DNA from: Phormidesmis sp. | Lineage (GTDB): Bacteria > Cyanobacteriota > Cyanobacteriia > Leptolyngbyales > Leptolyngbyaceae | Direction: 5' to 3' | DNA: 64,000 nucleotides | Assembly: GCA_965248535.1 (NCBI GenBank) | Contig: CBDFJR010000002.1 | Coordinates: 64,001 to 128,000, forward strand | In this document: positions 1-64,000 of the stretch, piece by piece | How positions within the stretch are numbered: the first letter of the stretch is position 1 | How the letters are laid out: each line of letters starts with the position of its first letter | Notes under the pieces: model-generated | Told to the model about the DNA's origin: nothing | The model's input: only the letters and a program-made list of their open reading frames with translations | Database searches by the model: none | Program-made: the position numbers and the translations under genes

Positions 1-1
1 T

Positions 2-136
2 CCGATCGAGCGTCATTGGTATGTGGTGTATCCATCAGGCAAGCAGCTATCGGCGATCGCGCGGGCTTTCTTTGACTATTTGTTAAATGAGGGCAAACAA
101 GTGGCTGAAGAAACGGCGTTTGAAAGATTATTGTAG
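2..136 (+). CDS. C-terminal end of a CbbR-type LysR regulator (CmpR/NdhR-like), truncated by window edge
   Basis: Frame 2 reads PIERHWYVVYPSGKQLSAIARAFFDYLLNEGKQVAEETAFERLL*, resembling the C-terminus of cyanobacterial CmpR/NdhR; absent from ORF track. Confidence 0.75.
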   Translation, partial: PIERHWYVVYPSGKQLSAIARAFFDYLLNEGKQVAEETAFERLL

Positions 137-177
137 CGATCGTGGATTGGGTCGTTTTGGTGGGTGGGGTAGGCCTT

Positions 178-201
178 GGGCACGGCGGTGCCATGCCCCT
201 A
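178..201. repeat. REP-like palindrome GGGCACGGCGGTGCCATGCCCCTA between convergent genes
   Basis: Imperfect hairpin; related copies at 17246-17288 and 38508-38595. Confidence 0.7.
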
Positions 202-216
202 TCGTGCCGCTCTGGG

Positions 217-1410
217 TCACTCTGGTAACTTGTATTGCTCTACAATCCGTTTTGCGTAGTCTGGGACGTGTTTTTCTAGCTTGTCAGGATAGTTGCGTTT
301 GACATACAAATAGTTGCGGGTGAAGTGAGAATCGATCGAGAACCGGGCATATTCCAACCCTTTGGGGCCGATTTTCTCGATCACCACACCCATTAGTTTG
401 GCGGCCCACATCGGCAGCGTCACGCCCTTATCATAGGCAGGAATGCTCTGCTGCACGGCGTTTTTGCGATCGCCCTGCGACATCACGGGCTGCGTTTCGA
501 TCTGGTCGTGCACCAAGTCGAGCATTTCTTGCCCCCGATCGTTTCGCACCACAATCCACTGCCAGCCAAAGGGCGCACCCATATAGCCCACCACCAGATC
601 AGAGAGAGAATTTACATAGTCAAAGCAGCTTAGACACGAGGGCGCAAACACGTCTTTAAGCTCGTTGGTTTTTAGGCCAAAAAAGGGCACCAACTCCGTC
701 GAGCCATCTTCATGCTTAAAATGCACCTTGAAATCCTGCATAAACTCGTAGTAGACCACCGTATCCGGCGATCGACTGGTCGTATCCAGAAATTTTTGTA
801 ATCCCGCACGAGTCACGTTATCCGTGCAGGGCGTGCCCAACACATAGAGTTTCTCAAGTCCTAACTGTTTTTCAACGGCGCGCAGAGCTTGAATCTGACA
901 GCCGACCCCGATCGCTAACAGTCGCTTCATGCCCGACTGTTCGATCTCTTCTAAAATTGACAAATTGGGCGATAGGGTCGGTTTATTGACCCGTGCAGCG
1001 AGAATGTCTGCGGGCGTGCGGGCGATCACAGGTTTAGGCTGAAAGCGATCGTCCTCGCTATTTTGCACACAGACAACTCCTTCGACCATGCCGCGATTGA
1101 GCATTTCGATGGCGATCGCACTCACAATGCCCGTCCACTGCGCTCCTGGAATTGGCTCTGTTTTCCGCGCTGCCATCATGGCTTGACTCACGCCAAAATA
1201 CCAATCATCGGGATTGTCTAAATCGCGACTGCGCCCGTGAACGGTTTCTTCGAGCGCGGCAATCTGCTGATGGAGAAACGCACAGGCATCTTTGACATAG
1301 TGAATATAGTAGGTGTCACACAGCCCACACTCGCTGCACAGTTCTTTAGCGGGGCGACGGCTAGAAGATTTGAGGGCTTTTGCCTTTTTGTGAGGATGCG
1401 CCAGAGTCAT
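217..1410 (-). CDS. bciB: Ferredoxin-dependent 8-vinyl (divinyl chlorophyllide) reductase, FrhB family
   Basis: ELCSECGLCDTYYIHYVK Fe-S motif, GAQWTGIVS, VNKPTLSPNL, GVGCQ, SCLSCFDY as in Synechocystis Slr1923; likely start MTLAHPHKK at 1410 (ORF track 1437). Confidence 0.9.
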   Translation of the reverse strand: MTLAHPHKKAKALKSSSRRPAKELCSECGLCDTYYIHYVKDACAFLHQQIAALEETVHGRSRDLDNPDDWYFGVSQAMMAARKTEPIPGAQWTGIVSAIAIEMLNRGMVEGVVCVQNSEDDRFQPKPVIARTPADILAARVNKPTLSPNLSILEEIEQSGMKRLLAIGVGCQIQALRAVEKQLGLEKLYVLGTPCTDNVTRAGLQKFLDTTSRSPDTVVYYEFMQDFKVHFKHEDGSTELVPFFGLKTNELKDVFAPSCLSCFDYVNSLSDLVVGYMGAPFGWQWIVVRNDRGQEMLDLVHDQIETQPVMSQGDRKNAVQQSIPAYDKGVTLPMWAAKLMGVVIEKIGPKGLEYARFSIDSHFTRNYLYVKRNYPDKLEKHVPDYAKRIVEQYKLPE

Positions 1411-1522
1411 GGGAGGGCAGAGTCTATAAAAGGTCACTAGTGATCACAATAGCCTAATGCTGTCGTCTGAACTCGTCTCTGGTTGCTATCTTGAACAGAG
1501 TGATATTTATTGAGGACGATCG

Positions 1523-1771
1523 ATGCAGCCTGAGGTCAATAAACCTGCTATCAGCGTTTGGGACTATAAGCCGTGGTGGTGTCAGCCTTGGTCAATTCTT
1601 TTAACCGGAGTCACGCTGATTAGCGGCAGTTGGGTTGTGTTTAAGACAATTTGGGTGACGGTGCTGGTGGCAATTCCGATCGTGACGTGGATGGTTTTTT
1701 TTCTGCTGATCTACCCAAAATCGATGGCTGAAAGTGGTTTGTTGCCGACAGAAGAGCTTGATCGCGGTTGA
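1523..1771 (+). CDS. Small conserved membrane protein (DUF6737-like)
   Basis: WDYKPWWCQPWSILLTG motif, two hydrophobic segments, GAGG RBS. Confidence 0.7.
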   Translation: MQPEVNKPAISVWDYKPWWCQPWSILLTGVTLISGSWVVFKTIWVTVLVAIPIVTWMVFFLLIYPKSMAESGLLPTEELDRG

Positions 1772-1836
1772 TTAAAAGCGCGATCGTGAGAATTTCAAGA
1801 AGAATTTCGTCGTCAAAATCAGACCGAAGTTTGCTT

Positions 1837-2490
1837 CTACTCTTTGCCAAACTCCGATATTAGCCATGCGACAACCTGACTTTGATTGGTTTGACGAGAT
1901 TGTTGCAGCGCGTTTTGAAGCAGCGCGATTTGTAGATTGGGCAATACTTTAGATTCTGTAATGCGATAGCTGCCTTGGTTCTCGATCGCAAACGCTAACA
2001 CTCGAACGTTTTTTACGTCTAAAACCCAATACTCTGCGACCCCCAAATCTTCATACAGCAATCGCTTTGCCCCTTGATCGTCAGCGAGAGAAGTGTTTGC
2101 GACTTCAATCACTAGATCAGGAGGTGGATAGGTATCTAAGTCGATAATGCTAGTCCCCCACGGAATTGCATCGGCATTATCTCCGATGTAATATGCAATA
2201 TCGGGTTGAGCCTCCTCAAACCCTACTTTGCGGAACGTGCAGTTTGTCAATCCTTGAGTGGGAATGGCTTTGAGACCACAAAATAGATTGACTGTAAAAC
2301 TCGCGATCGTGTTGTCAGCAGCGTGGTCATGCCCAAGAGGAGCCATTTCAATCCTCATCTTATGGTCATAATAATATCCTTTGGCTTTCGCATAAGCCTG
2401 ATGCTCAATCACTTGCAGATACTCTTCCCAAGTGGCGCTAACCCATGTGTCGGTGGGAATTTGAACCTGTTGCATATCTGTAAGCGGCAC
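1837..2490 (-). CDS. Uma2 family PD-(D/E)XK endonuclease-like protein
   Basis: ATWEEY, QPDIAYY, PPDLVIEVA, LYEDLGVAEYWV motifs. Confidence 0.85.
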   Translation of the reverse strand: MPLTDMQQVQIPTDTWVSATWEEYLQVIEHQAYAKAKGYYYDHKMRIEMAPLGHDHAADNTIASFTVNLFCGLKAIPTQGLTNCTFRKVGFEEAQPDIAYYIGDNADAIPWGTSIIDLDTYPPPDLVIEVANTSLADDQGAKRLLYEDLGVAEYWVLDVKNVRVLAFAIENQGSYRITESKVLPNLQIALLQNALQQSRQTNQSQVVAWLISEFGKE

Positions 2491-2642
2491 ATCAAATGAG
2501 GATATTCACACGCTATCACACCGTTAGAGTTTGAATTCGAGATGAGCTTTAAAACACAGACCACGACTGATTTGACTGACAATCTCTCGAAGCTGCATTC
2601 TGATTGCTATGGTGAATATGGCAATTTTAGTACGTCGCTCTC

Positions 2643-3977
2643 TTGACCCAAAACTCTCGCCAACTCGCCTTTCTTGCCCTCCGCAGCGTTCATCGAGGTG
2701 CGTTTGCAGATGTCGCTGTCGATAAAGTGCTGCATCAGACCGACTTAAGTGCTGTCGATCGCCGCTTGCTGACCGAGCTAGTCTATGGCTGTGTGAGACG
2801 ACAGCGATCGCTAGATGCCCTGATTGACCAACTCGCGACTAAAAAAACTCAACAACCCTCAGACCTGCGAATCATTTTGCAATTGGGATTGTATCAACTG
2901 CGCTATCTCAATCAAATTCCGGCATCGGCGGCGGTCAACACCACCGTTGAGTTGGCCAAACAAACTGGGTTTTCAGGATTAACCGGGTTTGTTAACGGCT
3001 TACTGCGGCAATATCTACGCGCCAGCGAAGCCAGCGATCCCCTCCAGCTATCTGACAACCCGATCGAGCGATTAGGCGTTTTGCACAGCCTCCCAGATTG
3101 GATTGTGCAAGTTTGGCTCGATCAGTTTGGGATCACAGAAACCGAAAAGCTCTGCGACTATATGAACCAGCCCCCTCACCTTGATTTGAGGGTGAATACG
3201 CTGCGCTCATCTCTAGCTCAAGTCGAGGCTGCCATGCAGTCTGCGGGCATTCACGTTCAGCGAGTGCCCCACCTGCCCCAAGCGCTGAGAGTGCCGCAAG
3301 GGTCAGGGGCGATTCAGCATCTACCGGGGTTTCAAGAAGGCTGGTGGATCGTCCAAGACAGTAGCGCTCAATTAGTGGGCTATCTTGTCGATCCGCAGTC
3401 AGGCGAAGTGGTGGCCGATGCGTGTGCGGCTCCGGGAGGCAAAACCATGCACCTGGCAGAATTGATGCACGACAGCGGAACGGTTTGGGCCTGCGATCGT
3501 ACCCCTTCTCGCCTGAAGCGATTGCAGCAAAATGTCGATCGCTTGCACTTAAAATCTATCCAAATTCACGTCGGCGACAGTCGAGAGTTGCCGCAGTTAG
3601 TCGGGCAGTGCGATCGCGTGCTGATCGATGCTCCCTGCTCTGGGTTAGGAACCCTCAACCGCCACGCTGACGCACGGTGGCGGCAAACGCCCGAAACGGT
3701 GGCAAAATTGTCTCAGCTTCAGCAAGAAATTCTCGCTCACACGGCATCGTGGGTTAAGCCCAACGGCAGTTTAGTCTATGCCACCTGCACCCTGCACCCT
3801 GCCGAAAATGAGTCAGTGATTCACAACTTTTTGAGTCAAAATCCTGATTGGCGGGTTGACAGCCCAGGGCTTGATTCAGCGATCGCGCCTTTTCTAAACC
3901 CTGAGGGATGGGCAAAAGTGCTGCCTCACCGACAGGGCATGGATGGGTTTTTTATGATAAGACTAAAGCGGGCGTAA
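2643..3977 (+). CDS. rsmB: 16S rRNA m5C967 methyltransferase (Sun/Fmu)
   Basis: NusB-like N-terminus, DACAAPGGKT, DAPCSGLG, YATCT, DGFF. Confidence 0.95.
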   Translation: MTQNSRQLAFLALRSVHRGAFADVAVDKVLHQTDLSAVDRRLLTELVYGCVRRQRSLDALIDQLATKKTQQPSDLRIILQLGLYQLRYLNQIPASAAVNTTVELAKQTGFSGLTGFVNGLLRQYLRASEASDPLQLSDNPIERLGVLHSLPDWIVQVWLDQFGITETEKLCDYMNQPPHLDLRVNTLRSSLAQVEAAMQSAGIHVQRVPHLPQALRVPQGSGAIQHLPGFQEGWWIVQDSSAQLVGYLVDPQSGEVVADACAAPGGKTMHLAELMHDSGTVWACDRTPSRLKRLQQNVDRLHLKSIQIHVGDSRELPQLVGQCDRVLIDAPCSGLGTLNRHADARWRQTPETVAKLSQLQQEILAHTASWVKPNGSLVYATCTLHPAENESVIHNFLSQNPDWRVDSPGLDSAIAPFLNPEGWAKVLPHRQGMDGFFMIRLKRA

Positions 3978-3999
3978 GGTCGGGAGCAGCGACAAACCG

Positions 4000-4410
4000 A
4001 TGACAACAGATAGGAAAACACTGGTGAAAATTCTAGTCGGGGTCGCTTGGCTCGACGGCACAGTTCAGCCCGAAGAACGGCAACACCTACATCGGGTTGC
4101 TTTAGAAAAAGGGGTGGCGGACGATCGTGAACTCCGGCCGCTCTTGCATGGGCTGCGATCGGTGAAGCCCGAAGAATGCTATCAGTGGCTCGGAGAATAT
4201 CTGGGGGATCGCCCCACCTCTGAGACCTGTCAAAGCCTAATTGAGTCAATTAGCGCTCTGATCTACAGCGATGGGACGGTGGCGATCGAGGAAGCCAAAC
4301 TCCTGACAAGGTTACAGCTAATCGACACCAGCAGCACCCCAGAGACTTTCTATGAAAAAGTGGTGTCTGCGCTTCGCAAACTCTATCAGCATTGGCTCGC
4401 TGAACTTTAG
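4000..4410 (+). CDS. TerB family protein
   Basis: Two AWLDGTVQPEE / IYSDGTVAIEE TerB-type motifs. Confidence 0.75.
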   Translation: MTTDRKTLVKILVGVAWLDGTVQPEERQHLHRVALEKGVADDRELRPLLHGLRSVKPEECYQWLGEYLGDRPTSETCQSLIESISALIYSDGTVAIEEAKLLTRLQLIDTSSTPETFYEKVVSALRKLYQHWLAEL

Positions 4411-4425
4411 AAACCTCAAAGGGTG

Positions 4426-4635
4426 TTATAAACCGGGCGTTTCTTCTTTTTTGACTTCTGGCACCACGTCAGGTCGCTCTTTATCTTCCCAGCCAACCGG
4501 ACGCTTGGAGTTATACCAGGCCAGCGACCCAAAGGTGACAGCGGCGATGAACCCGACGACGTACACAACCGTGGCAGACACCGGAAAGTTCATGCCACCA
4601 TAGCTAGACACATCCATCAAAATACTCATTTGCAT
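4426..4635 (-). CDS. psb35: Photosystem II assembly factor Psb35
   Basis: Single TM helix GFIAAVTFGSLAWYNSKRPVGWEDKERPD typical of Psb35; start codon uncertain. Confidence 0.7.
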   Translation of the reverse strand: MQMSILMDVSSYGGMNFPVSATVVYVVGFIAAVTFGSLAWYNSKRPVGWEDKERPDVVPEVKKEETPGL

Positions 4636-4721
4636 AGCCCCTCAAAAATTTTACTAGCGTCAGGATATTAGAGTGAGTATAGCAATACATCCCCCACAGG
4701 TTTGATCCCCTAACAGTCTGG

Positions 4722-7177
4722 CTAATTTCCGGGTGGGGGCAGAGGGTCTGAAGCCGCCGGAGCCGGATCGGGTGGCGCTGCCCGCCGAGGAGCGGGTTGA
4801 GCTGGGGGAGCGGCCGCTTCAGGAGGAGGAGCTTCACGGTGCGGGGCAGGATCATAAGACTTCTCAGCCGGAGCCGGATCAGCCGGGGCAGGATCATAGG
4901 AGCGTTCAGATTTGGGCGCTGAATAGCTGCTTTCTGCGGGGGCAGGCTCAGAGCTACGCCGACTCTGAGACTCGTCAGGATCAGCAGAGCCACCCAGCGA
5001 TCGGGTGCGGCTGGGGTTGACGGGTTCGGCTTTGAGGCTGCCTTTACGATCGTCCAAATTGCTAGGAATCTCTGGAAACTTCTGGACGGGCATTCCCTCG
5101 ACTGAGGTTTTCATAAATTGGTGCCAGGCATAGGCGGCGGTGCCGCTGCTGCCCCAAGTAGGGCTATTGTCGTCGTTGCCCAGCCACACCCCCGCCACCA
5201 GTTGAGGAATGTAACCAATAAACCAGAGATCGCGGGCGCTCTCAGACGTGCCTGTTTTGCCAGCGACCGGGCGACCAATTTGGGCGGCGCGTCCCGTGCC
5301 GTCAGAGACGACATTTCGCAGCATCCAGGTCATGATCGCGGCGGTGTCAGCATCAAAACTTGCTTGCTTTTAGCGTCAGACTCATAGAGCACCTTGCCCC
5401 GACTGTTGGTGATGCGGCGAATGCCGTGAGGCTCGATCGCTTTACCCTGAGCCGCCAAGGTGCCATAAGAACTGACCAACTCCAGCAAATTGACCTCATA
5501 GGCTCCCAACGCCATCGCATAAGTTGGACTCATCTTGGAGTGAATGCCCATGCTTTCGGCAGTTTTGATAACGGGGCTAAACCCAACATCAATCAGGGTT
5601 TTGACCGCCACTACATTCACTGATCCTGTCAAGGCATCGCGAATGTTTACCCAGCCTTTATATTTATTGCTGTAGTTTTTGGGCTGGTAGCCATCCACTA
5701 CAAAGCGCTCGTCTAAATAAGAACGATAGGGAGAAAATCCGGCGGCGATCGCCGTTGTGTAGACAAAGGATTTAAACGTCGAACCAGGCTGGCGCTGGGC
5801 CTGGGTGGCTCGGTTAAACTGACTTTCTTTATAAAAGTCATAGCCGCCGACCATCGCCCTAACTTCACCATTGCGGGGATCGATAGCCACCATGGCCGCT
5901 TGCTTAAAGCCTTCTGCCGCTCCATCGACCTCGATCGCGTCTTTGATCGCTTTGTCGGCCGCTTTTTGAAACGTTGGGTTGAGGGTCGTTTCGATCGTGA
6001 TTCCACCTGCGTCGAGGGCCGCTTTTGAGACATATTTGGGCAACTGCTGCTGAATGTAGTAAGTGAAATATGGCGAATCACTTTCTATTTTCTTAGGCGA
6101 GTTTGGCTTGATTTTCAGATCTTCAGCTTTGGCAGACTCAGCTTCAGCAGTCGTGACATAGCCAGCCTCAACCATTTTGTCTAATACGACATTGCGCCGC
6201 TCACGAGCCTTCTCTAAGCTGACTAACGGCGAATAGAGACTCGGCGCAGGCGGAAGCCCAGCGATCGTGGCCGATTCTGAGAGGGTCAGTTGGCTGACCG
6301 ACTTGCTGAAATAGATCCACGCCGCATCGCCGACCCCGTAGGCATTAGACCCTAGATAAACCAGGTTGAGATAGCGTTCTAGAAGCTGTTGCTTATCGAC
6401 TTCTCGCTCTAGCTTTTGAGCCAAGAGAGCCTCTCTCACTTTGCGCCCAACGCTGCGGTCTTGGTTGAGAAACACGACACGCGCTAGCTGTTGAGTGATC
6501 GTGCTGCCGCCTTCGACTAACCCGCCAGAGGTGAGGTTGCGCCCGATCGCTCGCACGATCGCCTGATAGTCAACCCCTTTATGCTCATAAAATCGCCGAT
6601 CTTCCGAGGCAATAAAGGCATTGATCAACGGCTTAGGAATCTGCCCGATCGTCAGTTTTTCGCGGGTCGCTGGCCCTAGCTGGTGCAGCACGGTGCCATC
6701 TGAGGCCTTGATGGTGAGGGTGCCAGGGCGGGCAAATACTGCTAGATCAGCCGGATTGGGAAGATTGCGATCGATCTCCCAGGCAGCATATTTAAAGACC
6801 CCAAAACCGCCTAGCAAAAGCGCTAACCAAAGAATTCTCCGCCGCACGACTGGCTTTTTCAGGGGCGAGGGCAGCTTTTGCTCAAGCTGGTTAAGCCGTT
6901 TGTTGGCTTTGTCGAGATTGGACTGTAGCCCCGGTAGCCGAAGGTTATTCAGCACATTTGTCAGTCTGCGGTTTTTCCGGGTGCGACGATCGCGTCGTGC
7001 GGGTTGCCGATCTTGATCGTTGGGTCCGTCTGTCATGGCTTCCCGCCTAGTTGCTTGGGAGTTATGAGTAGATCTGCCTGCATCTGAGCCATCCTTCGTC
7101 ACGATTAGCACCTCATCTCGCCAAGGTTTTAGGGTCAGAAGGTTGGGATCACAATTCTGACACTCAGATTGACCCAA
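4722..7177 (-). CDS. Class A penicillin-binding protein (PBP1A) split by one frameshift near 5355; Pro-rich C-terminal tail
   Basis: Transglycosylase EDRRFYEH, GGSTITQQ; transpeptidase STFK and SVN in 5330..7177, KTG in 4722..5333; restoring one base gives KQVL-DADTAAIMTWML; true start may be lower (e.g. 7036). Confidence 0.85.
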
Positions 7178-7349
7178 ACCATTCGTCTAGTCAACCGTAT
7201 CGATCAAATTATTGTGATCTTTGACCCAAGTTGCGGAGTCAGAGTAGGCGATCGTTTATCGTCTTGGAGGTTAGTGTACAAGACTTCTGGATGAAACAGC
7301 AGTGAATTTAGCTGAAAAAATAGCGCCATTCTAGCAATCATCCACTGAC

Positions 7350-8369
7350 TTAAAGCGCGGCGTGACCAAAGGACAGAGCAGCAACCAACATTCCCAACAC
7401 CAAAAAAGGTTGAGCGCTAGCTTGATATTTCACATCATTCTTGAGCGGATCGCGCAGAAAATACATATCTTGAAAGGTAATTTGCGGAATGATCAGCAGA
7501 ATCAGAATCGTTGCATAGAGGTTTTGATGAATGGTGATCAGATAGGCCGCGATCCCCGCTTGAAACAGATCGATCATCAAAACGCAGATCCAAGCAGCTT
7601 TGGTGACCCCAAACATCACAGGCAGTGATTTGAGTCCGAGTTGGCGATCGCCTTCTACACTTTTGAAGTCATTAATAATCGCAATTCCTAACCCCGAAAA
7701 GCTATAGAAGAGCGTCAGCAGCACGATCGTGCTGTCTAACTCGCCAAACAGGGCGTGACCCGTCCACCAGGGAATCGCAATATAGCTTGCGCCGAGGGCA
7801 AAGCTGCCCATCCAGCCATTTTGCTTGAGCTTGAGGGGCGGCGCAGAGTAGATATAGGACAAAAAAGAACCCCCGATCGCCAGTGCTGTAATCGTCGGAA
7901 ACTCATGCCCTGCCCACTGGTCAAGCGCATAGGCAACGCCGATCCCGGCAATTAGCAGCACCCAGATTTGCACCACGACCTGAGGCAGCGAAATCGCCCC
8001 AGAGGGAATCGGGCGATAGGGTTCGTTAATGGCATCGATCTCACGATCGTAGTAATCGTTAAGAATCTGCGTGTAGCCCGTCAATAATGGCCCCGCCAAC
8101 AGCATACAGGCGGCGGCGATCAGCACATTTTCTAATGTCCAAGTGTAGTTGCCCGACGACGCTGCCCCGCAGATAATGCCCCACATGAGCGGAATCCAGG
8201 TGATCGGCTTCATCAACTGCAAGCGGATTTTCGCGATCGAGGCTCCTTTCACGTCGGCTCCTTTCATGCCGAGGAGTTGACGAGTTTTTGCACTGCGATC
8301 GGAGTCGCGAAGCGCTGAAGAATCGCCCGTTACGTCAGTCTCAGGGGGGGTAGAGTCAGCCATAGCCAA
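7350..8369 (-). CDS. chlG: Chlorophyll synthase
   Basis: RQLLGMKGA, LMKPITWIP, NDYYDREIDAINEPYRPIPSG, NDFKSVEGD, KYQASAQPF. Confidence 0.97.
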   Translation of the reverse strand: MAMADSTPPETDVTGDSSALRDSDRSAKTRQLLGMKGADVKGASIAKIRLQLMKPITWIPLMWGIICGAASSGNYTWTLENVLIAAACMLLAGPLLTGYTQILNDYYDREIDAINEPYRPIPSGAISLPQVVVQIWVLLIAGIGVAYALDQWAGHEFPTITALAIGGSFLSYIYSAPPLKLKQNGWMGSFALGASYIAIPWWTGHALFGELDSTIVLLTLFYSFSGLGIAIINDFKSVEGDRQLGLKSLPVMFGVTKAAWICVLMIDLFQAGIAAYLITIHQNLYATILILLIIPQITFQDMYFLRDPLKNDVKYQASAQPFLVLGMLVAALSFGHAAL

Positions 8370-8386
8370 GAGTTAGTTGAAAAGGT

Positions 8387-9487
8387 CTAGAACGAAATAA
8401 TCAGATAGCCATCTTGAAACTTAGCCCCTTTCACCGATTGCCCTCGCAGTTGGGGCGGCAGATCGACGTTACGACGCTGATCGCCTGCTTCGATCGTGAT
8501 TTCAGGGCCCGATTGGGTCAGTTTGACTTGCTTTTTATCAAACCCTGGCAAAAAGAGCGAAACTTTACGCTCAGAGATATTCACGGCGATCGGGCGCGGA
8601 GCCTGACTAGCCTGATCCTGAAAGTTGGGCAGGACATCCATCAACGGCTGCCAATCATTAACCGACTGGATCGGAACCGTCGTCACCAAAAGCGGATCAA
8701 AGGCAGTCGGCACCTGATCCTCTGCGGCAACCCGATTCAAAATCACGCCGCCCACCGTCAAGCCAATCTGTTGAGCACTGCCCCAGAGATATTGGGCTGT
8801 GGCGATCGCCGCCGAGTCAGAGGTCGTCACCAAATAAGCCGCCATGCGCTGCGGGTTATTGACCGCCTGCTTGCCCTGCTCTAGCAGATCATTGACCTGA
8901 CCCGTGGGTTGAGCAAAGTTGTCGCCGATAAAGCTAACATTCGTCAAAACGGTGCTCGCCGCAAGCTGAATCGCAGGCGACAGCGTTTTGCCTAAGTCAG
9001 ACTCCACAAACAGCTTGCGAAAGCGGCGAATATACCAGCTAATTGTTTCGGGCATTCCCAGCATTCGCAGCGTCGCTTGGTCGCCCGACCCGTCATAGAC
9101 GATCGCATCGTAGCTGCCACTGCCGTCATAGTCACGAAGGGCATTGAGAGCCAGGGCCGTGTCCATGCCTGGCAAAACGCCTAATTCTTGACCAAACACT
9201 TCTTTGAAAAAAGGGGTGCGAAGATATTGCGCTTCTAGCTTTTTGAGTTCTTCCCAACTGCGCTCTAACAGTGTCGCGGTTTGTAGCTGAACGGCGTATA
9301 GATGGGGTGAAATCTCTTGGGGATCAAGGCTCAGAGTCTGACCCAAAGCCGCCCCAAACGCCGGACTGGAATCCTGTCCGATCAGCAGAACTCGTTTGCC
9401 TTGAGCGGCAAGTTTTTTGGCGGCCGCGATCGCGATCGTCGTTCGCCCCGTGCCACCTTTGCCTAGAAACGTCAAAATAAAAGCCAT
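8387..9487 (-). CDS. ArsA/Get3-family ATPase with C-terminal alpha-crystallin-like domain (Get3d-like)
   Basis: P-loop GKGGTGRTT; C-terminal LPGFDKKQVKLTQSGPEITIEAGDQRRN; adjacent to chlG. Confidence 0.85.
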   Translation of the reverse strand: MAFILTFLGKGGTGRTTIAIAAAKKLAAQGKRVLLIGQDSSPAFGAALGQTLSLDPQEISPHLYAVQLQTATLLERSWEELKKLEAQYLRTPFFKEVFGQELGVLPGMDTALALNALRDYDGSGSYDAIVYDGSGDQATLRMLGMPETISWYIRRFRKLFVESDLGKTLSPAIQLAASTVLTNVSFIGDNFAQPTGQVNDLLEQGKQAVNNPQRMAAYLVTTSDSAAIATAQYLWGSAQQIGLTVGGVILNRVAAEDQVPTAFDPLLVTTVPIQSVNDWQPLMDVLPNFQDQASQAPRPIAVNISERKVSLFLPGFDKKQVKLTQSGPEITIEAGDQRRNVDLPPQLRGQSVKGAKFQDGYLIISF

Positions 9488-9520
9488 GTTTAACTATTCC
9501 GAGCCAACTGAACCATCAGA

Positions 9521-9569
9521 GTTTTGAATTTTGAATCAACGCGGTTGATCGAGAATTCAAAATTCAAAC
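9521..9569. repeat. Hairpin built from heptamer repeats (TTTTGAA)2 ... (TTCAAAA)2
   Basis: TTTGAATTTTGAAT pairs with ATTCAAAATTCAAA; inner ATCAAC/GTTGAT stem. Confidence 0.6.
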
Positions 9570-9615
9570 CTCCGTTATTTCCCCATGTTAGCGACTGCAC
9601 AGAATCGGGCGCGTT

Positions 9616-9810
9616 TTAATTAGACGACTCTAGTTCGTCTTCAAAAAACCAGGTTCCGGTGTTGTCTTCAAACTGAACTAACAGGCCAACGCCGCAACCA
9701 TCCACAACTTTATAGTCGCGAATTGTGCCGCTTTGACCCAGCTTTTTAATGATTTCCTGAGAAACCCGATCGCGTAACCGTCGAACCCGAACTTTTTGAC
9801 CGATTTCCAT
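9616..9810 (-). CDS. petP: Cytochrome b6f-associated subunit PetP (DUF2862)
   Basis: MEIGQKVRVRRLRDRV...VDGCGVG...WFFEDEL; start taken at ATG 9810. Confidence 0.85.
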   Translation of the reverse strand: MEIGQKVRVRRLRDRVSQEIIKKLGQSGTIRDYKVVDGCGVGLLVQFEDNTGTWFFEDELESSN

Positions 9811-9965
9811 TGCAAAGAATGATAACGATTGAGACAGATTGATACAAGCCACTCAAAAGTCTACCAGGATGTTGCATCAGATTAAGGCTTTTGGTTGCTC
9901 ATCATCCATAAACAACAAAAGGCGGAATGGTAGGATTCAAAGACTATTTCAGTCTCAGAGGCTCC

Positions 9966-10736
9966 ATGCTGGCTAAAAGAATCTTGCCCTGTCTAGATGT
10001 GAAAGCGGGGCGTGTCGTCAAGGGCATCAATTTTGTCGATCTGCGAGACGCGGGCGATCCCGTTGAGTTGGCCCAAGCTTATAACGAGGCTGGCGCTGAC
10101 GAACTGGTGTTTCTCGACATCACCGCCACCCACGAAGATCGAGATGTGATCTACGACGTGGTTTATCGAACGGCAGAGCAGGTGTTTATTCCTCTGACGG
10201 TGGGCGGCGGCATCAATACATTAGAAACGATTAAAAAATTGCTGCGAGCCGGGGCTGACAAGGTGAGCATTAATTCCTCTGCGGTGCGTGATCCTGATTT
10301 TATTAACCGCGCTAGCCAGCGATTTGGCAATCAGTGTATTGTGGTCGCGATCGATGCGCGTCGTCGCCCTGATCCCACTAATCCCGGCTGGGATGTGTTT
10401 GTGCGTGGCGGGCGAGAAAACACGGGGTTGGACGCGATCGCGTGGGCTAAAGAAGTTGCAGAACGCGGAGCCGGAGAGCTTTTGATCACGAGCATGGATG
10501 CCGATGGCACTCAGGCTGGCTATGATTTAGACCTGACTCGGATGATCGCAGAACAGGTACAGATCCCCGTGATTGCCTCAGGAGGCGCAGGTAACTGTGA
10601 GCACATTTATGAAGCCGTCACTGAAGGAAAAGCCGAGGCAGCCCTACTTGCATCGTTGTTACATTACGGACAGTTAAGCGTAGCTGAGATTAAAACTTAT
10701 TTAAGCGATCGCCAGATTCCGGTGCGCGTCACATAG
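9966..10736 (+). CDS. hisF: Imidazole glycerol phosphate synthase cyclase subunit
   Basis: [39 protein letters not shown]. Confidence 0.97.
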
Positions 10737-10868
10737 AGAAACCCCACGACTGACAGGCGTTTCAAACTATTCGCCAAATTCACAATCTGCACTATGATTG
10801 AGATCTGACCTGATTACACATCTTAAAAAAAGCAACGTTTTATGAGCGTCTGTTACACTGTGTAAACT

Positions 10869-11153
10869 ATGTTGATCTTTATTCTTGTCATTGTCATTGC
10901 TCTCGTCGCCTGGTCTCTGCAACTGATGCAAGAGGCGGTCGAGCAGCGTGAATTTTCTCTCATGTTGGCAGGCACCCTTGTGGCATCTTCGGCCGCCGCA
11001 TTGATGACTGTTTATTTTTTAATGGGCGATTATGTGGGTCACATGGTTCAGATGTCTCATGACACGTCTGCTTACTACAGCCAGCCCTATGAGTCAGTCA
11101 CTTGGTCTTTAAATCAAGAAGAATTAGAAGACGCTCAGGCTTACTATCAGTGA
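10869..11153 (+). CDS. Small two-TM hypothetical protein
   Basis: Two hydrophobic helices, QREFSLMLAG segment. Confidence 0.6.
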   Translation: MLIFILVIVIALVAWSLQLMQEAVEQREFSLMLAGTLVASSAAALMTVYFLMGDYVGHMVQMSHDTSAYYSQPYESVTWSLNQEELEDAQAYYQ

Positions 11154-11302
11154 AGCTGACCAGCTTGAATAAATAGGTGTGCGGTTCTGTGGGATTTTAG
11201 GAGCGATCGCTCCATCCATAAGAGAATGACAAGGTGGGTAATGCCCATCTTATTTTTTGGATTGAGTTTGACTACTGTCTCTGATTCCTGGTTTCTAGCC
11301 TC

Positions 11303-12565
11303 ATGAGTTACTACATTTCTCCTCGCTTTCTCGACAAGCTTTCGGTTCACATCACCAAAAACTATTTAAACCTTCCTCAGGTCAAAGTGCCATTGATTCT
11401 GGGCGTTCACGGCCGCAAAGGAGAGGGCAAGTCATTTCAGTGCGAAGTGGTTTTTGAGCGCATGGGAGTCGAAGCCGTTTATATGTCAGCCGGAGAGCTA
11501 GAAAGCCCAGATGCAGGCGACCCGGCGCGGTTGATTCGGCTGCGCTATCGCGAGGCGGCAGATATTGTCAAAGTCCGGGGCAAAATGGCGGTGCTGATGA
11601 TCAACGACATTGACGCGGGTGCAGGTCGCGTTGATCAGTTCACGCAATACACGGTGAATACGCAGTTAGTGCACGGCACCTTGATGAATATTGCCGATAA
11701 CCCGACCAATGTGCAGCTTCCGGGCAGCTATGAGATCGAGCCGATTCAGCGCATTCCAATTATCGTCACGGGCAACGATCTAGGCACGCTCTATGCCCCG
11801 TTGACGCGAGACGGACGCATGGAAAAGTTTTTTTGGGAACCCGATCGCGACGATCGCATCGGCATCGTCAGCGGCATTTTTGAAGTTGACTCCATGGCTC
11901 GTCGCGACATTGAGCAATTAGTTGATGCGTTTTCTGACCAATCGATCGACTTTTATGGGGCGCTACGATCGCGCCTCTATGATGAGCAGGTTCGCAAACT
12001 CATTCAAGAAGTGGGACTAGATCACATTTCCATGCGGGTAGTGAATAGTGCCGATCGTCCGCCAGAGTTTCGCAAACCCGATTTCACGCTGTCTCACCTT
12101 CTAGAGCTTGGGCAGTTGATGGTCGGTGAGCAAAAACGACTCAAAGAGACGCGGCTAGTTGACGAATATAATCGCGTGTTTGGCAATCGCAAGCTGGGCG
12201 AAGTCAACCAAATGCCCTCTCCTCCAACCCTCGACCAGCCCAACGGACACACGCCCCCAACCAGTAGCTATAGCGGTCAACCGTCTAGCACGCGCCTCAA
12301 CCCAGAAATGGTAGGTGAAGTGAATCGGATTCTGGGACAGGGACACCGCCTCGGCATTGAGTTTGTAGACGATCGCCGCTTTCGCAGCAATTCTTGGAGT
12401 TGCTATGGCACCTTTGAGGGCAACGGAGCCGATGCGATCGCTGCTTTAGAGTCTTGTCTTGCTGACCATCCGCGAGATTATGTGCGGCTTGTGGGCGTTG
12501 ATTTGCGCGATCGTCGCCGAATGATCGAAACCATTGTTCATCGTCCTGATAGCAAACCTGTCTGA
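11303..12565 (+). CDS. rca: Rubisco activase (cyanobacterial activase-like AAA+ with C-terminal RbcS-like domain)
   Basis: Walker A GRKGEGKS, SAGELES, INDIDAGAGR, YAPLTRDGRMEKF; Pro/Ser linker; SSUL domain (EFVDDRRFRSNSW, YVRLVGVD). Confidence 0.92.
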   Translation: MSYYISPRFLDKLSVHITKNYLNLPQVKVPLILGVHGRKGEGKSFQCEVVFERMGVEAVYMSAGELESPDAGDPARLIRLRYREAADIVKVRGKMAVLMINDIDAGAGRVDQFTQYTVNTQLVHGTLMNIADNPTNVQLPGSYEIEPIQRIPIIVTGNDLGTLYAPLTRDGRMEKFFWEPDRDDRIGIVSGIFEVDSMARRDIEQLVDAFSDQSIDFYGALRSRLYDEQVRKLIQEVGLDHISMRVVNSADRPPEFRKPDFTLSHLLELGQLMVGEQKRLKETRLVDEYNRVFGNRKLGEVNQMPSPPTLDQPNGHTPPTSSYSGQPSSTRLNPEMVGEVNRILGQGHRLGIEFVDDRRFRSNSWSCYGTFEGNGADAIAALESCLADHPRDYVRLVGVDLRDRRRMIETIVHRPDSKPV

Positions 12566-12581
12566 TCAGAAATCTTTAGGG

Positions 12582-12978
12582 TTATTGAGTCCCGATCGCC
12601 AGTCGTACTCCTGGAAGCGATCGCAGCCGATCCATCACTGTGATCACCTGCCCATGACTGACGCGGCGATCGGCCTCAATCACCACCAAAATCTGACGGT
12701 TTTTACCTCTGATCCCCTGAACCTGCTCGTCTAAATCGCTGAGTTGAATGGGCTTGCGATTGAGGGACAGCTTGCCGCTTTGGTCGATCGTCACCGTCAC
12801 TTGAGCCGATTTTTGAGCTTCAGCCGTTGCCGCAGTCGGAAGGTTAACGGGCAACCCCTGAGAGCGCGATCAAAAAAAGCGTAGACATAATAAAAAACGT
12901 CAGCAGCGCAAAGATCACATCGATCATTGGCACAATGTAAATCTGAGGCGGCAGATCAGGTTCTTCAGGTAGACGCAT
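12582..12978 (-). CDS. exbD: ExbD/TolR protein with an extra base near 12869
   Basis: ATG at 12978 gives MRLPEEPDLPPQIYIVPMIDVIFALLTFFIMSTLFL; removing one base joins TRSQGLPVNLP and ORF 12582..12854 (396 nt). Confidence 0.85.
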
Positions 12979-13612
12979 AGGAACTTTCCCCCTTTTCGTG
13001 GCGACGACGATACAGCAGTTCTAGCTGCCCACCATATTCTTGAATCAGCGCAATCTGGCGAATATATAACCCTCGAAAGGTGTTGGCAAAGAGGAGGGTG
13101 ACGATCGCCACCACCAACCCCGATGCTGTCGAAATTAATGCCTCACTGATTCCACCTGTTACGTTAGCCGTGTTGGTGCTGCCGACATCGCCCAGTCGCA
13201 GCGAGGCAAAAGAGGTAATCAATCCCAAAATCGTGCCCAACAGCCCCAGCAGAGGCGCAAGGCTGATAATCGTTTCAAAAACAGTGTTGAAGCGCTTTAA
13301 CAGGGGGATCTCTGCCTGAGCAGCGCTTTCTAAGGCTAACCGAAACTCTTCGGAGGTCGCTTCTTCTAGCTCTAGCGCCGCCATAAAAATGCGGGCAACG
13401 GGCAGATCAGCATTTTGCTCCAGCATCAAAAAAGCGGCTCTAGGACTGCGTTTGTAAAGGACTAACGTTTCTCGAAGCACCCGATCGTGGCGCTTTCTAA
13501 CCTTTGACCAAAAAATAATTCGTTCCAAAATCAGGGCGACCGCCAAGATCGAAAATCCGAGCAGGGGGATCATGACCACGCCGCCAGAAGCAAACCAGTT
13601 ACTAGACCCCAT
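12965..13612 (-). CDS. exbB: ExbB/TolQ/MotA proton channel
   Basis: APLLGLLGTILG, GGISEALISTASGL. Confidence 0.9.
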   Translation of the reverse strand: MGSSNWFASGGVVMIPLLGFSILAVALILERIIFWSKVRKRHDRVLRETLVLYKRSPRAAFLMLEQNADLPVARIFMAALELEEATSEEFRLALESAAQAEIPLLKRFNTVFETIISLAPLLGLLGTILGLITSFASLRLGDVGSTNTANVTGGISEALISTASGLVVAIVTLLFANTFRGLYIRQIALIQEYGGQLELLYRRRHEKGESSYAST

Positions 13613-13702
13613 ACGATCGTTCAGCCACTTGAGTCACGAGGGTTCATTTTAGTGCTTCGTGGGCTTCATCGCTACAATTCTCAAAGAATGCCACAGGAAG
13701 AT

Positions 13703-14494
13703 TCAGGCGGTGTTAGGAAAGCGCTCAATCTGAGCATAGCCGCTAAAAATCAGGTGATTTCCCTGGGTTTCAAGACGATTAATGCGAAGCAACACGCCAT
13801 CTAGATCAAAGCGATCGAGATCAACCATGTTGTCCAAAATCTCGGCAAACGCCATCGTCAACACTTCTGAAATGCTGCGTAGCTCTTCGGGAACGGCTTC
13901 TGGCTCGAACTGGGGATTCTGGAAGGAAACACGCCGCCGCCGCTCGATCGCCAACGTTGCTGTCATGCTAACGGGCAAGACGTTGTTGGGCAGCAATGCT
14001 TTTGCAAAGATTTGAATTTTGTTTTCGGGCAAAAGCTTGAGGGCAATGTCTGAAAAGGAGACAGGCTCACCCCCTGACAGGTTCATCAGGGCGGGTTCGG
14101 TCACGTTTTGCAGTCGCTTGACGACTAGCTCAGACTTAAAGGCCTCGTTGATGCCTGCTTCGGTGAGCGTAATTTGAGCGATCGCTTGAGTTGGCTGCTT
14201 GAGCCGAATCTTGCCACTGAGGACTGAGCCAAAGTCGAGGGCGACTGCATCGGTCTCAAAGCGCATCTCTTCGACCCAAAAATCTTTGCGAATTAACAAC
14301 CCGCTGCCGCCCATCTTAAAGCTGTCAAGACTGCCCTGCAACAGCTTGCTAGAAGGCGAACACCGAATCGAAACGTCAACAGACTCACTTTTTGAAAATA
14401 AGCGACGAATGGACTCACTCGCAACCTTGTTTAGCATTCGTTCACCAAAGTCGGTGCCCGGAGCAGTTTTTAGATTTGTGAAGCCATTGAGCAT
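13703..14494 (-). CDS. DUF2993 (LmeA-like) domain protein
   Basis: SSKLLQGSLDSFKM, LTEAGINEAF, VDLDRFDLDG resemble cyanobacterial DUF2993 proteins. Confidence 0.7.
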   Translation of the reverse strand: MLNGFTNLKTAPGTDFGERMLNKVASESIRRLFSKSESVDVSIRCSPSSKLLQGSLDSFKMGGSGLLIRKDFWVEEMRFETDAVALDFGSVLSGKIRLKQPTQAIAQITLTEAGINEAFKSELVVKRLQNVTEPALMNLSGGEPVSFSDIALKLLPENKIQIFAKALLPNNVLPVSMTATLAIERRRRVSFQNPQFEPEAVPEELRSISEVLTMAFAEILDNMVDLDRFDLDGVLLRINRLETQGNHLIFSGYAQIERFPNTA

Positions 14495-14834
14495 AGTTCT
14501 ATTTGCAACGGTTCTTTACTAGTTTGTATCAGATTGTAAAGAGCCGTCAATTCTTGACTTGATCGGCTTCGACTAAAAATAAGGAGAAACCAGAGGTGAT
14601 TAAACTTCAATTAAAGGGGGTGAGCAGCACAACTGACTGCTGGAATGATTGTAACGTTTAGTCTTTGCTTCAAGGGTCTAAATGCCAGCTTGAGTCATAA
14701 AATTTCTTTATGTTTCGTAACAAGTTGTCTTATTCCTTCATATCAACAAGATCATCCTTTGGCTAGACGTTAAGACATTTTAAGTGAGGTTCGGTTGAGT
14801 CGTTGGCTGTTAACCCTGATGGGTGATATTCACG

Positions 14835-15167
14835 ATGTCTAGATTTTTGGCGATCGCTCTGTCTTGGTTACTCGTTCTACCCTTACAGGCTTGCTCTCCG
14901 GCGCAGGCACAAGCCGGGCTTGATTCTCGTGTCTCAAGACTGGAGACTGATTTGATCGGCATTCAAACTCGCCTTAATCAGATCGAGTCCAACCGTTCGA
15001 GGCAAGGGGTGTCTGCGCCTGCGCCTCTGGCATCTTCTGGCGATCGCCGAGGAGACAGGCGCATCTCTGCCGATCCACAATTTGATCGACTAGCAACCCT
15101 AGTGATCGAACTTAAAGAAAGAGTCACTAGCTTAGAAACACGCCTTGGTAAGCTGGAACGCCGTTAA
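14835..15167 (+). CDS. Hypothetical coiled-coil lipoprotein
   Basis: Signal peptide with lipobox LQAC; QFDRLATLVIELKERV coiled coil. Confidence 0.65.
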   Translation: MSRFLAIALSWLLVLPLQACSPAQAQAGLDSRVSRLETDLIGIQTRLNQIESNRSRQGVSAPAPLASSGDRRGDRRISADPQFDRLATLVIELKERVTSLETRLGKLERR

Positions 15168-15309
15168 AGAGACGCGAATTTTCTAGCCAATTGACTACAT
15201 TTTTTAAAGAGAAACTCTGAGCGATCGAGACACCCTTGAGGATAGTTTGAATATTTGTTAACTTTATTAAAGCGATAGTAAAATGTCTTTTTGAAACACT
15301 AATTATTCT

Positions 15310-16017
15310 TTGGGCACTATGTCTCATCAATGCGCCCCGTTCGCCTTGAGCTTAACGTCTCTAGAAGCCACAGAGACGGTCGATCTGCAAAATCAGATTC
15401 GATCGCAAAAAAAGTTAGTGGCAGCGATCGAGCGGCGAGTCGGACGGTCACTCACCTCGATTCAGACTCATCTAACCCAACTCAATCAACTATTTCATGA
15501 CTCATCTGAGTGGCAGATTAACATCGCGTCGATGGCGGCCGAGCTTCAGCAGTTAGGAGATTTGCTGGCCGATGCCACCCTGCTGCAAAAAATAGAAGCT
15601 GGAAAAGTCACCGTCCAGCTAGAAGTTTTAGAGTTGCCTCTGCTGTTAGATTGCGTGAGTCGTCATCTTCTCGCCCCCAAAGGCAAGACTCCGCGTTTGA
15701 TTTGCAAGGTTCCGGCAACTTTACCCGCCATTATTGCCGATCGTGACCTGCTCGAAGAAGTTTTAACCAATCTTTTGGGTCGATCGCTCAAATATTCTGA
15801 CCCAGATGTAACCACCATTTTAGAAGTCACTCCCCTGGGTTCACAGATGACCATTAGCATTATTGCCCAACGATTTGCCCCGGCGGGTCATCAAGACTTT
15901 GCGCCAGAGATTGCCCTCTGCTGCAAACAAGTTGCAGTCCAAAGCGGAGAAGTCACCTGTCAAATGCCCTCTGCCGACTCGACGATCGTCACGGTGATTT
16001 TGCCGATCGCAGACTGA
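15310..16017 (+). CDS. Degenerate histidine kinase-like protein
   Basis: HisKA-like helices ending LQKIEAGK, ADRDLLEEVLTNLLGRSLKYS, terminal STIVTVILP; H-box His and G boxes not recognisable. Confidence 0.65.
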   Translation: MGTMSHQCAPFALSLTSLEATETVDLQNQIRSQKKLVAAIERRVGRSLTSIQTHLTQLNQLFHDSSEWQINIASMAAELQQLGDLLADATLLQKIEAGKVTVQLEVLELPLLLDCVSRHLLAPKGKTPRLICKVPATLPAIIADRDLLEEVLTNLLGRSLKYSDPDVTTILEVTPLGSQMTISIIAQRFAPAGHQDFAPEIALCCKQVAVQSGEVTCQMPSADSTIVTVILPIAD

Positions 16018-16433
16018 CAATAAAGTCTTCTCAACTTAAAAACAAGCTCGTTCTCTCTAAACCCCATAGCTAGAGATAGTGATTAACACCTAGCCGTGGT
16101 TGTCAACTTTTTTGATCTTCGACTCCAAATCAGCCTGTTTTTGTCTGAGTAGATCTGTTGAGACTCTGTAAGTTCACACAGTAGAGTTTAAAGAACTCAT
16201 AAACCCCTTAAAGGCTGCAAACAGAATAGTGAATTTATCATAAACAAAGAAGTTTTTTTGGCTCATTGCTGAAGTAAATTAACGGAGTTTGTAGAGAGCT
16301 TTTATGAATCTAAAGTCAACGATTTCAGAAATGAAATTATTGATAACTTCAGTACTTTCTCTCAAAGGATTCTCTTCATTGCTGCGCTCATAATGACGGT
16401 TGCAAGGTCAGATATAGGCGAGAACCCGAATCC

Positions 16434-17204
16434 ATGAAACTCATCAATGTTTTTTGTATAGCAGCAGTAGGAACCTTTGCAGCGCTTGGCTATTCGAGTT
16501 CTGCTCAAGCTATCTCCTTTAAGATCACCAGCGGCGTTCCTGGTTTAAATGGAGAAACAAATCAAGGTGCATTCTCCGAGTTTTCTAAGTTAAAAGAGAC
16601 CACCACGATCGACTTCAACTCAGGCAAAGTTCCCACCACTGGATTTGCTAAATACTCGTTTGGAAATGCCGCGGGCGCTAGCAGCGTTCGTGCTGATAGG
16701 TGGGCACCTGCGGGGTCAACGGGTCAAGAAAACAAATCCAGCTATTTGGCAGTTTTTAACGGCGATGCTGCAACGATCAAGCTGGAAAAAACTCTCAACT
16801 ATTTTGGCATCGACTGGGGTGCAGTAAGTGCAAACAACACGTTCTCTTTCTACAAGAGTGGTGCAAGCGGCAGTGATGCCCTAGTCAAGTCTTTTACCAC
16901 GGCTGACATTCTCAACAACAGCGCTTTATTCAAAGCCTCATGGCAAGGTGGAGAAGGCAACGGCTATGTCCACTTCTACTCCGACAGCAACGCAGACAAT
17001 TTTGACAAAATTGTGATTTCTCAATCGAGCACGATCGGGGGCGGTTTTGAATCTGACAATCACTCCTTTCATCAAGGAACAGGCAAGTTTGATTTTGACG
17101 AAAATCTCAAAGCTAAGTCGGTTCCCGAACCGAGCCTTGCGTTGGGGCTGCTAGCAACAAGCGCTATGCTGCTGTGGAAACGCAAGACCGAGAAAGCTTC
17201 CTAA
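16434..17204 (+). CDS. PEP-CTERM exosortase-target surface protein (Npun_F0296-like)
   Basis: Signal peptide, YFGIDWG, GGFESDNH, C-terminal VPEP + TM + KRK. Confidence 0.88.
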   Translation: MKLINVFCIAAVGTFAALGYSSSAQAISFKITSGVPGLNGETNQGAFSEFSKLKETTTIDFNSGKVPTTGFAKYSFGNAAGASSVRADRWAPAGSTGQENKSSYLAVFNGDAATIKLEKTLNYFGIDWGAVSANNTFSFYKSGASGSDALVKSFTTADILNNSALFKASWQGGEGNGYVHFYSDSNADNFDKIVISQSSTIGGGFESDNHSFHQGTGKFDFDENLKAKSVPEPSLALGLLATSAMLLWKRKTEKAS

Positions 17205-17245
17205 ACGTCATCTAGCCGTCTGAAGTCTAGATTCAAAAAATCTAA

Positions 17246-17288
17246 AATCGGCGTAAGGGCACGGTAATGCTGTGCCCTTACGCCGATT
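17246..17288. terminator. Long REP-like hairpin between convergent genes, probable bidirectional terminator
   Basis: AATCGGCGTAAGGGCACGG pairs with CTGTGCCCTTACGCCGATT. Confidence 0.7.
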
Positions 17289-17291
17289 AGA

Positions 17292-18470
17292 CTATTGACT
17301 ATCAGAGGGAGCGATCAGTTGACCGTTTCTGGTAAGTTTGAGGGTTCGCCCGCGCCATTTAACCCGATCGCCGACAAACCCATAGCACCACAGGGCAAAT
17401 CGCAGCAGATCGCTCAAAGGCACCAGCCAAAAAAGTTTTTTGACCACCGGATCGTTGAGCACCTGAACGCCAATCATCCAAGCGAGGGCGAGTCTAGATA
17501 GCCACGTCACTCCTAACACAAACCAACCCAAGGGCGAGGCTTGCAGAGTCAACAAGCTCACCAAACTGGCCACCGTGCCAAAGGTAAAAATCTGTCCCGC
17601 GTAGCCGAGAGGTTGGCAGACACGAATGCCGCGATTCCATCGGGTCTGATGCTGAATTAGCTCAATAAATCCCTGGGTGTCTAACTGGTGATCGACAACG
17701 TAGCGAGATAGCACCACCTGATAGCCTGCATTGGCGGGCATTCGCCCCAAGTGAAAGTCATCGTGGAGATAATTGGCAACGGATTGAAATCCCCCGATCG
17801 CCTCTAAAACAGAGTCACGAATTACAATAGTTGCGCCAATGCCAAAGTTCATGCCCGATAATTTTCGAGACACTAACGTTGTTGGGGCTAACTCAGTTGA
17901 GATGCCCAAAGCCTCAAAATCGGCCATGCCTCCCTGAGCAACTGACCGATACATACAGGTCACAACTCCCACTGCTGGGTTAGATAGGGGCTGCACAACG
18001 GTGATTAGATAATCTGAGCCGACGTGAATATCGCTGTCTGAAATCAGCAAAATTGGGTGAATGGCTTTGGATCGAGCATTAGCTAAGTTGCTAATTTTTA
18101 GATTAGTTCCAATGGTGCGATCGCTGATCACCAAACAAGTTTTGATCGCTGGAAAGTCCTGGATAATTTGTTTCACTACAGGCACAACGGGATCAAGAGG
18201 ATCTTGCACCCCAAAAATAATCTGATAATCAGGATAGTCTTGACGACAAAATGACGCGAGATTTTCGTAGGTGTCGCTGTCTAGCCCGCACAAGGGTTTG
18301 AGAATGCTAACGGGCGGATGAAACTCAGGCGTAACTTGCTTTGGCTGTGACAAGAAATCGATCGCCGAATAAATCCCCAGACCAGCATAAAAAATTGCTA
18401 CTAAACACCACACCACAGGCACCAAGCGCACCCAATCGCCAAACTCTGCCAAACGAAGAACTAATAGCAT
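17292..18470 (-). CDS. hpnI: Hopanoid glycosyltransferase HpnI, copy 2
   Basis: SILKPLCG, GTNLKISNL, SDSD, QTRW; in operon with hpnJK. Confidence 0.85.
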   Translation of the reverse strand: MLLVLRLAEFGDWVRLVPVVWCLVAIFYAGLGIYSAIDFLSQPKQVTPEFHPPVSILKPLCGLDSDTYENLASFCRQDYPDYQIIFGVQDPLDPVVPVVKQIIQDFPAIKTCLVISDRTIGTNLKISNLANARSKAIHPILLISDSDIHVGSDYLITVVQPLSNPAVGVVTCMYRSVAQGGMADFEALGISTELAPTTLVSRKLSGMNFGIGATIVIRDSVLEAIGGFQSVANYLHDDFHLGRMPANAGYQVVLSRYVVDHQLDTQGFIELIQHQTRWNRGIRVCQPLGYAGQIFTFGTVASLVSLLTLQASPLGWFVLGVTWLSRLALAWMIGVQVLNDPVVKKLFWLVPLSDLLRFALWCYGFVGDRVKWRGRTLKLTRNGQLIAPSDSQ

Positions 18471-19375
18471 TAACGGGCCACCGCTCCTAATTGAGAATAA
18501 TTGGTTAACTCAAACCCCTGGCGGTGAATCATAGCCCGCACCCGATCGCTGATCAGGGCATCGCGTTCTGCCTCGCCTAACCCATAAGCTTCGTTGGCAG
18601 GTTCTCCTGCAATAGCAACCGCCGGATGAGCATAGATCTCAACCAGGTTTGAGTGAATGTGAGGAATCAGCTTGAGCAAATAGGCTTCGGTCATGCGACC
18701 ACTGTTGAGCAACCCATAGACCCGATCGACAAACTGAATGTTGCGCGATCGCAGCACCCCCTCTCCATAGCGACGTAGCCCCGCATAGACGATCGAGATC
18801 AGCAATTTTGTCAGCAGATCAGAGCGATCGGCGCTGAGAGAGGCAGAGAGATTTTCGAGCGGAAGCCGCACAAATCGAATCTTGAACTCGTCTGCTAAGT
18901 TAGCCAGATGGCGTAACACTACAGGCTGTAGATGCACATGGACGTGCCCATCGACGTGAGAAAGTGGTAGCCCAGTTTGACAAAATTTTTCTAACTGTGC
19001 CCGCATCTCAAGGGGAATCTCGCGCTGGGCGGCAGCACTAAACTGATAGTAAAGGCCCGCTTTTTCAGGCTGATCTGAGAAATTGCCCTGAGCATCGACC
19101 AAGTGAGGAATTTGGCTCGACGGCAGCAGCGATCGTCCACAGGCTAAAACGAGGTGTAGCCCAACTGCGAGTTGAGGATGGGCTTTTGCCAACATAACCG
19201 CTTCCTCAAATGCCTCGCCCGTCACCATGAGGCTAGTGCTAGTGAGAATGCCGCGATCGTGCGCTTCGATGATGGCTTGATTGACTCCAGACGAAAACCC
19301 AAAATCGTCACCGTTGATGATTAGACGGCGTTTGGGCTGTGGTTCCGATTCATTGAGGTGATTCTCAGAGTCCAA
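18470..19375 (-). CDS. hpnK: Hopanoid deacetylase HpnK (YdjC family)
   Basis: NGDDFG, LTSTSLMV, GLHL, HVDGHVHVH, EIYAHP. Confidence 0.88.
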   Translation of the reverse strand: MDSENHLNESEPQPKRRLIINGDDFGFSSGVNQAIIEAHDRGILTSTSLMVTGEAFEEAVMLAKAHPQLAVGLHLVLACGRSLLPSSQIPHLVDAQGNFSDQPEKAGLYYQFSAAAQREIPLEMRAQLEKFCQTGLPLSHVDGHVHVHLQPVVLRHLANLADEFKIRFVRLPLENLSASLSADRSDLLTKLLISIVYAGLRRYGEGVLRSRNIQFVDRVYGLLNSGRMTEAYLLKLIPHIHSNLVEIYAHPAVAIAGEPANEAYGLGEAERDALISDRVRAMIHRQGFELTNYSQLGAVAR

Positions 19376-19393
19376 TGTTTGTGTGTCCTTTGT

Positions 19394-20593
19394 TCAACCG
19401 ATCGCTGACTTAACTTTTCTAGGCAGATTTGACGGATAGGCAACCAATTCACCCGTTCTCATCAGTTTAAACTGGTGATCGCGCCACCGAATGGTGTTGC
19501 CAATAAAACCATAGCACCATAGCCCAAAACTGATTAGATCACGCAAGTGCACAAGCCAAAGCAATTTTTTCGCAACAGGATCGTGAATGCTTTTAACGCC
19601 GATAAACCACGCCATTGCCAATCGCAGCGTCCATGTGATCATTAAAACAATCCAACCCCAAGGTGACCCGGCTGTGATTAGTAAAAATAAAAGGCTGGCA
19701 ACCGTGCCGTAGGTAAAAATTAATCCTAAATATCCCCACGGGCGCGAAACTCGAATGCCCACCATCCAGCGCAGTTGACGCTGTAAGGCTCCTGCTATTG
19801 TGGGGGTCGCCATCACATGATCAACAATGTGGTGAGACAACACCCCTTGATAGCCCGCTTGAGTGGGTAAATAACCGAGTTGAAAGTCATCGGCTAAATA
19901 ATCCGCGATCGCGGCAAATCCGCCGATTTCTTCTAGCACCGATCGCCGCATGACGATCGTTTGACCCATCGCAAATTTCACCCCTTCTAGCTGATTGCTC
20001 ACCAAAACTCCGGCATGAAACTCCGTTGCCGAACTTAGCGCTTCTAACTGAGTCAGCCACCCTTCGGCGATCGAGCGATAAAGACACGTCACCGACCCCA
20101 CATTGGGATTTTTAAGCGGTTGAATCACCTGCCGTAAATAATTGGGTCCGACATAGACATCGCTATCGGATAGCAAAATAATTTCACCCTCAGCTTTGGT
20201 CATGGCATTAGCCAGGTTGCTGACTTTGCGGTTGGTGCCGATGATGCGATCGCTGACCACTAGCTGAATATCGATCGCTGGAAAGTCTTGAATCAGTTGC
20301 TTGATCACCTCAATCCCAGCATCAGCCCAATCGTGAACCGCAAAGATAATCTGATAGTTGGAATAGTCTTGGCAACAGAATGAAGCAAGATTTTTGTAGG
20401 CATGGCGATCGCGACCGCAAACGGGTTTGAGAATGCTGACCGAAGGCTGAAAGTTAGGATCAATTCGCTCAGGTTGTGAGAAAAATCTCTGCGCTGCATA
20501 AATTGCGTAGCTGTAATAACCGATCGCCGATAAACACAAACCCAATGAAAGAACTATCAGCAAATAATGCAAGAATTCAACAAGACGTGTCAT
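19394..20593 (-). CDS. hpnI: Hopanoid glycosyltransferase HpnI, copy 1
   Basis: SILKPVCG, GTNRKVSNL, SDSD, LADDFQLG, QLRW. Confidence 0.87.
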   Translation of the reverse strand: MTRLVEFLHYLLIVLSLGLCLSAIGYYSYAIYAAQRFFSQPERIDPNFQPSVSILKPVCGRDRHAYKNLASFCCQDYSNYQIIFAVHDWADAGIEVIKQLIQDFPAIDIQLVVSDRIIGTNRKVSNLANAMTKAEGEIILLSDSDVYVGPNYLRQVIQPLKNPNVGSVTCLYRSIAEGWLTQLEALSSATEFHAGVLVSNQLEGVKFAMGQTIVMRRSVLEEIGGFAAIADYLADDFQLGYLPTQAGYQGVLSHHIVDHVMATPTIAGALQRQLRWMVGIRVSRPWGYLGLIFTYGTVASLLFLLITAGSPWGWIVLMITWTLRLAMAWFIGVKSIHDPVAKKLLWLVHLRDLISFGLWCYGFIGNTIRWRDHQFKLMRTGELVAYPSNLPRKVKSAIG

Positions 20594-20742
20594 GGTGGAT
20601 GCAGCGAATTTTTAGATTAATAAGAATTCTGAAATGATCAGGTGAGAGAATTGTTGAGTGACTAGGATCGTGAATTCAGTTAAGCCGGAGCCTGTATCAA
20701 GGATTAACATCACGGAGAACACGATCGAATCCATAATCCCAA

Positions 20743-21600
20743 TCAGGTTAAATTCATTGAAATGAACGCGACCCCAATGCCGATTAGCCCAGTGCCCGCC
20801 AGTCGCCCAGCCGTCAGACGTTCTTTGAGAATAAAGTGGCTGCCTAAAATGCTAAAGGGATAACTCAAAGCCGTCATGGGCATGACCAAGCTCAGATCGG
20901 CCAGACTCAACAGCGCAATAAACCCAAAAAAATCAGCCGCCATACACAAAACTCCTAAGCCGATAAACGGATTGATCACCACCCGACGGGCTTGCCGCAA
21001 GAGCGATCGTAGGTTCGTTGCCTTCAGTTCTCCCACTTGTTTCATGCCCGTCGCCAGCAAAATATCGCCCAGCGACGCAGCCAAGGCTATGATCCCAACG
21101 CCGATCAGCAATTTGCTTTGCAAAACGACTGATCCCACACTAGATCCCGTGAGGGCAGCCGAGAAAGGCGCAAGCAACAAACTCGGCGATCGCCGATCCT
21201 GGCTGCGCTGCTTGAGGTGATCTGAGGCCGCTTCGCCCAAAACCACCAGCAACACTCCACTAGAGACGAGAGCCGTTCCCATCCAGCGAATTTGAGAGAC
21301 CTGCTCGCCGAGAATAAACCCTGCAAAAATAGCCGACAGCACATATTTAAATGCCGTCATGGGCAGCACATAGCTGAGATCAAGCCGCGAGATTGCCGCT
21401 AAATAAAGCAGCAGTGAGCCAACCAAAAAGCAGATGCCTAGCACAATCCAGGGGTTGGTCAGCACTTGAATGCCGATCGCCAGCCAAGCCGCAGAGTTGA
21501 CCCCACTCAGATCGCCCACCTGTCGCATTCCTCGGCTTAACCAAACATCGCCCAACACCTGAAAGACCACCAACAGAGAAAGAACCGCGTACTTACTCAC
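20743..21600 (-). CDS. EamA/DMT transporter made of two SMR-like halves
   Basis: Two homologous halves (GDVWLSRGMRQVG / GDILLATGMKQVG; DLSYVLPMTA / DLSLVMPMTA) joined by a polar linker. Confidence 0.8.
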   Translation of the reverse strand: MSKYAVLSLLVVFQVLGDVWLSRGMRQVGDLSGVNSAAWLAIGIQVLTNPWIVLGICFLVGSLLLYLAAISRLDLSYVLPMTAFKYVLSAIFAGFILGEQVSQIRWMGTALVSSGVLLVVLGEAASDHLKQRSQDRRSPSLLLAPFSAALTGSSVGSVVLQSKLLIGVGIIALAASLGDILLATGMKQVGELKATNLRSLLRQARRVVINPFIGLGVLCMAADFFGFIALLSLADLSLVMPMTALSYPFSILGSHFILKERLTAGRLAGTGLIGIGVAFISMNLT

Positions 21601-21665
21601 CGAAATTTTACCGTTTGATAGCCGTGATTATGGATTTGAAAGTGAGGCAATTATTCGATCAATCA

Positions 21666-23099
21666 TTATCGGGTCGCCGCTTGAGCACGGCGGTCTCTCA
21701 GGTATGAAAAGAACTCTCCGCCTTCTCGCAGTCGGCGCGTCAGCATTTGGCGATCGCTCAACATTTCGCGCACGATCGGGACAATCGCCTTGGGTCGAAA
21801 ATAGAAGCGACGATACATTTTCTCAACGGCATCTTCGATCTCGGCACTTGACAGATCGGGGTAGTGCAGCGTCGAGGTTTGAATGCCAGAGTTAGCCACA
21901 AGCGCCTGATCGCTAAACCAGCCGTTGGCGATCGCTTGCTGATAAAGCTCAGTGCCCGGATAAGGAGCCGCGATCGACACCTGAATCGTGTGGGGGCTAA
22001 TTTCGCAGGCAAACCGAATGGTTTCTTCAATCGTGGCGCGAGTCTCAATAGGCAAACCGATGATAAAGGTACCGTGAACGGTGATCCCCAAATCGCGACA
22101 GTGTTTCATAAACTGCCGGGCGGCTTCTAGCCGGATGCCTTTTTTGATGTTGTCTAAAATCTGCTGATTGCCCGACTCAAACCCCACTAGCAAAAGGCGT
22201 AAACCGTTATCTCGCAGTTGTTTGAGGGTGTCATAGTCTAAATTAGCGCGAGCGTTGCAGCTCCAAGTGAGTTTTAGTCGCTTCATGTGTTCGCTAATGG
22301 CGATCGCCCGCTGTTTGTCGATCGTAAAGGTGTCATCGTCAAACATATATTCGCGGATGCGATCGCCAAAAATGGCTTTGGCTTCCGACAGTTCGCGTCC
22401 CACAACCTCTGGACTTTTGGTGCGATATTGGTGTCCCCCGATGGTTTGGGGCCAGAGACAAAAGCTGCACTTAGCTGGGCAACCGCGCCCCGTATAAAAC
22501 GAGATGTAGGGATGCAGCAAATAACCGATGAAATATTTGGTGATGTCTAAATCACGCGCATAGGTTGGCAAGACGCTCGGCATCGCGTCCCAATCGTGGA
22601 TTAAGTCACGATCGGGCGTGTGGTGAAGATTGCCGTCGTGATCTCGATAGCTCAGACCCTTAATTTGATCCCAGGGTTCGCCTGCTGCCAGATCTTTGCA
22701 GGTGTAGTCAAATTCGTGGCGACAGACAAAATCGATGACCGGGTTATCGCGCAGCGTTTGCTCAGGCAGCACCGCGACGTGCGCCCCAATTAAGCCAATC
22801 TGAAGGGATGGATTTTGGGCTTTGAGGGTTTCAGCACATTTGACATCGTTAGCCAAAGAGGGCGTGCTGGTGTGCATGATCACCAACTCATAGTCTTTGG
22901 CAATTTTCAGCACATCGTCCACTGTCTGACCGTGGGGTGGGGCATCGACTAGCCTGCTGCCAGGCACAAGAGCGGCAGGTTGAGCCAGCCAGGTTGGATA
23001 CCAAAAGGAGGTAATCTCACGCTTTGCCTGATATCTCGACCCAGCGCCCCCGTCAAACCCGTCAAAGGAGGGAGGGCTTAAAAACAACGTCTTTTTCAT
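21666..23099 (-). CDS. hpnJ: Hopanoid radical SAM protein HpnJ
   Basis: PPSFDGFDGGAGSRYQAKRE, CPAKCSFC, FDDDTF. Confidence 0.93.
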   Translation of the reverse strand: MKKTLFLSPPSFDGFDGGAGSRYQAKREITSFWYPTWLAQPAALVPGSRLVDAPPHGQTVDDVLKIAKDYELVIMHTSTPSLANDVKCAETLKAQNPSLQIGLIGAHVAVLPEQTLRDNPVIDFVCRHEFDYTCKDLAAGEPWDQIKGLSYRDHDGNLHHTPDRDLIHDWDAMPSVLPTYARDLDITKYFIGYLLHPYISFYTGRGCPAKCSFCLWPQTIGGHQYRTKSPEVVGRELSEAKAIFGDRIREYMFDDDTFTIDKQRAIAISEHMKRLKLTWSCNARANLDYDTLKQLRDNGLRLLLVGFESGNQQILDNIKKGIRLEAARQFMKHCRDLGITVHGTFIIGLPIETRATIEETIRFACEISPHTIQVSIAAPYPGTELYQQAIANGWFSDQALVANSGIQTSTLHYPDLSSAEIEDAVEKMYRRFYFRPKAIVPIVREMLSDRQMLTRRLREGGEFFSYLRDRRAQAATR

Positions 23100-23305
23100 A
23101 GATCACTCAACGCTTGGGTTTTGAAAAGCTGACTCTCATACTACCTTTGAAGTGCTCTAAAGAAAGACCCTCACAATAGTTTGGACAGTTTTTCAAAGGG
23201 TTCTATGAAACTTTGAGGCTTGCGATTCTGCAAACTTGTTGTCATGGCTATCTTTGCCTCTGACTTCGAGGCTTAAAGTGCTGTTCCCGCGCACCGCCAA
23301 GCCAT

Positions 23306-24154
23306 CTAGAGATTAGCGCCTACAAACGTGTTGCACTGGGAGGGATCACCACTCTGAATGCCTTTTTTGAACCACTGCACTCGCTGGGCTGCACTGCCGT
23401 GGGTGAAAGACTCTGGCACCACATATCCTCTAGCTCTTTCCTGCAAGCGATCGTCTCCGATCGCGCTAGCGGCTGCGATCGCTTCCTCAATGTCGCCCTG
23501 TTGCAGCACTTGCCGCGATCGCTGGGCGCGATTTCCCCAAACCCCGGCAAAGCAATCGGCCTGAAGCTCTAGCTTGACCGAAAGCTGATTGGCTTCTAGC
23601 TGACTCGATCGGGCTTGCAGCGATCGCACTTTGTTTGAAATGCCCAGCAGATTTTGGACATGATGCCCGACTTCATGAGCGATCACATAAGCCTGGGCAA
23701 AATCTCCTGGTGCCTGATATTTGGTCTTCAGTTCACGGTAAAACCCTAAGTCGATGTAGACCTTTTGATCACGGGGACAGTAGAAAGGGCCCACGGCCGA
23801 ACGGGTAAACCCACAAGCTGACTCAACCGCGTCGGAATAAAGCACAAGGGTTGGCTCGACATATTTGCCGCCACTTTGCCTGAAAATAGTGCTCCAAGTG
23901 TCTTCTGTGTCAGCTAAAACCACCGATACAAAGTCAGACATTTTATCAGTGGCAGCGCCTGTTGTTTGAGGCGATCGAGGTTGGGAAGACGAAGGAGCGC
24001 TTTGGTTGAGAATCGCACTGGGATCGCCGCCCAAAAAAGTGACCACAAGCGCCAAGAAGATAGTGCCAATGCCACCGCCGATCACAGGGGCAGACACTCC
24101 CCTACCCCGTCGATCTTCAACGTTTGTGCTTCTACGTCCCTTTTCCCAATCCAT
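23306..24154 (-). CDS. Neutral zinc metallopeptidase (YpfJ family)
   Basis: STNVEDRRG, GPFYCP, AHEVGHHVQ, ELQADCFAG, SFTHGS. Confidence 0.9.
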   Translation of the reverse strand: MDWEKGRRSTNVEDRRGRGVSAPVIGGGIGTIFLALVVTFLGGDPSAILNQSAPSSSQPRSPQTTGAATDKMSDFVSVVLADTEDTWSTIFRQSGGKYVEPTLVLYSDAVESACGFTRSAVGPFYCPRDQKVYIDLGFYRELKTKYQAPGDFAQAYVIAHEVGHHVQNLLGISNKVRSLQARSSQLEANQLSVKLELQADCFAGVWGNRAQRSRQVLQQGDIEEAIAAASAIGDDRLQERARGYVVPESFTHGSAAQRVQWFKKGIQSGDPSQCNTFVGANL

Positions 24155-24512
24155 TGTTTTAACGCTCCGCTCTTTAGGGGTTTATAAGCTCTGACCAAAC
24201 CTGAGTAGTCTTATTTCGGAAAGGTTGAAGAAAAACAGGTATTGTCTGGAATATTCCACTGCCTGATTGCCTAAGTTGAGCTATCTTTCCCTAAATGACA
24301 CTCCCCCTGCAACTCTCATAGGGCTGATCTATTGGTAAAAGAAAAGGTAGAATCCCTGTCTTTCCGATGACCGCTTTGAACATCATTCAAACATGCAATG
24401 GATTTACAAGGGTTTCAATATTGTTTTTTCAATGTATTAGCCTTGCTCCACCTCTCACTGATCCCCCATTCCATCTGCACTAACGCATTGTTAGCTTGCG
24501 CCGTTCGCTGCG

Positions 24513-24926
24513 CTATGCTGGTTCAGCAACACCATCCCGCTCCCAGACAACTGATCGTTCGATCGTTCCCAACTCTGCAAATGACTTGGCTGCTTTGAGA
24601 GTAGTTGTTAAGTCAACACACCATTTTGCAGGGTAGATACCTTCTTGCCCGCCAACCACTAGAGTTTCAGCTTTCTCTGACTTTGCTGGATTCGTTAGAT
24701 AATTAAAGGTTTCGTTGTCAGAAGTGACGTATACAAGATATTTGCCAGTACCACCACCAATAGCCATGTGCATTTCACCCTCAGCTTCTAGGGTTACTAA
24801 TGTTTTACGATAACCATCTAGTTCTTTAATCGCTGCTTCTATTTCTTCCCAGCCTTTTGCCTCTGCTATCAATCCATTATTTTGATTGCTTTGCCAGTCT
24901 TCAACTGAAAATTTAGAAATAAACAT
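24513..24926 (-). CDS. Imm1 family immunity protein
   Basis: MAIGGG, LVVGGQEGIYPAKWCV..., AKSFAELG...VVWE pattern typical of Imm1; begins 7 nt after the deaminase stop, with GAGG RBS. Confidence 0.75.
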   Translation of the reverse strand: MFISKFSVEDWQSNQNNGLIAEAKGWEEIEAAIKELDGYRKTLVTLEAEGEMHMAIGGGTGKYLVYVTSDNETFNYLTNPAKSEKAETLVVGGQEGIYPAKWCVDLTTTLKAAKSFAELGTIERSVVWERDGVAEPA

Positions 24927-24933
24927 ACCAACC

Positions 24934-25314
24934 TCACTTCAGCATAATAATCTGACGATCGCTAGGGCTAATGATCTCTATTTCGTCTAGGTTAAGTTGT
25001 CTAGCCATTCCCTTTACACCTCCATTTTGACCGCAAGCTCGGCAAAGATCTCGATCAACAGTTAGACGCGCTCGACCTCCCCTAAATCCTAAATCAAAAG
25101 CTTGCTGGAAAGCGTCTGCCTCGGCGTGAGTCCGACTAATTGGATTGACTCTAAGTGTCATCTTCCTAGGGCTAGGGTTGCTACTGGAATTGACCCCGAA
25201 AAGTATCACGCCATCTATTTCTAGTTTGGCAACTGTTGCACGGTCGCTTTCGCTACCGGCTGGAGGAAGCCCAAGTTGTTGTCTATACTCTGCTAGCTCC
25301 TGAAAATCGCTCAA
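24934..25314 (-). CDS. Stand-alone zinc-dependent nucleic-acid deaminase, toxin-like
   Basis: HAE (THAEADAFQQA) and CxxC (DLCRAC) of the cytidine deaminase fold; upstream of Imm1. Confidence 0.8.
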   Translation of the reverse strand: MSDFQELAEYRQQLGLPPAGSESDRATVAKLEIDGVILFGVNSSSNPSPRKMTLRVNPISRTHAEADAFQQAFDLGFRGGRARLTVDRDLCRACGQNGGVKGMARQLNLDEIEIISPSDRQIIMLK

Positions 25315-25533
25315 CCTTTTGTTTGCTCCCTAGTACCTTACCACCGCTCAGATTATCAGGTTAGGTGGCACATAACTCGATCGCATAGCAAGCTCTTGAA
25401 GATAGCAGCCCCATACCTCAAAGGCGAAAGGACAATCAAGCCTACTCGTTATTGTTCAAACCAGTTGGGCAACTAGCCCGGTTGAAAGGACTATTAGAGT
25501 TTGCTCTAGGATCAAGCCACTTCAAAGAATGGC

Positions 25534-28489
25534 TCACAGAAAATCTGCCAATAACGTTAGCGATCGCTGCACCTGTTTTTCCCACGTCCAATCCTGCATA
25601 AACTGGGCGGCGGCATGGCCCCGACGCTGGGCTTCAGCACGATTGCCATAGACCTGCTCTAACTGCTCAACCACTTCTTCAACCTGTGACTCGCCCCAGC
25701 CTTCGGTGCCCCGATAGTGCTCGTTGCCCAAAACGGGATGCTGAGTGCAGAGCGGATAGCAGTGCTCAGGGTGAATCAGATCCAAATGTCCCGTGTTCAT
25801 CGACAAAATCGTGGGAATGCCACAGGCAAAGCTTTCCATTGCGACTAGATTCGTGCCGCCTTCACCGCGATTGGTAAACACAGCAACATCGGCTTCGCGC
25901 AAAATCTGAGGGGCGATCGCATTGGGGATCATGCCCACATCTAGCACTGCATCCGCCGGAATGCCATTTTCGACCAGCCAGCGCGTCACCTGCAATTTTC
26001 CGTGAGCATCCACGCTCGGAATTCCTGTAACGTGATGGGCGCGATCGAGTCCGGTCAGGGTGTTGACCCAGTGGTTATGCCAGGCGGTTAAAAGCAGCGC
26101 TTCGGGATGGCGCGATCGAAAAATGCGAAAAGCAGCCACCACAATATCTTGACCTTTGCGATATTCTAATTTGCCGCCCGAAAAAATCACAAAGCGATCG
26201 TGCAACAAGCCCGATCGGGGTGCCGGGTGAAATAGAGTGGGATCGATGCCCTGCTGAACGGTTTCAACCTGGGTGAGTCCATAGCTTCGCAAGATTTCAG
26301 CATTCCAACTAGACCCGGCGAGAATGCGATCGTAGCGCTGCGCCTGCTCAATTGCTTGGGGCAAAAAATGGGTGTCTTCCGAAAAAATAACGCCGATGTT
26401 GTGTGCGCCCTGAATGCGCTGATTTTCATCGCTGGTCACAAAGTGATTGCCGAGCGGCTTGAGCACGAGCAAGTTTGTTGTTAAAGTCTTATCGGGATGC
26501 TGAATGAGCAGCGATTTGAATCTGCTGAGAATAGTGCCGCACTGAGTTAAGGCGCGATCGCAGCACAGCATTCAACTCTGACCATGCAGAAATCCTGAGC
26601 AACGGTACAGGTTCTAGATGAGAAGTCTTCAATAACTGCAATGCTAGATTTAATCCATAAACACCCCAGCCGAGATTTCCACCGATCGGGAATCCAATTC
26701 CAATTTGCTTAGGGCTAGATGATGAAGTAACTAAACTTAGGTTAGATTTGAATTCAATAAGTTGACTGTAATTATCAATTCTAGAGTTATCGATTGAAGA
26801 TTTTTTATTAGCTAGTAATATTAATTCGTTCTGAATCGATTCTGTAACGCTTGACCAATCCCTAAGAGAATGCTGACGAAATAATCGAGCCGTTGGATAC
26901 CAGGGACTATCTGCCCGATCGAGACCCCACCGCCAATCAGGAACCGCGCTCAACAGAACCCACACGGGTTTACCCATTGCGCCCGCTAAGTGAGCCACCG
27001 ACGTATCCACACTGATGACTAAATCCAGCCGAGCGATCGCCGCGGCCGTGTCTGCAAAATCTTCAAGCTGCTCCTCTAAATCTACGATCGCAATGAGCGG
27101 ATTTGCCGCCTGAAACTGCTGTAACTCGTCCGATCTGCCCTTCTGCAAACTATAAAACTCAACCCCGGTTAAGCTCAAGAGCGGCAGCAACTCGGTGAGA
27201 GTGATCGAGCGATCGCGATCGTTGCCATTTTTAGAATTTCCGCCCCAGACAATGCCAACTTTTAAGCCAGACGAAGAACTAGAAACTTCAGGAGCCAAAA
27301 GATAGGGAATCGTTGCCGGAATCGTGTCTAGGGTTGTCTTCAACCGATAGGGCAAACTCAGCAACATCGCATAACAATCAAACGGCGGCATTGTTCCCCC
27401 TTCAAGCACCAGTTGATCAATGCCCGGAGCCGTTTTGAGTAAGCGCAATAACGGAGCCGAACAGCCCACAAGCACCCGTCCGCCTAGAGGCAGCAACCAG
27501 CGGCGCATAGCGAACAAATTGAATCAGATCCCCAAAGCCTTGCTCATGACAGAGCAAAATCGTTTTGCCCGTTAGATCAGAGCCATCCCACTCTGGCTGA
27601 GGAAACTTAGGAGGAGTGAGAGATTGTCCTGCCCAGCGTTGTTCATAATATCGAAATCCTGCTTTAACTCGCCTCTCAACAACAACCAAAACCCATAGTT
27701 AAGTTGAGCATTAGCATAGTCAGGATCAAGTCTTAAAGCTTCTTGATAGCAATTGTTTGCCTCGTCAAACTGCCCACAATAGTAGGCAGACACTCCTAAG
27801 TTATTGTGGGCGGCCGCAAAGGTTGGGTCAAGCGCGATCGCTTGTCTGAGATGCCCGATCGCTGCCTCAACGCGGCCTAGTTTTCGCAAAATCTCGCCCA
27901 AACTGTTGTGAGCGATCGCATGATCGGGTTTGAGTGCCAACGCTTGCTGATAGGCATCTGCCGCCGCCTCAAACTGCTCTAACTCTTGCAGACACGCCCC
28001 TAAATTGTGCAGCGATTGCCGATGGTCAGGCTTCAAGATCAATGCTTGACGATAGGCGGCGATCGCCGCTTCGTGTTGACGCTGCGCGAGATAAGCGTTC
28101 CCCAAGTTGTAGTGGCTTTGATAAAAACTCGCATCAAGAGCAATAGCCGCCTGATAATGCCCGATCGCGGCATCCATTTGCTCAACTTTTGAGAATGCCG
28201 TGCCCAAATTATAGTGAGCAGACGCATGGCCGGGAGCAAGGCTGAGAAAAGCCTGATAGTGCACGATCGCCCGCTCAAATTGTTGTGTTTGACAATAGAC
28301 AATGCCTAACATCTCTAGAGTCTCGATCGACTCAGGATGTTGTTGAATAATTTGCAAACAGAGTGATTCTGTGGTGTCCCAATCCTCAGCTTCAAAGGCA
28401 TCTTTTGCTGAGGTCAACCGATTAAAAGCCTCATTCATTGTCATTGCTTGATGCAAAGATCGTTCACCATTTTGCGCTAGTGAATCCAA
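25534..28489 (-). pseudogene. TPR + GT9-like + GT4 multidomain glycosyltransferase interrupted by three single-base indels
   Basis: TPR repeats; HEQGFGDLIQF; DLVISVDTSVAHLAGA; GGKLEYRKGQD, EGGTNLVAME; frame changes near 27665, 27488 and 26516; corrected length 2955 nt. Confidence 0.8.
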
Positions 28490-28609
28490 TTTGCAACGTC
28501 AGAGTGTGAGAATCCTCTCTGAGAACCAGTGCCGAAGCCTGTCTACGCCCCGCAAGACAGCTAAAATAGAAATCAGCGAACCCCAAATCTAAGCTGGAGT
28601 CAAATCGGA

Positions 28610-29017
28610 ATGGCCACCTCAGACCACGCGTTTGAAATCACCAAAACAGACGACGAATGGAAAAAGCTGCTCACCCCAGAACAGTTTCAAGTCTTGCGAA
28701 AGCACGGAACCGAGCGCGCTCGCACCAGTCCGCTTGACAAGCAATACAGCCCAGGCACCTATGAGTGTGGTGGGTGTGGTCTACCCCTATTTACTTCAGA
28801 CACAAAATTTGACAGCGGCACCGGGTGGCCGAGCTTTTTTGCTCCGATCGCAGACGCGATCGAAACCACAACCGACAAATCACTGTTCATGACTCGTGTC
28901 GAAGTGCACTGCCGCCGCTGTGGTGGACATTTGGGGCACGTTTTTAACGACGGGCCAGCGCCCACCAGACAGCGCTATTGCATGAATGGGGTCTCCCTGA
29001 AGTTCGAGCCAAAATAG
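28610..29017 (+). CDS. msrB: Peptide methionine-R-sulfoxide reductase
   Basis: GTE, CGGC, KFDSGTGWPSF, CRRCGGHLGHVF, RYCMNG. Confidence 0.96.
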   Translation: MATSDHAFEITKTDDEWKKLLTPEQFQVLRKHGTERARTSPLDKQYSPGTYECGGCGLPLFTSDTKFDSGTGWPSFFAPIADAIETTTDKSLFMTRVEVHCRRCGGHLGHVFNDGPAPTRQRYCMNGVSLKFEPK

Positions 29018-29028
29018 CAGACAGGGTT

Positions 29029-29061
29029 TAGGGGCAGGTAACGACAAGATTCCTGCCCCTA
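29029..29061 (+). terminator. Hairpin after msrB
   Basis: TAGGGGCAGG ... CCTGCCCCTA stem. Confidence 0.55.
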
Positions 29062-29137
29062 GCCGCTTTCTTGCAGAGATTTTTTGCAAGAGAAGGGAAC
29101 TCTAAAGCAAAACACTAATCTCAATGAGGTGATTTGA

Positions 29138-30319
29138 ATGGGAACCCAAGCAGGCGTGGGCATGAGCCATAACCGAAACCCCAAAACTGCCGCCCAAGAA
29201 GCGGTCAAAATAGCGCTCAACACGGCAAACATTCAACAGCCAGATTTTGTTTTTATGTTTGCGTCGGTGGGCTATGACCAGCAGATGTTGCTCAACTCAG
29301 TGCGAGAGATGACTCAACACGCCCCCCTGATTGGCTGTTCAGGTGAAGGGGTGATTGCAGCCAGAGAAGCAGACGAGTCAAATTTCTCTGTTGCAGTCAT
29401 GGTCATTCAATCTGATGAAATGAGGTTTGAGCATGGCGCTGTCACGGGTTTAAAAGACAACCCCAGTCAAGTCGGCAGCACGATCGGAGCCGCCGTTCAC
29501 CACCAGCAGCAGCCCGATGCCAAAGCTCTGTTTTTGTTAGCAGACGGGTTGACGTTTAACTTCGATCGGGTGATGAACAGCTTAGAAAAACACCTCAATC
29601 AACCTCTGCCCATATTTGGAGGGGCGGCGGCTGATAACTGCGCCTTTAAACAAACCTATCAATATCACAATGAGCAGGTCATCTCTGACGGAGCGGTCTG
29701 GGCACTGTTGTCAGGAGACGTGAACCTGGCCTGGGCAGTCAACCACGGCTGTGCTGCGATCGGAGGAAAGCGCAAAATCACTCGGTCAGAAGGCAACATC
29801 ATCTACGAGATTGACCACAAGCCTGTCTTAGACGTGCTCAAAGAATATTTGACTAAAGATGAAGTTGATCACTGGCAAAAAGCAGTCTTAAATCTTTGTC
29901 TTGGATTTAAGGCACCAGATCACATGCAAGACTATGACGAGTTCTTAATTCGGTTTATTCCGTCTAAAGACGATCCCATTGGGGCGGTTGCCATTCAAAC
30001 AGAAGTAATTGAAGGATGTGATATTTGGATGACCCGACGAGATCATGAAAAGATTGCAGTTGGCATCGACCAAATGGCGAAAACTATTCAACATCAACTG
30101 GGTCAAGCGTTGCCAAAACTGGTCTTTCAATTTGACTGCTGTGGTCGGGGAAAATCTGTTTTTAGAGACCAAGAAAAGCTAAGTTTGCTTAAAACCCTTC
30201 AACAAAAAGTAGGGTCTGAAGCTCCTTGGATCGGGCTATACACGCTAGGAGAAATTGGGCCGGTTGGCGATCGTAACTGTTTTCACAACTACACTGCCGT
30301 GGTCGCAGCAATTTATTAA
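29138..30319 (+). CDS. FIST N/C domain sensor (NosP-like)
   Basis: LIGCSGEG, IFGGAAAD, HGC..IG, IYEID, DCCGRG, GLYTLGEI, HNYT. Confidence 0.9.
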   Translation: MGTQAGVGMSHNRNPKTAAQEAVKIALNTANIQQPDFVFMFASVGYDQQMLLNSVREMTQHAPLIGCSGEGVIAAREADESNFSVAVMVIQSDEMRFEHGAVTGLKDNPSQVGSTIGAAVHHQQQPDAKALFLLADGLTFNFDRVMNSLEKHLNQPLPIFGGAAADNCAFKQTYQYHNEQVISDGAVWALLSGDVNLAWAVNHGCAAIGGKRKITRSEGNIIYEIDHKPVLDVLKEYLTKDEVDHWQKAVLNLCLGFKAPDHMQDYDEFLIRFIPSKDDPIGAVAIQTEVIEGCDIWMTRRDHEKIAVGIDQMAKTIQHQLGQALPKLVFQFDCCGRGKSVFRDQEKLSLLKTLQQKVGSEAPWIGLYTLGEIGPVGDRNCFHNYTAVVAAIY

Positions 30320-30362
30320 GCGGGCATCTGGTTATGCCAGAAAGAAAGGAGCCAAAAATTCA

Positions 30363-31946
30363 GTGCAAAACTTTCACGATCAATCGACATCGGTGATCAG
30401 CGAAATTGAGATTCTACAGCAAGAAAATCAACGCTTGTCTGAGCAAGTTAAGCGGCTCGTCAAAACTGAGAGCAAGCTTTACGCATTTCAAGAGCAAGTA
30501 GATGGTCAGCTTCGAGTCTATCGTCAGCTTAACGAAGCGGGCAAAAAATTTAACAGCACGTTTGACTTAGACGAAATTCTGCAACAGATAACGCAGTTTG
30601 TCATCTATGAATTAAACCTTGAGCGATGCTTGATATTGATGCCGTCAAATCAGAGGTTTGAGGTCAAAATTTTTGACGGTTATCACGACGAAACCTCAAT
30701 CAGAGACTTGAAAACTGTTAACCGATCGCTGACAGACTCTGCTTTTCAACCTCTATCTAACGGGGCGGAATTTATCATTTGTCACGAGAACTGCTCTCAG
30801 CCTGCGCTTTTGAGCCTATGCACTGAGTTTAAAATGGATGAGTATGTGATCTTCTCTTTAGGGGAAAACGGGCTACTCATCGCTGGCAACACAGCCGACA
30901 GTTTTCCCTATCAAAATCGCATTCAAAGGAACAGCGAGTCAATGTTAGGACTGGCAAACTTAGTCAGCCATGCAACCACTGCTATTAAAAATGTCAGTTT
31001 CTATCAAGTATTGCAGCAAGAACAGCAGCTTTTAGAAGAAAAAGTCGATCTGAGAACACAAGAGATCAATAATAAAAATGCTTTTTTAGAAAAAACATTA
31101 TGTGAGTTAAAAGAAACTCAGTCGCAGCTTGTCCAAAGTGAGAAAATGTCGTCTTTAGGACAGTTAGTTGCCGGAATTGCTCATGAAATTAACAATCCGG
31201 TTAACTTTATTTACGGCAATGTGATTCACGCAAACGAATATCTTAAAGATTTTTTGAAGCTTTTAGCCGTTTATCAACAGTGCTGCTCAGATAGCTGCCC
31301 CGAAGTCAAAGAAACGCTAGAAGATATTGATTTTGATTTCTTAATAGAAGATTTTCCTAGACTGCTGGACTCAATGCAAATTGGCACTAATCGCATTCAA
31401 GAGATCGTGCTATCACTCAAAAACTTTTCACGAATGGATGACTCTGAAATGCAGGCTGTTGATATTCATGATGGCATTGAGAGTACGCTAGTAATATTGC
31501 AGCATCGATTAAAAGCAAAACCCGATCATCCTGAGATTGAGATCACCAAAGACTATGGTCAATTGCCCTTGATAGAATGCTATTCTGGACAACTCAATCA
31601 GGTCTTTATTAATCTGATAGCCAATGCGATCGATGCTCTAGAAGAACGCGACGCTCAACGCCTGCCCAGCGATCGCTTTAGTCACCCCAGTGTTCTTCAC
31701 ATTCAGACTGAGATACTACCCTCTGATCTGGTCAGAATCAGCATCACAGATAACGGCACGGGCATTCCTGCTGAGGTGCAAAAACGGTTGTTTGACCCAT
31801 TTTTTACAACTAAACCAGTCGGCAAAGGCACGGGTTTAGGGCTTTCAATCAGCTATAAGATTATTGTTGAAAAACATGGTGGTGAGTTACGCTGCATCTC
31901 TTCTCTAGGGCAGGGAACCAAATTTGTGATTGAAATTCCTGCTTAA
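30363..31946 (+). CDS. Cytoplasmic sensor histidine kinase with GAF-like region
   Basis: EKMSSLGQLVAGIAHEINNP, NLIANAIDA, DNGTG, DPFFTTK, GTGLGL; likely GTG start at 30363 after AAGGAG. Confidence 0.92.
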   Translation: MQNFHDQSTSVISEIEILQQENQRLSEQVKRLVKTESKLYAFQEQVDGQLRVYRQLNEAGKKFNSTFDLDEILQQITQFVIYELNLERCLILMPSNQRFEVKIFDGYHDETSIRDLKTVNRSLTDSAFQPLSNGAEFIICHENCSQPALLSLCTEFKMDEYVIFSLGENGLLIAGNTADSFPYQNRIQRNSESMLGLANLVSHATTAIKNVSFYQVLQQEQQLLEEKVDLRTQEINNKNAFLEKTLCELKETQSQLVQSEKMSSLGQLVAGIAHEINNPVNFIYGNVIHANEYLKDFLKLLAVYQQCCSDSCPEVKETLEDIDFDFLIEDFPRLLDSMQIGTNRIQEIVLSLKNFSRMDDSEMQAVDIHDGIESTLVILQHRLKAKPDHPEIEITKDYGQLPLIECYSGQLNQVFINLIANAIDALEERDAQRLPSDRFSHPSVLHIQTEILPSDLVRISITDNGTGIPAEVQKRLFDPFFTTKPVGKGTGLGLSISYKIIVEKHGGELRCISSLGQGTKFVIEIPA

Positions 31947-31982
31947 ACGGCTGTTGTTTTTCATCACTAAACCAGAGTTGCG

Positions 31983-32909
31983 TTAGTTTGAGCGGTTTGG
32001 CACTAACTGAAGCAGTTTTCCTGAGCTACTGCCCGTCTTCTTAAACACATATCGCTTGCCGATCGTGAGATTGGTAGACGTGTTTGGATCGCAATCTGCA
32101 CAAGTGTTGTTAAAGCGCACCTTTAGCCCATAAGACGATGACGGATAACGTCTCGCCTCACCCGGATCGAGCACCTCGGTGTCTCCATCAATCTCAAACA
32201 CAATCACGCTCCTGGTGTGGTTAGAGATGCGGGTATAGGTTTCGCTGTCGTCGGGTTCCAGAAACGATTTCAGCACTTTGCCATCGCTGCACTTAAACTG
32301 CCGTGACACTCGCACATCGCCGCATTCGTCAAGCGAGACACTGGAGTTTTTGCAGACTTTCTTGGTCTCCCACTCGGCATCGCGGTGCACTCGCTGAAAG
32401 CTTTTGGCAATTTGAGCGCTAAATTTGCCCGAATCAATCACGCGATCGCGCTCTTTGATTTCATACTCAAACTCATTGGCTCCCTCTATTAGGTTGAAAT
32501 ATTTGCCGTCGTGGGTGGTTCCCAAAGTGGTGCGCGCGGTTTCTGAGCTAGAGCGACGCTCGTCATATTCACGGTTTGTAAACGGGTAAGGATTGGCGCT
32601 GATGCCTTTGGTGATGTTGTGAATAATCACCCGGCGATAAGGGGCAGGTGGCGTTTTGTCAGAAATAAAACTTGCCGCAAGCTCAGAAGTCTGGACTCCT
32701 GCACAATCACCAAAATATTCGATCACCGAAAACTCGGCTTGATTAAGCTGCGATCGGGCCCCAAATCTTAGCCCCACTGATTCAGCGCTAAAGGCGGCAG
32801 GCATGGCCCCGATCGCTAGAGTCGGCTGAGATGCCATCATTGCAGGCAGATTGATCAGGGCGACGGCTGCGCCAAGGCCGACGATCGCCAAACTCCAGGC
32901 TCGGTTCAT
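31983..32909 (-). CDS. Secreted hypothetical protein with several Cys
   Basis: N-terminal hydrophobic signal; 308-aa ORF with GGAG RBS. Confidence 0.65.
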   Translation of the reverse strand: MNRAWSLAIVGLGAAVALINLPAMMASQPTLAIGAMPAAFSAESVGLRFGARSQLNQAEFSVIEYFGDCAGVQTSELAASFISDKTPPAPYRRVIIHNITKGISANPYPFTNREYDERRSSSETARTTLGTTHDGKYFNLIEGANEFEYEIKERDRVIDSGKFSAQIAKSFQRVHRDAEWETKKVCKNSSVSLDECGDVRVSRQFKCSDGKVLKSFLEPDDSETYTRISNHTRSVIVFEIDGDTEVLDPGEARRYPSSSYGLKVRFNNTCADCDPNTSTNLTIGKRYVFKKTGSSSGKLLQLVPNRSN

Positions 32910-32999
32910 GGTGTTCTCCAGATGATTATCTTAAGCTGAGAGGGGGTTTAGAATTCTCTACAGTCAATTAATAGACCTTAAATTGAGGTACGGAGTTCC

Positions 33000-33740
33000 G
33001 TGAAAACTTGGCGACTTATTCCGCTCATTCAGGCATCGGGTCAACTGCACATGGCGATCGACCAATGGCTGTTAAACCAACACGCTGAGGGCAATCATCC
33101 GCCTGCGCTGCGGTTTTACACCTGGTCGCCTGTGGCTCTCTCATTGGGCTATCATCAGCATCGCTACCCCGACGAGTGGAAGCAGTTAACTTGGCACGGT
33201 AAACCGATCGAGCTAGTGCGCCGACCGACCGGAGGACGGGCTGTTTTGCATCAAGGCGATTTGACCTATGCCGTAATCACATCCGGGTTGTCAGGCAATC
33301 GAATGCAGGCTTATCAAGCCATCTGTGAATTTTTAATTGAGGGCTGGCGATCGCTCAATGTCGATTTGCATTACGGGCAAGCGGGCGGTAGTTATATTCA
33401 CAATCCCAACTGCTTTGGGACGGCTACGATCGCGGACTTGGTAACATCTGATGGCGCAAAGCTAATCGGCAGTGCTCAATTACGAAAGGGAAACGCGATT
33501 TTGCAACACGGATCAATGCGATTGGAACCCGATCGAGAACTGTTTGCTCAAATCTTTGGTAACGAATCTATGAATCCGTCCAACTTACTACCGGGAATGC
33601 AAGGAGAAGCATTTGTTCAAACTCTAGTGGAGACGTTAATTCAATCAGCTAGTCACTGTTTTGATATTCATTTAGAATTGCAACCCCTAACAGAAATGGA
33701 ATGGCACCAAATTTGGACTATGAATGTTCCAATATGTTAG
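33000..33740 (+). CDS. Lipoate-protein ligase family (LipM-like octanoyltransferase)
   Basis: MAID, LRFYTW, RRPTGGRAVLH, NPNCF, KLIGSAQ, LQHGS. Confidence 0.88.
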   Translation: MKTWRLIPLIQASGQLHMAIDQWLLNQHAEGNHPPALRFYTWSPVALSLGYHQHRYPDEWKQLTWHGKPIELVRRPTGGRAVLHQGDLTYAVITSGLSGNRMQAYQAICEFLIEGWRSLNVDLHYGQAGGSYIHNPNCFGTATIADLVTSDGAKLIGSAQLRKGNAILQHGSMRLEPDRELFAQIFGNESMNPSNLLPGMQGEAFVQTLVETLIQSASHCFDIHLELQPLTEMEWHQIWTMNVPIC

Positions 33741-33770
33741 AGTATCGGTAATTGAGACTTGAATCTACAA

Positions 33771-33968
33771 ATGAGTCAAATCACTATCACTTTTCAAGAT
33801 GAGCATTTGCAAAAGCTGCAAGCCACCGCCGATCGTTTGGGCGTTTCACTAGAGACCTTGCTTCTCATGAGTGTAGACTCACTAGTCAACCAACAAGAGC
33901 AGACTCTTCAAACTGCTATAGACTATGTGCTCAAGAAAAACGTTGAGCTTTACCAACGCCTAGCCTAA
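33771..33968 (+). CDS. Putative antitoxin (ribbon-helix-helix-like)
   Basis: 65-aa ORF overlapping the doc start (TAATG); ends YVLKKNVELYQRLA. Confidence 0.75.
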   Translation: MSQITITFQDEHLQKLQATADRLGVSLETLLLMSVDSLVNQQEQTLQTAIDYVLKKNVELYQRLA

Positions 33969-34357
33969 TGCGCTATTTGACCCTAGCTGAAGTTTTAGAA
34001 ATTTATCGGCGCATTGTTGAGCAGTCAGGAGGGGCAGCAGGAGTCTCTAACTTAGCTGGGTTGGAATCTGCCTTAACTCAACCTCGCATGAGGTTCGGTG
34101 GAGAAGAGCTATACCCAACCATCATTGAAAAGGCATCTGCTTTAGGGTTTTCATTGATCAAAAACCACCCGTTTATCGATGGCAATAAGCGGATTGGTCA
34201 TGCTGTAATGGAAATCTTTTTAGTGTTAAATGGCTTTGAAATTAGTGCTTCAGTCGATGAACAAGAGCAAGTCACCTTACAAGTCGCCTCTGGCGAATTA
34301 GGACGAGATGGTTTTGTAAATTGGTTAAAAGAGAACACAATTTCTACAGATTCTTAA
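33968..34357 (+). CDS. doc: Death-on-curing (Doc/Fic) toxin
   Basis: LESAL..P, HPFIDGNKR motif. Confidence 0.9.
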   Translation: MRYLTLAEVLEIYRRIVEQSGGAAGVSNLAGLESALTQPRMRFGGEELYPTIIEKASALGFSLIKNHPFIDGNKRIGHAVMEIFLVLNGFEISASVDEQEQVTLQVASGELGRDGFVNWLKENTISTDS

Positions 34358-34391
34358 CATCTATTTCGCCTGAAATTGGAGAAGATCAAGA

Positions 34392-34964
34392 ATGGAGATT
34401 AGAGAGTTTTTTGATCGATATAAAAATGGACAGAGAGACTTCCAAGGAGCTAATTTACCAGGGATTGAGCTATGTGAAATCATTTTGGAAGATGGAGTAG
34501 ATTTGAGTGAAGCAAACTTAGTGGGGATAACTATCTACAAAGCTAATCTGGCTGGAATTAAGCTAGTTGGAGCAAACTTGCAAGGGGCTGACCTACGTGA
34601 AGCCAATTTAACAGCAGCAAACCTGCAAGGGGCTGATTTGAGTGACGCATTTTTGCTTGATGTTGGCTTAAGCTACTCGAATTTGAGCAAAGCAAACCTG
34701 AGTAGAACTGTATTTGCGGAAACGTCTCTGTTTGCTGCAAATTTGAGTAACGCAAACCTAACTGAAGCCGAACTCGGTGAATGCGACTGTCGAGAAAGCA
34801 ACCTAAGTGGAACAGATTTGTCCAATGCGTTTCTTGGCAACTCAGATTTCTCAAATGCAAATCTAATGGGAGCGATCTTGGATCTCACTGAAATAGACGA
34901 GGAAGTGAACTTTTCCGGGTCAATTATGCCTGACGGAACGATTTATACGGCTCTTCTGGGTTGA
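34392..34964 (+). CDS. Pentapeptide repeat protein
   Basis: YKNGQRDF, A(N/D)Lxx repeats, MPDG near C-terminus. Confidence 0.9.
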   Translation: MEIREFFDRYKNGQRDFQGANLPGIELCEIILEDGVDLSEANLVGITIYKANLAGIKLVGANLQGADLREANLTAANLQGADLSDAFLLDVGLSYSNLSKANLSRTVFAETSLFAANLSNANLTEAELGECDCRESNLSGTDLSNAFLGNSDFSNANLMGAILDLTEIDEEVNFSGSIMPDGTIYTALLG

Positions 34965-35831
34965 TGGTGATAAGTGAGACTAATCAGAGAAGCAAGCGAG
35001 TAGCCTTGCTCGAAAATTATCGAAGTTAGTAAACCCATAAGCTTGACGCTTAATCAATTTAATCCGGTTGTTCATCCCCTCGACTACGCCACTGGTCGTC
35101 CGACTCAAAAAGTAATTACAGATGCCATCAAGATGAGTGCAAATAGTCATCAAGACCTCACAGTAGACAGAACGAGCTTTCTTGAGCCATTCCAGAAGTT
35201 GCTCTTTACCCGCCTCAACCGTGTGGCAAGATTCAAAAATACTTCTAAATTCTTCTTTCAATTCATAGGCAAGTTTTAAGCGGTCTGATTGGTTCAAGAT
35301 CACAGCTAATTTAATCTGTTCTTCTGAGGTTAAATCGACCCCGTTCTTGAGCAAAATAAAATAAACTTACTGCCTTTCAGCGTCATGTCAACTTGTTTTC
35401 GCACTTTGTTCAACGCTTGATTGACTGGCTTCATGACATGAAATCGTGGTAAATATAGTCTTCATAGCGTTGGGTATAACGCCACTCCCAATCGACAAAC
35501 GTCAGATGTTCCGTAAAATAGCGCTGACAAGGATGACAGTAGAACTGACGACGAGGCACTTGGAGTTGGACAGGTTGACCAAAAACAGACAAGTTCCGGA
35601 CTAAAACAGGGCGATTTTGGTGTAGATTCTCACTCGACTATTGGCAATAGAGACAGTCGCCTTTTTCCAACAAAAAGCGTAATTTCATGACGACTTGCTG
35701 CTCTTAGTGAAGACAGCTTTCGACCGTCGTGTCAGGTAAATTGAGGAAGGTGTCTAGATGAAAGTCCATGAACCGATGGCATAGGAAAACGTACCTCTCT
35801 ATACCATCTTCACCAAGACCTCAGAAGAGCC
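34949..35831 (-). mobile_element. Decayed, internally deleted ISL3-family element
   Basis: IRs GGCTCTTCTGGGTTGATGGTGA (34949) and GGCTCTTCTGAGGTCTTGGTGA (reverse, 35831); tnp from ATG 35769 with two in-frame stops, VPRRQFYC..C, RFHVMK, EGMNNRIKLIKRQAYGF. Confidence 0.9.
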
Positions 35832-35923
35832 ATATCCGTCTTAGACCTATAGTTAAACTAGAACGGTGCGTAAAACTCTTTGTACAGTTCAAGTTGGTGT
35901 ATCTCAGTTACTAAATATCAATT

Positions 35924-36709
35924 ATGTACATCAGCCTAATTGCAGATTATGGAACGGGTGATCCTGCCTTTTCAGAAGTGACTCAACGCCTCTTGATGGG
36001 ACTTCCGCAAGCACAAATTAATTTGCTCTCAGTTCCCCCGTTTAGCACGTTGGCGACAGGGTTTTGGATCGCCCAACTGGGTCTGAATCCTGGCCCGGCA
36101 GAGCGATTGATCTATCACAACTGTGCCCCGCGCCAAGATGATCCCGAAGCTCGACAAAACAATGAAGGCGAGGGATTGACTTACGCGCTCTTGAACAATG
36201 GGGTGAAAGTGGTGGGCGTAAATGCAGGGTTTGCTCTCTCGTTTATCAAGCATCACGCTCAGGTTTTGCAAGTTGTGAATGTCTCACGAGGCGGGTCACA
36301 GTTTCGATCGCGCGATGTTTTCCCCCCGGCGGCAGCGGCGATCGCTGACGGCGATCTCAGCTTGCTAGGCGAAACTCTCAACCCCAATCAAATTCCCGAT
36401 GTGCCCGGCGATCGGGTGGCCTGGGTCGATGGCTATGGCAACATCAAAACTACGATCCCGGCGCACACGCTGACCTTAGAGCCAGAAGCCAAAGTCGTGA
36501 TTAAGATTGGTGATGTGGTCAGCGATGCGATTTACTCAGACGGCAGTTTTCGGGTGCCTGAAGGCACATTGGCGTTTGCACCGGGCAGTTCTGGCTGGTC
36601 GATTGCGGGCGGCCAGATTCGGTGGATGGAGTTATTTTTGCGCGGGGGCAGCGCGTGGGAGCGATTTGGTAAGCCGCGGGTGAATCAGAAAGTAGCCCAG
36701 ATTGATTAA
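35924..36709 (+). CDS. SAM hydroxide adenosyltransferase / chlorinase-fluorinase family protein (divergent)
   Basis: IADYGTGD, VPPFS, FRSRDVFPPAAA, VDGYGNIKT, GSSG...ELFLRGGSA. Confidence 0.8.
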   Translation: MYISLIADYGTGDPAFSEVTQRLLMGLPQAQINLLSVPPFSTLATGFWIAQLGLNPGPAERLIYHNCAPRQDDPEARQNNEGEGLTYALLNNGVKVVGVNAGFALSFIKHHAQVLQVVNVSRGGSQFRSRDVFPPAAAAIADGDLSLLGETLNPNQIPDVPGDRVAWVDGYGNIKTTIPAHTLTLEPEAKVVIKIGDVVSDAIYSDGSFRVPEGTLAFAPGSSGWSIAGGQIRWMELFLRGGSAWERFGKPRVNQKVAQID

Positions 36710-36741
36710 TTCAACCGATCTATAAACGCTAAGAGCAATGA

Positions 36742-38421
36742 GTGGTCGTGAGGGATCAGAACGCTGTGAAGAAACTTCTAAAACAAGTCCGAAATCAATT
36801 TAAACACGCTTGGCAACCTGGATTTTTAGCCGCGCTGGTGACGATCGCTCTGATCGTATCCAATTGCAGCAGTCCGGCTAACCCAGGGGGAACGGCGCAA
36901 TCGGGCGTTTTGATCTACGGCTCCGGTGGGCAACCTGTCAATTTAGAATCAGGCAACATCACCGACGGCAACTCGATTATTGTTCACAATCAGATCTACA
37001 ATCGCCTGATCGAGTTCAAGCCCAGCACGACAGACCTACAGCCTGGTTTGGCGACTGCATGGACGGCTTCACCGGATGGCAAAACCTGGACATTCAAACT
37101 TCGTCAGGGCGTTAAGTTTCACGATGGGACGGAGTTTAATGCGGAAGCGGTTAAATTTAATGTCGATCGCTGGTGGGATAAAACCAATTCCTTTAGCTAT
37201 CGCAATGCGGGCAAGACCTACGAGATTTGGGAACAGATTTTTGGTGGCTTTAAAGGCGAACCCAATTCGCTGCTTCAAAGTTTGATTGTGACGGATAAAT
37301 TGACGATTGCGTTTGGGTTAAAGCAACCGTTTGCGGCTTTTCCTAGCACGATCGCATCAGGTTATTTTGGCATCGCTAGCCCGACTGCGATTCAGAAGGC
37401 TGGTGCGAGTTATGGTACGCCTGCAGCTGGTGCTGTGGGCACGGGAGCCTTTGTGTTTAAAGAATGGCGATCGGGCGATCGCATCGTGCTCGAAAAAAAT
37501 CCCAATTATTGGAACGCCGGATTTCCTAAAAGCAATCAACTCGTGATGCGGTTCATCACCGATCCGGCTGCACGGCTGGCACAGCTTCGCGCCGGACAGA
37601 TCGATTTCACCGTTGATCTGGCTCCTGACCAAAAAGCAGAAATCGATCGCGACCCCAATCTGACGGCCGTTGCTCGACCTTCTTTTAATGTAGGCTATCT
37701 GGCCCTAAACCCGACCTATAAACCGTTGTCGGATGTGCGAGTCAGGCAAGCGATCGCCCATGCGATCAATCGACCTGCGATCGTCAAAGCGTTTTGGGGC
37801 GACCTAGCAGAAAGCACGCCTCATTTTGTGCCGTCTACCCTAGCGTGGGCGCAGTCTTCAGGCTTGCAAGACTATGACTACAATCTTCAAAAAGCTAAAG
37901 AACTGCTGGCTCAAGCAGGCTACCCCAATGGCTTTGAGATGGATTTGTGGTACATGCCCGTCTCTCGTCCCTATTTTCCGACTCCGAAGCCGATCGCCGA
38001 GGCCTTCGCCGCCGATCTCAACGCAGTAGGCATTCGCGTCTCTCTTAAAACAAAAGACTGGACTGCTTATATTGCCGATCGCATCAAGCCCCCTGGCTAT
38101 CAGTCCTTTATGATGGGCTGGACGGGTGACTATGGCGACCCAGATACCTTCTACTATCCGCACTTTGGGTCGGGCAGCACCAAAGATATCGGCAACTGGA
38201 AGAACGATCGGGTTCTGCAATGGCTCGATCAAGCCAGACTAACCGCCGATCAATCGGCGCGCTCAAAACTCTATGCCGAAGTCGATCAGATTTTACATCG
38301 AGAAGTCGTGAGATTGCCGATCGTCCATTCCAAACCCCTGCTGGTTTCTCGCAAAGCGATCGATGGTTGGCTGCCCAGCCCTCTGGGGACAGAACCCTTT
38401 GAAGCTATCTCTAAGAAGTAA
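36742..38421 (+). CDS. Peptide/nickel ABC substrate-binding lipoprotein (family 5, DppA-like)
   Basis: Lipobox VSNC, PGLATAW, LRQGVKFHDG, GTGAF, MPVSRPY, GWTGDYGDPD; start uncertain. Confidence 0.9.
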   Translation: MVVRDQNAVKKLLKQVRNQFKHAWQPGFLAALVTIALIVSNCSSPANPGGTAQSGVLIYGSGGQPVNLESGNITDGNSIIVHNQIYNRLIEFKPSTTDLQPGLATAWTASPDGKTWTFKLRQGVKFHDGTEFNAEAVKFNVDRWWDKTNSFSYRNAGKTYEIWEQIFGGFKGEPNSLLQSLIVTDKLTIAFGLKQPFAAFPSTIASGYFGIASPTAIQKAGASYGTPAAGAVGTGAFVFKEWRSGDRIVLEKNPNYWNAGFPKSNQLVMRFITDPAARLAQLRAGQIDFTVDLAPDQKAEIDRDPNLTAVARPSFNVGYLALNPTYKPLSDVRVRQAIAHAINRPAIVKAFWGDLAESTPHFVPSTLAWAQSSGLQDYDYNLQKAKELLAQAGYPNGFEMDLWYMPVSRPYFPTPKPIAEAFAADLNAVGIRVSLKTKDWTAYIADRIKPPGYQSFMMGWTGDYGDPDTFYYPHFGSGSTKDIGNWKNDRVLQWLDQARLTADQSARSKLYAEVDQILHREVVRLPIVHSKPLLVSRKAIDGWLPSPLGTEPFEAISKK

Positions 38422-38507
38422 ATAAAAACCCCTGAGAGGATGTCTCTTCTCAAGGGTGGAACGAATACCAATTTCAAAGATGGTTGCGATCGATCGTTCA
38501 ATCCGAC

Positions 38508-38595
38508 GGGGCATGGCGGTGCCGTGCCCCTACATTTTGGGTGGATATGGATTGCGGGCCCCTACTTTTTGGACGGGCATGGCACCGCCATGCCC
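38508..38595. repeat. Inverted pair of REP-like palindromes between convergent genes
   Basis: GGGGCATGGCGGTGCCGTGCCCCTAC (38508-38533) and GGGCATGGCACCGCCATGCCC (38575-38595), with a partial GCCCCTAC between. Confidence 0.75.
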
Positions 38596-38612
38596 TTTGT
38601 GAATATGAGAAA

Positions 38613-39872
38613 CTAGGCTCGTGCCGCAGCAGGTTGAGCTAACGCCTCTTTGAGCACAGCAACTTTATCGATTTGCTCCCAAGGAAGCTCTAGATCGGTG
38701 CGTCCAAAGTGACCATAAGCTGCCACATCTTGATAAAAGCGACCGCCACGCTCTCCGGGTAGGCCTCTCAGGTTAAACGCCTGAATGATGCCTGCCGGAC
38801 GCAACTCAAAGTGCTGATTGACTAACGCTAGAAGCTGGCTGTCGTCCACCTTGCCCGTGCCAAAGGTTTCGAGCATGATGCTCACCGGACGAGCCACCCC
38901 GATCGCGTAGCTTAACTGCACTTCGCACTTATCGGCTAACCCAGCGGCGACAATATTTTTCGCCACATAGCGGCAGGCATAAGCTGCACTGCGATCGACC
39001 TTGGTGGGGTCTTTGCCCGAAAATGCGCCGCCCCCGTGCCGAGAATAACCGCCGTAGGTGTCTACGATGATTTTGCGCCCTGTTAAGCCAGAGTCACCCT
39101 GGGGCCCGCCGATCACAAACTTGCCCGTGGGGTTGACCAAAAAGCGGGTGGTTGCATCGGGTTTGAGATCGATACCTTCAAAGGTTGGCTCGACAACCAA
39201 AGCCCAAAGATCGGCTTTGATTTTAGCTAAAATCGCCGCATCCTCAGTGATGTCTCCGATCGTGGCAGTGTGCTGAGTGGAGATCAAAATCGTGTCGATG
39301 CCCACCGGACGATCGTTCTCATAAAGCACGGTGACTTGAGTCTTGCCATCAGGACGCAGATAAGGCAATTGACCCGTCTTGCGAACGGTTGCCAGCTTGC
39401 GCGAGATGCGGTGAGCCAAACTGATCGGCAATGGCATTAACTCCGGCGTTTCATTGCAGGCAAAGCCAAACATGATCCCCTGGTCGCCTGCCCCGATCGC
39501 GTCGAGCGCTTCTTGACTCGATTCTTCACGAGATTCGTGGGCGGTGTTGACCCCTTGAGCAATATCAGGTGATTGCTCGTCGATCGCAATCAGCACCGCG
39601 CAACTGCTGGCAGAAAAGCCATTTTCAGCGCCCGTATATCCGATTTCGGCGATCTTTTGGCGGGCTAAATCGATGAAGTTGACTTGTGCTTTGGAGGTAA
39701 TCTCACCTGTAATGAGAACCAACCCAGTGTTGACAACCACTTCAGCGGCCACACGGCTTTTAGGATCTTGCGCTAGCAGAGCATCAAGAATTGTGTCAGA
39801 GATCTGATCGCAAATCTTATCGGGATGCCCTTCAGTAACCGATTCTGAGGTAAAAAGATATCGTCGTGACAA
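38613..39872 (-). CDS. metK: S-adenosylmethionine synthetase
   Basis: [28 protein letters not shown]. Confidence 0.98.
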
Positions 39873-40136
39873 GGAGTTCTCCTCTTGACTAGATAAGGGT
39901 TAGAGACAGTCTATGTTGGGGGATTATATCACCCGGCTTCGGCCAGCTATTGGGCGATCGGGCATCCCTAAGCACTATTGGCTTCGAGACTCAAGCTCAG
40001 GCGAGCCTGACAGAAGTTTTGAGATCTGTGGTGGCATCCTAGCAATTACACGGAGAAAAGCGCTCTTCTCAATTGTCAAGCTTCATTAACTCTTTGAGGT
40101 CGATTTCTGGCAGACGTTCAGAGAAAGTTCACAAAG

Positions 40137-40949
40137 TCAAGTCAGGAGAGGAAAAAAGTGTCCAACGGGGCCTTGACCCTGACCGATGTTGAGGGCATGG
40201 CGAAGCGCGCCAGTCACATACTCCTTTGCCAAACAGGTGGCGGATAGGAGATCGTGGCCCAGCGCAAGATTTGCCGCGATCGCGGCCGACAAGGTGCAGC
40301 CCGTTCCGTGGGTGTTTTGGGTATCGACTTGCTCGGTGATCAGAGTTTTTAAGCGATCGCCATCAAACCAAATGTCCACACCTTTGAGGTCGCCTTTCAT
40401 GCCGCCGCCTTTGACTAAGACCGCCTTGGCTCCGAGTTGATAAATGCGCTGGGCTGCCTCTTGCATGGCTTCTAGGGTGTCAATTTCCAGCCCACTGAGC
40501 ATCTGCGCCTCATAGCGATTAGGCGTGAGCAGCATCGCCTGGGGAATTAGCTGCGATCGTAGCGCCGCGATCGCGTCATCGTCGATCAGTTGCGCGCCTG
40601 TGCGAGACACCATCACGGGGTCAACCACCAGATTTTGAATGTTAAAGCGTCTGATCTGCGCCGCAACGGCCGCGATAATTTCCTGATTGAGCAGCATTCC
40701 CGTTTTGGCCGCCTGCACGCCGATGTCTTGCACAACGGCGTGCACTTGGGCTACAACCGCCTCAGCAGGCAGCGCATCGACGCGAGTCACCCCCAGCGTA
40801 TTCTGTGCGGTGACGCAGGTTAAAGCACTCGTTCCATGAACTCGATGAAAGGCAAAAGTGCGAAGATCTGCCTGAATTCCGGCTCCACCGCCGCTATCTG
40901 AGCCAGCGATCGTCAACGCAACTGGGACGGAATCAAGTTTAGAGGTCAT
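40137..40949 (-). CDS. thiD: Hydroxymethylpyrimidine/phosphomethylpyrimidine kinase
   Basis: IAGSDSGGGAGIQAD, KTGML, DPVM, THGTGCTLSAA. Confidence 0.96.
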   Translation of the reverse strand: MTSKLDSVPVALTIAGSDSGGGAGIQADLRTFAFHRVHGTSALTCVTAQNTLGVTRVDALPAEAVVAQVHAVVQDIGVQAAKTGMLLNQEIIAAVAAQIRRFNIQNLVVDPVMVSRTGAQLIDDDAIAALRSQLIPQAMLLTPNRYEAQMLSGLEIDTLEAMQEAAQRIYQLGAKAVLVKGGGMKGDLKGVDIWFDGDRLKTLITEQVDTQNTHGTGCTLSAAIAANLALGHDLLSATCLAKEYVTGALRHALNIGQGQGPVGHFFPLLT

Positions 40950-41045
40950 ACACCACAGATCAAGGGGCTGAGTCCCTATCCTAATCGGTGATGCCAGACT
41001 GAGGCGCGAGATTGAGTGATCCCCGCAAATCCGACTTCCAACGGC

Positions 41046-41336
41046 TTAGGCCGATACCGATTTAGCCCCATGAGTCTTGGCTTTATACACTTCTTCGCCC
41101 GCATAATAAAGCGAGAGATAGCGCACACCCAACATCAATCGGGTTGAGTTGAGGAGGCGATCGACATCCCCAATAATCTGATCGATCAGCCAAGGTTCGG
41201 GGCAGTGCACTCGCAGCGTGTTTTGAGAGTCTAGCTTGAGCAAGCAAAGACCTAGGGTTTTTGAAAACAGTTGGCGTAGCCGCTGAATCCGATATTTTTC
41301 TAAAAGCCGCAGGTCTTGACGAGTTAGCTGAGACAT
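41046..41336 (-). CDS. Hypothetical protein
   Basis: 96-aa ATG ORF, protein-like composition (LRVHCPEPWLID). Confidence 0.55.
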   Translation of the reverse strand: MSQLTRQDLRLLEKYRIQRLRQLFSKTLGLCLLKLDSQNTLRVHCPEPWLIDQIIGDVDRLLNSTRLMLGVRYLSLYYAGEEVYKAKTHGAKSVSA

Positions 41337-41809
41337 GAGAGCAACCCAGAAAGTGATGTACAGATTGAATCGGATTCACGATCGAACCCACACGGTGGAA
41401 TTCGGGATATTCTACTGACTGGTCAAGTCTCAATCCCCGTAGTTTCACTGGATCTTGATTATCCCGGTTCTCTCCCGGCGGGTTGACCTACCTAAAGAGA
41501 GGTTTAGTGGCCCGATCGAGTCGAGAAGACTCTCTAACCGTCTTCTGAAAGGTGTAGGCATTGACTACCGCAAGAGAGATGTCTCAAGACACCAGGTTGA
41601 GATCGCTATAAACACTTAGGTAGATCTTCAGAAATTTGCCTGTTCCTAAGCTAAAACGGCGTGTATTGTGGAATATCGATCCGCTAGGATTCTAAGCGCG
41701 TGCTCTCTTGGGGTTGCGCCTCACTAGAGCAGGTCTATAAATACTCGGATGCTTGGTTTATCAGAAACCAGACTGATCAGGGTGACATTGGTTGAGAGAA
41801 TATTTGAGA

Positions 41810-43108
41810 ATGAGTGATTCTAAAGAGCTAAGAGGGCAGCGTCTAGCGTGGCTAGAGGGAATTCGTATTTTTGCAGCTATTATGCTGTTGCTCTACCACT
41901 CGCAGCTACTGGTCACGAAATACGGTTACACGCCTCAGCCAACGGGATTGTTGAGCAATGGGCAACAGATTTTAAGAGCCGCCAATCAGCTTGGGACAGG
42001 GTTTATTAGTCAAATTGCCAGTGTCCCTGTTTGGTTTGGCTTTCAGTTTGTAGACGTGTTTGTCTTGATTAGCGGCTTCAGCCTAGTGTTATCACTGAAG
42101 GGAAAACCCTTAGAACTCACGAGCTTTCTTAAGCGGCGATCGCTGCGAATCCTCTTACCGTTTTGGACGGTAGCCTGGTTAGCCTACCCAATCTTGTGGG
42201 CGATCGGTAAACTTACCAATACCTACGCACCCGATGCCTGGCACACCTTTGGCGGGCTGACTTTTCCCCTTCTATTTGACTATGGTGGAGGGGTGCTGAT
42301 GCCCACAAATGGGCCGTGGTGGTTTATTCCGCTCATTCTCAGCTTTGCGTTTATCTTCCCACTTCTGTGGAGTCTTCTACAGCGTTGGGGCATACGTAAC
42401 ATATTGATTATAAGTGTTTTAATTACCACACTCTATCGAGCGTTAGCCGTTTATGTCTTTGGCGGGCATCCGACTTATGTAGTGTTCAATACTCCTGCTG
42501 ATTGGCAGCCCTTTCTGCCGTTCATTGCAAAACTGAGCACCTTTGTGTTGGGAATGGTGACCGCAAAACTTTATCTGCGGGGTAAGGGTGCGATTTATTG
42601 GCAGTCATCTAAAGCTTTATTAGTCGGAGTTCCTATCTATAGTCTTGGGTTTATCTGTCAGTTTTATCGATTTGGTTGGATTTTTGCTGACTTTTTAGTC
42701 GCGATCGGGCTTTCGCTCTGCTGCATGGTCATCTTTCGCACTATTGCCGAAAGGCTGCGGCTGCAATCGATCATGGTTTGGTTGGGGCTGCACAGCTATA
42801 GCTATTTTTTGATTCATAACTTTGTCGTCGATCGAACGATCGGTCTTGCCGTGAGCAATCGGTTTATCTCTTATTATCAAGCGCTTCCTGTGATGGCGAT
42901 CGGGACGCTGCTTTTGGCGATTTTGGTCGATTCAACCGCACCCCTGCTGCAACGAGGAGCCACTCGCTTGGGGCGATCGCTCGACGCGATTTTGGTGCTC
43001 ACGTCTCATTCTCAGATCCGCTCATTCAAAGTGGGCAAAACGCTCTGGGTCAATGACCCTGATCTTGAGCCAGATCTCGATCGATCTAAACAAGCAAAGA
43101 TCCGTTGA
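41810..43108 (+). CDS. Acyltransferase_3 (OafA-like) membrane O-acyltransferase
   Basis: WLEGIR, VDVFVLISGF, FLKRRSLRI, WWFI, SYSYFLIH; about 10 TM segments. Confidence 0.88.
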   Translation: MSDSKELRGQRLAWLEGIRIFAAIMLLLYHSQLLVTKYGYTPQPTGLLSNGQQILRAANQLGTGFISQIASVPVWFGFQFVDVFVLISGFSLVLSLKGKPLELTSFLKRRSLRILLPFWTVAWLAYPILWAIGKLTNTYAPDAWHTFGGLTFPLLFDYGGGVLMPTNGPWWFIPLILSFAFIFPLLWSLLQRWGIRNILIISVLITTLYRALAVYVFGGHPTYVVFNTPADWQPFLPFIAKLSTFVLGMVTAKLYLRGKGAIYWQSSKALLVGVPIYSLGFICQFYRFGWIFADFLVAIGLSLCCMVIFRTIAERLRLQSIMVWLGLHSYSYFLIHNFVVDRTIGLAVSNRFISYYQALPVMAIGTLLLAILVDSTAPLLQRGATRLGRSLDAILVLTSHSQIRSFKVGKTLWVNDPDLEPDLDRSKQAKIR

Positions 43109-43168
43109 TCCTGAATTCCTATTCTCAACTTCTGCTGCCTCGATCGTGAGACTGATCCGCTACTCTAA

Positions 43169-43412
43169 GGAACGTGGATTAAATAACTTGTAAAAGTCCT
43201 CTAATTGGTCATCGTCGAGACGCTTGGCTCGTAAATTCCCCACGAGTAAGAGACTTTAAAACTGGAGTCTTGGCTCAAAGTCGCCCAACATGGGGGATCT
43301 AGGGGGCTAAAGCCGACCGAAACGCAGCGACAAAGACTTTGTACACTGTAGGCTCCTGAGGGAGAGAGTTAGGGAGAGGGCGAGACGTTGCCCCTTAATC
43401 AATCCACGTTCC
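43169..43412. mobile_element. MITE with GGAACGTGGATT terminal inverted repeats and TAA flanks
   Basis: TAA|GGAACGTGGATTAAATAA ... TTAATCAATCCACGTTCC|TAA; non-coding interior with G-rich repeats. Confidence 0.8.
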
Positions 43413-43879
43413 TAAGCATTTAACGTGCATCCTAGTCTTGCTAGTCTCAAATGAGCCTAAATTCGAGAATATAGGCTGAAAGCCTCATTGCGTCGAGGGT
43501 ATGAGTTTAGGTAATAGCACTATTGCAAACGTGGGATGCCCCAGCATTTACGAATTTTTACCAAGAATTCGATGCCAACATGTGAAGTCCCTATGAATCC
43601 GGACGGGTTTCTTGTGCGTGTTACTGAGAGAAATGTTAAGGTGCTGTCAGAAGAAAATAGCAACGTAGATTCTTGGAGCATTATCTGACCTAAGCTGCTT
43701 CGAGTTGCAATTTCCGTGCGTCTAGGCACAGTAACTCCCGCTCAAGTGCCTCACCCCGCATAGATACACCGATACCCCCATGAAAAAACTGACTCAAACG
43801 GTTGCTGCCTATGTCTTTACAGCAAGACGGTCATCCAGTAACAACTACGTGATCACATTCAACGATTGACTGTTCCATG

Positions 43880-44053
43880 CAATAGTCCGGACAGTTTTTT
43901 GAACGGTTCCATCAGGTTTTCAGGGGTTGCAGTTCTAGGATCGAGCTACACGATCAAAGTTAGAAATAACGCTGACTTTAATCAAGAGATCCCATCCACG
44001 ACTGAATCAGGGTCTGAGCCTCAAAATCTGCTCAAGGTTTGTCCGAAGGGTTA
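43880..44053. repeat. Short element bounded by T(C/T)CGGACA inverted motifs
   Basis: CAATAGTCCGGACAG ... TTTGTCCGAAGGGTTA. Confidence 0.45.
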
Positions 44054-44076
44054 CTAGAAAATTAACAGCTTAAGAC

Positions 44077-45273
44077 ATGAAAATCGCCGTGATTGGTTCT
44101 AAAGGTTTGCCCCCTTGTGAAGGCGGGATTGAACACCATTGTGCTGAAATCTATCCTCGTGTCGTCACAGAAGGGTATCTCGTTGATCTCTTTGCTCGAT
44201 CTTCCTATACTGGCTCCTCCTGGCGTGATCCCAGTGAGTTTCGAGGAGTTCGCATCGTTTCTTTACCAGGCTCAAGATTCAATGGCTTTGATGCACTAGT
44301 TAACTCGGCCCTTAGCACGATCGCCGCTAGCCTAAGGCGATACGATGTCATCCATTTCCATGCTTTGGGGCCATCTTTGTGGTCATGGCTACCCCGCCTA
44401 GTCACTCAGTCAGAGATTGTTGTGACCTGTCATGGTCTTGACTGGCAACGGGGCAAATGGGGGAAATTTTCTAGCCTATTGATTCGGTTAGGTGAACTGG
44501 CTGCCGTTCAATTTGCCCACCGCATCATCGTCGTTTCAGAAGACCTACAGCGTTATTTTTGGGAAACCTATGGTCGAGAAACGATCTACATAGGCAATGC
44601 GCCTGCTAGCTACGCTGAATCCGACTCAAACTTCTCCTATGGCACGTCGCTTGGTTTAGACAAAAGTCGATACATTCTGTTTTTGGGTAGATTGGTGCCA
44701 GAAAAATGCCCTGACTTATTGATTGCCGCATTTCAGAAACTTCAAATCGAAGGTTGGAAATTGGTGATTGCGGGTGGGGTCGTCAAAGACTCAGCGTTTA
44801 GTAAATCTTTACTAAGCTCGGCGGCAGGAAGGACTGATATTGTGTTTACAGGTGAGCTACGAGGCAATCAGTTGGCTGAAATAGTCCGAAGTGCTGGACT
44901 ATTTATGTTGCCGTCTGCCTTAGAAGGACTGTCCCTGGCTTTATTAGAGGCGATGCACGAGAAGGTGCCTGTGATTGCCAGTGACCTGCCTGTTCATCAA
45001 ACGATCCTTGGAAAGGAGCGAGGACTCTTGTTTCGTGCCAATGACCTAGATTCGTGCGTATCTAAACTAGAGTGGGCAGTGCAACATCTCCCACAAATGG
45101 CAGCTATGGCTAGCAAAGCTCAGGCTTATGTGGAAGAGCACCATAATTGGGATCAAGTTATAGTAGAACACCTAACTGTCTACCAACAAGTTTCAACTTC
45201 AGGTGCTTTACCAATATTTCATGATCAGGAGGCACCGACAGTCTGCGCCGCAGTATCGCAAAAAGGCTTCTAA
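44077..45273 (+). CDS. GT4 glycosyltransferase
   Basis: MKIAVIG, GGIE, HFHALGP, HGLDWQR, GRLVPEK, EGLSLALLEAM. Confidence 0.92.
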   Translation: MKIAVIGSKGLPPCEGGIEHHCAEIYPRVVTEGYLVDLFARSSYTGSSWRDPSEFRGVRIVSLPGSRFNGFDALVNSALSTIAASLRRYDVIHFHALGPSLWSWLPRLVTQSEIVVTCHGLDWQRGKWGKFSSLLIRLGELAAVQFAHRIIVVSEDLQRYFWETYGRETIYIGNAPASYAESDSNFSYGTSLGLDKSRYILFLGRLVPEKCPDLLIAAFQKLQIEGWKLVIAGGVVKDSAFSKSLLSSAAGRTDIVFTGELRGNQLAEIVRSAGLFMLPSALEGLSLALLEAMHEKVPVIASDLPVHQTILGKERGLLFRANDLDSCVSKLEWAVQHLPQMAAMASKAQAYVEEHHNWDQVIVEHLTVYQQVSTSGALPIFHDQEAPTVCAAVSQKGF

Positions 45274-45283
45274 GCCGCTCTAT

Positions 45284-45407
45284 CAATGCTCCGGACAGGG
45301 TTAGTTTGCTATCGCTAGAATGGGGCATTCAGCCCCTGACCACAGTGACGTGACTAACGAGAAATTGAGGGTTTCAGCCTCTTTCTAAAAAACTGTCCGG
45401 ACTCCTA
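45284..45407. repeat. Short element bounded by TCCGGACAG inverted repeats
   Basis: CAATGCTCCGGACAG ... CTGTCCGGACTCCT. Confidence 0.55.
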
Positions 45408-46003
45408 TTATAGGCAGCGTTGTATTATATACCCAGCTAACACTTATAGCATTTTCAGATGGTTTGCAACCCTTCCTACCTGCGTTAAGCTCTAACTCTA
45501 GATTAAACCTTCCTGCTGCCTAAATTGTTTCTGAGCAGGATCAATCTCCTCGACACCAGCAGAGTCAGTCACCAGAACAAAATCCTTCCGTACTCCTATA
45601 GGCTATAGTTCCCATGAGCTTAATCGTTAACATCGTCCACTCTTCTAGTCCTTCAAATAGACCTGAAGTCAATCTCAAACTAAAATAATGGAGGCGAGGG
45701 TTATTAGAGCAGACGTTCTTATCGACTTAAAGCAAACTCAATGACCGTCTGGGCGTTATCGCGTTAGTTAGAATTCTGAGAGCAGTTTAAGCGCTGAGTA
45801 GCAAGCTTTTATCTGCGAGATGACAAGAGCAGGTCAGGAGATTAGTTGAATTGACTAGATTGGATCAAGCTTTCTCTGTTTTGCAATTTGTTGAACTAAG
45901 TAGGTGGGTCAGATTGAGTATAAGATGACCTCGCTTGAAAGTCTTATACATCCCTATCCATCCTGAAAAGCATCTTCATTTTAATTACACGCACCAACTT
46001 AGC

Positions 46004-48214
46004 ATGAATTCTAAAACTCAAAAAGTGTCACTAGATTCCCTAGAAATTGACTTGCAGCAGTACTGGTTGATTGTGATGCGCCGATGGCTTCCTGCTTCCA
46101 GTGCTTTTTTCTGTGTGCTGATGCTGTCAGTATTCCTCGCTTCTCTGCAAAAGCCAGTTTATCGGGCACAGGGAAAGCTCTTGTTGAAATCAGATCGAAC
46201 GGCATTGCTGACAGGGATAGGAACAGAGCTAGGAGAATTTTCACCGTTAACTGTGCAGAGTAGCCCCCTTAAAACAGAAACCGAGGTGCTGCTGTCGGCT
46301 CCTCTATTGGAAAAAACGATCGCACGGCTTAAGGCAACCGATCCGCACGGCGATTTCCGGGAGTTAGGGGCTATGGGAGAGCGGTTGAAGGTGACAGCGG
46401 TTTCTGGTGCTGATGTTTTGCAGGTTGCGTTTGAAGATAGAAACCCTCAAACTGCTGCGACAGTCGTTAATGAACTGATGAAAGTCTACATTGACAATAA
46501 CATTGCCACCAACCGGGGACGAGCAGCCGCAGCGCGAGAGTTTATTGCTCAACAACTGCCTAAAACAGAAGCAACCGTCCATCAGGCAGATGTAGAGCTA
46601 CGTCGATTTAAAGAACAAAATGGTATTACTAATTTAGAGGAAGAATCTAAATCACTAGTGGCTAATACCTCTTCATTGCAATCTGATATTATCAAAACCT
46701 CTACCGATCTTGCCGATGCTACTGCTCGTTTGAGTGCGCTGAAAAGTAAGGTGGGGCTTAGTAGTGAAGCAGCGATATCTCTTAGTTCTCTAGGTCAAGC
46801 CGTTGGGGTTCAGCAGGCTCTTAAAGAGTTGCAAGATACTCAAAATCAACTGGCAATTGAGCAATCACGATATGAAGATCAGTATCCTACTGTTGTCAAT
46901 CTTAAGCAGAAAGAAGCTGCTCTGCGGGCGTTGTTAAAGACTCGTGTCAGTGGGGTTGTGGGTCGCCCTGGTGCTGTTGCAGATGCCAGTTTGCAGATTG
47001 GCTCAACGAAACAAAGCCTGATTGAAAAATTTGTTGCCACTGAAGTAGAGCGCTTAGGGTTAGCCAATAGAGTCGCGGTGCTTTCTAATGCCGCCGATCG
47101 CTATCGGCTTCGGGCTGGCACGTTCCCCAGACTAGAACAGGATCAGCGAGAATTGCAGCGGCGGTTAGAAGTATCGCAAACGACTTATGAGACGCTGTTG
47201 AAAAAGCTTCAGGAAGTAAAGGTCACAGAACAACAGGATACAGGGAATGCCCGGATTGTTGAATTGGCGGCAATGCCTACTGCCCCGGTGGGGACTAAGA
47301 AACTTCTGAGCTTAGTCATGGGAGGATTGCTGGCAACGATCGCAGCCATCGTAACCATCATTGCCCTAGAAGCCGCCGATCGATCAGTGAAGACACTCAA
47401 GGAGGCGCGGCAGCTATTTAACTATACCTGGCTAGGCTCGATTCCTCGGTTTGGTAAGTCTTCTCTGCCTCGCGGCAAATATGCAGACTATTTAGTCCCG
47501 GCTTTGCCCGTGCGGGATCAGCCCCGATCGCCCATTAGTGCCGCTTACCGCATGTTGCAGGCAAATATGAAATTCCTCAACGTGGGCAAGGAGTTTAAGA
47601 CTGTTGTCGTGACGAGTTCAGTCCCCAAGGAGGGCAAGTCTACCGTTTCAGCGAATCTGGCAGCTACGATCGCTCAGTTGGGTCGTCGAGTCTTGTTGAT
47701 CGATACCGATCTGTATCATCCTCAGCAGCATCATATCTGGAATCTAACCAATGCAGTCGGGTTGACCAATGTGATTGTGGGAGAGTCCAGTCTAGCGGCC
47801 GCTTTCAATCCAGTGATGGATAGGCTGGATGTATTGACCGCTGGTGTAGTTCCTCCAAATCCCTTGGCAGTGTTGGACTCTAAACCCATGAGTGACCTTG
47901 TTGCTGCTGTTGCCCAAAACTATGATTTCGTAATTTTGGATGCATCGCCGCTGATGGTCGGCGCAGAAGCTCTGACTTTAGGGAAAATAACGGATGGTTT
48001 ATTAATGGTTGTTCGTCCGGGCGTGTTGGATTTTGCCAGTGCCAACACAGTCAAGGAATTACTGCAACAGTCTGGACAGAATATTCTGGGAATGGTTGTT
48101 AACTGTGCTGCCTCAGAAACCGAGTTCAATCGCTTTTCTTACTACACCCAGACTGGGTTGAAGTTGGACAAGAATGCGCCAAAGCATCAGTCTACTTTGC
48201 CCAGAGATAGCTAG
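46004..48214 (+). CDS. wzc: Polysaccharide co-polymerase / BY-kinase (Wzc/GumC)
   Basis: RRW + TM, coiled coil, second TM, Walker A SSVPKEGKST, LIDTD, VILDASP; start taken at MNSKTQ. Confidence 0.92.
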   Translation: MNSKTQKVSLDSLEIDLQQYWLIVMRRWLPASSAFFCVLMLSVFLASLQKPVYRAQGKLLLKSDRTALLTGIGTELGEFSPLTVQSSPLKTETEVLLSAPLLEKTIARLKATDPHGDFRELGAMGERLKVTAVSGADVLQVAFEDRNPQTAATVVNELMKVYIDNNIATNRGRAAAAREFIAQQLPKTEATVHQADVELRRFKEQNGITNLEEESKSLVANTSSLQSDIIKTSTDLADATARLSALKSKVGLSSEAAISLSSLGQAVGVQQALKELQDTQNQLAIEQSRYEDQYPTVVNLKQKEAALRALLKTRVSGVVGRPGAVADASLQIGSTKQSLIEKFVATEVERLGLANRVAVLSNAADRYRLRAGTFPRLEQDQRELQRRLEVSQTTYETLLKKLQEVKVTEQQDTGNARIVELAAMPTAPVGTKKLLSLVMGGLLATIAAIVTIIALEAADRSVKTLKEARQLFNYTWLGSIPRFGKSSLPRGKYADYLVPALPVRDQPRSPISAAYRMLQANMKFLNVGKEFKTVVVTSSVPKEGKSTVSANLAATIAQLGRRVLLIDTDLYHPQQHHIWNLTNAVGLTNVIVGESSLAAAFNPVMDRLDVLTAGVVPPNPLAVLDSKPMSDLVAAVAQNYDFVILDASPLMVGAEALTLGKITDGLLMVVRPGVLDFASANTVKELLQQSGQNILGMVVNCAASETEFNRFSYYTQTGLKLDKNAPKHQSTLPRDS

Positions 48215-48253
48215 CGCGATCGCGCTTAACATTGAAATCCACGAAATACCCCT

Positions 48254-49333
48254 ATGAAACTGCTTTTTAGAGTCCTTAAGTCACTCAGTCCGGTGATCTT
48301 GCTGGCGATCGCGCTGGTCAGCAACTCGGCTGGAGCGATCGCCAACCCGACTCAGCCCCCTGCCTTTAAGCCAGCCAAGACATCTTTGGCAACCGAGCCA
48401 CTGCAACGAATAGACTTAGCAACGTCAGACTACATTTTGGGGGCAGGCGACCAGATTGAGATTACGGTGATGGGTTACCAGGAATTTACTGGCACAAAAA
48501 TGATCCTGAATGATGGCACAATTGTCCTGCCTGTGGTTGGCAACGTCAAAGCTGCTGGGCGCTCTCCGGCAGTCCTTGCTCAGGAGATGAAACAACAGTT
48601 GCGCCCATTTCTAAAAAATCCTGTCGTAACAGTTGGCGTTCTAAACACCCGCCCTCTGCTGATTACGGTTGCTGGAGAGGTGCAGCGCCCCGGCCCCATA
48701 CAGTTGCAAAGTTTTAGCTCTACTCCCTCAAGCTCAGGAAATCAGCCTAGGGAGATCCCGACTGTTAGCTCTGCTTTAGTGCTTGCGGGTGGCTTGACGC
48801 AGAACGCCGACATTCGTCAAATCACTGTGCGCCGGGTCACGCCAACGGGTGAGCCAATGACAATCACCGTTAATCTGTGGAATGCGGTGGTGTCAGAAAA
48901 TGCGTCTAATAATGCCCTAGTCCAAGATGGCGATGCTCTCTTTGTGCCCAAACTGGCAGCAGGTGATCCCCTAGATCGACGGTTGCTTGCCCGCTCAACC
49001 TTGGCCCCTAAAACCGTCAGAGTAAGGGTGGTGGGTGAAGTCAAGCGGCCGGGTGAAGTGGAGGTGTCACCCAATAGCTCAATTTCGAGTGCGGTTGCGA
49101 TCGCAGGTGGCCCTACCGACAAATCTGCCCTCAAAAAAGTCACGTTTGTTCGCCTGCTAGAGAACGGCAAAGTTGACAAGCGAACGATCGACTTGAGCAA
49201 TTTAACAGATACTTATCAAATTCAAGATGGGGATGTTGTGATTGTGCCCAAGAGTTCTGGTTCAGCCGTGTTGGACTTCACCACACAACTGTTCAGCCCC
49301 CTGGGTGTTCTGCTTAATTTGATTGCACGATGA
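48254..49333 (+). CDS. wza: Polysaccharide export protein with SLBB domains (Wza/OPX)
   Basis: YILGAGDQIEI, DGTIVLPVVG, GEVQRPG, AGG repeats. Confidence 0.9.
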   Translation: MKLLFRVLKSLSPVILLAIALVSNSAGAIANPTQPPAFKPAKTSLATEPLQRIDLATSDYILGAGDQIEITVMGYQEFTGTKMILNDGTIVLPVVGNVKAAGRSPAVLAQEMKQQLRPFLKNPVVTVGVLNTRPLLITVAGEVQRPGPIQLQSFSSTPSSSGNQPREIPTVSSALVLAGGLTQNADIRQITVRRVTPTGEPMTITVNLWNAVVSENASNNALVQDGDALFVPKLAAGDPLDRRLLARSTLAPKTVRVRVVGEVKRPGEVEVSPNSSISSAVAIAGGPTDKSALKKVTFVRLLENGKVDKRTIDLSNLTDTYQIQDGDVVIVPKSSGSAVLDFTTQLFSPLGVLLNLIAR

Positions 49334-49447
49334 TTCAACCTATCCTCTACCCAGAAATAGGCTTGGGGGTTGCAGGCGGTGTGAGAGTTTTCTCATTACC
49401 CAGGGAGAACCAGACGTTTAGCCCATTCGCGAGTTTGAGAACCTAAC

Positions 49448-50836
49448 ATGAGCCTAAAAGCCAAAGTTCTACAGGGCGGTCTCTATCTGGCAATTCGTCA
49501 GGGTATGGGCATGGTGATTAGTTTAGTAGGTGTTTTGCTAATCACCCGTTTTATTGGCCCAGAACAATATGGACTCTATGCCTCCGCTTTTGGGTTGTTC
49601 TACTACCTGCAAAGTGTCAGTCAGTTAGGCATCGCTGTCTACCTAGTGCGTCACGAAGAAGAAAGCGATGTCACAATTTATCATCAGGCGTTTACGTTGC
49701 TGCTGCTGGTCAGCCTCTTGGGTGTTGGTCTCAGCTTAGTGGGAGTGCCTCTGTTAAGTCAGTGGATCGGACTCAAGGGGTTTGGACTCTTGGCTCAAAT
49801 GTTATTTCTAAGCTTGCCTATTGTGCTGGTGAGTCAGGTGCCTTTAGCAAAAATGGAACGGGAGTTGACCTATAAAGGGGTGGCCTGGATTGAGCTAGTG
49901 GGGCAGATTGGTTACTTTTTAATAGCGCTGCCGATCGCGTTCAAAGGGGGTGGAGCCTGGAGCCTAGTCGCTGGCTGGTGGCTCCAGCAATCCAGTATGT
50001 TAGTTCTATTTTTCTGGGTGACTCGCTATCAGCCCCGTCTCTGCTGGCAGCCAACGTTAGTCCGGCAAATCTTGGGCTACAGCATTGGCTACTCGGCTTC
50101 GTTTTGGGTGTGGCAGTTGCGTTCGCTAGTCAACCCGCTGCTAGTAGGGCGTTTTTTGGGAGCGGAAGCGGTCGGTTATGTAGCGCTGGCAAGCCGCATG
50201 GTGGAACTATTGGGGTTTGTCAAGTCTGCTACCTACCGTCTTTCGATCGCGGCCTTGGCACGCTTGCAGGGCGATCGGGTGCGGTTGGCAAAGGCAATTA
50301 CAGACGGCATGAGTCTACAAGTGCTGGCGCTAGGCCCGTTCTTAGTGATTGTTAGTTGGCTGGGTGTCTGGTTTCTACCGCTATTATTTGGGGCCAAATG
50401 GCTGCCGACAATGCTGATTTATCCCTTCATTGCAGCTAGCCTGCTGGGAAATGCGTTGTTTAACATGCACTCTTCTGCCCTGTATGCCCTCAATCGCAAC
50501 TGGGAAGTCACTATATTTCACCTTGTGCATATTGCTTTGTTTGCAGTCACAAGCTGGCTGTTGCTTCCGAAGCTAGGACTGATTGGCTATGGTTATGCAG
50601 AAATCGCCACGATCGCCAGCCATGGCGTGATTCACGCTTATCTGGTGCGCGACTTGCAAAGCCCCAATTATCAATTTGCTGGGCTATTAGCCCTTGGGTT
50701 TGGGATAGCACTCTTTCCTTATCAGTTAGGGTGGTGGGTTGTTTTAGTCTTAGCCTTTGTCCTTTTGTTGCCAGATACGCGGCATAAACTCGTGGATTTG
50801 TGGAAAAGCTTCAGGAGTTTGAAAAATGCAGGTTAA
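49448..50836 (+). CDS. wzx: Oligosaccharide flippase
   Basis: About 12 TM segments, GPEQYG, GAWSLV, LGAEAVGY. Confidence 0.88.
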   Translation: MSLKAKVLQGGLYLAIRQGMGMVISLVGVLLITRFIGPEQYGLYASAFGLFYYLQSVSQLGIAVYLVRHEEESDVTIYHQAFTLLLLVSLLGVGLSLVGVPLLSQWIGLKGFGLLAQMLFLSLPIVLVSQVPLAKMERELTYKGVAWIELVGQIGYFLIALPIAFKGGGAWSLVAGWWLQQSSMLVLFFWVTRYQPRLCWQPTLVRQILGYSIGYSASFWVWQLRSLVNPLLVGRFLGAEAVGYVALASRMVELLGFVKSATYRLSIAALARLQGDRVRLAKAITDGMSLQVLALGPFLVIVSWLGVWFLPLLFGAKWLPTMLIYPFIAASLLGNALFNMHSSALYALNRNWEVTIFHLVHIALFAVTSWLLLPKLGLIGYGYAEIATIASHGVIHAYLVRDLQSPNYQFAGLLALGFGIALFPYQLGWWVVLVLAFVLLLPDTRHKLVDLWKSFRSLKNAG

Positions 50837-51779
50837 AGGGTCGAATTCATTGCCGCTGGTCAGCATCCTGATCAACAACTATAACTACGGTCAATTCTTG
50901 GCAGAGGCGATCGAAAGCGCGTTACAGCAAACTTATCCCCATACCGAGGTCGTTGTGGTAGATGATGGTTCCACCGACAATTCACGCGAGATCATTGCCA
51001 CTTATGGGGAGGCGATCGTTCCTGTTTTGAAAGCAAACGGTGGGCAGGCTTCAGCATTCAATGCTGGGTTTGCGGCCAGTCAAGGAGATATCATTTGTTT
51101 TTTAGATGCGGATGATCTGTATCTGCCCGAAAAAGTCACAGCGATCGTAGATGTTCTCAACAATTACCAGGAAAGCGCCTGGTGTTTCCATTCCCTCAAG
51201 ATTGTAAACTCCACAAACAAAACCCCGATCGCTCCAGAAGATCACCCTAGGATTGTTTCGGTAGAGGCGTGCGATGTGCGCTCCGATATGCGTCAGGGCG
51301 GCAAAGGACTGCGGCAAAAGCTGCCCTTTTCCCTTCCCGCAACCTCTGGACTCTGCTTTACTCGTCCCCTCCTTCGGCAGATTTTACCAATGCCGGAGGC
51401 CGAAGGAATCGCGATCGGGGATAGCTACGTGCAATTTGTCTCTCTGGCACTAGCACAAGGCTTTGCAATACTCAGCAACCTTGCACTCCAGCGCGTTCAT
51501 AGCAACAATTCCTATACCCGCAGTGTCAACCGAAAAGCCGCAACCGCCAGGATTTTTTGCCTAACAGCCTTCTGGATGCGAACCAACTTTCCCGTTCAGA
51601 CCCAATTTGCCCATAAATTCTTTGCGGCTGGCTTGAGCGACTACTGGCAGGTCAACCAAACAGACAGCAAGACCCAAGAAGTGATAGAGAAATATTTTAG
51701 GTCTATTTCTCCCCTAGAACAGTTAAAAATTCGAGTCAGATCGTTGTACTACTACTTCACCAGCAATCATGTCGAGTAG
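50826..51779 (+). CDS. GT2 glycosyltransferase
   Basis: NNYNYG, VDDGSTD, NGGQASAFN, FLDADD. Confidence 0.92.
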   Translation: MQVKGSNSLPLVSILINNYNYGQFLAEAIESALQQTYPHTEVVVVDDGSTDNSREIIATYGEAIVPVLKANGGQASAFNAGFAASQGDIICFLDADDLYLPEKVTAIVDVLNNYQESAWCFHSLKIVNSTNKTPIAPEDHPRIVSVEACDVRSDMRQGGKGLRQKLPFSLPATSGLCFTRPLLRQILPMPEAEGIAIGDSYVQFVSLALAQGFAILSNLALQRVHSNNSYTRSVNRKAATARIFCLTAFWMRTNFPVQTQFAHKFFAAGLSDYWQVNQTDSKTQEVIEKYFRSISPLEQLKIRVRSLYYYFTSNHVE

Positions 51780-51812
51780 CTGCTGTTATCTAACCCTCCT
51801 TCACCAAAACAG

Positions 51813-52931
51813 ATGAGAGACGATATGAAAATTAAGACAATGCTTGTGACGGGCGACGCACTCTTTTTGCGCCGTTATCAGCCTTTGTTTGAGGCGATCG
51901 CCTCCCAATGTCAACAGTTAACTTACTTGACGGGTGATCAACGGTCTGAGAATCGTTTCTTAAATCAGATCACAAAAGTAGCGAATAAGCTGATTTATAC
52001 GGTTTCTCCAAGCTATGCCAACAGATTACAGAAAAATAGCCAGACATTTATCAGAAAATCAAGATGGCTTGAAGGCAAAATTAGACAGCTTACCGATCAA
52101 CCAGATTTTGTACTACACACGTTTAGTATGTACAGCCCTTTTTGGGATCAATTCGACATCCCCTACGGCATGTATCTGGACTATACAATGATGCTGGTTC
52201 ACAAAAACTGGGCACCCTGGGCACCCTTTGAAACCCCTGACAAATTCTCCGATTGGCTTAACTGCGAGCGCCTGACCTATGAGCGGGCTACTCATCTTTT
52301 TACAATGAGTCGTCTGGTTAAGTCTTCGTTAGTCAATGACTATAATATCTCGCCTGAGAAAATTACGGTTGTGGGTTCTTTTGCAAATCGTCATACCGTG
52401 TATGATGGCGAAAAGAAATTTGGCAGCAAACAGCTTTTGTTCAATGGTGCAGAGTTTGAACGCAAGGGTGGAGATCTAGTACTAGAAGCATTCAAACACG
52501 TCAAGAAAGCTTTGCCAGAAGCCAGTCTAGTGGTGATTGGTAAAAAGCTAAAAACCACTGTTGCCGGAGTTGATAATCCAGGTCGCATTGCGTCCCTAGA
52601 GGAAATGCGCCAACTGTTTCTAAAAACCGATCTGGTTCTCGCTCCCGCTAGGTGCGACCCATTTCCATCGTTTGTGATTGAAGCAATGAATTATGGGGTT
52701 CCCTGTGTTGTCTCACGAAATGATGGAATGCCTGAAATCGTCGATCACGGCATTAATGGTCTGGTTGTCGATTCGCCAACTCCTGAAATGCTGGCTGAGA
52801 AGATCATTGATTTGATGAGTGATCTTCCAACCTTAGCGTCAATGTCTCAACAAGCTCGGCAAAAGGTCACCACTGAGTTGAATCGGCACAGCGTCGCTGC
52901 AAAGATCATCCAAGCCATCGCCATCAAATAA
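51813..52931 (+). CDS. GT4 glycosyltransferase
   Basis: FERKGG, DPFPSFVIEAM, GMPEIV. Confidence 0.88.
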   Translation: MRDDMKIKTMLVTGDALFLRRYQPLFEAIASQCQQLTYLTGDQRSENRFLNQITKVANKLIYTVSPSYANRLQKNSQTFIRKSRWLEGKIRQLTDQPDFVLHTFSMYSPFWDQFDIPYGMYLDYTMMLVHKNWAPWAPFETPDKFSDWLNCERLTYERATHLFTMSRLVKSSLVNDYNISPEKITVVGSFANRHTVYDGEKKFGSKQLLFNGAEFERKGGDLVLEAFKHVKKALPEASLVVIGKKLKTTVAGVDNPGRIASLEEMRQLFLKTDLVLAPARCDPFPSFVIEAMNYGVPCVVSRNDGMPEIVDHGINGLVVDSPTPEMLAEKIIDLMSDLPTLASMSQQARQKVTTELNRHSVAAKIIQAIAIK

Positions 52932-53002
52932 CTTATTGACTCAAACGTTCAGATTCAGACATTTATTCCGTAGATTACCGATCGGTTGTATCTTGATTCA
53001 AA

Positions 53003-54286
53003 ATGAGCAAATTGTTGAAGTGGGTTGACAAGATAATCGTTATTTTCAGCCTGCTTTACTATACAGGGACGCTGAATTTTTTGGGTGGTATCACTATCGC
53101 AGATGATCCTGCCCTCAAACGAACAGAACCGACGGAAGGCGCGGTGCTGAGTATGATTCAACTCTTGCTTTACGCCGCTACTCTCTTGATGACGGGTGCC
53201 CGCTATAAGCAAATTCTTTATGTTGCCAGCAAGCGTAAAGTCTTCTGGGGGTTTGTTGCAGTTATTCTACTGTCATTTTTGTGGTCTCAGGTTCCTGACA
53301 TTACGATGCGACGAGCGGTTGTGTTTCTAGGAGTTACCCTGCTAGGGTTGAATATTTCTGTTCGTTACACCATCAGAGAGCAATTGTTTCTTCTAGCCTG
53401 GACAATGGGGATTATGGTTCTCATTAATCTTGTATTTACACTAGGATTTCCCTGGGCAGCGATCGAAGCCGGAGAACATCAGGGAGCTTGGCGAGGGGTC
53501 TATGCCCAAAAAAATATCCTTGGTAGAAACACAGTTTTGAGTGCAATTATCTTTTTGTTAGCAGCGATGGAGAGTCGTCCTCATCGGACTATACTCTGGG
53601 GCGGTTTGGGGCTTTCCGTTCTGCTTATTCTATTGTCTGGGTCTAAAGGTGCCCTGGTGGTGTTTTTAGTTCTGCTGGCTCTGATCCCGTTGTTTAGTGC
53701 TCTACGATCAAGCAATAGTTTGGTTTTACCGTTGTTAATTATAGGGATACTGGTAGGAGGTAGTATCGCTACTTTACTGATTGGAAATACAGAAACAATC
53801 GTAAAATTTTTGGGTCGAGATTTGACGTTAACAGGCCGCACTGGAATCTGGTCAGTTGTGATCAGCAAGATCGCCCAACATCCCTGGCTAGGCTATGGCT
53901 ACAAAAGCTTTTGGCGGGGCATGGACGGAGACTCAGCCGATGTTTGGTATGAGACGTTGTTTATGGCACCCAATTCACACAACGGTTTTTTAGATTTGCT
54001 GGTAGACCTAGGAATCATCGGTTGTTCATGCTTCATCCTGAGTTTTATCAAAAACTGCGATCGCGCGATCGTTTGGTTGCGCTTAGATCCGACAGCCGCC
54101 GGGTTACTCCCGATCATGTATCTCATGTTCATGTTTCTCTACAACCTAACAGAAAGCACAATCCTGGATCCGGCTATCTTCGTCTTGCTTCTCTATCCCG
54201 CCATCACGACTTCTGTCCTGACTCAGCCCATTGCGATCAAAACGTCGGCTTCACCAGAATCAACCATTCACCCCTCAGGAGTCTAA
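53003..54286 (+). CDS. wzy: Wzy polymerase / O-antigen ligase family
   Basis: WRGVYAQKN, SGSKGA, LTGRTGIW, HNGFLD; multi-TM. Confidence 0.8.
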   Translation: MSKLLKWVDKIIVIFSLLYYTGTLNFLGGITIADDPALKRTEPTEGAVLSMIQLLLYAATLLMTGARYKQILYVASKRKVFWGFVAVILLSFLWSQVPDITMRRAVVFLGVTLLGLNISVRYTIREQLFLLAWTMGIMVLINLVFTLGFPWAAIEAGEHQGAWRGVYAQKNILGRNTVLSAIIFLLAAMESRPHRTILWGGLGLSVLLILLSGSKGALVVFLVLLALIPLFSALRSSNSLVLPLLIIGILVGGSIATLLIGNTETIVKFLGRDLTLTGRTGIWSVVISKIAQHPWLGYGYKSFWRGMDGDSADVWYETLFMAPNSHNGFLDLLVDLGIIGCSCFILSFIKNCDRAIVWLRLDPTAAGLLPIMYLMFMFLYNLTESTILDPAIFVLLLYPAITTSVLTQPIAIKTSASPESTIHPSGV

Positions 54287-54289
54287 AAG

Positions 54290-55387
54290 ATGTCTAAACG
54301 ACTAGCTATTTTTGTACACAGCTTATATGGGGGTGGAGCAGAACGGGCAATGTTAAATCTAGCACGGGGGTTTTCAGAACAGGGAATTCAAGTAGATTTG
54401 GTACTGTTGCGGGTGGAAGGTGCCTATTTATCCCAGCTACCACCAGAAGTGCGGGTGATTGATCTAGGCAGAAAGCGATTGTGGCAAAGTTTGCCTGCTC
54501 TAGCCAACTATCTGCGCCAAGAAGCGCCACCAGTGATGCTTTCAACATTAGATGATACCAACATTGCTGCCTTGTGGGTGCGCCGTCTGGCTGGTAGTAA
54601 AACCCGGCTAGTTGTGAATGTGCAAAATACCATCTCCCAAGATGCGAAAACTGCAACCGATCTAAAAACTCGACTAATGCCCTTATTCGTGCGTTGGTTT
54701 TTCTCCTGGGCTGATGCTGTCGTACCTGTATCTCATGGGGTTGCTGAAGATTTGGTGCAACTAGGAGTCGCGCTCGATCTCATTCATGTGATCCCCAATC
54801 CAGTCATTACGCCAGAGGTGTTTCAGAAGGATAGGGAAACCATTGATCATCCTTGGTTTGCTCCTAATCAATTGCCCGTGATCTTGGGTGTAGGTCGGTT
54901 GAATCAGCAAAAGAATTTTCCCACCTTGATCCGGGCGTTTGCCGAGGTGCAACAGCACCATCCCTGTCGATTGGTCATTTTAGGAGAAGGTGAGGAACTA
55001 GCATCCCTGAAAATATTGATCCAAGAACTGGGACTCAGTGACGTTGTTGATTTCCCAGGCTTTGTGAGCAATCCCTATGCCTACATGGCACAGTCTGCCG
55101 TTTTTGTCCTTTCGTCCCTGTTTGAAGGCTTGCCAAGTGTGCTGATCGAAGCTCTGGCGATGGGAACGTCGGTTGTAGCAACCAACTGTAAGAGCGGGCC
55201 ACTGGAGATTTTAGAAAGCGGGAAATACGGCAAATTAGTCAACGTCGGCGATGTAGAGAAAATGGCGATCGAGATCCTAGAAACATTGGCATCGCCAATG
55301 GATGCAGAGATGCTCCGACAACGAGCGCGAGAATTTACCCTGGAGCGATCGCTCTCCCAATATGCTGAGGTGTTGCAGCTTGTTTAA
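54290..55387 (+). CDS. GT4 glycosyltransferase
   Basis: GGAER, GRLNQQKNF, NPYAYM, EGLPSVLIEA. Confidence 0.92.
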   Translation: MSKRLAIFVHSLYGGGAERAMLNLARGFSEQGIQVDLVLLRVEGAYLSQLPPEVRVIDLGRKRLWQSLPALANYLRQEAPPVMLSTLDDTNIAALWVRRLAGSKTRLVVNVQNTISQDAKTATDLKTRLMPLFVRWFFSWADAVVPVSHGVAEDLVQLGVALDLIHVIPNPVITPEVFQKDRETIDHPWFAPNQLPVILGVGRLNQQKNFPTLIRAFAEVQQHHPCRLVILGEGEELASLKILIQELGLSDVVDFPGFVSNPYAYMAQSAVFVLSSLFEGLPSVLIEALAMGTSVVATNCKSGPLEILESGKYGKLVNVGDVEKMAIEILETLASPMDAEMLRQRAREFTLERSLSQYAEVLQLV

Positions 55388-55498
55388 GGCGATCGGGTTA
55401 CAGCCAGGGTATGTGAAACTGACGTGCGATCCGATTCTGGAGACTGGTTGGCTTCTTTGTCGTTACTCCATTCACTTTAGATTTAGAGGTCTATAACG

Positions 55499-56683
55499 AT
55501 GAGTGTTCCTAAGTTACTCATTTTTTCGGCTGATTCATCATACGCTGGTCTGGCTCGACTGCCTAAAGCCCTCAAAGGCGCTGGATTTGAGGTTGCTGCC
55601 TTGTGTTGGTCAAGTGCCTTTCTGTCTAAAACACGTTACCTTGATCAACTTTTTCTCTTAAGCAAAGATCGGCTTTTTTGTCTAATCAGAACGATGGATT
55701 CAGCTAAACTTTTGCAGCAGCTAGTCAAGGTTGTAAAAGTTTGGCAGCCATCTCTCGTGATCTATGGCGACGAAATGACTGTTGCGTTTGCTCACTATAT
55801 TGTTCGCCATGCAGTCAAGTTTGCAACGATCTTGCCAAACGATGTTTTAGGGTTGCTTCAATCGTCACTGGGAGACCCTCAATTTTTTGAAGCGACCCTG
55901 CTAAAGCATAAGACTTTGGAGGCTGGCTATGCACTGGGGCGACGGGTGCCTGCCATAGACTCAGTAGTTGATGAACAGGAAGCGTGGCAGTTTGCTGAAA
56001 AAGTTGGCTACCCAGTTGTGGTGAAGAAAGGCTTTAGCTGTTCTGGGGTTGGAGTCAAAGTTTGTCACAGTGATACAGATTTTTCATCTGCATTGCAGGC
56101 GTTTCTGCCCCGCCCATTGGCTCCTCTCAAGAGTTTTATCCGAAAGCAACTGCGTCGCGATTGGTTCCCAGTTGAAACAGCATTGGGACTACAGCAGTTT
56201 ATTCGGGGACGCACCGCAATGTATCCTCTAGTTGCTATGGAGGGAGAAGTTCTGGCAGGATTTGTTGCGATTAAGGAACTAACCTGTTCGGAAAATGGCC
56301 CCAGCAGCGTCATTCGTCTGGTTAACCATGCCGAAGCGGGAGCGACTGCTGCTGCCCTGATTAAGCAGTTTCGGTTTACAGGGTTTGCAACAGTTGATTT
56401 CATTATTGAGGAAGGGAGCGATCGCGCCTACTTGCTGGAATTTAATCCCAGACCCGTTCCTGTTTGTCATTTGGGTGCGTTAGCTGGGGTCAATTTGGGG
56501 GCAGCCTTATTTGCCCGCATCAGTGGTCATCCCTGGGAACCTCAAACAGTTATGGAACAAGAACAGTTAGTTGCACTGTTTCCACAAGAGTGGCGGCGTG
56601 ACCCAGACAGTGCAAATTTACGCCAGATCTACCACGACGTACCCTGGGACGATCCAGACCTAATGAGAGCTTATACAGCCTAA
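55499..56683 (+). CDS. ATP-grasp domain protein
   Basis: GYPVVVK, SGVGV, QQFIRG, DFI, LLEFNPR. Confidence 0.85.
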   Translation: MSVPKLLIFSADSSYAGLARLPKALKGAGFEVAALCWSSAFLSKTRYLDQLFLLSKDRLFCLIRTMDSAKLLQQLVKVVKVWQPSLVIYGDEMTVAFAHYIVRHAVKFATILPNDVLGLLQSSLGDPQFFEATLLKHKTLEAGYALGRRVPAIDSVVDEQEAWQFAEKVGYPVVVKKGFSCSGVGVKVCHSDTDFSSALQAFLPRPLAPLKSFIRKQLRRDWFPVETALGLQQFIRGRTAMYPLVAMEGEVLAGFVAIKELTCSENGPSSVIRLVNHAEAGATAAALIKQFRFTGFATVDFIIEEGSDRAYLLEFNPRPVPVCHLGALAGVNLGAALFARISGHPWEPQTVMEQEQLVALFPQEWRRDPDSANLRQIYHDVPWDDPDLMRAYTA

Positions 56684-56833
56684 GAGGATGTTTGAAAAGT
56701 ATTTTTTCTGACGTTACAGTTTCTCGCCTCCCCTACATCACCCTTAAAAAGGGGGACTCTGATGTCTTGTTCCCCCTTTTTTAAGGGGAGCTAGGGGGAT
56801 CTCCTGACGATTTGATACTTCTCAAACATCCCC
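56684..56833. mobile_element. MITE with IS5-family-like ends and TAA duplication
   Basis: TAA|GAGGATGTTTGAAAAGTAT ... ATACTTCTCAAACATCCCC|TAA; internal CCCTTAAAAAGGG / CCCCCTTTTTTAAGGGG hairpins. Confidence 0.85.
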
Positions 56834-56972
56834 TAAGAATGTATCTAAGAAATGTTCAATCTCTCTTACTGCCTGTCAGAGAGAGAGAAACGAAAGACTG
56901 TTTAAGATTCCTTCGCCTAGGAGATTTCCAGAAGTTTCTGATGGCACAGACCACCGTTTAGTAGGAGCACCT

Positions 56973-58331
56973 ATGAGCAAAAGTTCAATACACGGACTGA
57001 CTGATTATCTGATCAAACCGATCTGTCTTACCAAAAATGCCCCAGAAACATCCAATTCTTGGAGAGCACAACTGGCATCTTTAGCGCTCATTCTCTTTAT
57101 TGCACTAATCGCGTTCTGGAGAATTAAATCCAAAATTGTAGGAATTGATGATCCATACTGGTTGAGAGATTTTTATTTTGCCTACTATCCCGCAGGTCAC
57201 CTAGTATTTAGCGATCCAGGACAACTCTACGATTTTACAAAAGTAGAGTTTGGCCCCAGGGTTGGATTGCCCCAGCCAGTGATCTATGGGTTTGTCAATC
57301 TTCCGATCGTCGCTTACCTGTTTACGCCATTTTCCTGGCTCGGTCAATTTCCAGGAGACTTTTTGTTTACCCTGATCGGAGTTTTGACAGTCATTTTCTC
57401 CGGTTGGCTACTGATCAGATTAGCGGATCTTCAGGGGTGGAAACGCATTGTTTTCAGCGTGCTCTTGGCACTAAATGCCCCTATATTTAACAGTATCTGG
57501 TTAGGCAACTCTACTCATATAGTTCTGCTGCTGGTGATTGCATCTTTCTGCTGCCTGCGTGGGAAGAAGGATGCTTGGAGTGGAGCCTTGTTGGCGATCG
57601 CTGGGTTGATTAAAATTCCCCTATTATTCCCAATCTTGTACTTCGTTTTAAGAAAACGCTGGCAGGCGGTAAAGGGGTTTTTTGCTACTCTGTTAGCGAT
57701 CGTAAGTCTATCGATTTTGGTCTGTGGCTTCAATTTAAATCTCGTCTGGTTCCAAAAATGCATTTTAACCTTCTCTGGCAAAGTCGTCGCGGGCGATACG
57801 GTTCAGTCTGTTGACTCATTTTTGATCCGACTGTTGACTAATGCACCAATTAGTAGTTATGACTATGTAGAAGGTGATTGGGTCTTTAAGCTACTGCGAT
57901 ATGCAGTGTTCCTAGTTCTCATTGGTGGGACGATGCTGACCATGCTGCGTTCCCGATCAGTTCAATCTACCGAGACTGAAAGCTTAGAATTTTCTAGTTT
58001 TTTATGTTTGACTTTGCTGATTAGCCCGATCTCTTGGACTCACTATTACCTTCTCCTGGTGTTGCCGATCGCCCTTTATATGGGTGGACAATTAGGCATT
58101 TCAAACCGATGGCAATGGTCTGCTGCAATGGTGTTGAGTATAGTCCTCTTGATCACGCCCAATATCAGAAATATCCCGCACCATCCCGTCATGGCTGCTT
58201 TGACGCGCCACATACTGGTCTCCCACTATTTTTGGGGTGGCATCTTGTTGTTAGGGGTTTTATTGGCAACGTTAATAAAACAACAAAAACTTAGTTCGGG
58301 TTCGTCATCTATATCAGCCGAAAAGAGTTGA
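56973..58331 (+). CDS. GT87 (DUF2029) GT-C membrane glycosyltransferase, copy 1
   Basis: RDFYFAYY, FVNLPIVAYLFTPF, LGN, LIKIP, SPISWTHYY. Confidence 0.82.
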   Translation: MSKSSIHGLTDYLIKPICLTKNAPETSNSWRAQLASLALILFIALIAFWRIKSKIVGIDDPYWLRDFYFAYYPAGHLVFSDPGQLYDFTKVEFGPRVGLPQPVIYGFVNLPIVAYLFTPFSWLGQFPGDFLFTLIGVLTVIFSGWLLIRLADLQGWKRIVFSVLLALNAPIFNSIWLGNSTHIVLLLVIASFCCLRGKKDAWSGALLAIAGLIKIPLLFPILYFVLRKRWQAVKGFFATLLAIVSLSILVCGFNLNLVWFQKCILTFSGKVVAGDTVQSVDSFLIRLLTNAPISSYDYVEGDWVFKLLRYAVFLVLIGGTMLTMLRSRSVQSTETESLEFSSFLCLTLLISPISWTHYYLLLVLPIALYMGGQLGISNRWQWSAAMVLSIVLLITPNIRNIPHHPVMAALTRHILVSHYFWGGILLLGVLLATLIKQQKLSSGSSSISAEKS

Positions 58332-58380
58332 TATCAGAAAAAGCTCAATGTACTAGTAGTCCGCTCATTTAGTAAAGCAA

Positions 58381-59631
58381 ATGCAGTTTGATAAAATTTC
58401 CTCCGCGTTAGCTCGGCCCGGAAAGTCTTTGCCGGGAACACTTGCATTGATTTTGTTGATTGGACTAATTGTTTATAGAAGGATACACTCAACACCACCA
58501 GAACTTCTTGACTTCTATAATGCTTATTACCCAGCAGGGCGGCTGATTTTTGAACATCCAGATAGACTCTATAGTTTTGCCAAATCAATTATTCTTGGGT
58601 TTGTCAATCTGCCGATTATTGCCTATCTATTGACACCATTTTCATTGCTTGATCAGTATCCGGCTGGCATTCTGTTCACGCTTCTGGGCGTTGGGTCGGC
58701 CATTATCTCTGGCTGGCTTCTCATTAAATTGGCTAACCTGAATGGCTGGAAGCAGGTTGTGTTCATTCTGCTTCTAGCGATCAATACTCCAATTTATTAC
58801 AGCATTTGGTTGGGCAATTCTACTCCAACCGTCTTCCTGTGCATCATTGCCTCATTCCTATGCTTTCGTCTGAAACGAGATACCTGGAGCGGGGTATTTC
58901 TAGCGATCGCTGGGCTGCTTAAAATTCCACTCTTATTTCCCATCTTATATTTTGTCCTGCGAAAACGCTGGCAGGTTGTCAAAAGCTTTTTCGTCACCCT
59001 GTCTGCTGCTGTGGGGCTGTCAGTTTTGGTCTGCGGATTAAACTTAAACGTGACCTGGTTTAAGGAATGTATTTTGGCATTTGCTGGCAAGGTTGTTGCT
59101 GCTTACAATGTGCAATCTGTTGACTCTTTTGTGATCCGCTTAGTCACCAATGCTCCCATCGATACTTGGGACTATACAGAAGGGAGTTGGTTATTTAAAC
59201 TGTTACGCTATAGTTTGTTTCTCATCCTCATTGGGGGAACAATTTTCACCCTTCTGCGGTCTCGTCAGATTCAATCACCCGAAGTTGAAAACCTGGAGTT
59301 TTCCAGTTTTCTTTGCTTGGCATTGCTCGTCAGCCCAGTATCTTGGACTCATTATTACCTTGTTTTGCTCTTGCCGATCGCCCTCTATTTGGGGGGACAG
59401 TTGGGTATCCCCAATCGATGGTATTGGGTTACTCCAATGATGGTTAGCATTTTGTTACTCACTTTACCAAACGTGAGAAGCGTCACCTCTGCAAATCCTC
59501 TGCTTGCCGCTCTTACCCGTCATCTTCTGGTTTCCCACTTTTTTTGGGGAGGTGTCTTACTTCTAGGAATCTTATTATCTGCACGATTACGTCTCGGTTC
59601 GGCAGGCTACGCCAGTAGAACTCAAGAATGA
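58381..59631 (+). CDS. GT87 (DUF2029) GT-C membrane glycosyltransferase, copy 2
   Basis: LDFYNAYY, FVNLPIIAYLLTPF, LGN, LLKIP, SPVSWTHYY; clear paralog of the upstream gene. Confidence 0.82.
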   Translation: MQFDKISSALARPGKSLPGTLALILLIGLIVYRRIHSTPPELLDFYNAYYPAGRLIFEHPDRLYSFAKSIILGFVNLPIIAYLLTPFSLLDQYPAGILFTLLGVGSAIISGWLLIKLANLNGWKQVVFILLLAINTPIYYSIWLGNSTPTVFLCIIASFLCFRLKRDTWSGVFLAIAGLLKIPLLFPILYFVLRKRWQVVKSFFVTLSAAVGLSVLVCGLNLNVTWFKECILAFAGKVVAAYNVQSVDSFVIRLVTNAPIDTWDYTEGSWLFKLLRYSLFLILIGGTIFTLLRSRQIQSPEVENLEFSSFLCLALLVSPVSWTHYYLVLLLPIALYLGGQLGIPNRWYWVTPMMVSILLLTLPNVRSVTSANPLLAALTRHLLVSHFFWGGVLLLGILLSARLRLGSAGYASRTQE

Positions 59632-59836
59632 TTCGAGAGACCTCAGCGATTGAAGCCATTATTGATCAAGCCCCACAAAATGGGTCGCAGGGCAAAGCCC
59701 CACAGTGGGGTTTAGCTTTTGATCTATGGCAGGTTTGAATCTAAATCTCTGCAATGCAGGCTTCCTAATAAAGAAGCTTCTAAAATTCTTGATAAAATTT
59801 CTGCGGCTGTTAGATAGCTCTATTAAAAAGCCAGAC

Positions 59837-60658
59837 ATGATCTCTGATAGAAACTATACAAGAAATGTTTTCTTAGTTATCCTTTGTATGGCTATCTTCT
59901 TAATAGCTGGATGCCCAAATAAGGAGGATCGCGTGATTGGAGTCTCTATGGAAGCTAGTAATCTCTCCATCGTCGAAAAATGTGAAGATTTTGCTCGTAT
60001 TCCTGTAGGTGAGTATCTGTTGGATAACAATGTGTGGGGAAAGGGCGATAGTTTAGATTACCGACAGTGTGTTTGGGCTGACCTAACCAGTAATCCGCTC
60101 AGGGCTGGATGGTCGTGGTCGTGGCCAACCTTCAACAAAAAAGTGAAGGCTTATCCAGAGATTCATTATGGGTGGGACTGGGACAAGAAATTTACAACTC
60201 CCAAATTACCGCTCAAGGTTAATAAAATTGACAAAATTCAAGCGAAATATGATATCAGCACGTCTGCGGAAGGAGCCTATAATCTTGCATTCGATTTGTG
60301 GCTCACAAAAGCATCTTTTCCAACACGAGATAATCTATCGAGAGAAGTCATGATCTGGGTGGATGGAACCCAAAAGCATAATACTGATTCAACACAGGTA
60401 GGAAGATTTAAGATTGATGGTGAGGACTATGATTTATTCATTAACCATGATTGGAATTATTGGACTTATTTTGCCTTCGTTAAGGTGATTGCACAACCAA
60501 AAGGTACGTTAAATATTCATGAATTTCTATTTTTTCTGAAAAATGCTGGATATATTTCGCCGAACGAATCTCTAGTTGAGATAGAGATTGGCAATGAAAT
60601 TTGGCTCGGAAAAGGACAAACGATCGTGAATAGCTACTCTATCAATGTTAATGATTGA
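59837..60658 (+). CDS. GH12 endoglucanase-like lipoprotein
   Basis: Lipobox IAGC, NNVWG, VKAYP, NLAFDLW, REVMIW (nucleophile Glu), IGNEIW (acid/base Glu). Confidence 0.85.
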   Translation: MISDRNYTRNVFLVILCMAIFLIAGCPNKEDRVIGVSMEASNLSIVEKCEDFARIPVGEYLLDNNVWGKGDSLDYRQCVWADLTSNPLRAGWSWSWPTFNKKVKAYPEIHYGWDWDKKFTTPKLPLKVNKIDKIQAKYDISTSAEGAYNLAFDLWLTKASFPTRDNLSREVMIWVDGTQKHNTDSTQVGRFKIDGEDYDLFINHDWNYWTYFAFVKVIAQPKGTLNIHEFLFFLKNAGYISPNESLVEIEIGNEIWLGKGQTIVNSYSINVND

Positions 60659-60899
60659 AGCGATTTCCTGTGGTTTCGAGGGTGGGGTTTGAGTAACAAT
60701 AGCGTGAGTTTGGGATAACATGTTGCAGGCTATTTTCAATTTGGTATGAAACCCAAGTTCTAGGGCTGGTGATGCAAATCGATCGTGACGGTTGCTTCGA
60801 TAATCCCTGTTTATTTAGAGAGGGGTTAGGTATGGGTTTGATGAAAGTTGAGAAAGGACGATCGCTGCCCCTAGCCCGATCGCTAGACTTAACCCTTTG

Positions 60900-60942
60900 G
60901 TGCTGAGAGATACAAAACGCCTCTATAGTCAGCCTTTAATCT
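60900..60942 (+). promoter_or_regulatory. Putative NtcA-activated promoter of nitH
   Basis: GTG-CTGAGAGA-TAC then TAATCT (-10) 23 nt downstream. Confidence 0.55.
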
Positions 60943-60968
60943 TGCAGCACTGTCTGAAGGTGTCTTTA

Positions 60969-62252
60969 ATGAATGCCCATTATTCTGTTGTTGTAGTTGG
61001 AGGCGGGCAAGCTGGGCTGTCAATTAGCTATTGCTTAACGCAGCGGGGCATTGACCACATTATTTTTGAGAAAAATCAGATCGGATATGCTTGGCGATCG
61101 AGCCGTTGGGATTCGTTTTGTTTGGTGACTCCCAATTGGCAATGCACCCTGCCAGGGCATCCCTATCAGGGTGACGACCCGAATGGGTTTATGCAAAAAA
61201 ATGACATCGTGAAATACATTGAGGACTACGCTGCGTCGTTTAATCCTCCGGTGAAGGAAGGCGTTGCAGTGCTGCGAGTTTGCAAGAATGACGATCGCGG
61301 AGTGTTTGACGTGACCACCTCGATCGGAGACTTCACCGCCGATCAAGTTGTGATTGCAGCCGGGAGCTATCATCGCCCCAAAGTGCCGCGCATGGCTGAA
61401 CGGCTGCCCGCAGAGATTGTGCAATTGCACTCGTCTGGCTATAAAAATCCGCAGGCGCTGCCCGATAAAAGCGTGTTAGTCGTTGGCACCGGGCAATCGG
61501 GCTGTCAGATTGCAGAAGATTTGCATCTGGCGGGCAAAAAAGTTCATCTCTGCGTGGGCGGTGCGCCCCGATCGCCGCGTCGATATCGCGGTAAAGATGC
61601 CGTCGATTGGCTAGAGCAAATGGGCTACTACGACCTATCGATTAATGAGCATCCTCAAAAAGAAAAAGTTAGAAGCAAAGCTAATCACTACCTAACCGGG
61701 CGCGACGGCGGGCGCGAAATTGACCTGCGCCGATTTGCCTTAGAAGGAATGCAGCTACACGGCAGATTGAAACATGTTAGCGATCGCTGCCTCGATTTTT
61801 GGGGCGATCTCAAGCAAAACCTCGACCAAGCCGATGCAGTCTCTGAAAGCATTAAAAAAACTATTGACGAATTCATCACAAGACACCAGATCCAAGCCCC
61901 TACCGAACTGCCTTACCATCCACTCTGGGAGCCAGAAGAAGACATTCTCACTCTAAATTATGAACAGGCGAATATTGGCGCGGTGATCTGGTCTACGGGC
62001 TATGAGTCTGATTTTAGTTGGGTTGAGGTTCCGGTGTTTGATGGCAAGGGTTATCCGGGGCACGATCGGGGAGTCACTCAACTTGAAGGACTCTACTTTT
62101 TAGGGTTGCCGTGGCTCTATACCTGGGGTTCGGGCAGGTTTTCAGGAGTTGCTCGCGATGCTAACTATGTGGCCGATTACATTGTGTCGAGAAAGAAATC
62201 ATCACCGTCTAGTGCGTGGAGCATTGTGAATGAATTTTTAATCGGCTCATAG
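60969..62252 (+). CDS. nitH: Nit1C flavin-dependent oxidoreductase (MSMEG_0569 family)
   Basis: GGGQAG, RWDSFCLVTPNW, GTGQSG, GLPWLYTWGSGRFSGV; precedes nitB/nitC; start taken at ATG 60969. Confidence 0.88.
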   Translation: MNAHYSVVVVGGGQAGLSISYCLTQRGIDHIIFEKNQIGYAWRSSRWDSFCLVTPNWQCTLPGHPYQGDDPNGFMQKNDIVKYIEDYAASFNPPVKEGVAVLRVCKNDDRGVFDVTTSIGDFTADQVVIAAGSYHRPKVPRMAERLPAEIVQLHSSGYKNPQALPDKSVLVVGTGQSGCQIAEDLHLAGKKVHLCVGGAPRSPRRYRGKDAVDWLEQMGYYDLSINEHPQKEKVRSKANHYLTGRDGGREIDLRRFALEGMQLHGRLKHVSDRCLDFWGDLKQNLDQADAVSESIKKTIDEFITRHQIQAPTELPYHPLWEPEEDILTLNYEQANIGAVIWSTGYESDFSWVEVPVFDGKGYPGHDRGVTQLEGLYFLGLPWLYTWGSGRFSGVARDANYVADYIVSRKKSSPSSAWSIVNEFLIGS

Positions 62253-62363
62253 AATCTAGTCATCAAAAACCTATCGATTTAGACAGGTTTTCGATGATCA
62301 CTACCGCTTATTTTTAGCGTTCTCATCGTCACCCCTAGTCATATAACTAGACCTACAACTTTC

Positions 62364-62406
62364 GTATTCACAAATACAAAATATCTCGATCGCCAGAGCT
62401 TACTGT
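62364..62406 (+). promoter_or_regulatory. NtcA-activated promoter of nitB-nitC
   Basis: Perfect GTA-TTCACAAA-TAC then TACTGT (TAN3T) 23 nt downstream. Confidence 0.75.
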
Positions 62407-62443
62407 GGCATCACATCAGTCTGTTAGAGATAAGGAGACAATC

Positions 62444-62926
62444 ATGCCTGAAATTACTGCTCCCGCTCATCAGGTTGGCGATTTCTTTGTTGATTATGAA
62501 GAGAAAGTCTTTCCCGATGTCAAAGCCGATCCCGGTGAGAAAGCCTTAGTCACATTCCACACGGTGGCTTTTGAAGGCTCGATCGGGTTAGTCAATTTAT
62601 TACAAGCCACTCGCTTGCTTCGCAAAGGCTTTGAAACTTCAATCTTGTTATATGGCCCTGGCGTAACCTTGGGCATTCAGCGTGGCTTTCCTAAAATTGG
62701 TGACGAACCGTTTCCAGGCCAGCAGAATTTTAATAACCAACTCAGTAAATTTATGTCTGAGGGTGGCAAGGTCTATGCGTGTCGCTTTGCGTTGCAAGCG
62801 CTGTATGGTCACGGTGAGCCTTCTTTAATTCCTGGCATTCGTCCAATCAGTCCCCTTGATGTTTTAGATATTATTCTAATGCACCGCAAAGACGGCGCAT
62901 TTATCCTTGACACCTGGACACTTTAG
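62444..62926 (+). CDS. nitB: Nit1C nitrogen-starvation protein (MSMEG_0572/Sll0783 family, DsrE-like)
   Basis: [41 protein letters not shown]. Confidence 0.9.
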
Positions 62927-62973
62927 GCGATTTTCAACTAGGGGACGTTCAGCGCTTTTCTCAGGAGGAAGTT

Positions 62974-63978
62974 GTGAATTATTCGCGCACAGTTCGGGCG
63001 GCTGCGGTTCAAATCAGTCCAGTTTTGTTTAGTCGAGAGGGCACGATCGAAAAGGTGCTGACCGCGATCGCCAATGCAGCCAAAGAAGGTGCTCAACTAG
63101 TGGTATTTCCAGAAACGATCGTCCCCTATTATCCCTATTTCTCATTTGTGCAGCCGCCCGTTCTGATGGGCAAAGAACACATGCGGCTGTATGAAGAGTC
63201 TGTGCAGGTTCCCAGTCCGGCAACGGATGCCGTGAGTCAAGCCGCCCGATCGCACCAGGTTGTGGTTGTGTTGGGCATCAACGAGCGTGATGGTGGCTCT
63301 CTCTATAACACTCAACTGGTGTTTGATGCTGATGGCAGTCTGCTGCTCAAGCGACGCAAAATTACGCCCACTTATCACGAGCGCATGGTGTGGGGTCAAG
63401 GCGACGGTGCCGGACTCAAAGTGGTGGATAGCGCGATCGGAAAAATCGGTGCCCTTGCCTGCTGGGAGCATTACAATCCGCTGGCTCGATTTGCGCTGAT
63501 GGCACAGTCTGAACAGATTCACTGTGGTCAGTTTCCGGGTTCGCTGGTGGGTCAAATCTTCGCGGATCAGATCGAGGTGACGATTCGCCATCACGCTTTA
63601 GAATCAGGCTGTTTTGTCGTCAATGCAACAGGTTGGTTATCACCAGAACAAGTGGCCCAAGTCACGCTAGATGAAACCCTACAGCGAACGCTAAAAGGAG
63701 GCTGCTATACCGCTATTATTGGGCCCGAAGGAACGCATCTTTGTCCACCAATTATTGATGGAGAGGGCATGGCGATCGCGGATCTCGATTTCTCGCTGAT
63801 CACCAAACGCAAACGCATGATGGACTCGATCGGGCATTACTCTCGACCCGATCTGCTGCAACTACAGCATAATTCAAGCGCGTGGTCAGTGATAACTGAG
63901 CCATTAAAATCCGATTCAACTAGCGTTCACACCTCTGAAGACAATGGTGTTATCAATCAGAATCTAACTTCTGTCTGA
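62974..63978 (+). CDS. nitC: Nit6803-type nitrilase
   Basis: Catalytic triad FPE, RRKITPT, ACWEH; GHYSRP. Confidence 0.93.
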
Positions 63979-63987
63979 CGATTGATT

Positions 63988-64000
63988 ATGGAAACAAAAC
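63988..64000 (+). CDS. Probable start of the next Nit1C gene (radical SAM NitD expected), truncated
   Basis: ATG GAA ACA AAA 9 nt after the nitC stop; identity inferred only from usual gene order. Confidence 0.3.

Follow-up and report, generated by a model that had tools for sequence, protein, structure and literature searches.

A stand-alone MafB19-type deaminase gene paired with an Imm1 immunity gene in Phormidesmis: a putative horizontally acquired toxin-immunity cassette

The gene pair

The window, by which the whole analysed stretch of 64,000 nucleotides from Phormidesmis sp. is meant, carries a deaminase gene that is directly followed by an Imm1 immunity gene. An earlier note on this DNA had described a 126-aa protein with an HAE...CxxC zinc motif and an Imm1-like gene 7 nt later, leaving the strand unstated, and this description is confirmed by the sequence and by Pfam, with both genes on the minus strand. 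The features of the locus are:

24201..25537, no strand: low-GC stretch of 1,337 bp that carries the pair, recognized by its absence from the site in two same-genus genomes (G002, G007) and by GC and GC3
24934..25314, minus strand: stand-alone deaminase of the MafB19-deam family, 126 aa (ORF, motifs, Pfam PF14437)
25312..25332, minus strand: translation-start region of the deaminase with TTG, GGAG and in-frame TAG (sequence, alignment of 9 copies)
24927..24936, minus strand: gene junction with the deaminase stop TGA (24936-24934), an overlapping GAGG, the 7-nt spacer GGTTGGT and the Imm1 ATG (24926) (sequence)
24513..24926, minus strand: Imm1 immunity protein, 137 aa, ATG start (Pfam PF14430)
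24320..24446, no strand: downstream of Imm1, an element about 130 bp long that recurs in same-genus genomes and has imperfect terminal inverted repeats

The deaminase has the zinc and catalytic motif H63-A-E65 and C91-R-A-C94, and the MafB19-deam model PF14437 matches its residues 8-107 with 37.1 bits (cut-off 27, E 3.6e-9). All residues that are invariant among 64 homologues (G40, N57, A64, E65, D87, C91 and C94) are kept. The AF2 model (pLDDT 90.1) has a cytidine-deaminase fold, for which Foldseek finds cytidine deaminases (E 2e-4), and VIA structural matches reach Z 8.4, the best of them including cytidine and blasticidin-S deaminases (Z 8.1-8.4). The model ends with the strands 111-115 and 120-124, which form the C-terminal hairpin of the division, the clade motifs HxE (helix 2) and +xxCxxC (helix 3) are present as H63-A-E65 and R88-D-L-C91-R-A-C94, and the valine that ends strand 3 according to Iyer et al. 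is V85, which closes the strand 81-86. As far as sequence and model go, the window's deaminase has intact catalytic residues and the fold of a cytidine deaminase. It has to be added that the PF14437 model by itself is unspecific, as the RibD riboflavin-pathway deaminase in the relative L002 reaches 46.2 bits.

NCBIfam has a family for neither protein of the pair, and when sequence searches of the PDB were made with the single proteins and also with profiles, the deaminase matched only the zinc motif of dCMP deaminases (E 0.005). In the comparison with known deaminases that had been proposed earlier, the MafB19-deam profile is matched, the fold is shared with 6u08 and 9c63, and there is no sequence match to DddA or SsdA. 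Conclusions on the substrate from structure were considered and rejected, as toxin, DYW, cytidine and blasticidin deaminases differ by less than 1 unit in Z score, and toxin deaminases are tied with housekeeping cytidine deaminases.

TTG (25314-25312) is the sole start candidate of the deaminase gene. The in-frame TAG six codons upstream (25332-25330) and the GGAG (25329-25326) are both present, as had been noted before, and the GGAG lies 11 nt before the TTG, which is a long spacing for a Shine-Dalgarno motif, so that on sequence grounds this is a weak start. No promoter-like site was detected upstream of the deaminase by a consensus promoter scan; the promoter and terminator scan as a whole gave 3 promoter-like sites compared to 1.7 expected, a total not above that of shuffles, and no terminator, which has little weight in a cyanobacterium. 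The protein collection contains the Imm1 protein of the window (P0312) without any 100%-identical deaminase, and it therefore seems that the gene caller passed over the deaminase ORF. All 9 aligned copies share the TTG (9 of 9), and they include two broken copies and the fused L010; the TTG is preceded by a purine-rich motif, and homology fades about 20 nt upstream. The N-terminus of the deaminase is polar and, as judged by eye, has no signal peptide.

The Imm1 protein matches PF14430 with 51.7 bits (cut-off 22.4, E 1.9e-13) and has 215 homologues, the best 120 of which are 132-143 aa long (137 aa in 105 of the 120) and 62-100% identical. Its GGQxGxY loop (92-98) and W128 are invariant in 43 sequences, and W128 corresponds to the conserved tryptophan near the C-terminus in the description of Iyer et al. 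A model of the deaminase-Imm1 complex scored 0.84, compared to 0.28 for the best control, and this mark is attained by 116 of 157 solved complexes and by 2 of 215 mismatched pairs. The runs agreed in at least 96% of the contacts, with a partner pLDDT of at least 87. In the modelled interface, residues 57-59, 62-64 and 91-94 of the deaminase meet the invariant loop 90-98 of Imm1, and the conserved loop is thereby predicted to cover the zinc site. By sequence, no similar deaminase-inhibitor complex is detectable in the PDB, and the Imm1 protein and the Imm1 profile gave zero matches to solved chains. The earlier designation of DddA/DddI as the model for deaminase tips with Imm1 thus has no backing by sequence; in the cited part of Iyer et al. 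(2011, PMC3239186), it is the SCP1.201 clade to which Imm1 is linked, and SUFU and SUKH are linked to MafB19.

Genomic setting and import

The genes on either side of the pair encode a GT4 glycosyltransferase and a Zn-peptidase, and the 1,337-bp stretch begins directly where the upstream GT4 gene ends with its stop codon. In the same-genus genomes G002 and G007, the same two flanking genes are separated by 96 bp and 241 bp, respectively, and the pair is absent. In run X1, a minor contig of a relative with about 90% identity joins position 24197 to 25522, and contigs of the runs X3 and X4 cover parts of the stretch. The pair had been said to be AT-richer than its flanks, and this holds true: the GC content of the stretch is 0.446 versus 0.504 in the genome, with 5.2% of 3,761 equal-sized tiles being as low, and GC3 is 0.37 and 0.30 in the two genes versus 0.52-0.59 in three neighbouring genes. 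At the level of the family, 5 of 61 genomes have a match, and 3 of these 5 are fragments or split. The pair is located in a low-GC indel, and the empty sites in two same-genus genomes, the low GC3 and the few matches in the family speak for a horizontal import.

A target-site duplication or long inverted repeats bounding the stretch were not found, its non-coding parts have no other copies in the own genome, and Rfam gave no match at E<=1 over 23900-25800. The element of about 130 bp has matches of 74-80% identity in G007 (5 places), G003 and G002 and is present as a single copy in the own genome; it is possibly a decayed MITE.

As to delivery, Rhs, VgrG, PAAR and haemagglutinin domains are found in 0 of 21 ORFs between 12965 and 38421, there is no delivery gene within about 12 kb of the pair, and the whole genome (5.03 Mb, 99.8% complete) has neither RHS-repeat nor PAAR matches, in full agreement with the earlier note, which had looked at the vicinity. 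The pair is single-copy, and the carrier domains of its relatives (types A and B, see below) were sought in the own genome and are absent, which makes it a truly stand-alone deaminase-Imm1 toxin-immunity pair, as had been proposed. The FtsK-family ATPase of some relatives has only a weak match in the own genome (22-24% identity, C2 near 2.42 Mb), which is taken for the ordinary FtsK of the cell. The window's copy thus has neither the trafficking domain nor the linked secretion gene of an exported polymorphic toxin. It could still be imagined that the deaminase is an exported cargo effector that is delivered by an unlinked machine, such as one of two contractile-injection-like loci, or via lysis, and in the genome 5 matches to the tail tube (gp19) and 3 proteins with DUF4157/eCIS_core are indeed grouped at two places. 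However, these injection-like loci are more than 430 kb distant or on another contig, the deaminase has no DUF4157 domain and no recognizable N-terminal extension, and its Pfam domain begins already at residue 8, all of which makes such an export quite improbable.

Relatives and their architecture

At E<=1e-3, the deaminase has 391 representative homologues, and in the long proteins among the more distant ones, which reach 3,330 aa, the domain is at the extreme C-terminus. Pfam, applied to 24 of the 391, identified Rhs repeats, MafB, haemagglutinin repeats (Fil_haemagg_2) and PT-HINT, among others, in front of the deaminase, and judged by these sequences the family overall is a classic polymorphic-toxin tip. 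Among the close relatives in cyanobacteria the stand-alone form prevails: at most 130 aa are found in 94 of the best 120 homologues, and 55 of these 94 short homologues are printed with a leading L and thus have a non-ATG start. It had been considered that homologues might always be C-terminal tips of long toxins, and this is not the case. In total, there are roughly 300 stand-alone and roughly 25 fused close homologues, and going by record titles PCC strains of Tumidithrix and Pseudanabaena carry an intact stand-alone pair. The close relatives that are not stand-alone bear short N-terminal domains, and one type adjoins an FtsK-family ATPase; among 50 longer hits, only 18 are at least 75% identical, and these have 235-249 aa. 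The type-A N-terminal domain, found in 235-aa Nostoc forms, has no match in Pfam or in the Atlas, and its AF2 model has a pLDDT of 45.6 on a shallow 12-row alignment; for the type-B N-terminal domain, the Atlas has nothing beyond generic long-helix matches and a single feature match below the threshold (0.75). As close relatives are also fused to carriers, the earlier characterization as a module with no delivery domain is true for the window's copy and its clade, but not for the family with its Rhs, MafB, haemagglutinin and HINT tips and its fused cyanobacterial members. As to the question whether homologous pairs are consistently stand-alone, stand-alone pairs are common in cyanobacteria and under purifying selection, and fused forms also exist.

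In 30 of 31 related loci, Imm1 is encoded downstream of the deaminase. Separate lineages have a start codon at the domain boundary, which is TTG for the window's copy and for 5 intact loci and ATG for L019, and 4 Pseudanabaena loci have an ATG 18 codons upstream. In Nostoc, the pair is on a mobilizable plasmid with parA about 2.4 kb away, and in L004 it lies between ParD-like and ParB/ParA genes.

That the gene might simply encode a housekeeping nucleoside or nucleotide deaminase that is mistaken for a toxin could be suspected from the cytidine and blasticidin-S deaminases among the top structural matches and from the RibD match of the Pfam model, but the relatives by sequence are toxin tips, the Imm1 gene that is regularly next to it encodes a predicted plug of the active site, and the deaminase gene is an imported one with a patchy distribution and frequent decay, so that this has hardly any probability.

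Some relatives have defence-type neighbours, namely DndB in L012 and an AbiEii-like AAA_21 ATPase with a CopG antitoxin in L017, and it may be asked whether the pair serves in anti-phage abortive infection, in which an infection would release the enzyme from Imm1 so that it damages nucleic acid of the phage or the host. The pair being cytoplasmic, stand-alone and patchily distributed would fit to this as well. In the window, however, the surrounding genes are of the glycosyltransferase, peptidase, TPR and MsrB kinds and form no defence island, a sensor component is absent, PADLOC defence models gave no match with the deaminase or Imm1 at E<=0.01, and neither PHROGs nor the phage genomes searched for the pair gave any match, and an anti-phage function is therefore regarded as unlikely.

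Selection and decay

Among stand-alone copies, the median dN/dS (NG86) of the deaminase is 0.092, based on 19 of 45 pairs that were usable, the others having saturated dS, and that of Imm1 is 0.157. The window's copy compared with L002 has a dS of 0.52 and an omega of 0.18, and compared with L001 a dS of 1.12 and an omega of 0.07. These sequence comparisons show purifying selection on both genes. As fused type-B forms nest among stand-alone ones in the tree, the selection could partly come from a past in the fused state. The window's pair belongs to a well-supported clade (99/96) of 4 rows, which are all stand-alone and come from different cyanobacterial families.

Decay is one-sided. Of 31 loci, 8 have a broken deaminase, which shows that cells can often do without the toxin half; the relative L025 has an insertion of about 180 bp in the deaminase. 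The 137-aa ORF of Imm1 is intact in 27 of 30 loci, and a full Imm1 ORF remains in 5 of the 8 loci with a broken deaminase, and a broken Imm1 next to an intact deaminase was seen in 0 of 22 assessable loci. The loci with a broken deaminase and a full Imm1 would fit to a silent orphan cassette, of which only Imm1 is made and guards against exported deaminase toxins of neighbours, with the deaminase frame being an untranslated passenger or a recombination reserve. Orphan toxin fragments in the cited part of Poole et al. (2011, PMC3150448) mostly lack initiation signals, and an orphan immunity protein was expressed; the weak start, the promoter that was not found and the ORF missing from the protein collection agree with this, and exported cyanobacterial relatives exist beside an FtsK-family ATPase. 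On the other side, boundary start codons have been found in separate lineages, including independent ATG starts, omega is 0.07-0.18 within an all-stand-alone clade at dS up to 1.1, the own genome has no full-length toxin gene as a recombination target, and the cassette adjoins no toxin locus, which renders a silent orphan rather doubtful. The boundary starts, the dN/dS of about 0.09, the all-stand-alone clade, the one-sided decay and the complex model together mean that the stand-alone form is not simple debris.

Interpretation

It is thus somewhat likely that the locus was acquired horizontally and forms a self-contained cassette of toxin and immunity, in which a polymorphic-toxin tip of the MafB19-deam type is present as an own gene together with its cognate Imm1, and this cassette would be self-sufficient and probably addiction-like. 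A toxin-antitoxin, anti-phage or mutator role, as proposed earlier, is hypothetical. The deaminase would be translated at a low level from the conserved TTG and Imm1 more efficiently from its ATG with the GAGG motif, and Imm1, in the modelled complex, would sit over the zinc site and hold the enzyme inactive in the producer. A free deaminase would deaminate cytosine in nucleic acid, be it DNA or RNA, and would therewith be toxic. A toxic deaminase that is restrained by Imm1 would give a reason for the pair to be kept as an addiction-type selfish module, and in addition the pair may pre-arm the cell against related deaminase toxins that are exported by other cyanobacteria. Indirect evidence for addiction comes from the 0 of 22 loci with an intact deaminase and a broken Imm1 and from the plasmid or partition contexts of relatives. 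With respect to addiction, it is also observed that the gene order is toxin before immunity and that nothing hints at the labile antitoxin that addiction requires.

A further step is proposed tentatively, and it has a considerably lower probability: the 126-aa form may be a free-living cyanobacterial selfish element and not a dead orphan, a tip that gained a weak start, spreads across distant families as a two-gene unit and acts inside the cell that carries it, as a toxin of addiction or abortive infection that is checked by Imm1. If so, it would document how an exported weapon can turn into an intracellular toxin-antitoxin system. If the deaminase is made and active, a polymorphic-toxin tip would have become an autonomous intracellular toxin-immunity module, and with hundreds of copies of near-identical length in cyanobacteria this bears on the exchange of parts between toxin-antitoxin systems and exported toxins. 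The deaminase is very small (126 aa, with a confident model), no relative of it could be detected by sequence among solved structures, and its Pfam family was left unsampled by one large screen. On this reading it would be a nucleic-acid cytosine deaminase of naturally minimal size for which a matched protein off-switch exists, and pairs of this kind, whose partner is predicted to block the active site, are candidates from which compact base editors with an inhibitor could be developed. The locus is ordinary in case it is merely a silent orphan.

Comparison with known systems

Toxin-immunity cassettes without a trafficking domain are described in the cited part of Zhang et al. (2012, PMC3482391) as serving recombination into a nearby full-length toxin gene. 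Like the window's pair, these have a tip region directly followed by an immunity gene and no trafficking domain, their tips are homologous to those of full-length toxins elsewhere, and they are prone to lateral transfer. In contrast to that description, the own genome here has no full-length toxin for recombination, and the cassette possesses a conserved start codon of its own, lies singly and in isolation among housekeeping genes, and belongs to a close subfamily in which stand-alone forms outnumber fused ones. Similarly, the orphan cdiA-CT/cdiI and rhs-CT/rhsI modules consist, in the account cited from Poole et al., of a detached C-terminal toxin and a cognate immunity gene, and some of their toxin copies are disrupted by mobile elements, to which the insertion in L025 may be compared. 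Those orphans, however, form arrays just downstream of cdiBAI or rhs, keep upstream homology with VENN or DPxGL and are mostly without initiation signals, whereas the pair of the window has no parent locus, has lost the homology about 20 nt before the start, and has a start codon that is conserved in the aligned sequences.

With the MafB19-like clade (PF14437), as far as it is covered by the cited part of Iyer et al., the deaminase shares HxE, +xxCxxC and the division with a C-terminal hairpin, and also the occurrence of the domain as a toxin tip on Rhs, haemagglutinin, MafB and HINT proteins, in a range that lists cyanobacteria; the immunity proteins given there are SUFU and SUKH, unlike the Imm1 found here. 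In the cited part of a 2023 screen of 175 enzymes, the Pfam and the Iyer profiles for MafB19 differ, and none of the enzymes best-matched PF14437 (10.1101/2023.06.29.547047); deamination of cytidine in ssDNA has been reported for PF14437 members in a reporter, according to the cited part of another study (10.1101/2023.05.21.541555).

The solved deaminase-toxin structures considered are those of DddA-DddI and SsdA (PDB 6u08, 8e5d, 7jtu and 9c63) and of DddB/BaDTF3 (9k3e). The model of the deaminase has the same small cytidine-deaminase fold as 6u08 (Z 7.8, rmsd 2.8 over 100 residues), as 9c63 (Z 7.6, rmsd 3.3 over 107 residues) and as DddB/BaDTF3 (Z 8.1, rmsd 2.5 over 90 residues), and like in DddA-DddI a protein inhibitor is placed on the active site, which here is predicted. 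Sequence similarity of the window's pair to DddA, DddI, SsdA and DddB/BaDTF3 is undetectable, and the PDB entry titles present DddA and SsdA as toxins of type VI secretion, unlike the carrier-free deaminase of the window. With type II toxin-antitoxin systems, finally, the pair has in common that two small adjacent genes encode an enzyme toxin and a binding protein that, here by prediction, neutralizes it, and that the distribution is patchy and mobile, with relatives on plasmids near partition genes; it differs in that the toxin gene comes first, that the Imm1 partner has no DNA-binding antitoxin domain, and that the pair descends from exported toxins.

Gene pair and surroundings

The deaminase and Imm1 genes are well supported as a toxin-immunity cassette of polymorphic-toxin descent, with a deaminase that is complete in its catalytic residues, and as an import into this chromosome that is unlinked to any delivery system. 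The pair and both flanking genes are all on the minus strand:

23306-24154, minus strand: putative neutral Zn-metallopeptidase gene, flanking the pair on one side
24513-24926, minus strand: Imm1 ORF, 137 aa, with an ATG start 7 nt past the deaminase stop
24934-25314, minus strand: deaminase ORF, 126 aa, as read from the sequence
25534-26571, minus strand: GT4-type glycosyltransferase gene, flanking the pair on the other side

The sole start option of the deaminase ORF is a TTG at 25314-25312, with an in-frame TAG six codons upstream and a GGAG whose end lies 11 nt ahead of it. The protein carries the motifs H63-A-E65 and C91-R-A-C94, and its stop TGA overlaps a GAGG. The small HAE/CxxC deaminase, the Imm1 gene after 7 nt and the upstream TAG described in the earlier note are thus all seen in the sequence. 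The deaminase matches Pfam MafB19-deam with 37.1 bits (cut-off 27) and the second protein matches Pfam Imm1 with 51.7 bits (cut-off 22.4); an NCBIfam profile search matched neither. The Imm1 protein is present in the protein collection at 100% identity (P0312), but no identical copy of the deaminase was found there, the best match being 90% identical, so that the deaminase ORF was apparently missed as a gene by the source annotation.

That no delivery gene lies nearby, as had been claimed before, agrees with the absence of toxin-delivery domains from all 21 ORFs between 12965 and 38421, and no RHS-repeat or PAAR match was obtained anywhere in the organism's own genome (5.03 Mb in 5 contigs, completeness 99.8%), in which deaminase and Imm1 are each single-copy and the carrier domains of relatives are absent. 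Two contractile-injection-like loci in this genome (contig C5, 2232362-2253607; contig C2, 521003-545486), with five gp19 tail-tube matches and three DUF4157/eCIS_core proteins nearby, are distant from the pair and are candidate toxin-delivery systems, positionally unrelated to it. At 17292-23099 lies a separate minus-strand run that resembles a cluster for lipid or glycolipid modification; its products are two glycosyltransferases of the GT21 family, a YdjC-like protein, a membrane protein of the EamA type and a radical-SAM enzyme that binds B12.

Import into the chromosome

In two same-genus genomes the flanking genes are adjacent, 96 bp apart in G002 and 241 bp apart in G007, where the gap (L040) is filled by a palindromic repeat. 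Homology of same-genus genomes to the window ends at 24200 and restarts at 25538, just past the GT4 stop codon, which places the pair within a 1,337-bp indel. The pair had been described as AT-richer than its flanks, and this is borne out by a GC content of 0.446 for the indel against 0.504 for the genome, and by GC3 values of 0.37 and 0.30 for the pair against 0.52-0.59 for its neighbours. The main contig of sequencing run X1 spans the whole stretch at a depth of 26.5 with zero differences, and a minor contig of the same run (depth 4.6, from an approximately 90%-identical relative) joins 24197 to 25522, which, as far as the joined ends show, fits a possible third empty site. No flanking repeats that would explain insertion of the 1,337-bp stretch were found. 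Small repeat elements cluster around cassettes, namely an approximately 130-bp element downstream of Imm1 (24320-24446) that is multi-copy in same-genus genomes, the palindrome in G007, and an approximately 180-bp insertion with inverted ends that interrupts the deaminase gene of a homologous locus (L025:1295-1475). A match to the deaminase occurs in 5 of 61 same-family genomes, the own genome counted; it is near full length there and in G012 (frames of 131 and 129 aa), and split or fragmentary in the remaining three.

Stand-alone and fused relatives

An exhaustive search of representative proteins gave 391 matches to the deaminase at E<=1e-3, and in long representatives, of up to 3,330 aa, the match runs to the C-terminus. 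Among 24 representatives searched against Pfam, 12 have RHS repeats (SpvB/TcdB- and teneurin-type included), two haemagglutinin repeats, two PT-HINT and one a MafB N-terminal domain, an architecture that agrees with toxin tips as described in the available portions of Iyer et al. 2011 (PMC3239186) and Zhang et al. 2012 (PMC3482391).

Proteins of 69-221 aa gave 294 matches, the best 120 of which are 75-90% identical to the window deaminase; 94 of these 120 have at most 130 aa, and 55 of the 94 begin with L, i.e. at a non-ATG start. Proteins of 222-2000 aa gave only 50 matches, 18 at >=75% identity (235-249 aa) and five at 62-66% (231-461 aa), the others being at most 54% identical, the chimera P0311 excepted. 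A genome scan yielded 32 loci; one (L032), a weak 37-residue match in an acidobacterial bin, was excluded, and 31 were classified:

Intact stand-alone, start at or near the domain boundary, 10 loci: TTG in L001, L002, L012, L013 and L016; ATG in L019; ATG 18 codons upstream in L021-L024
Intact fused, 6 loci: type-A N-terminus, 235 aa, in L003, L006, L008 and L011; type-B helical N-terminus, 237 aa, in L010; type-B with AHH nuclease and deaminase, 374 aa, in L017
Domain intact, upstream stop not followed by an ATG, GTG or TTG, 3 loci: L004, L005, L007
Not assessable, contig ends or remnants, 4 loci: L014, L015, L018, L020
Deaminase broken, 8 loci: L009, L025-L031

Homologous pairs are stand-alone in most close cyanobacterial relatives, but not in the fused loci or in the long proteins that end in the domain. 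The pair of L015, on a 1,948-base contig in an Acetobacteraceae bin, is nearly identical to Nostoc copies and is the neighbour of L006 in the tree; its placement is probably a binning error and not a transfer.

Imm1 lies downstream in 30 of the 31 loci, the exception (L020) ending within the deaminase gene. In 27 of these 30 it is a complete ORF of 137 aa that starts with ATG; in two it reaches the locus end, and in one (L029) it is broken, the deaminase being truncated there too. Among 22 assessable loci, 0 combine a broken Imm1 with a deaminase that is intact. In the eight broken copies the deaminase is disrupted by a premature stop, frameshifts, 5' truncations or the insertion in L025. The main rival reading, after the cdiA-CT/cdiI orphan modules in the available part of Poole et al. 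2011 (PMC3150448), is a silent orphan cassette in which Imm1 alone would be made and the deaminase frame would stay untranslated.

Start codon and selection

In an alignment of nine start regions the TTG is invariant and a purine-rich motif lies 8-14 nt upstream, with no conservation beyond that. The same TTG is the Leu codon of a GGSGL linker in the fused L010, so the stand-alone boundary is the linker of a fused ancestor. Median pairwise NG86 dN/dS, with dS saturated in many pairs, is 0.092 for the deaminase (19 of 45 pairs usable) and 0.157 for Imm1 in stand-alone copies, and 0.088 and 0.137 in fused ones. A maximum-likelihood tree was built from the concatenated pair, its 23 rows including neither the broken copies nor L020; in it the window's copy clusters with L002, L001 and L012 with a support of 99/96. 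All four are stand-alone and, going by record titles, from different cyanobacterial families, with dS up to 1.1 and omega of 0.07-0.18, which argues that the stand-alone gene has itself been under selection and has been transferred horizontally in this form. A caveat to this reading is that fused type-B forms are nested among stand-alone ones, and the two states thus interconvert.

Carriers in relatives

An FtsK/SpoIIIE-family ATPase (677-700 aa) is encoded upstream of the toxin gene in three loci:

L017:962-6793, toxin locus with the ATPase
L013:236-6377, toxin locus with the ATPase
L010:1004-3101, toxin locus with just the last ~240 residues of the ATPase visible

L017 and L013 also encode a protein of 600-737 aa that belongs to no known family. 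L010 and L017 contain an unannotated stretch of ~72 residues (tblastn), 36% identical to the type-B N-terminus, at the position of which L013 has an unrelated 76-aa ORF. P0311 (262 aa), in which a type-B N-terminus is followed by the first ~40 deaminase residues and a DUF6883 domain, is a typical tip displacement caught mid-replacement. The ATPase-linked loci give the impression of a type-VII-like export set whose tips (deaminase, AHH nuclease, DUF6883) can be exchanged. In its available sections, Zhang et al. 2012 (PMC3482391) mentions mobile WXG/YueA-like sets in cyanobacteria and gives T7SS-neighbourhood toxins from firmicutes, actinobacteria and chloroflexi only.

In Nostocales a strongly conserved type-A N-terminal domain (112 aa) is fused to the deaminase. 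Neither Pfam nor the Atlas gives a match for it, and its predicted fold is of low confidence (pLDDT 45.6):

L003:5665-6000, type-A domain
L011:4106-4441, type-A domain
L058:3665-4372, type-A domain

Neighbourhoods of the type-A form contain no secretion genes and no ATPase-type neighbours. One type-A copy is carried, together with parA, by a mobilizable Nostoc plasmid, and the startless L004 is flanked by ParD-like and ParB/ParA genes.

Fold and predicted immunity complex

The alignment-based AlphaFold2 model of the deaminase is confident (pLDDT 90.1, pTM 0.83) and has a cytidine-deaminase fold ending in a hairpin. Foldseek retrieved cytidine deaminases down to E 2e-4, and VIA Z scores of 7-8.4 were tied among blasticidin-S and cytidine deaminases, DddB/BaDTF3, DYW, DddA and SsdA, so that the fold is settled, yet structure assigns no substrate. 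Compared with solved chains as single sequences and profiles, the two proteins matched only the dCMP deaminase zinc motif. The riboflavin-pathway deaminase RibD (L002:1514-2623) reaches 46.2 bits on MafB19-deam, more than the toxin, and the Pfam model alone thus cannot tell toxins from housekeeping deaminases.

The modelled deaminase-Imm1 complex scores 0.84 (best control 0.28), a mark that 116 of 157 solved complexes attain, as do 2 of 215 mismatched pairs; these counts are only approximate benchmarks because author-built alignments were used for the model. At least 96% of contacts recur between runs, and the partner pLDDT is 87 or higher. Among the modelled contacts are residues 57-59, 62-64 and 91-94 of the deaminase, i.e. 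the zinc and catalytic site, and the Imm1 loop 90-98 with its invariant GGQxGxY. As a prediction, the model supports binding of Imm1 by occlusion of the active site.

Likely function and comparison with known systems

As a toxin-immunity cassette, the pair may work by weak translation of the deaminase from its TTG, with Imm1 keeping the enzyme inactive; it would then maintain itself like an addiction module, and may also confer immunity to exported relatives. An anti-phage role, which the earlier note had considered, found no support, as neither protein matched PADLOC, PHROGs or phage genomes.

A literature search, with most matches judged from their listings, found no paper on the cyanobacterial deaminase-Imm1 pair described here. 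Stand-alone cassettes and orphan modules as such are already known, the former being a regular component of polymorphic toxin systems according to the accessible text of Zhang et al. 2012 (PMC3482391). Unlike these, the present cassette stands apart from any parent toxin gene, has a start codon conserved at the domain boundary, is under selection within an all-stand-alone and horizontally spread clade, belongs to a family in which, within one phylum, stand-alone copies are the prevailing form, and combines a MafB19-type domain with Imm1.
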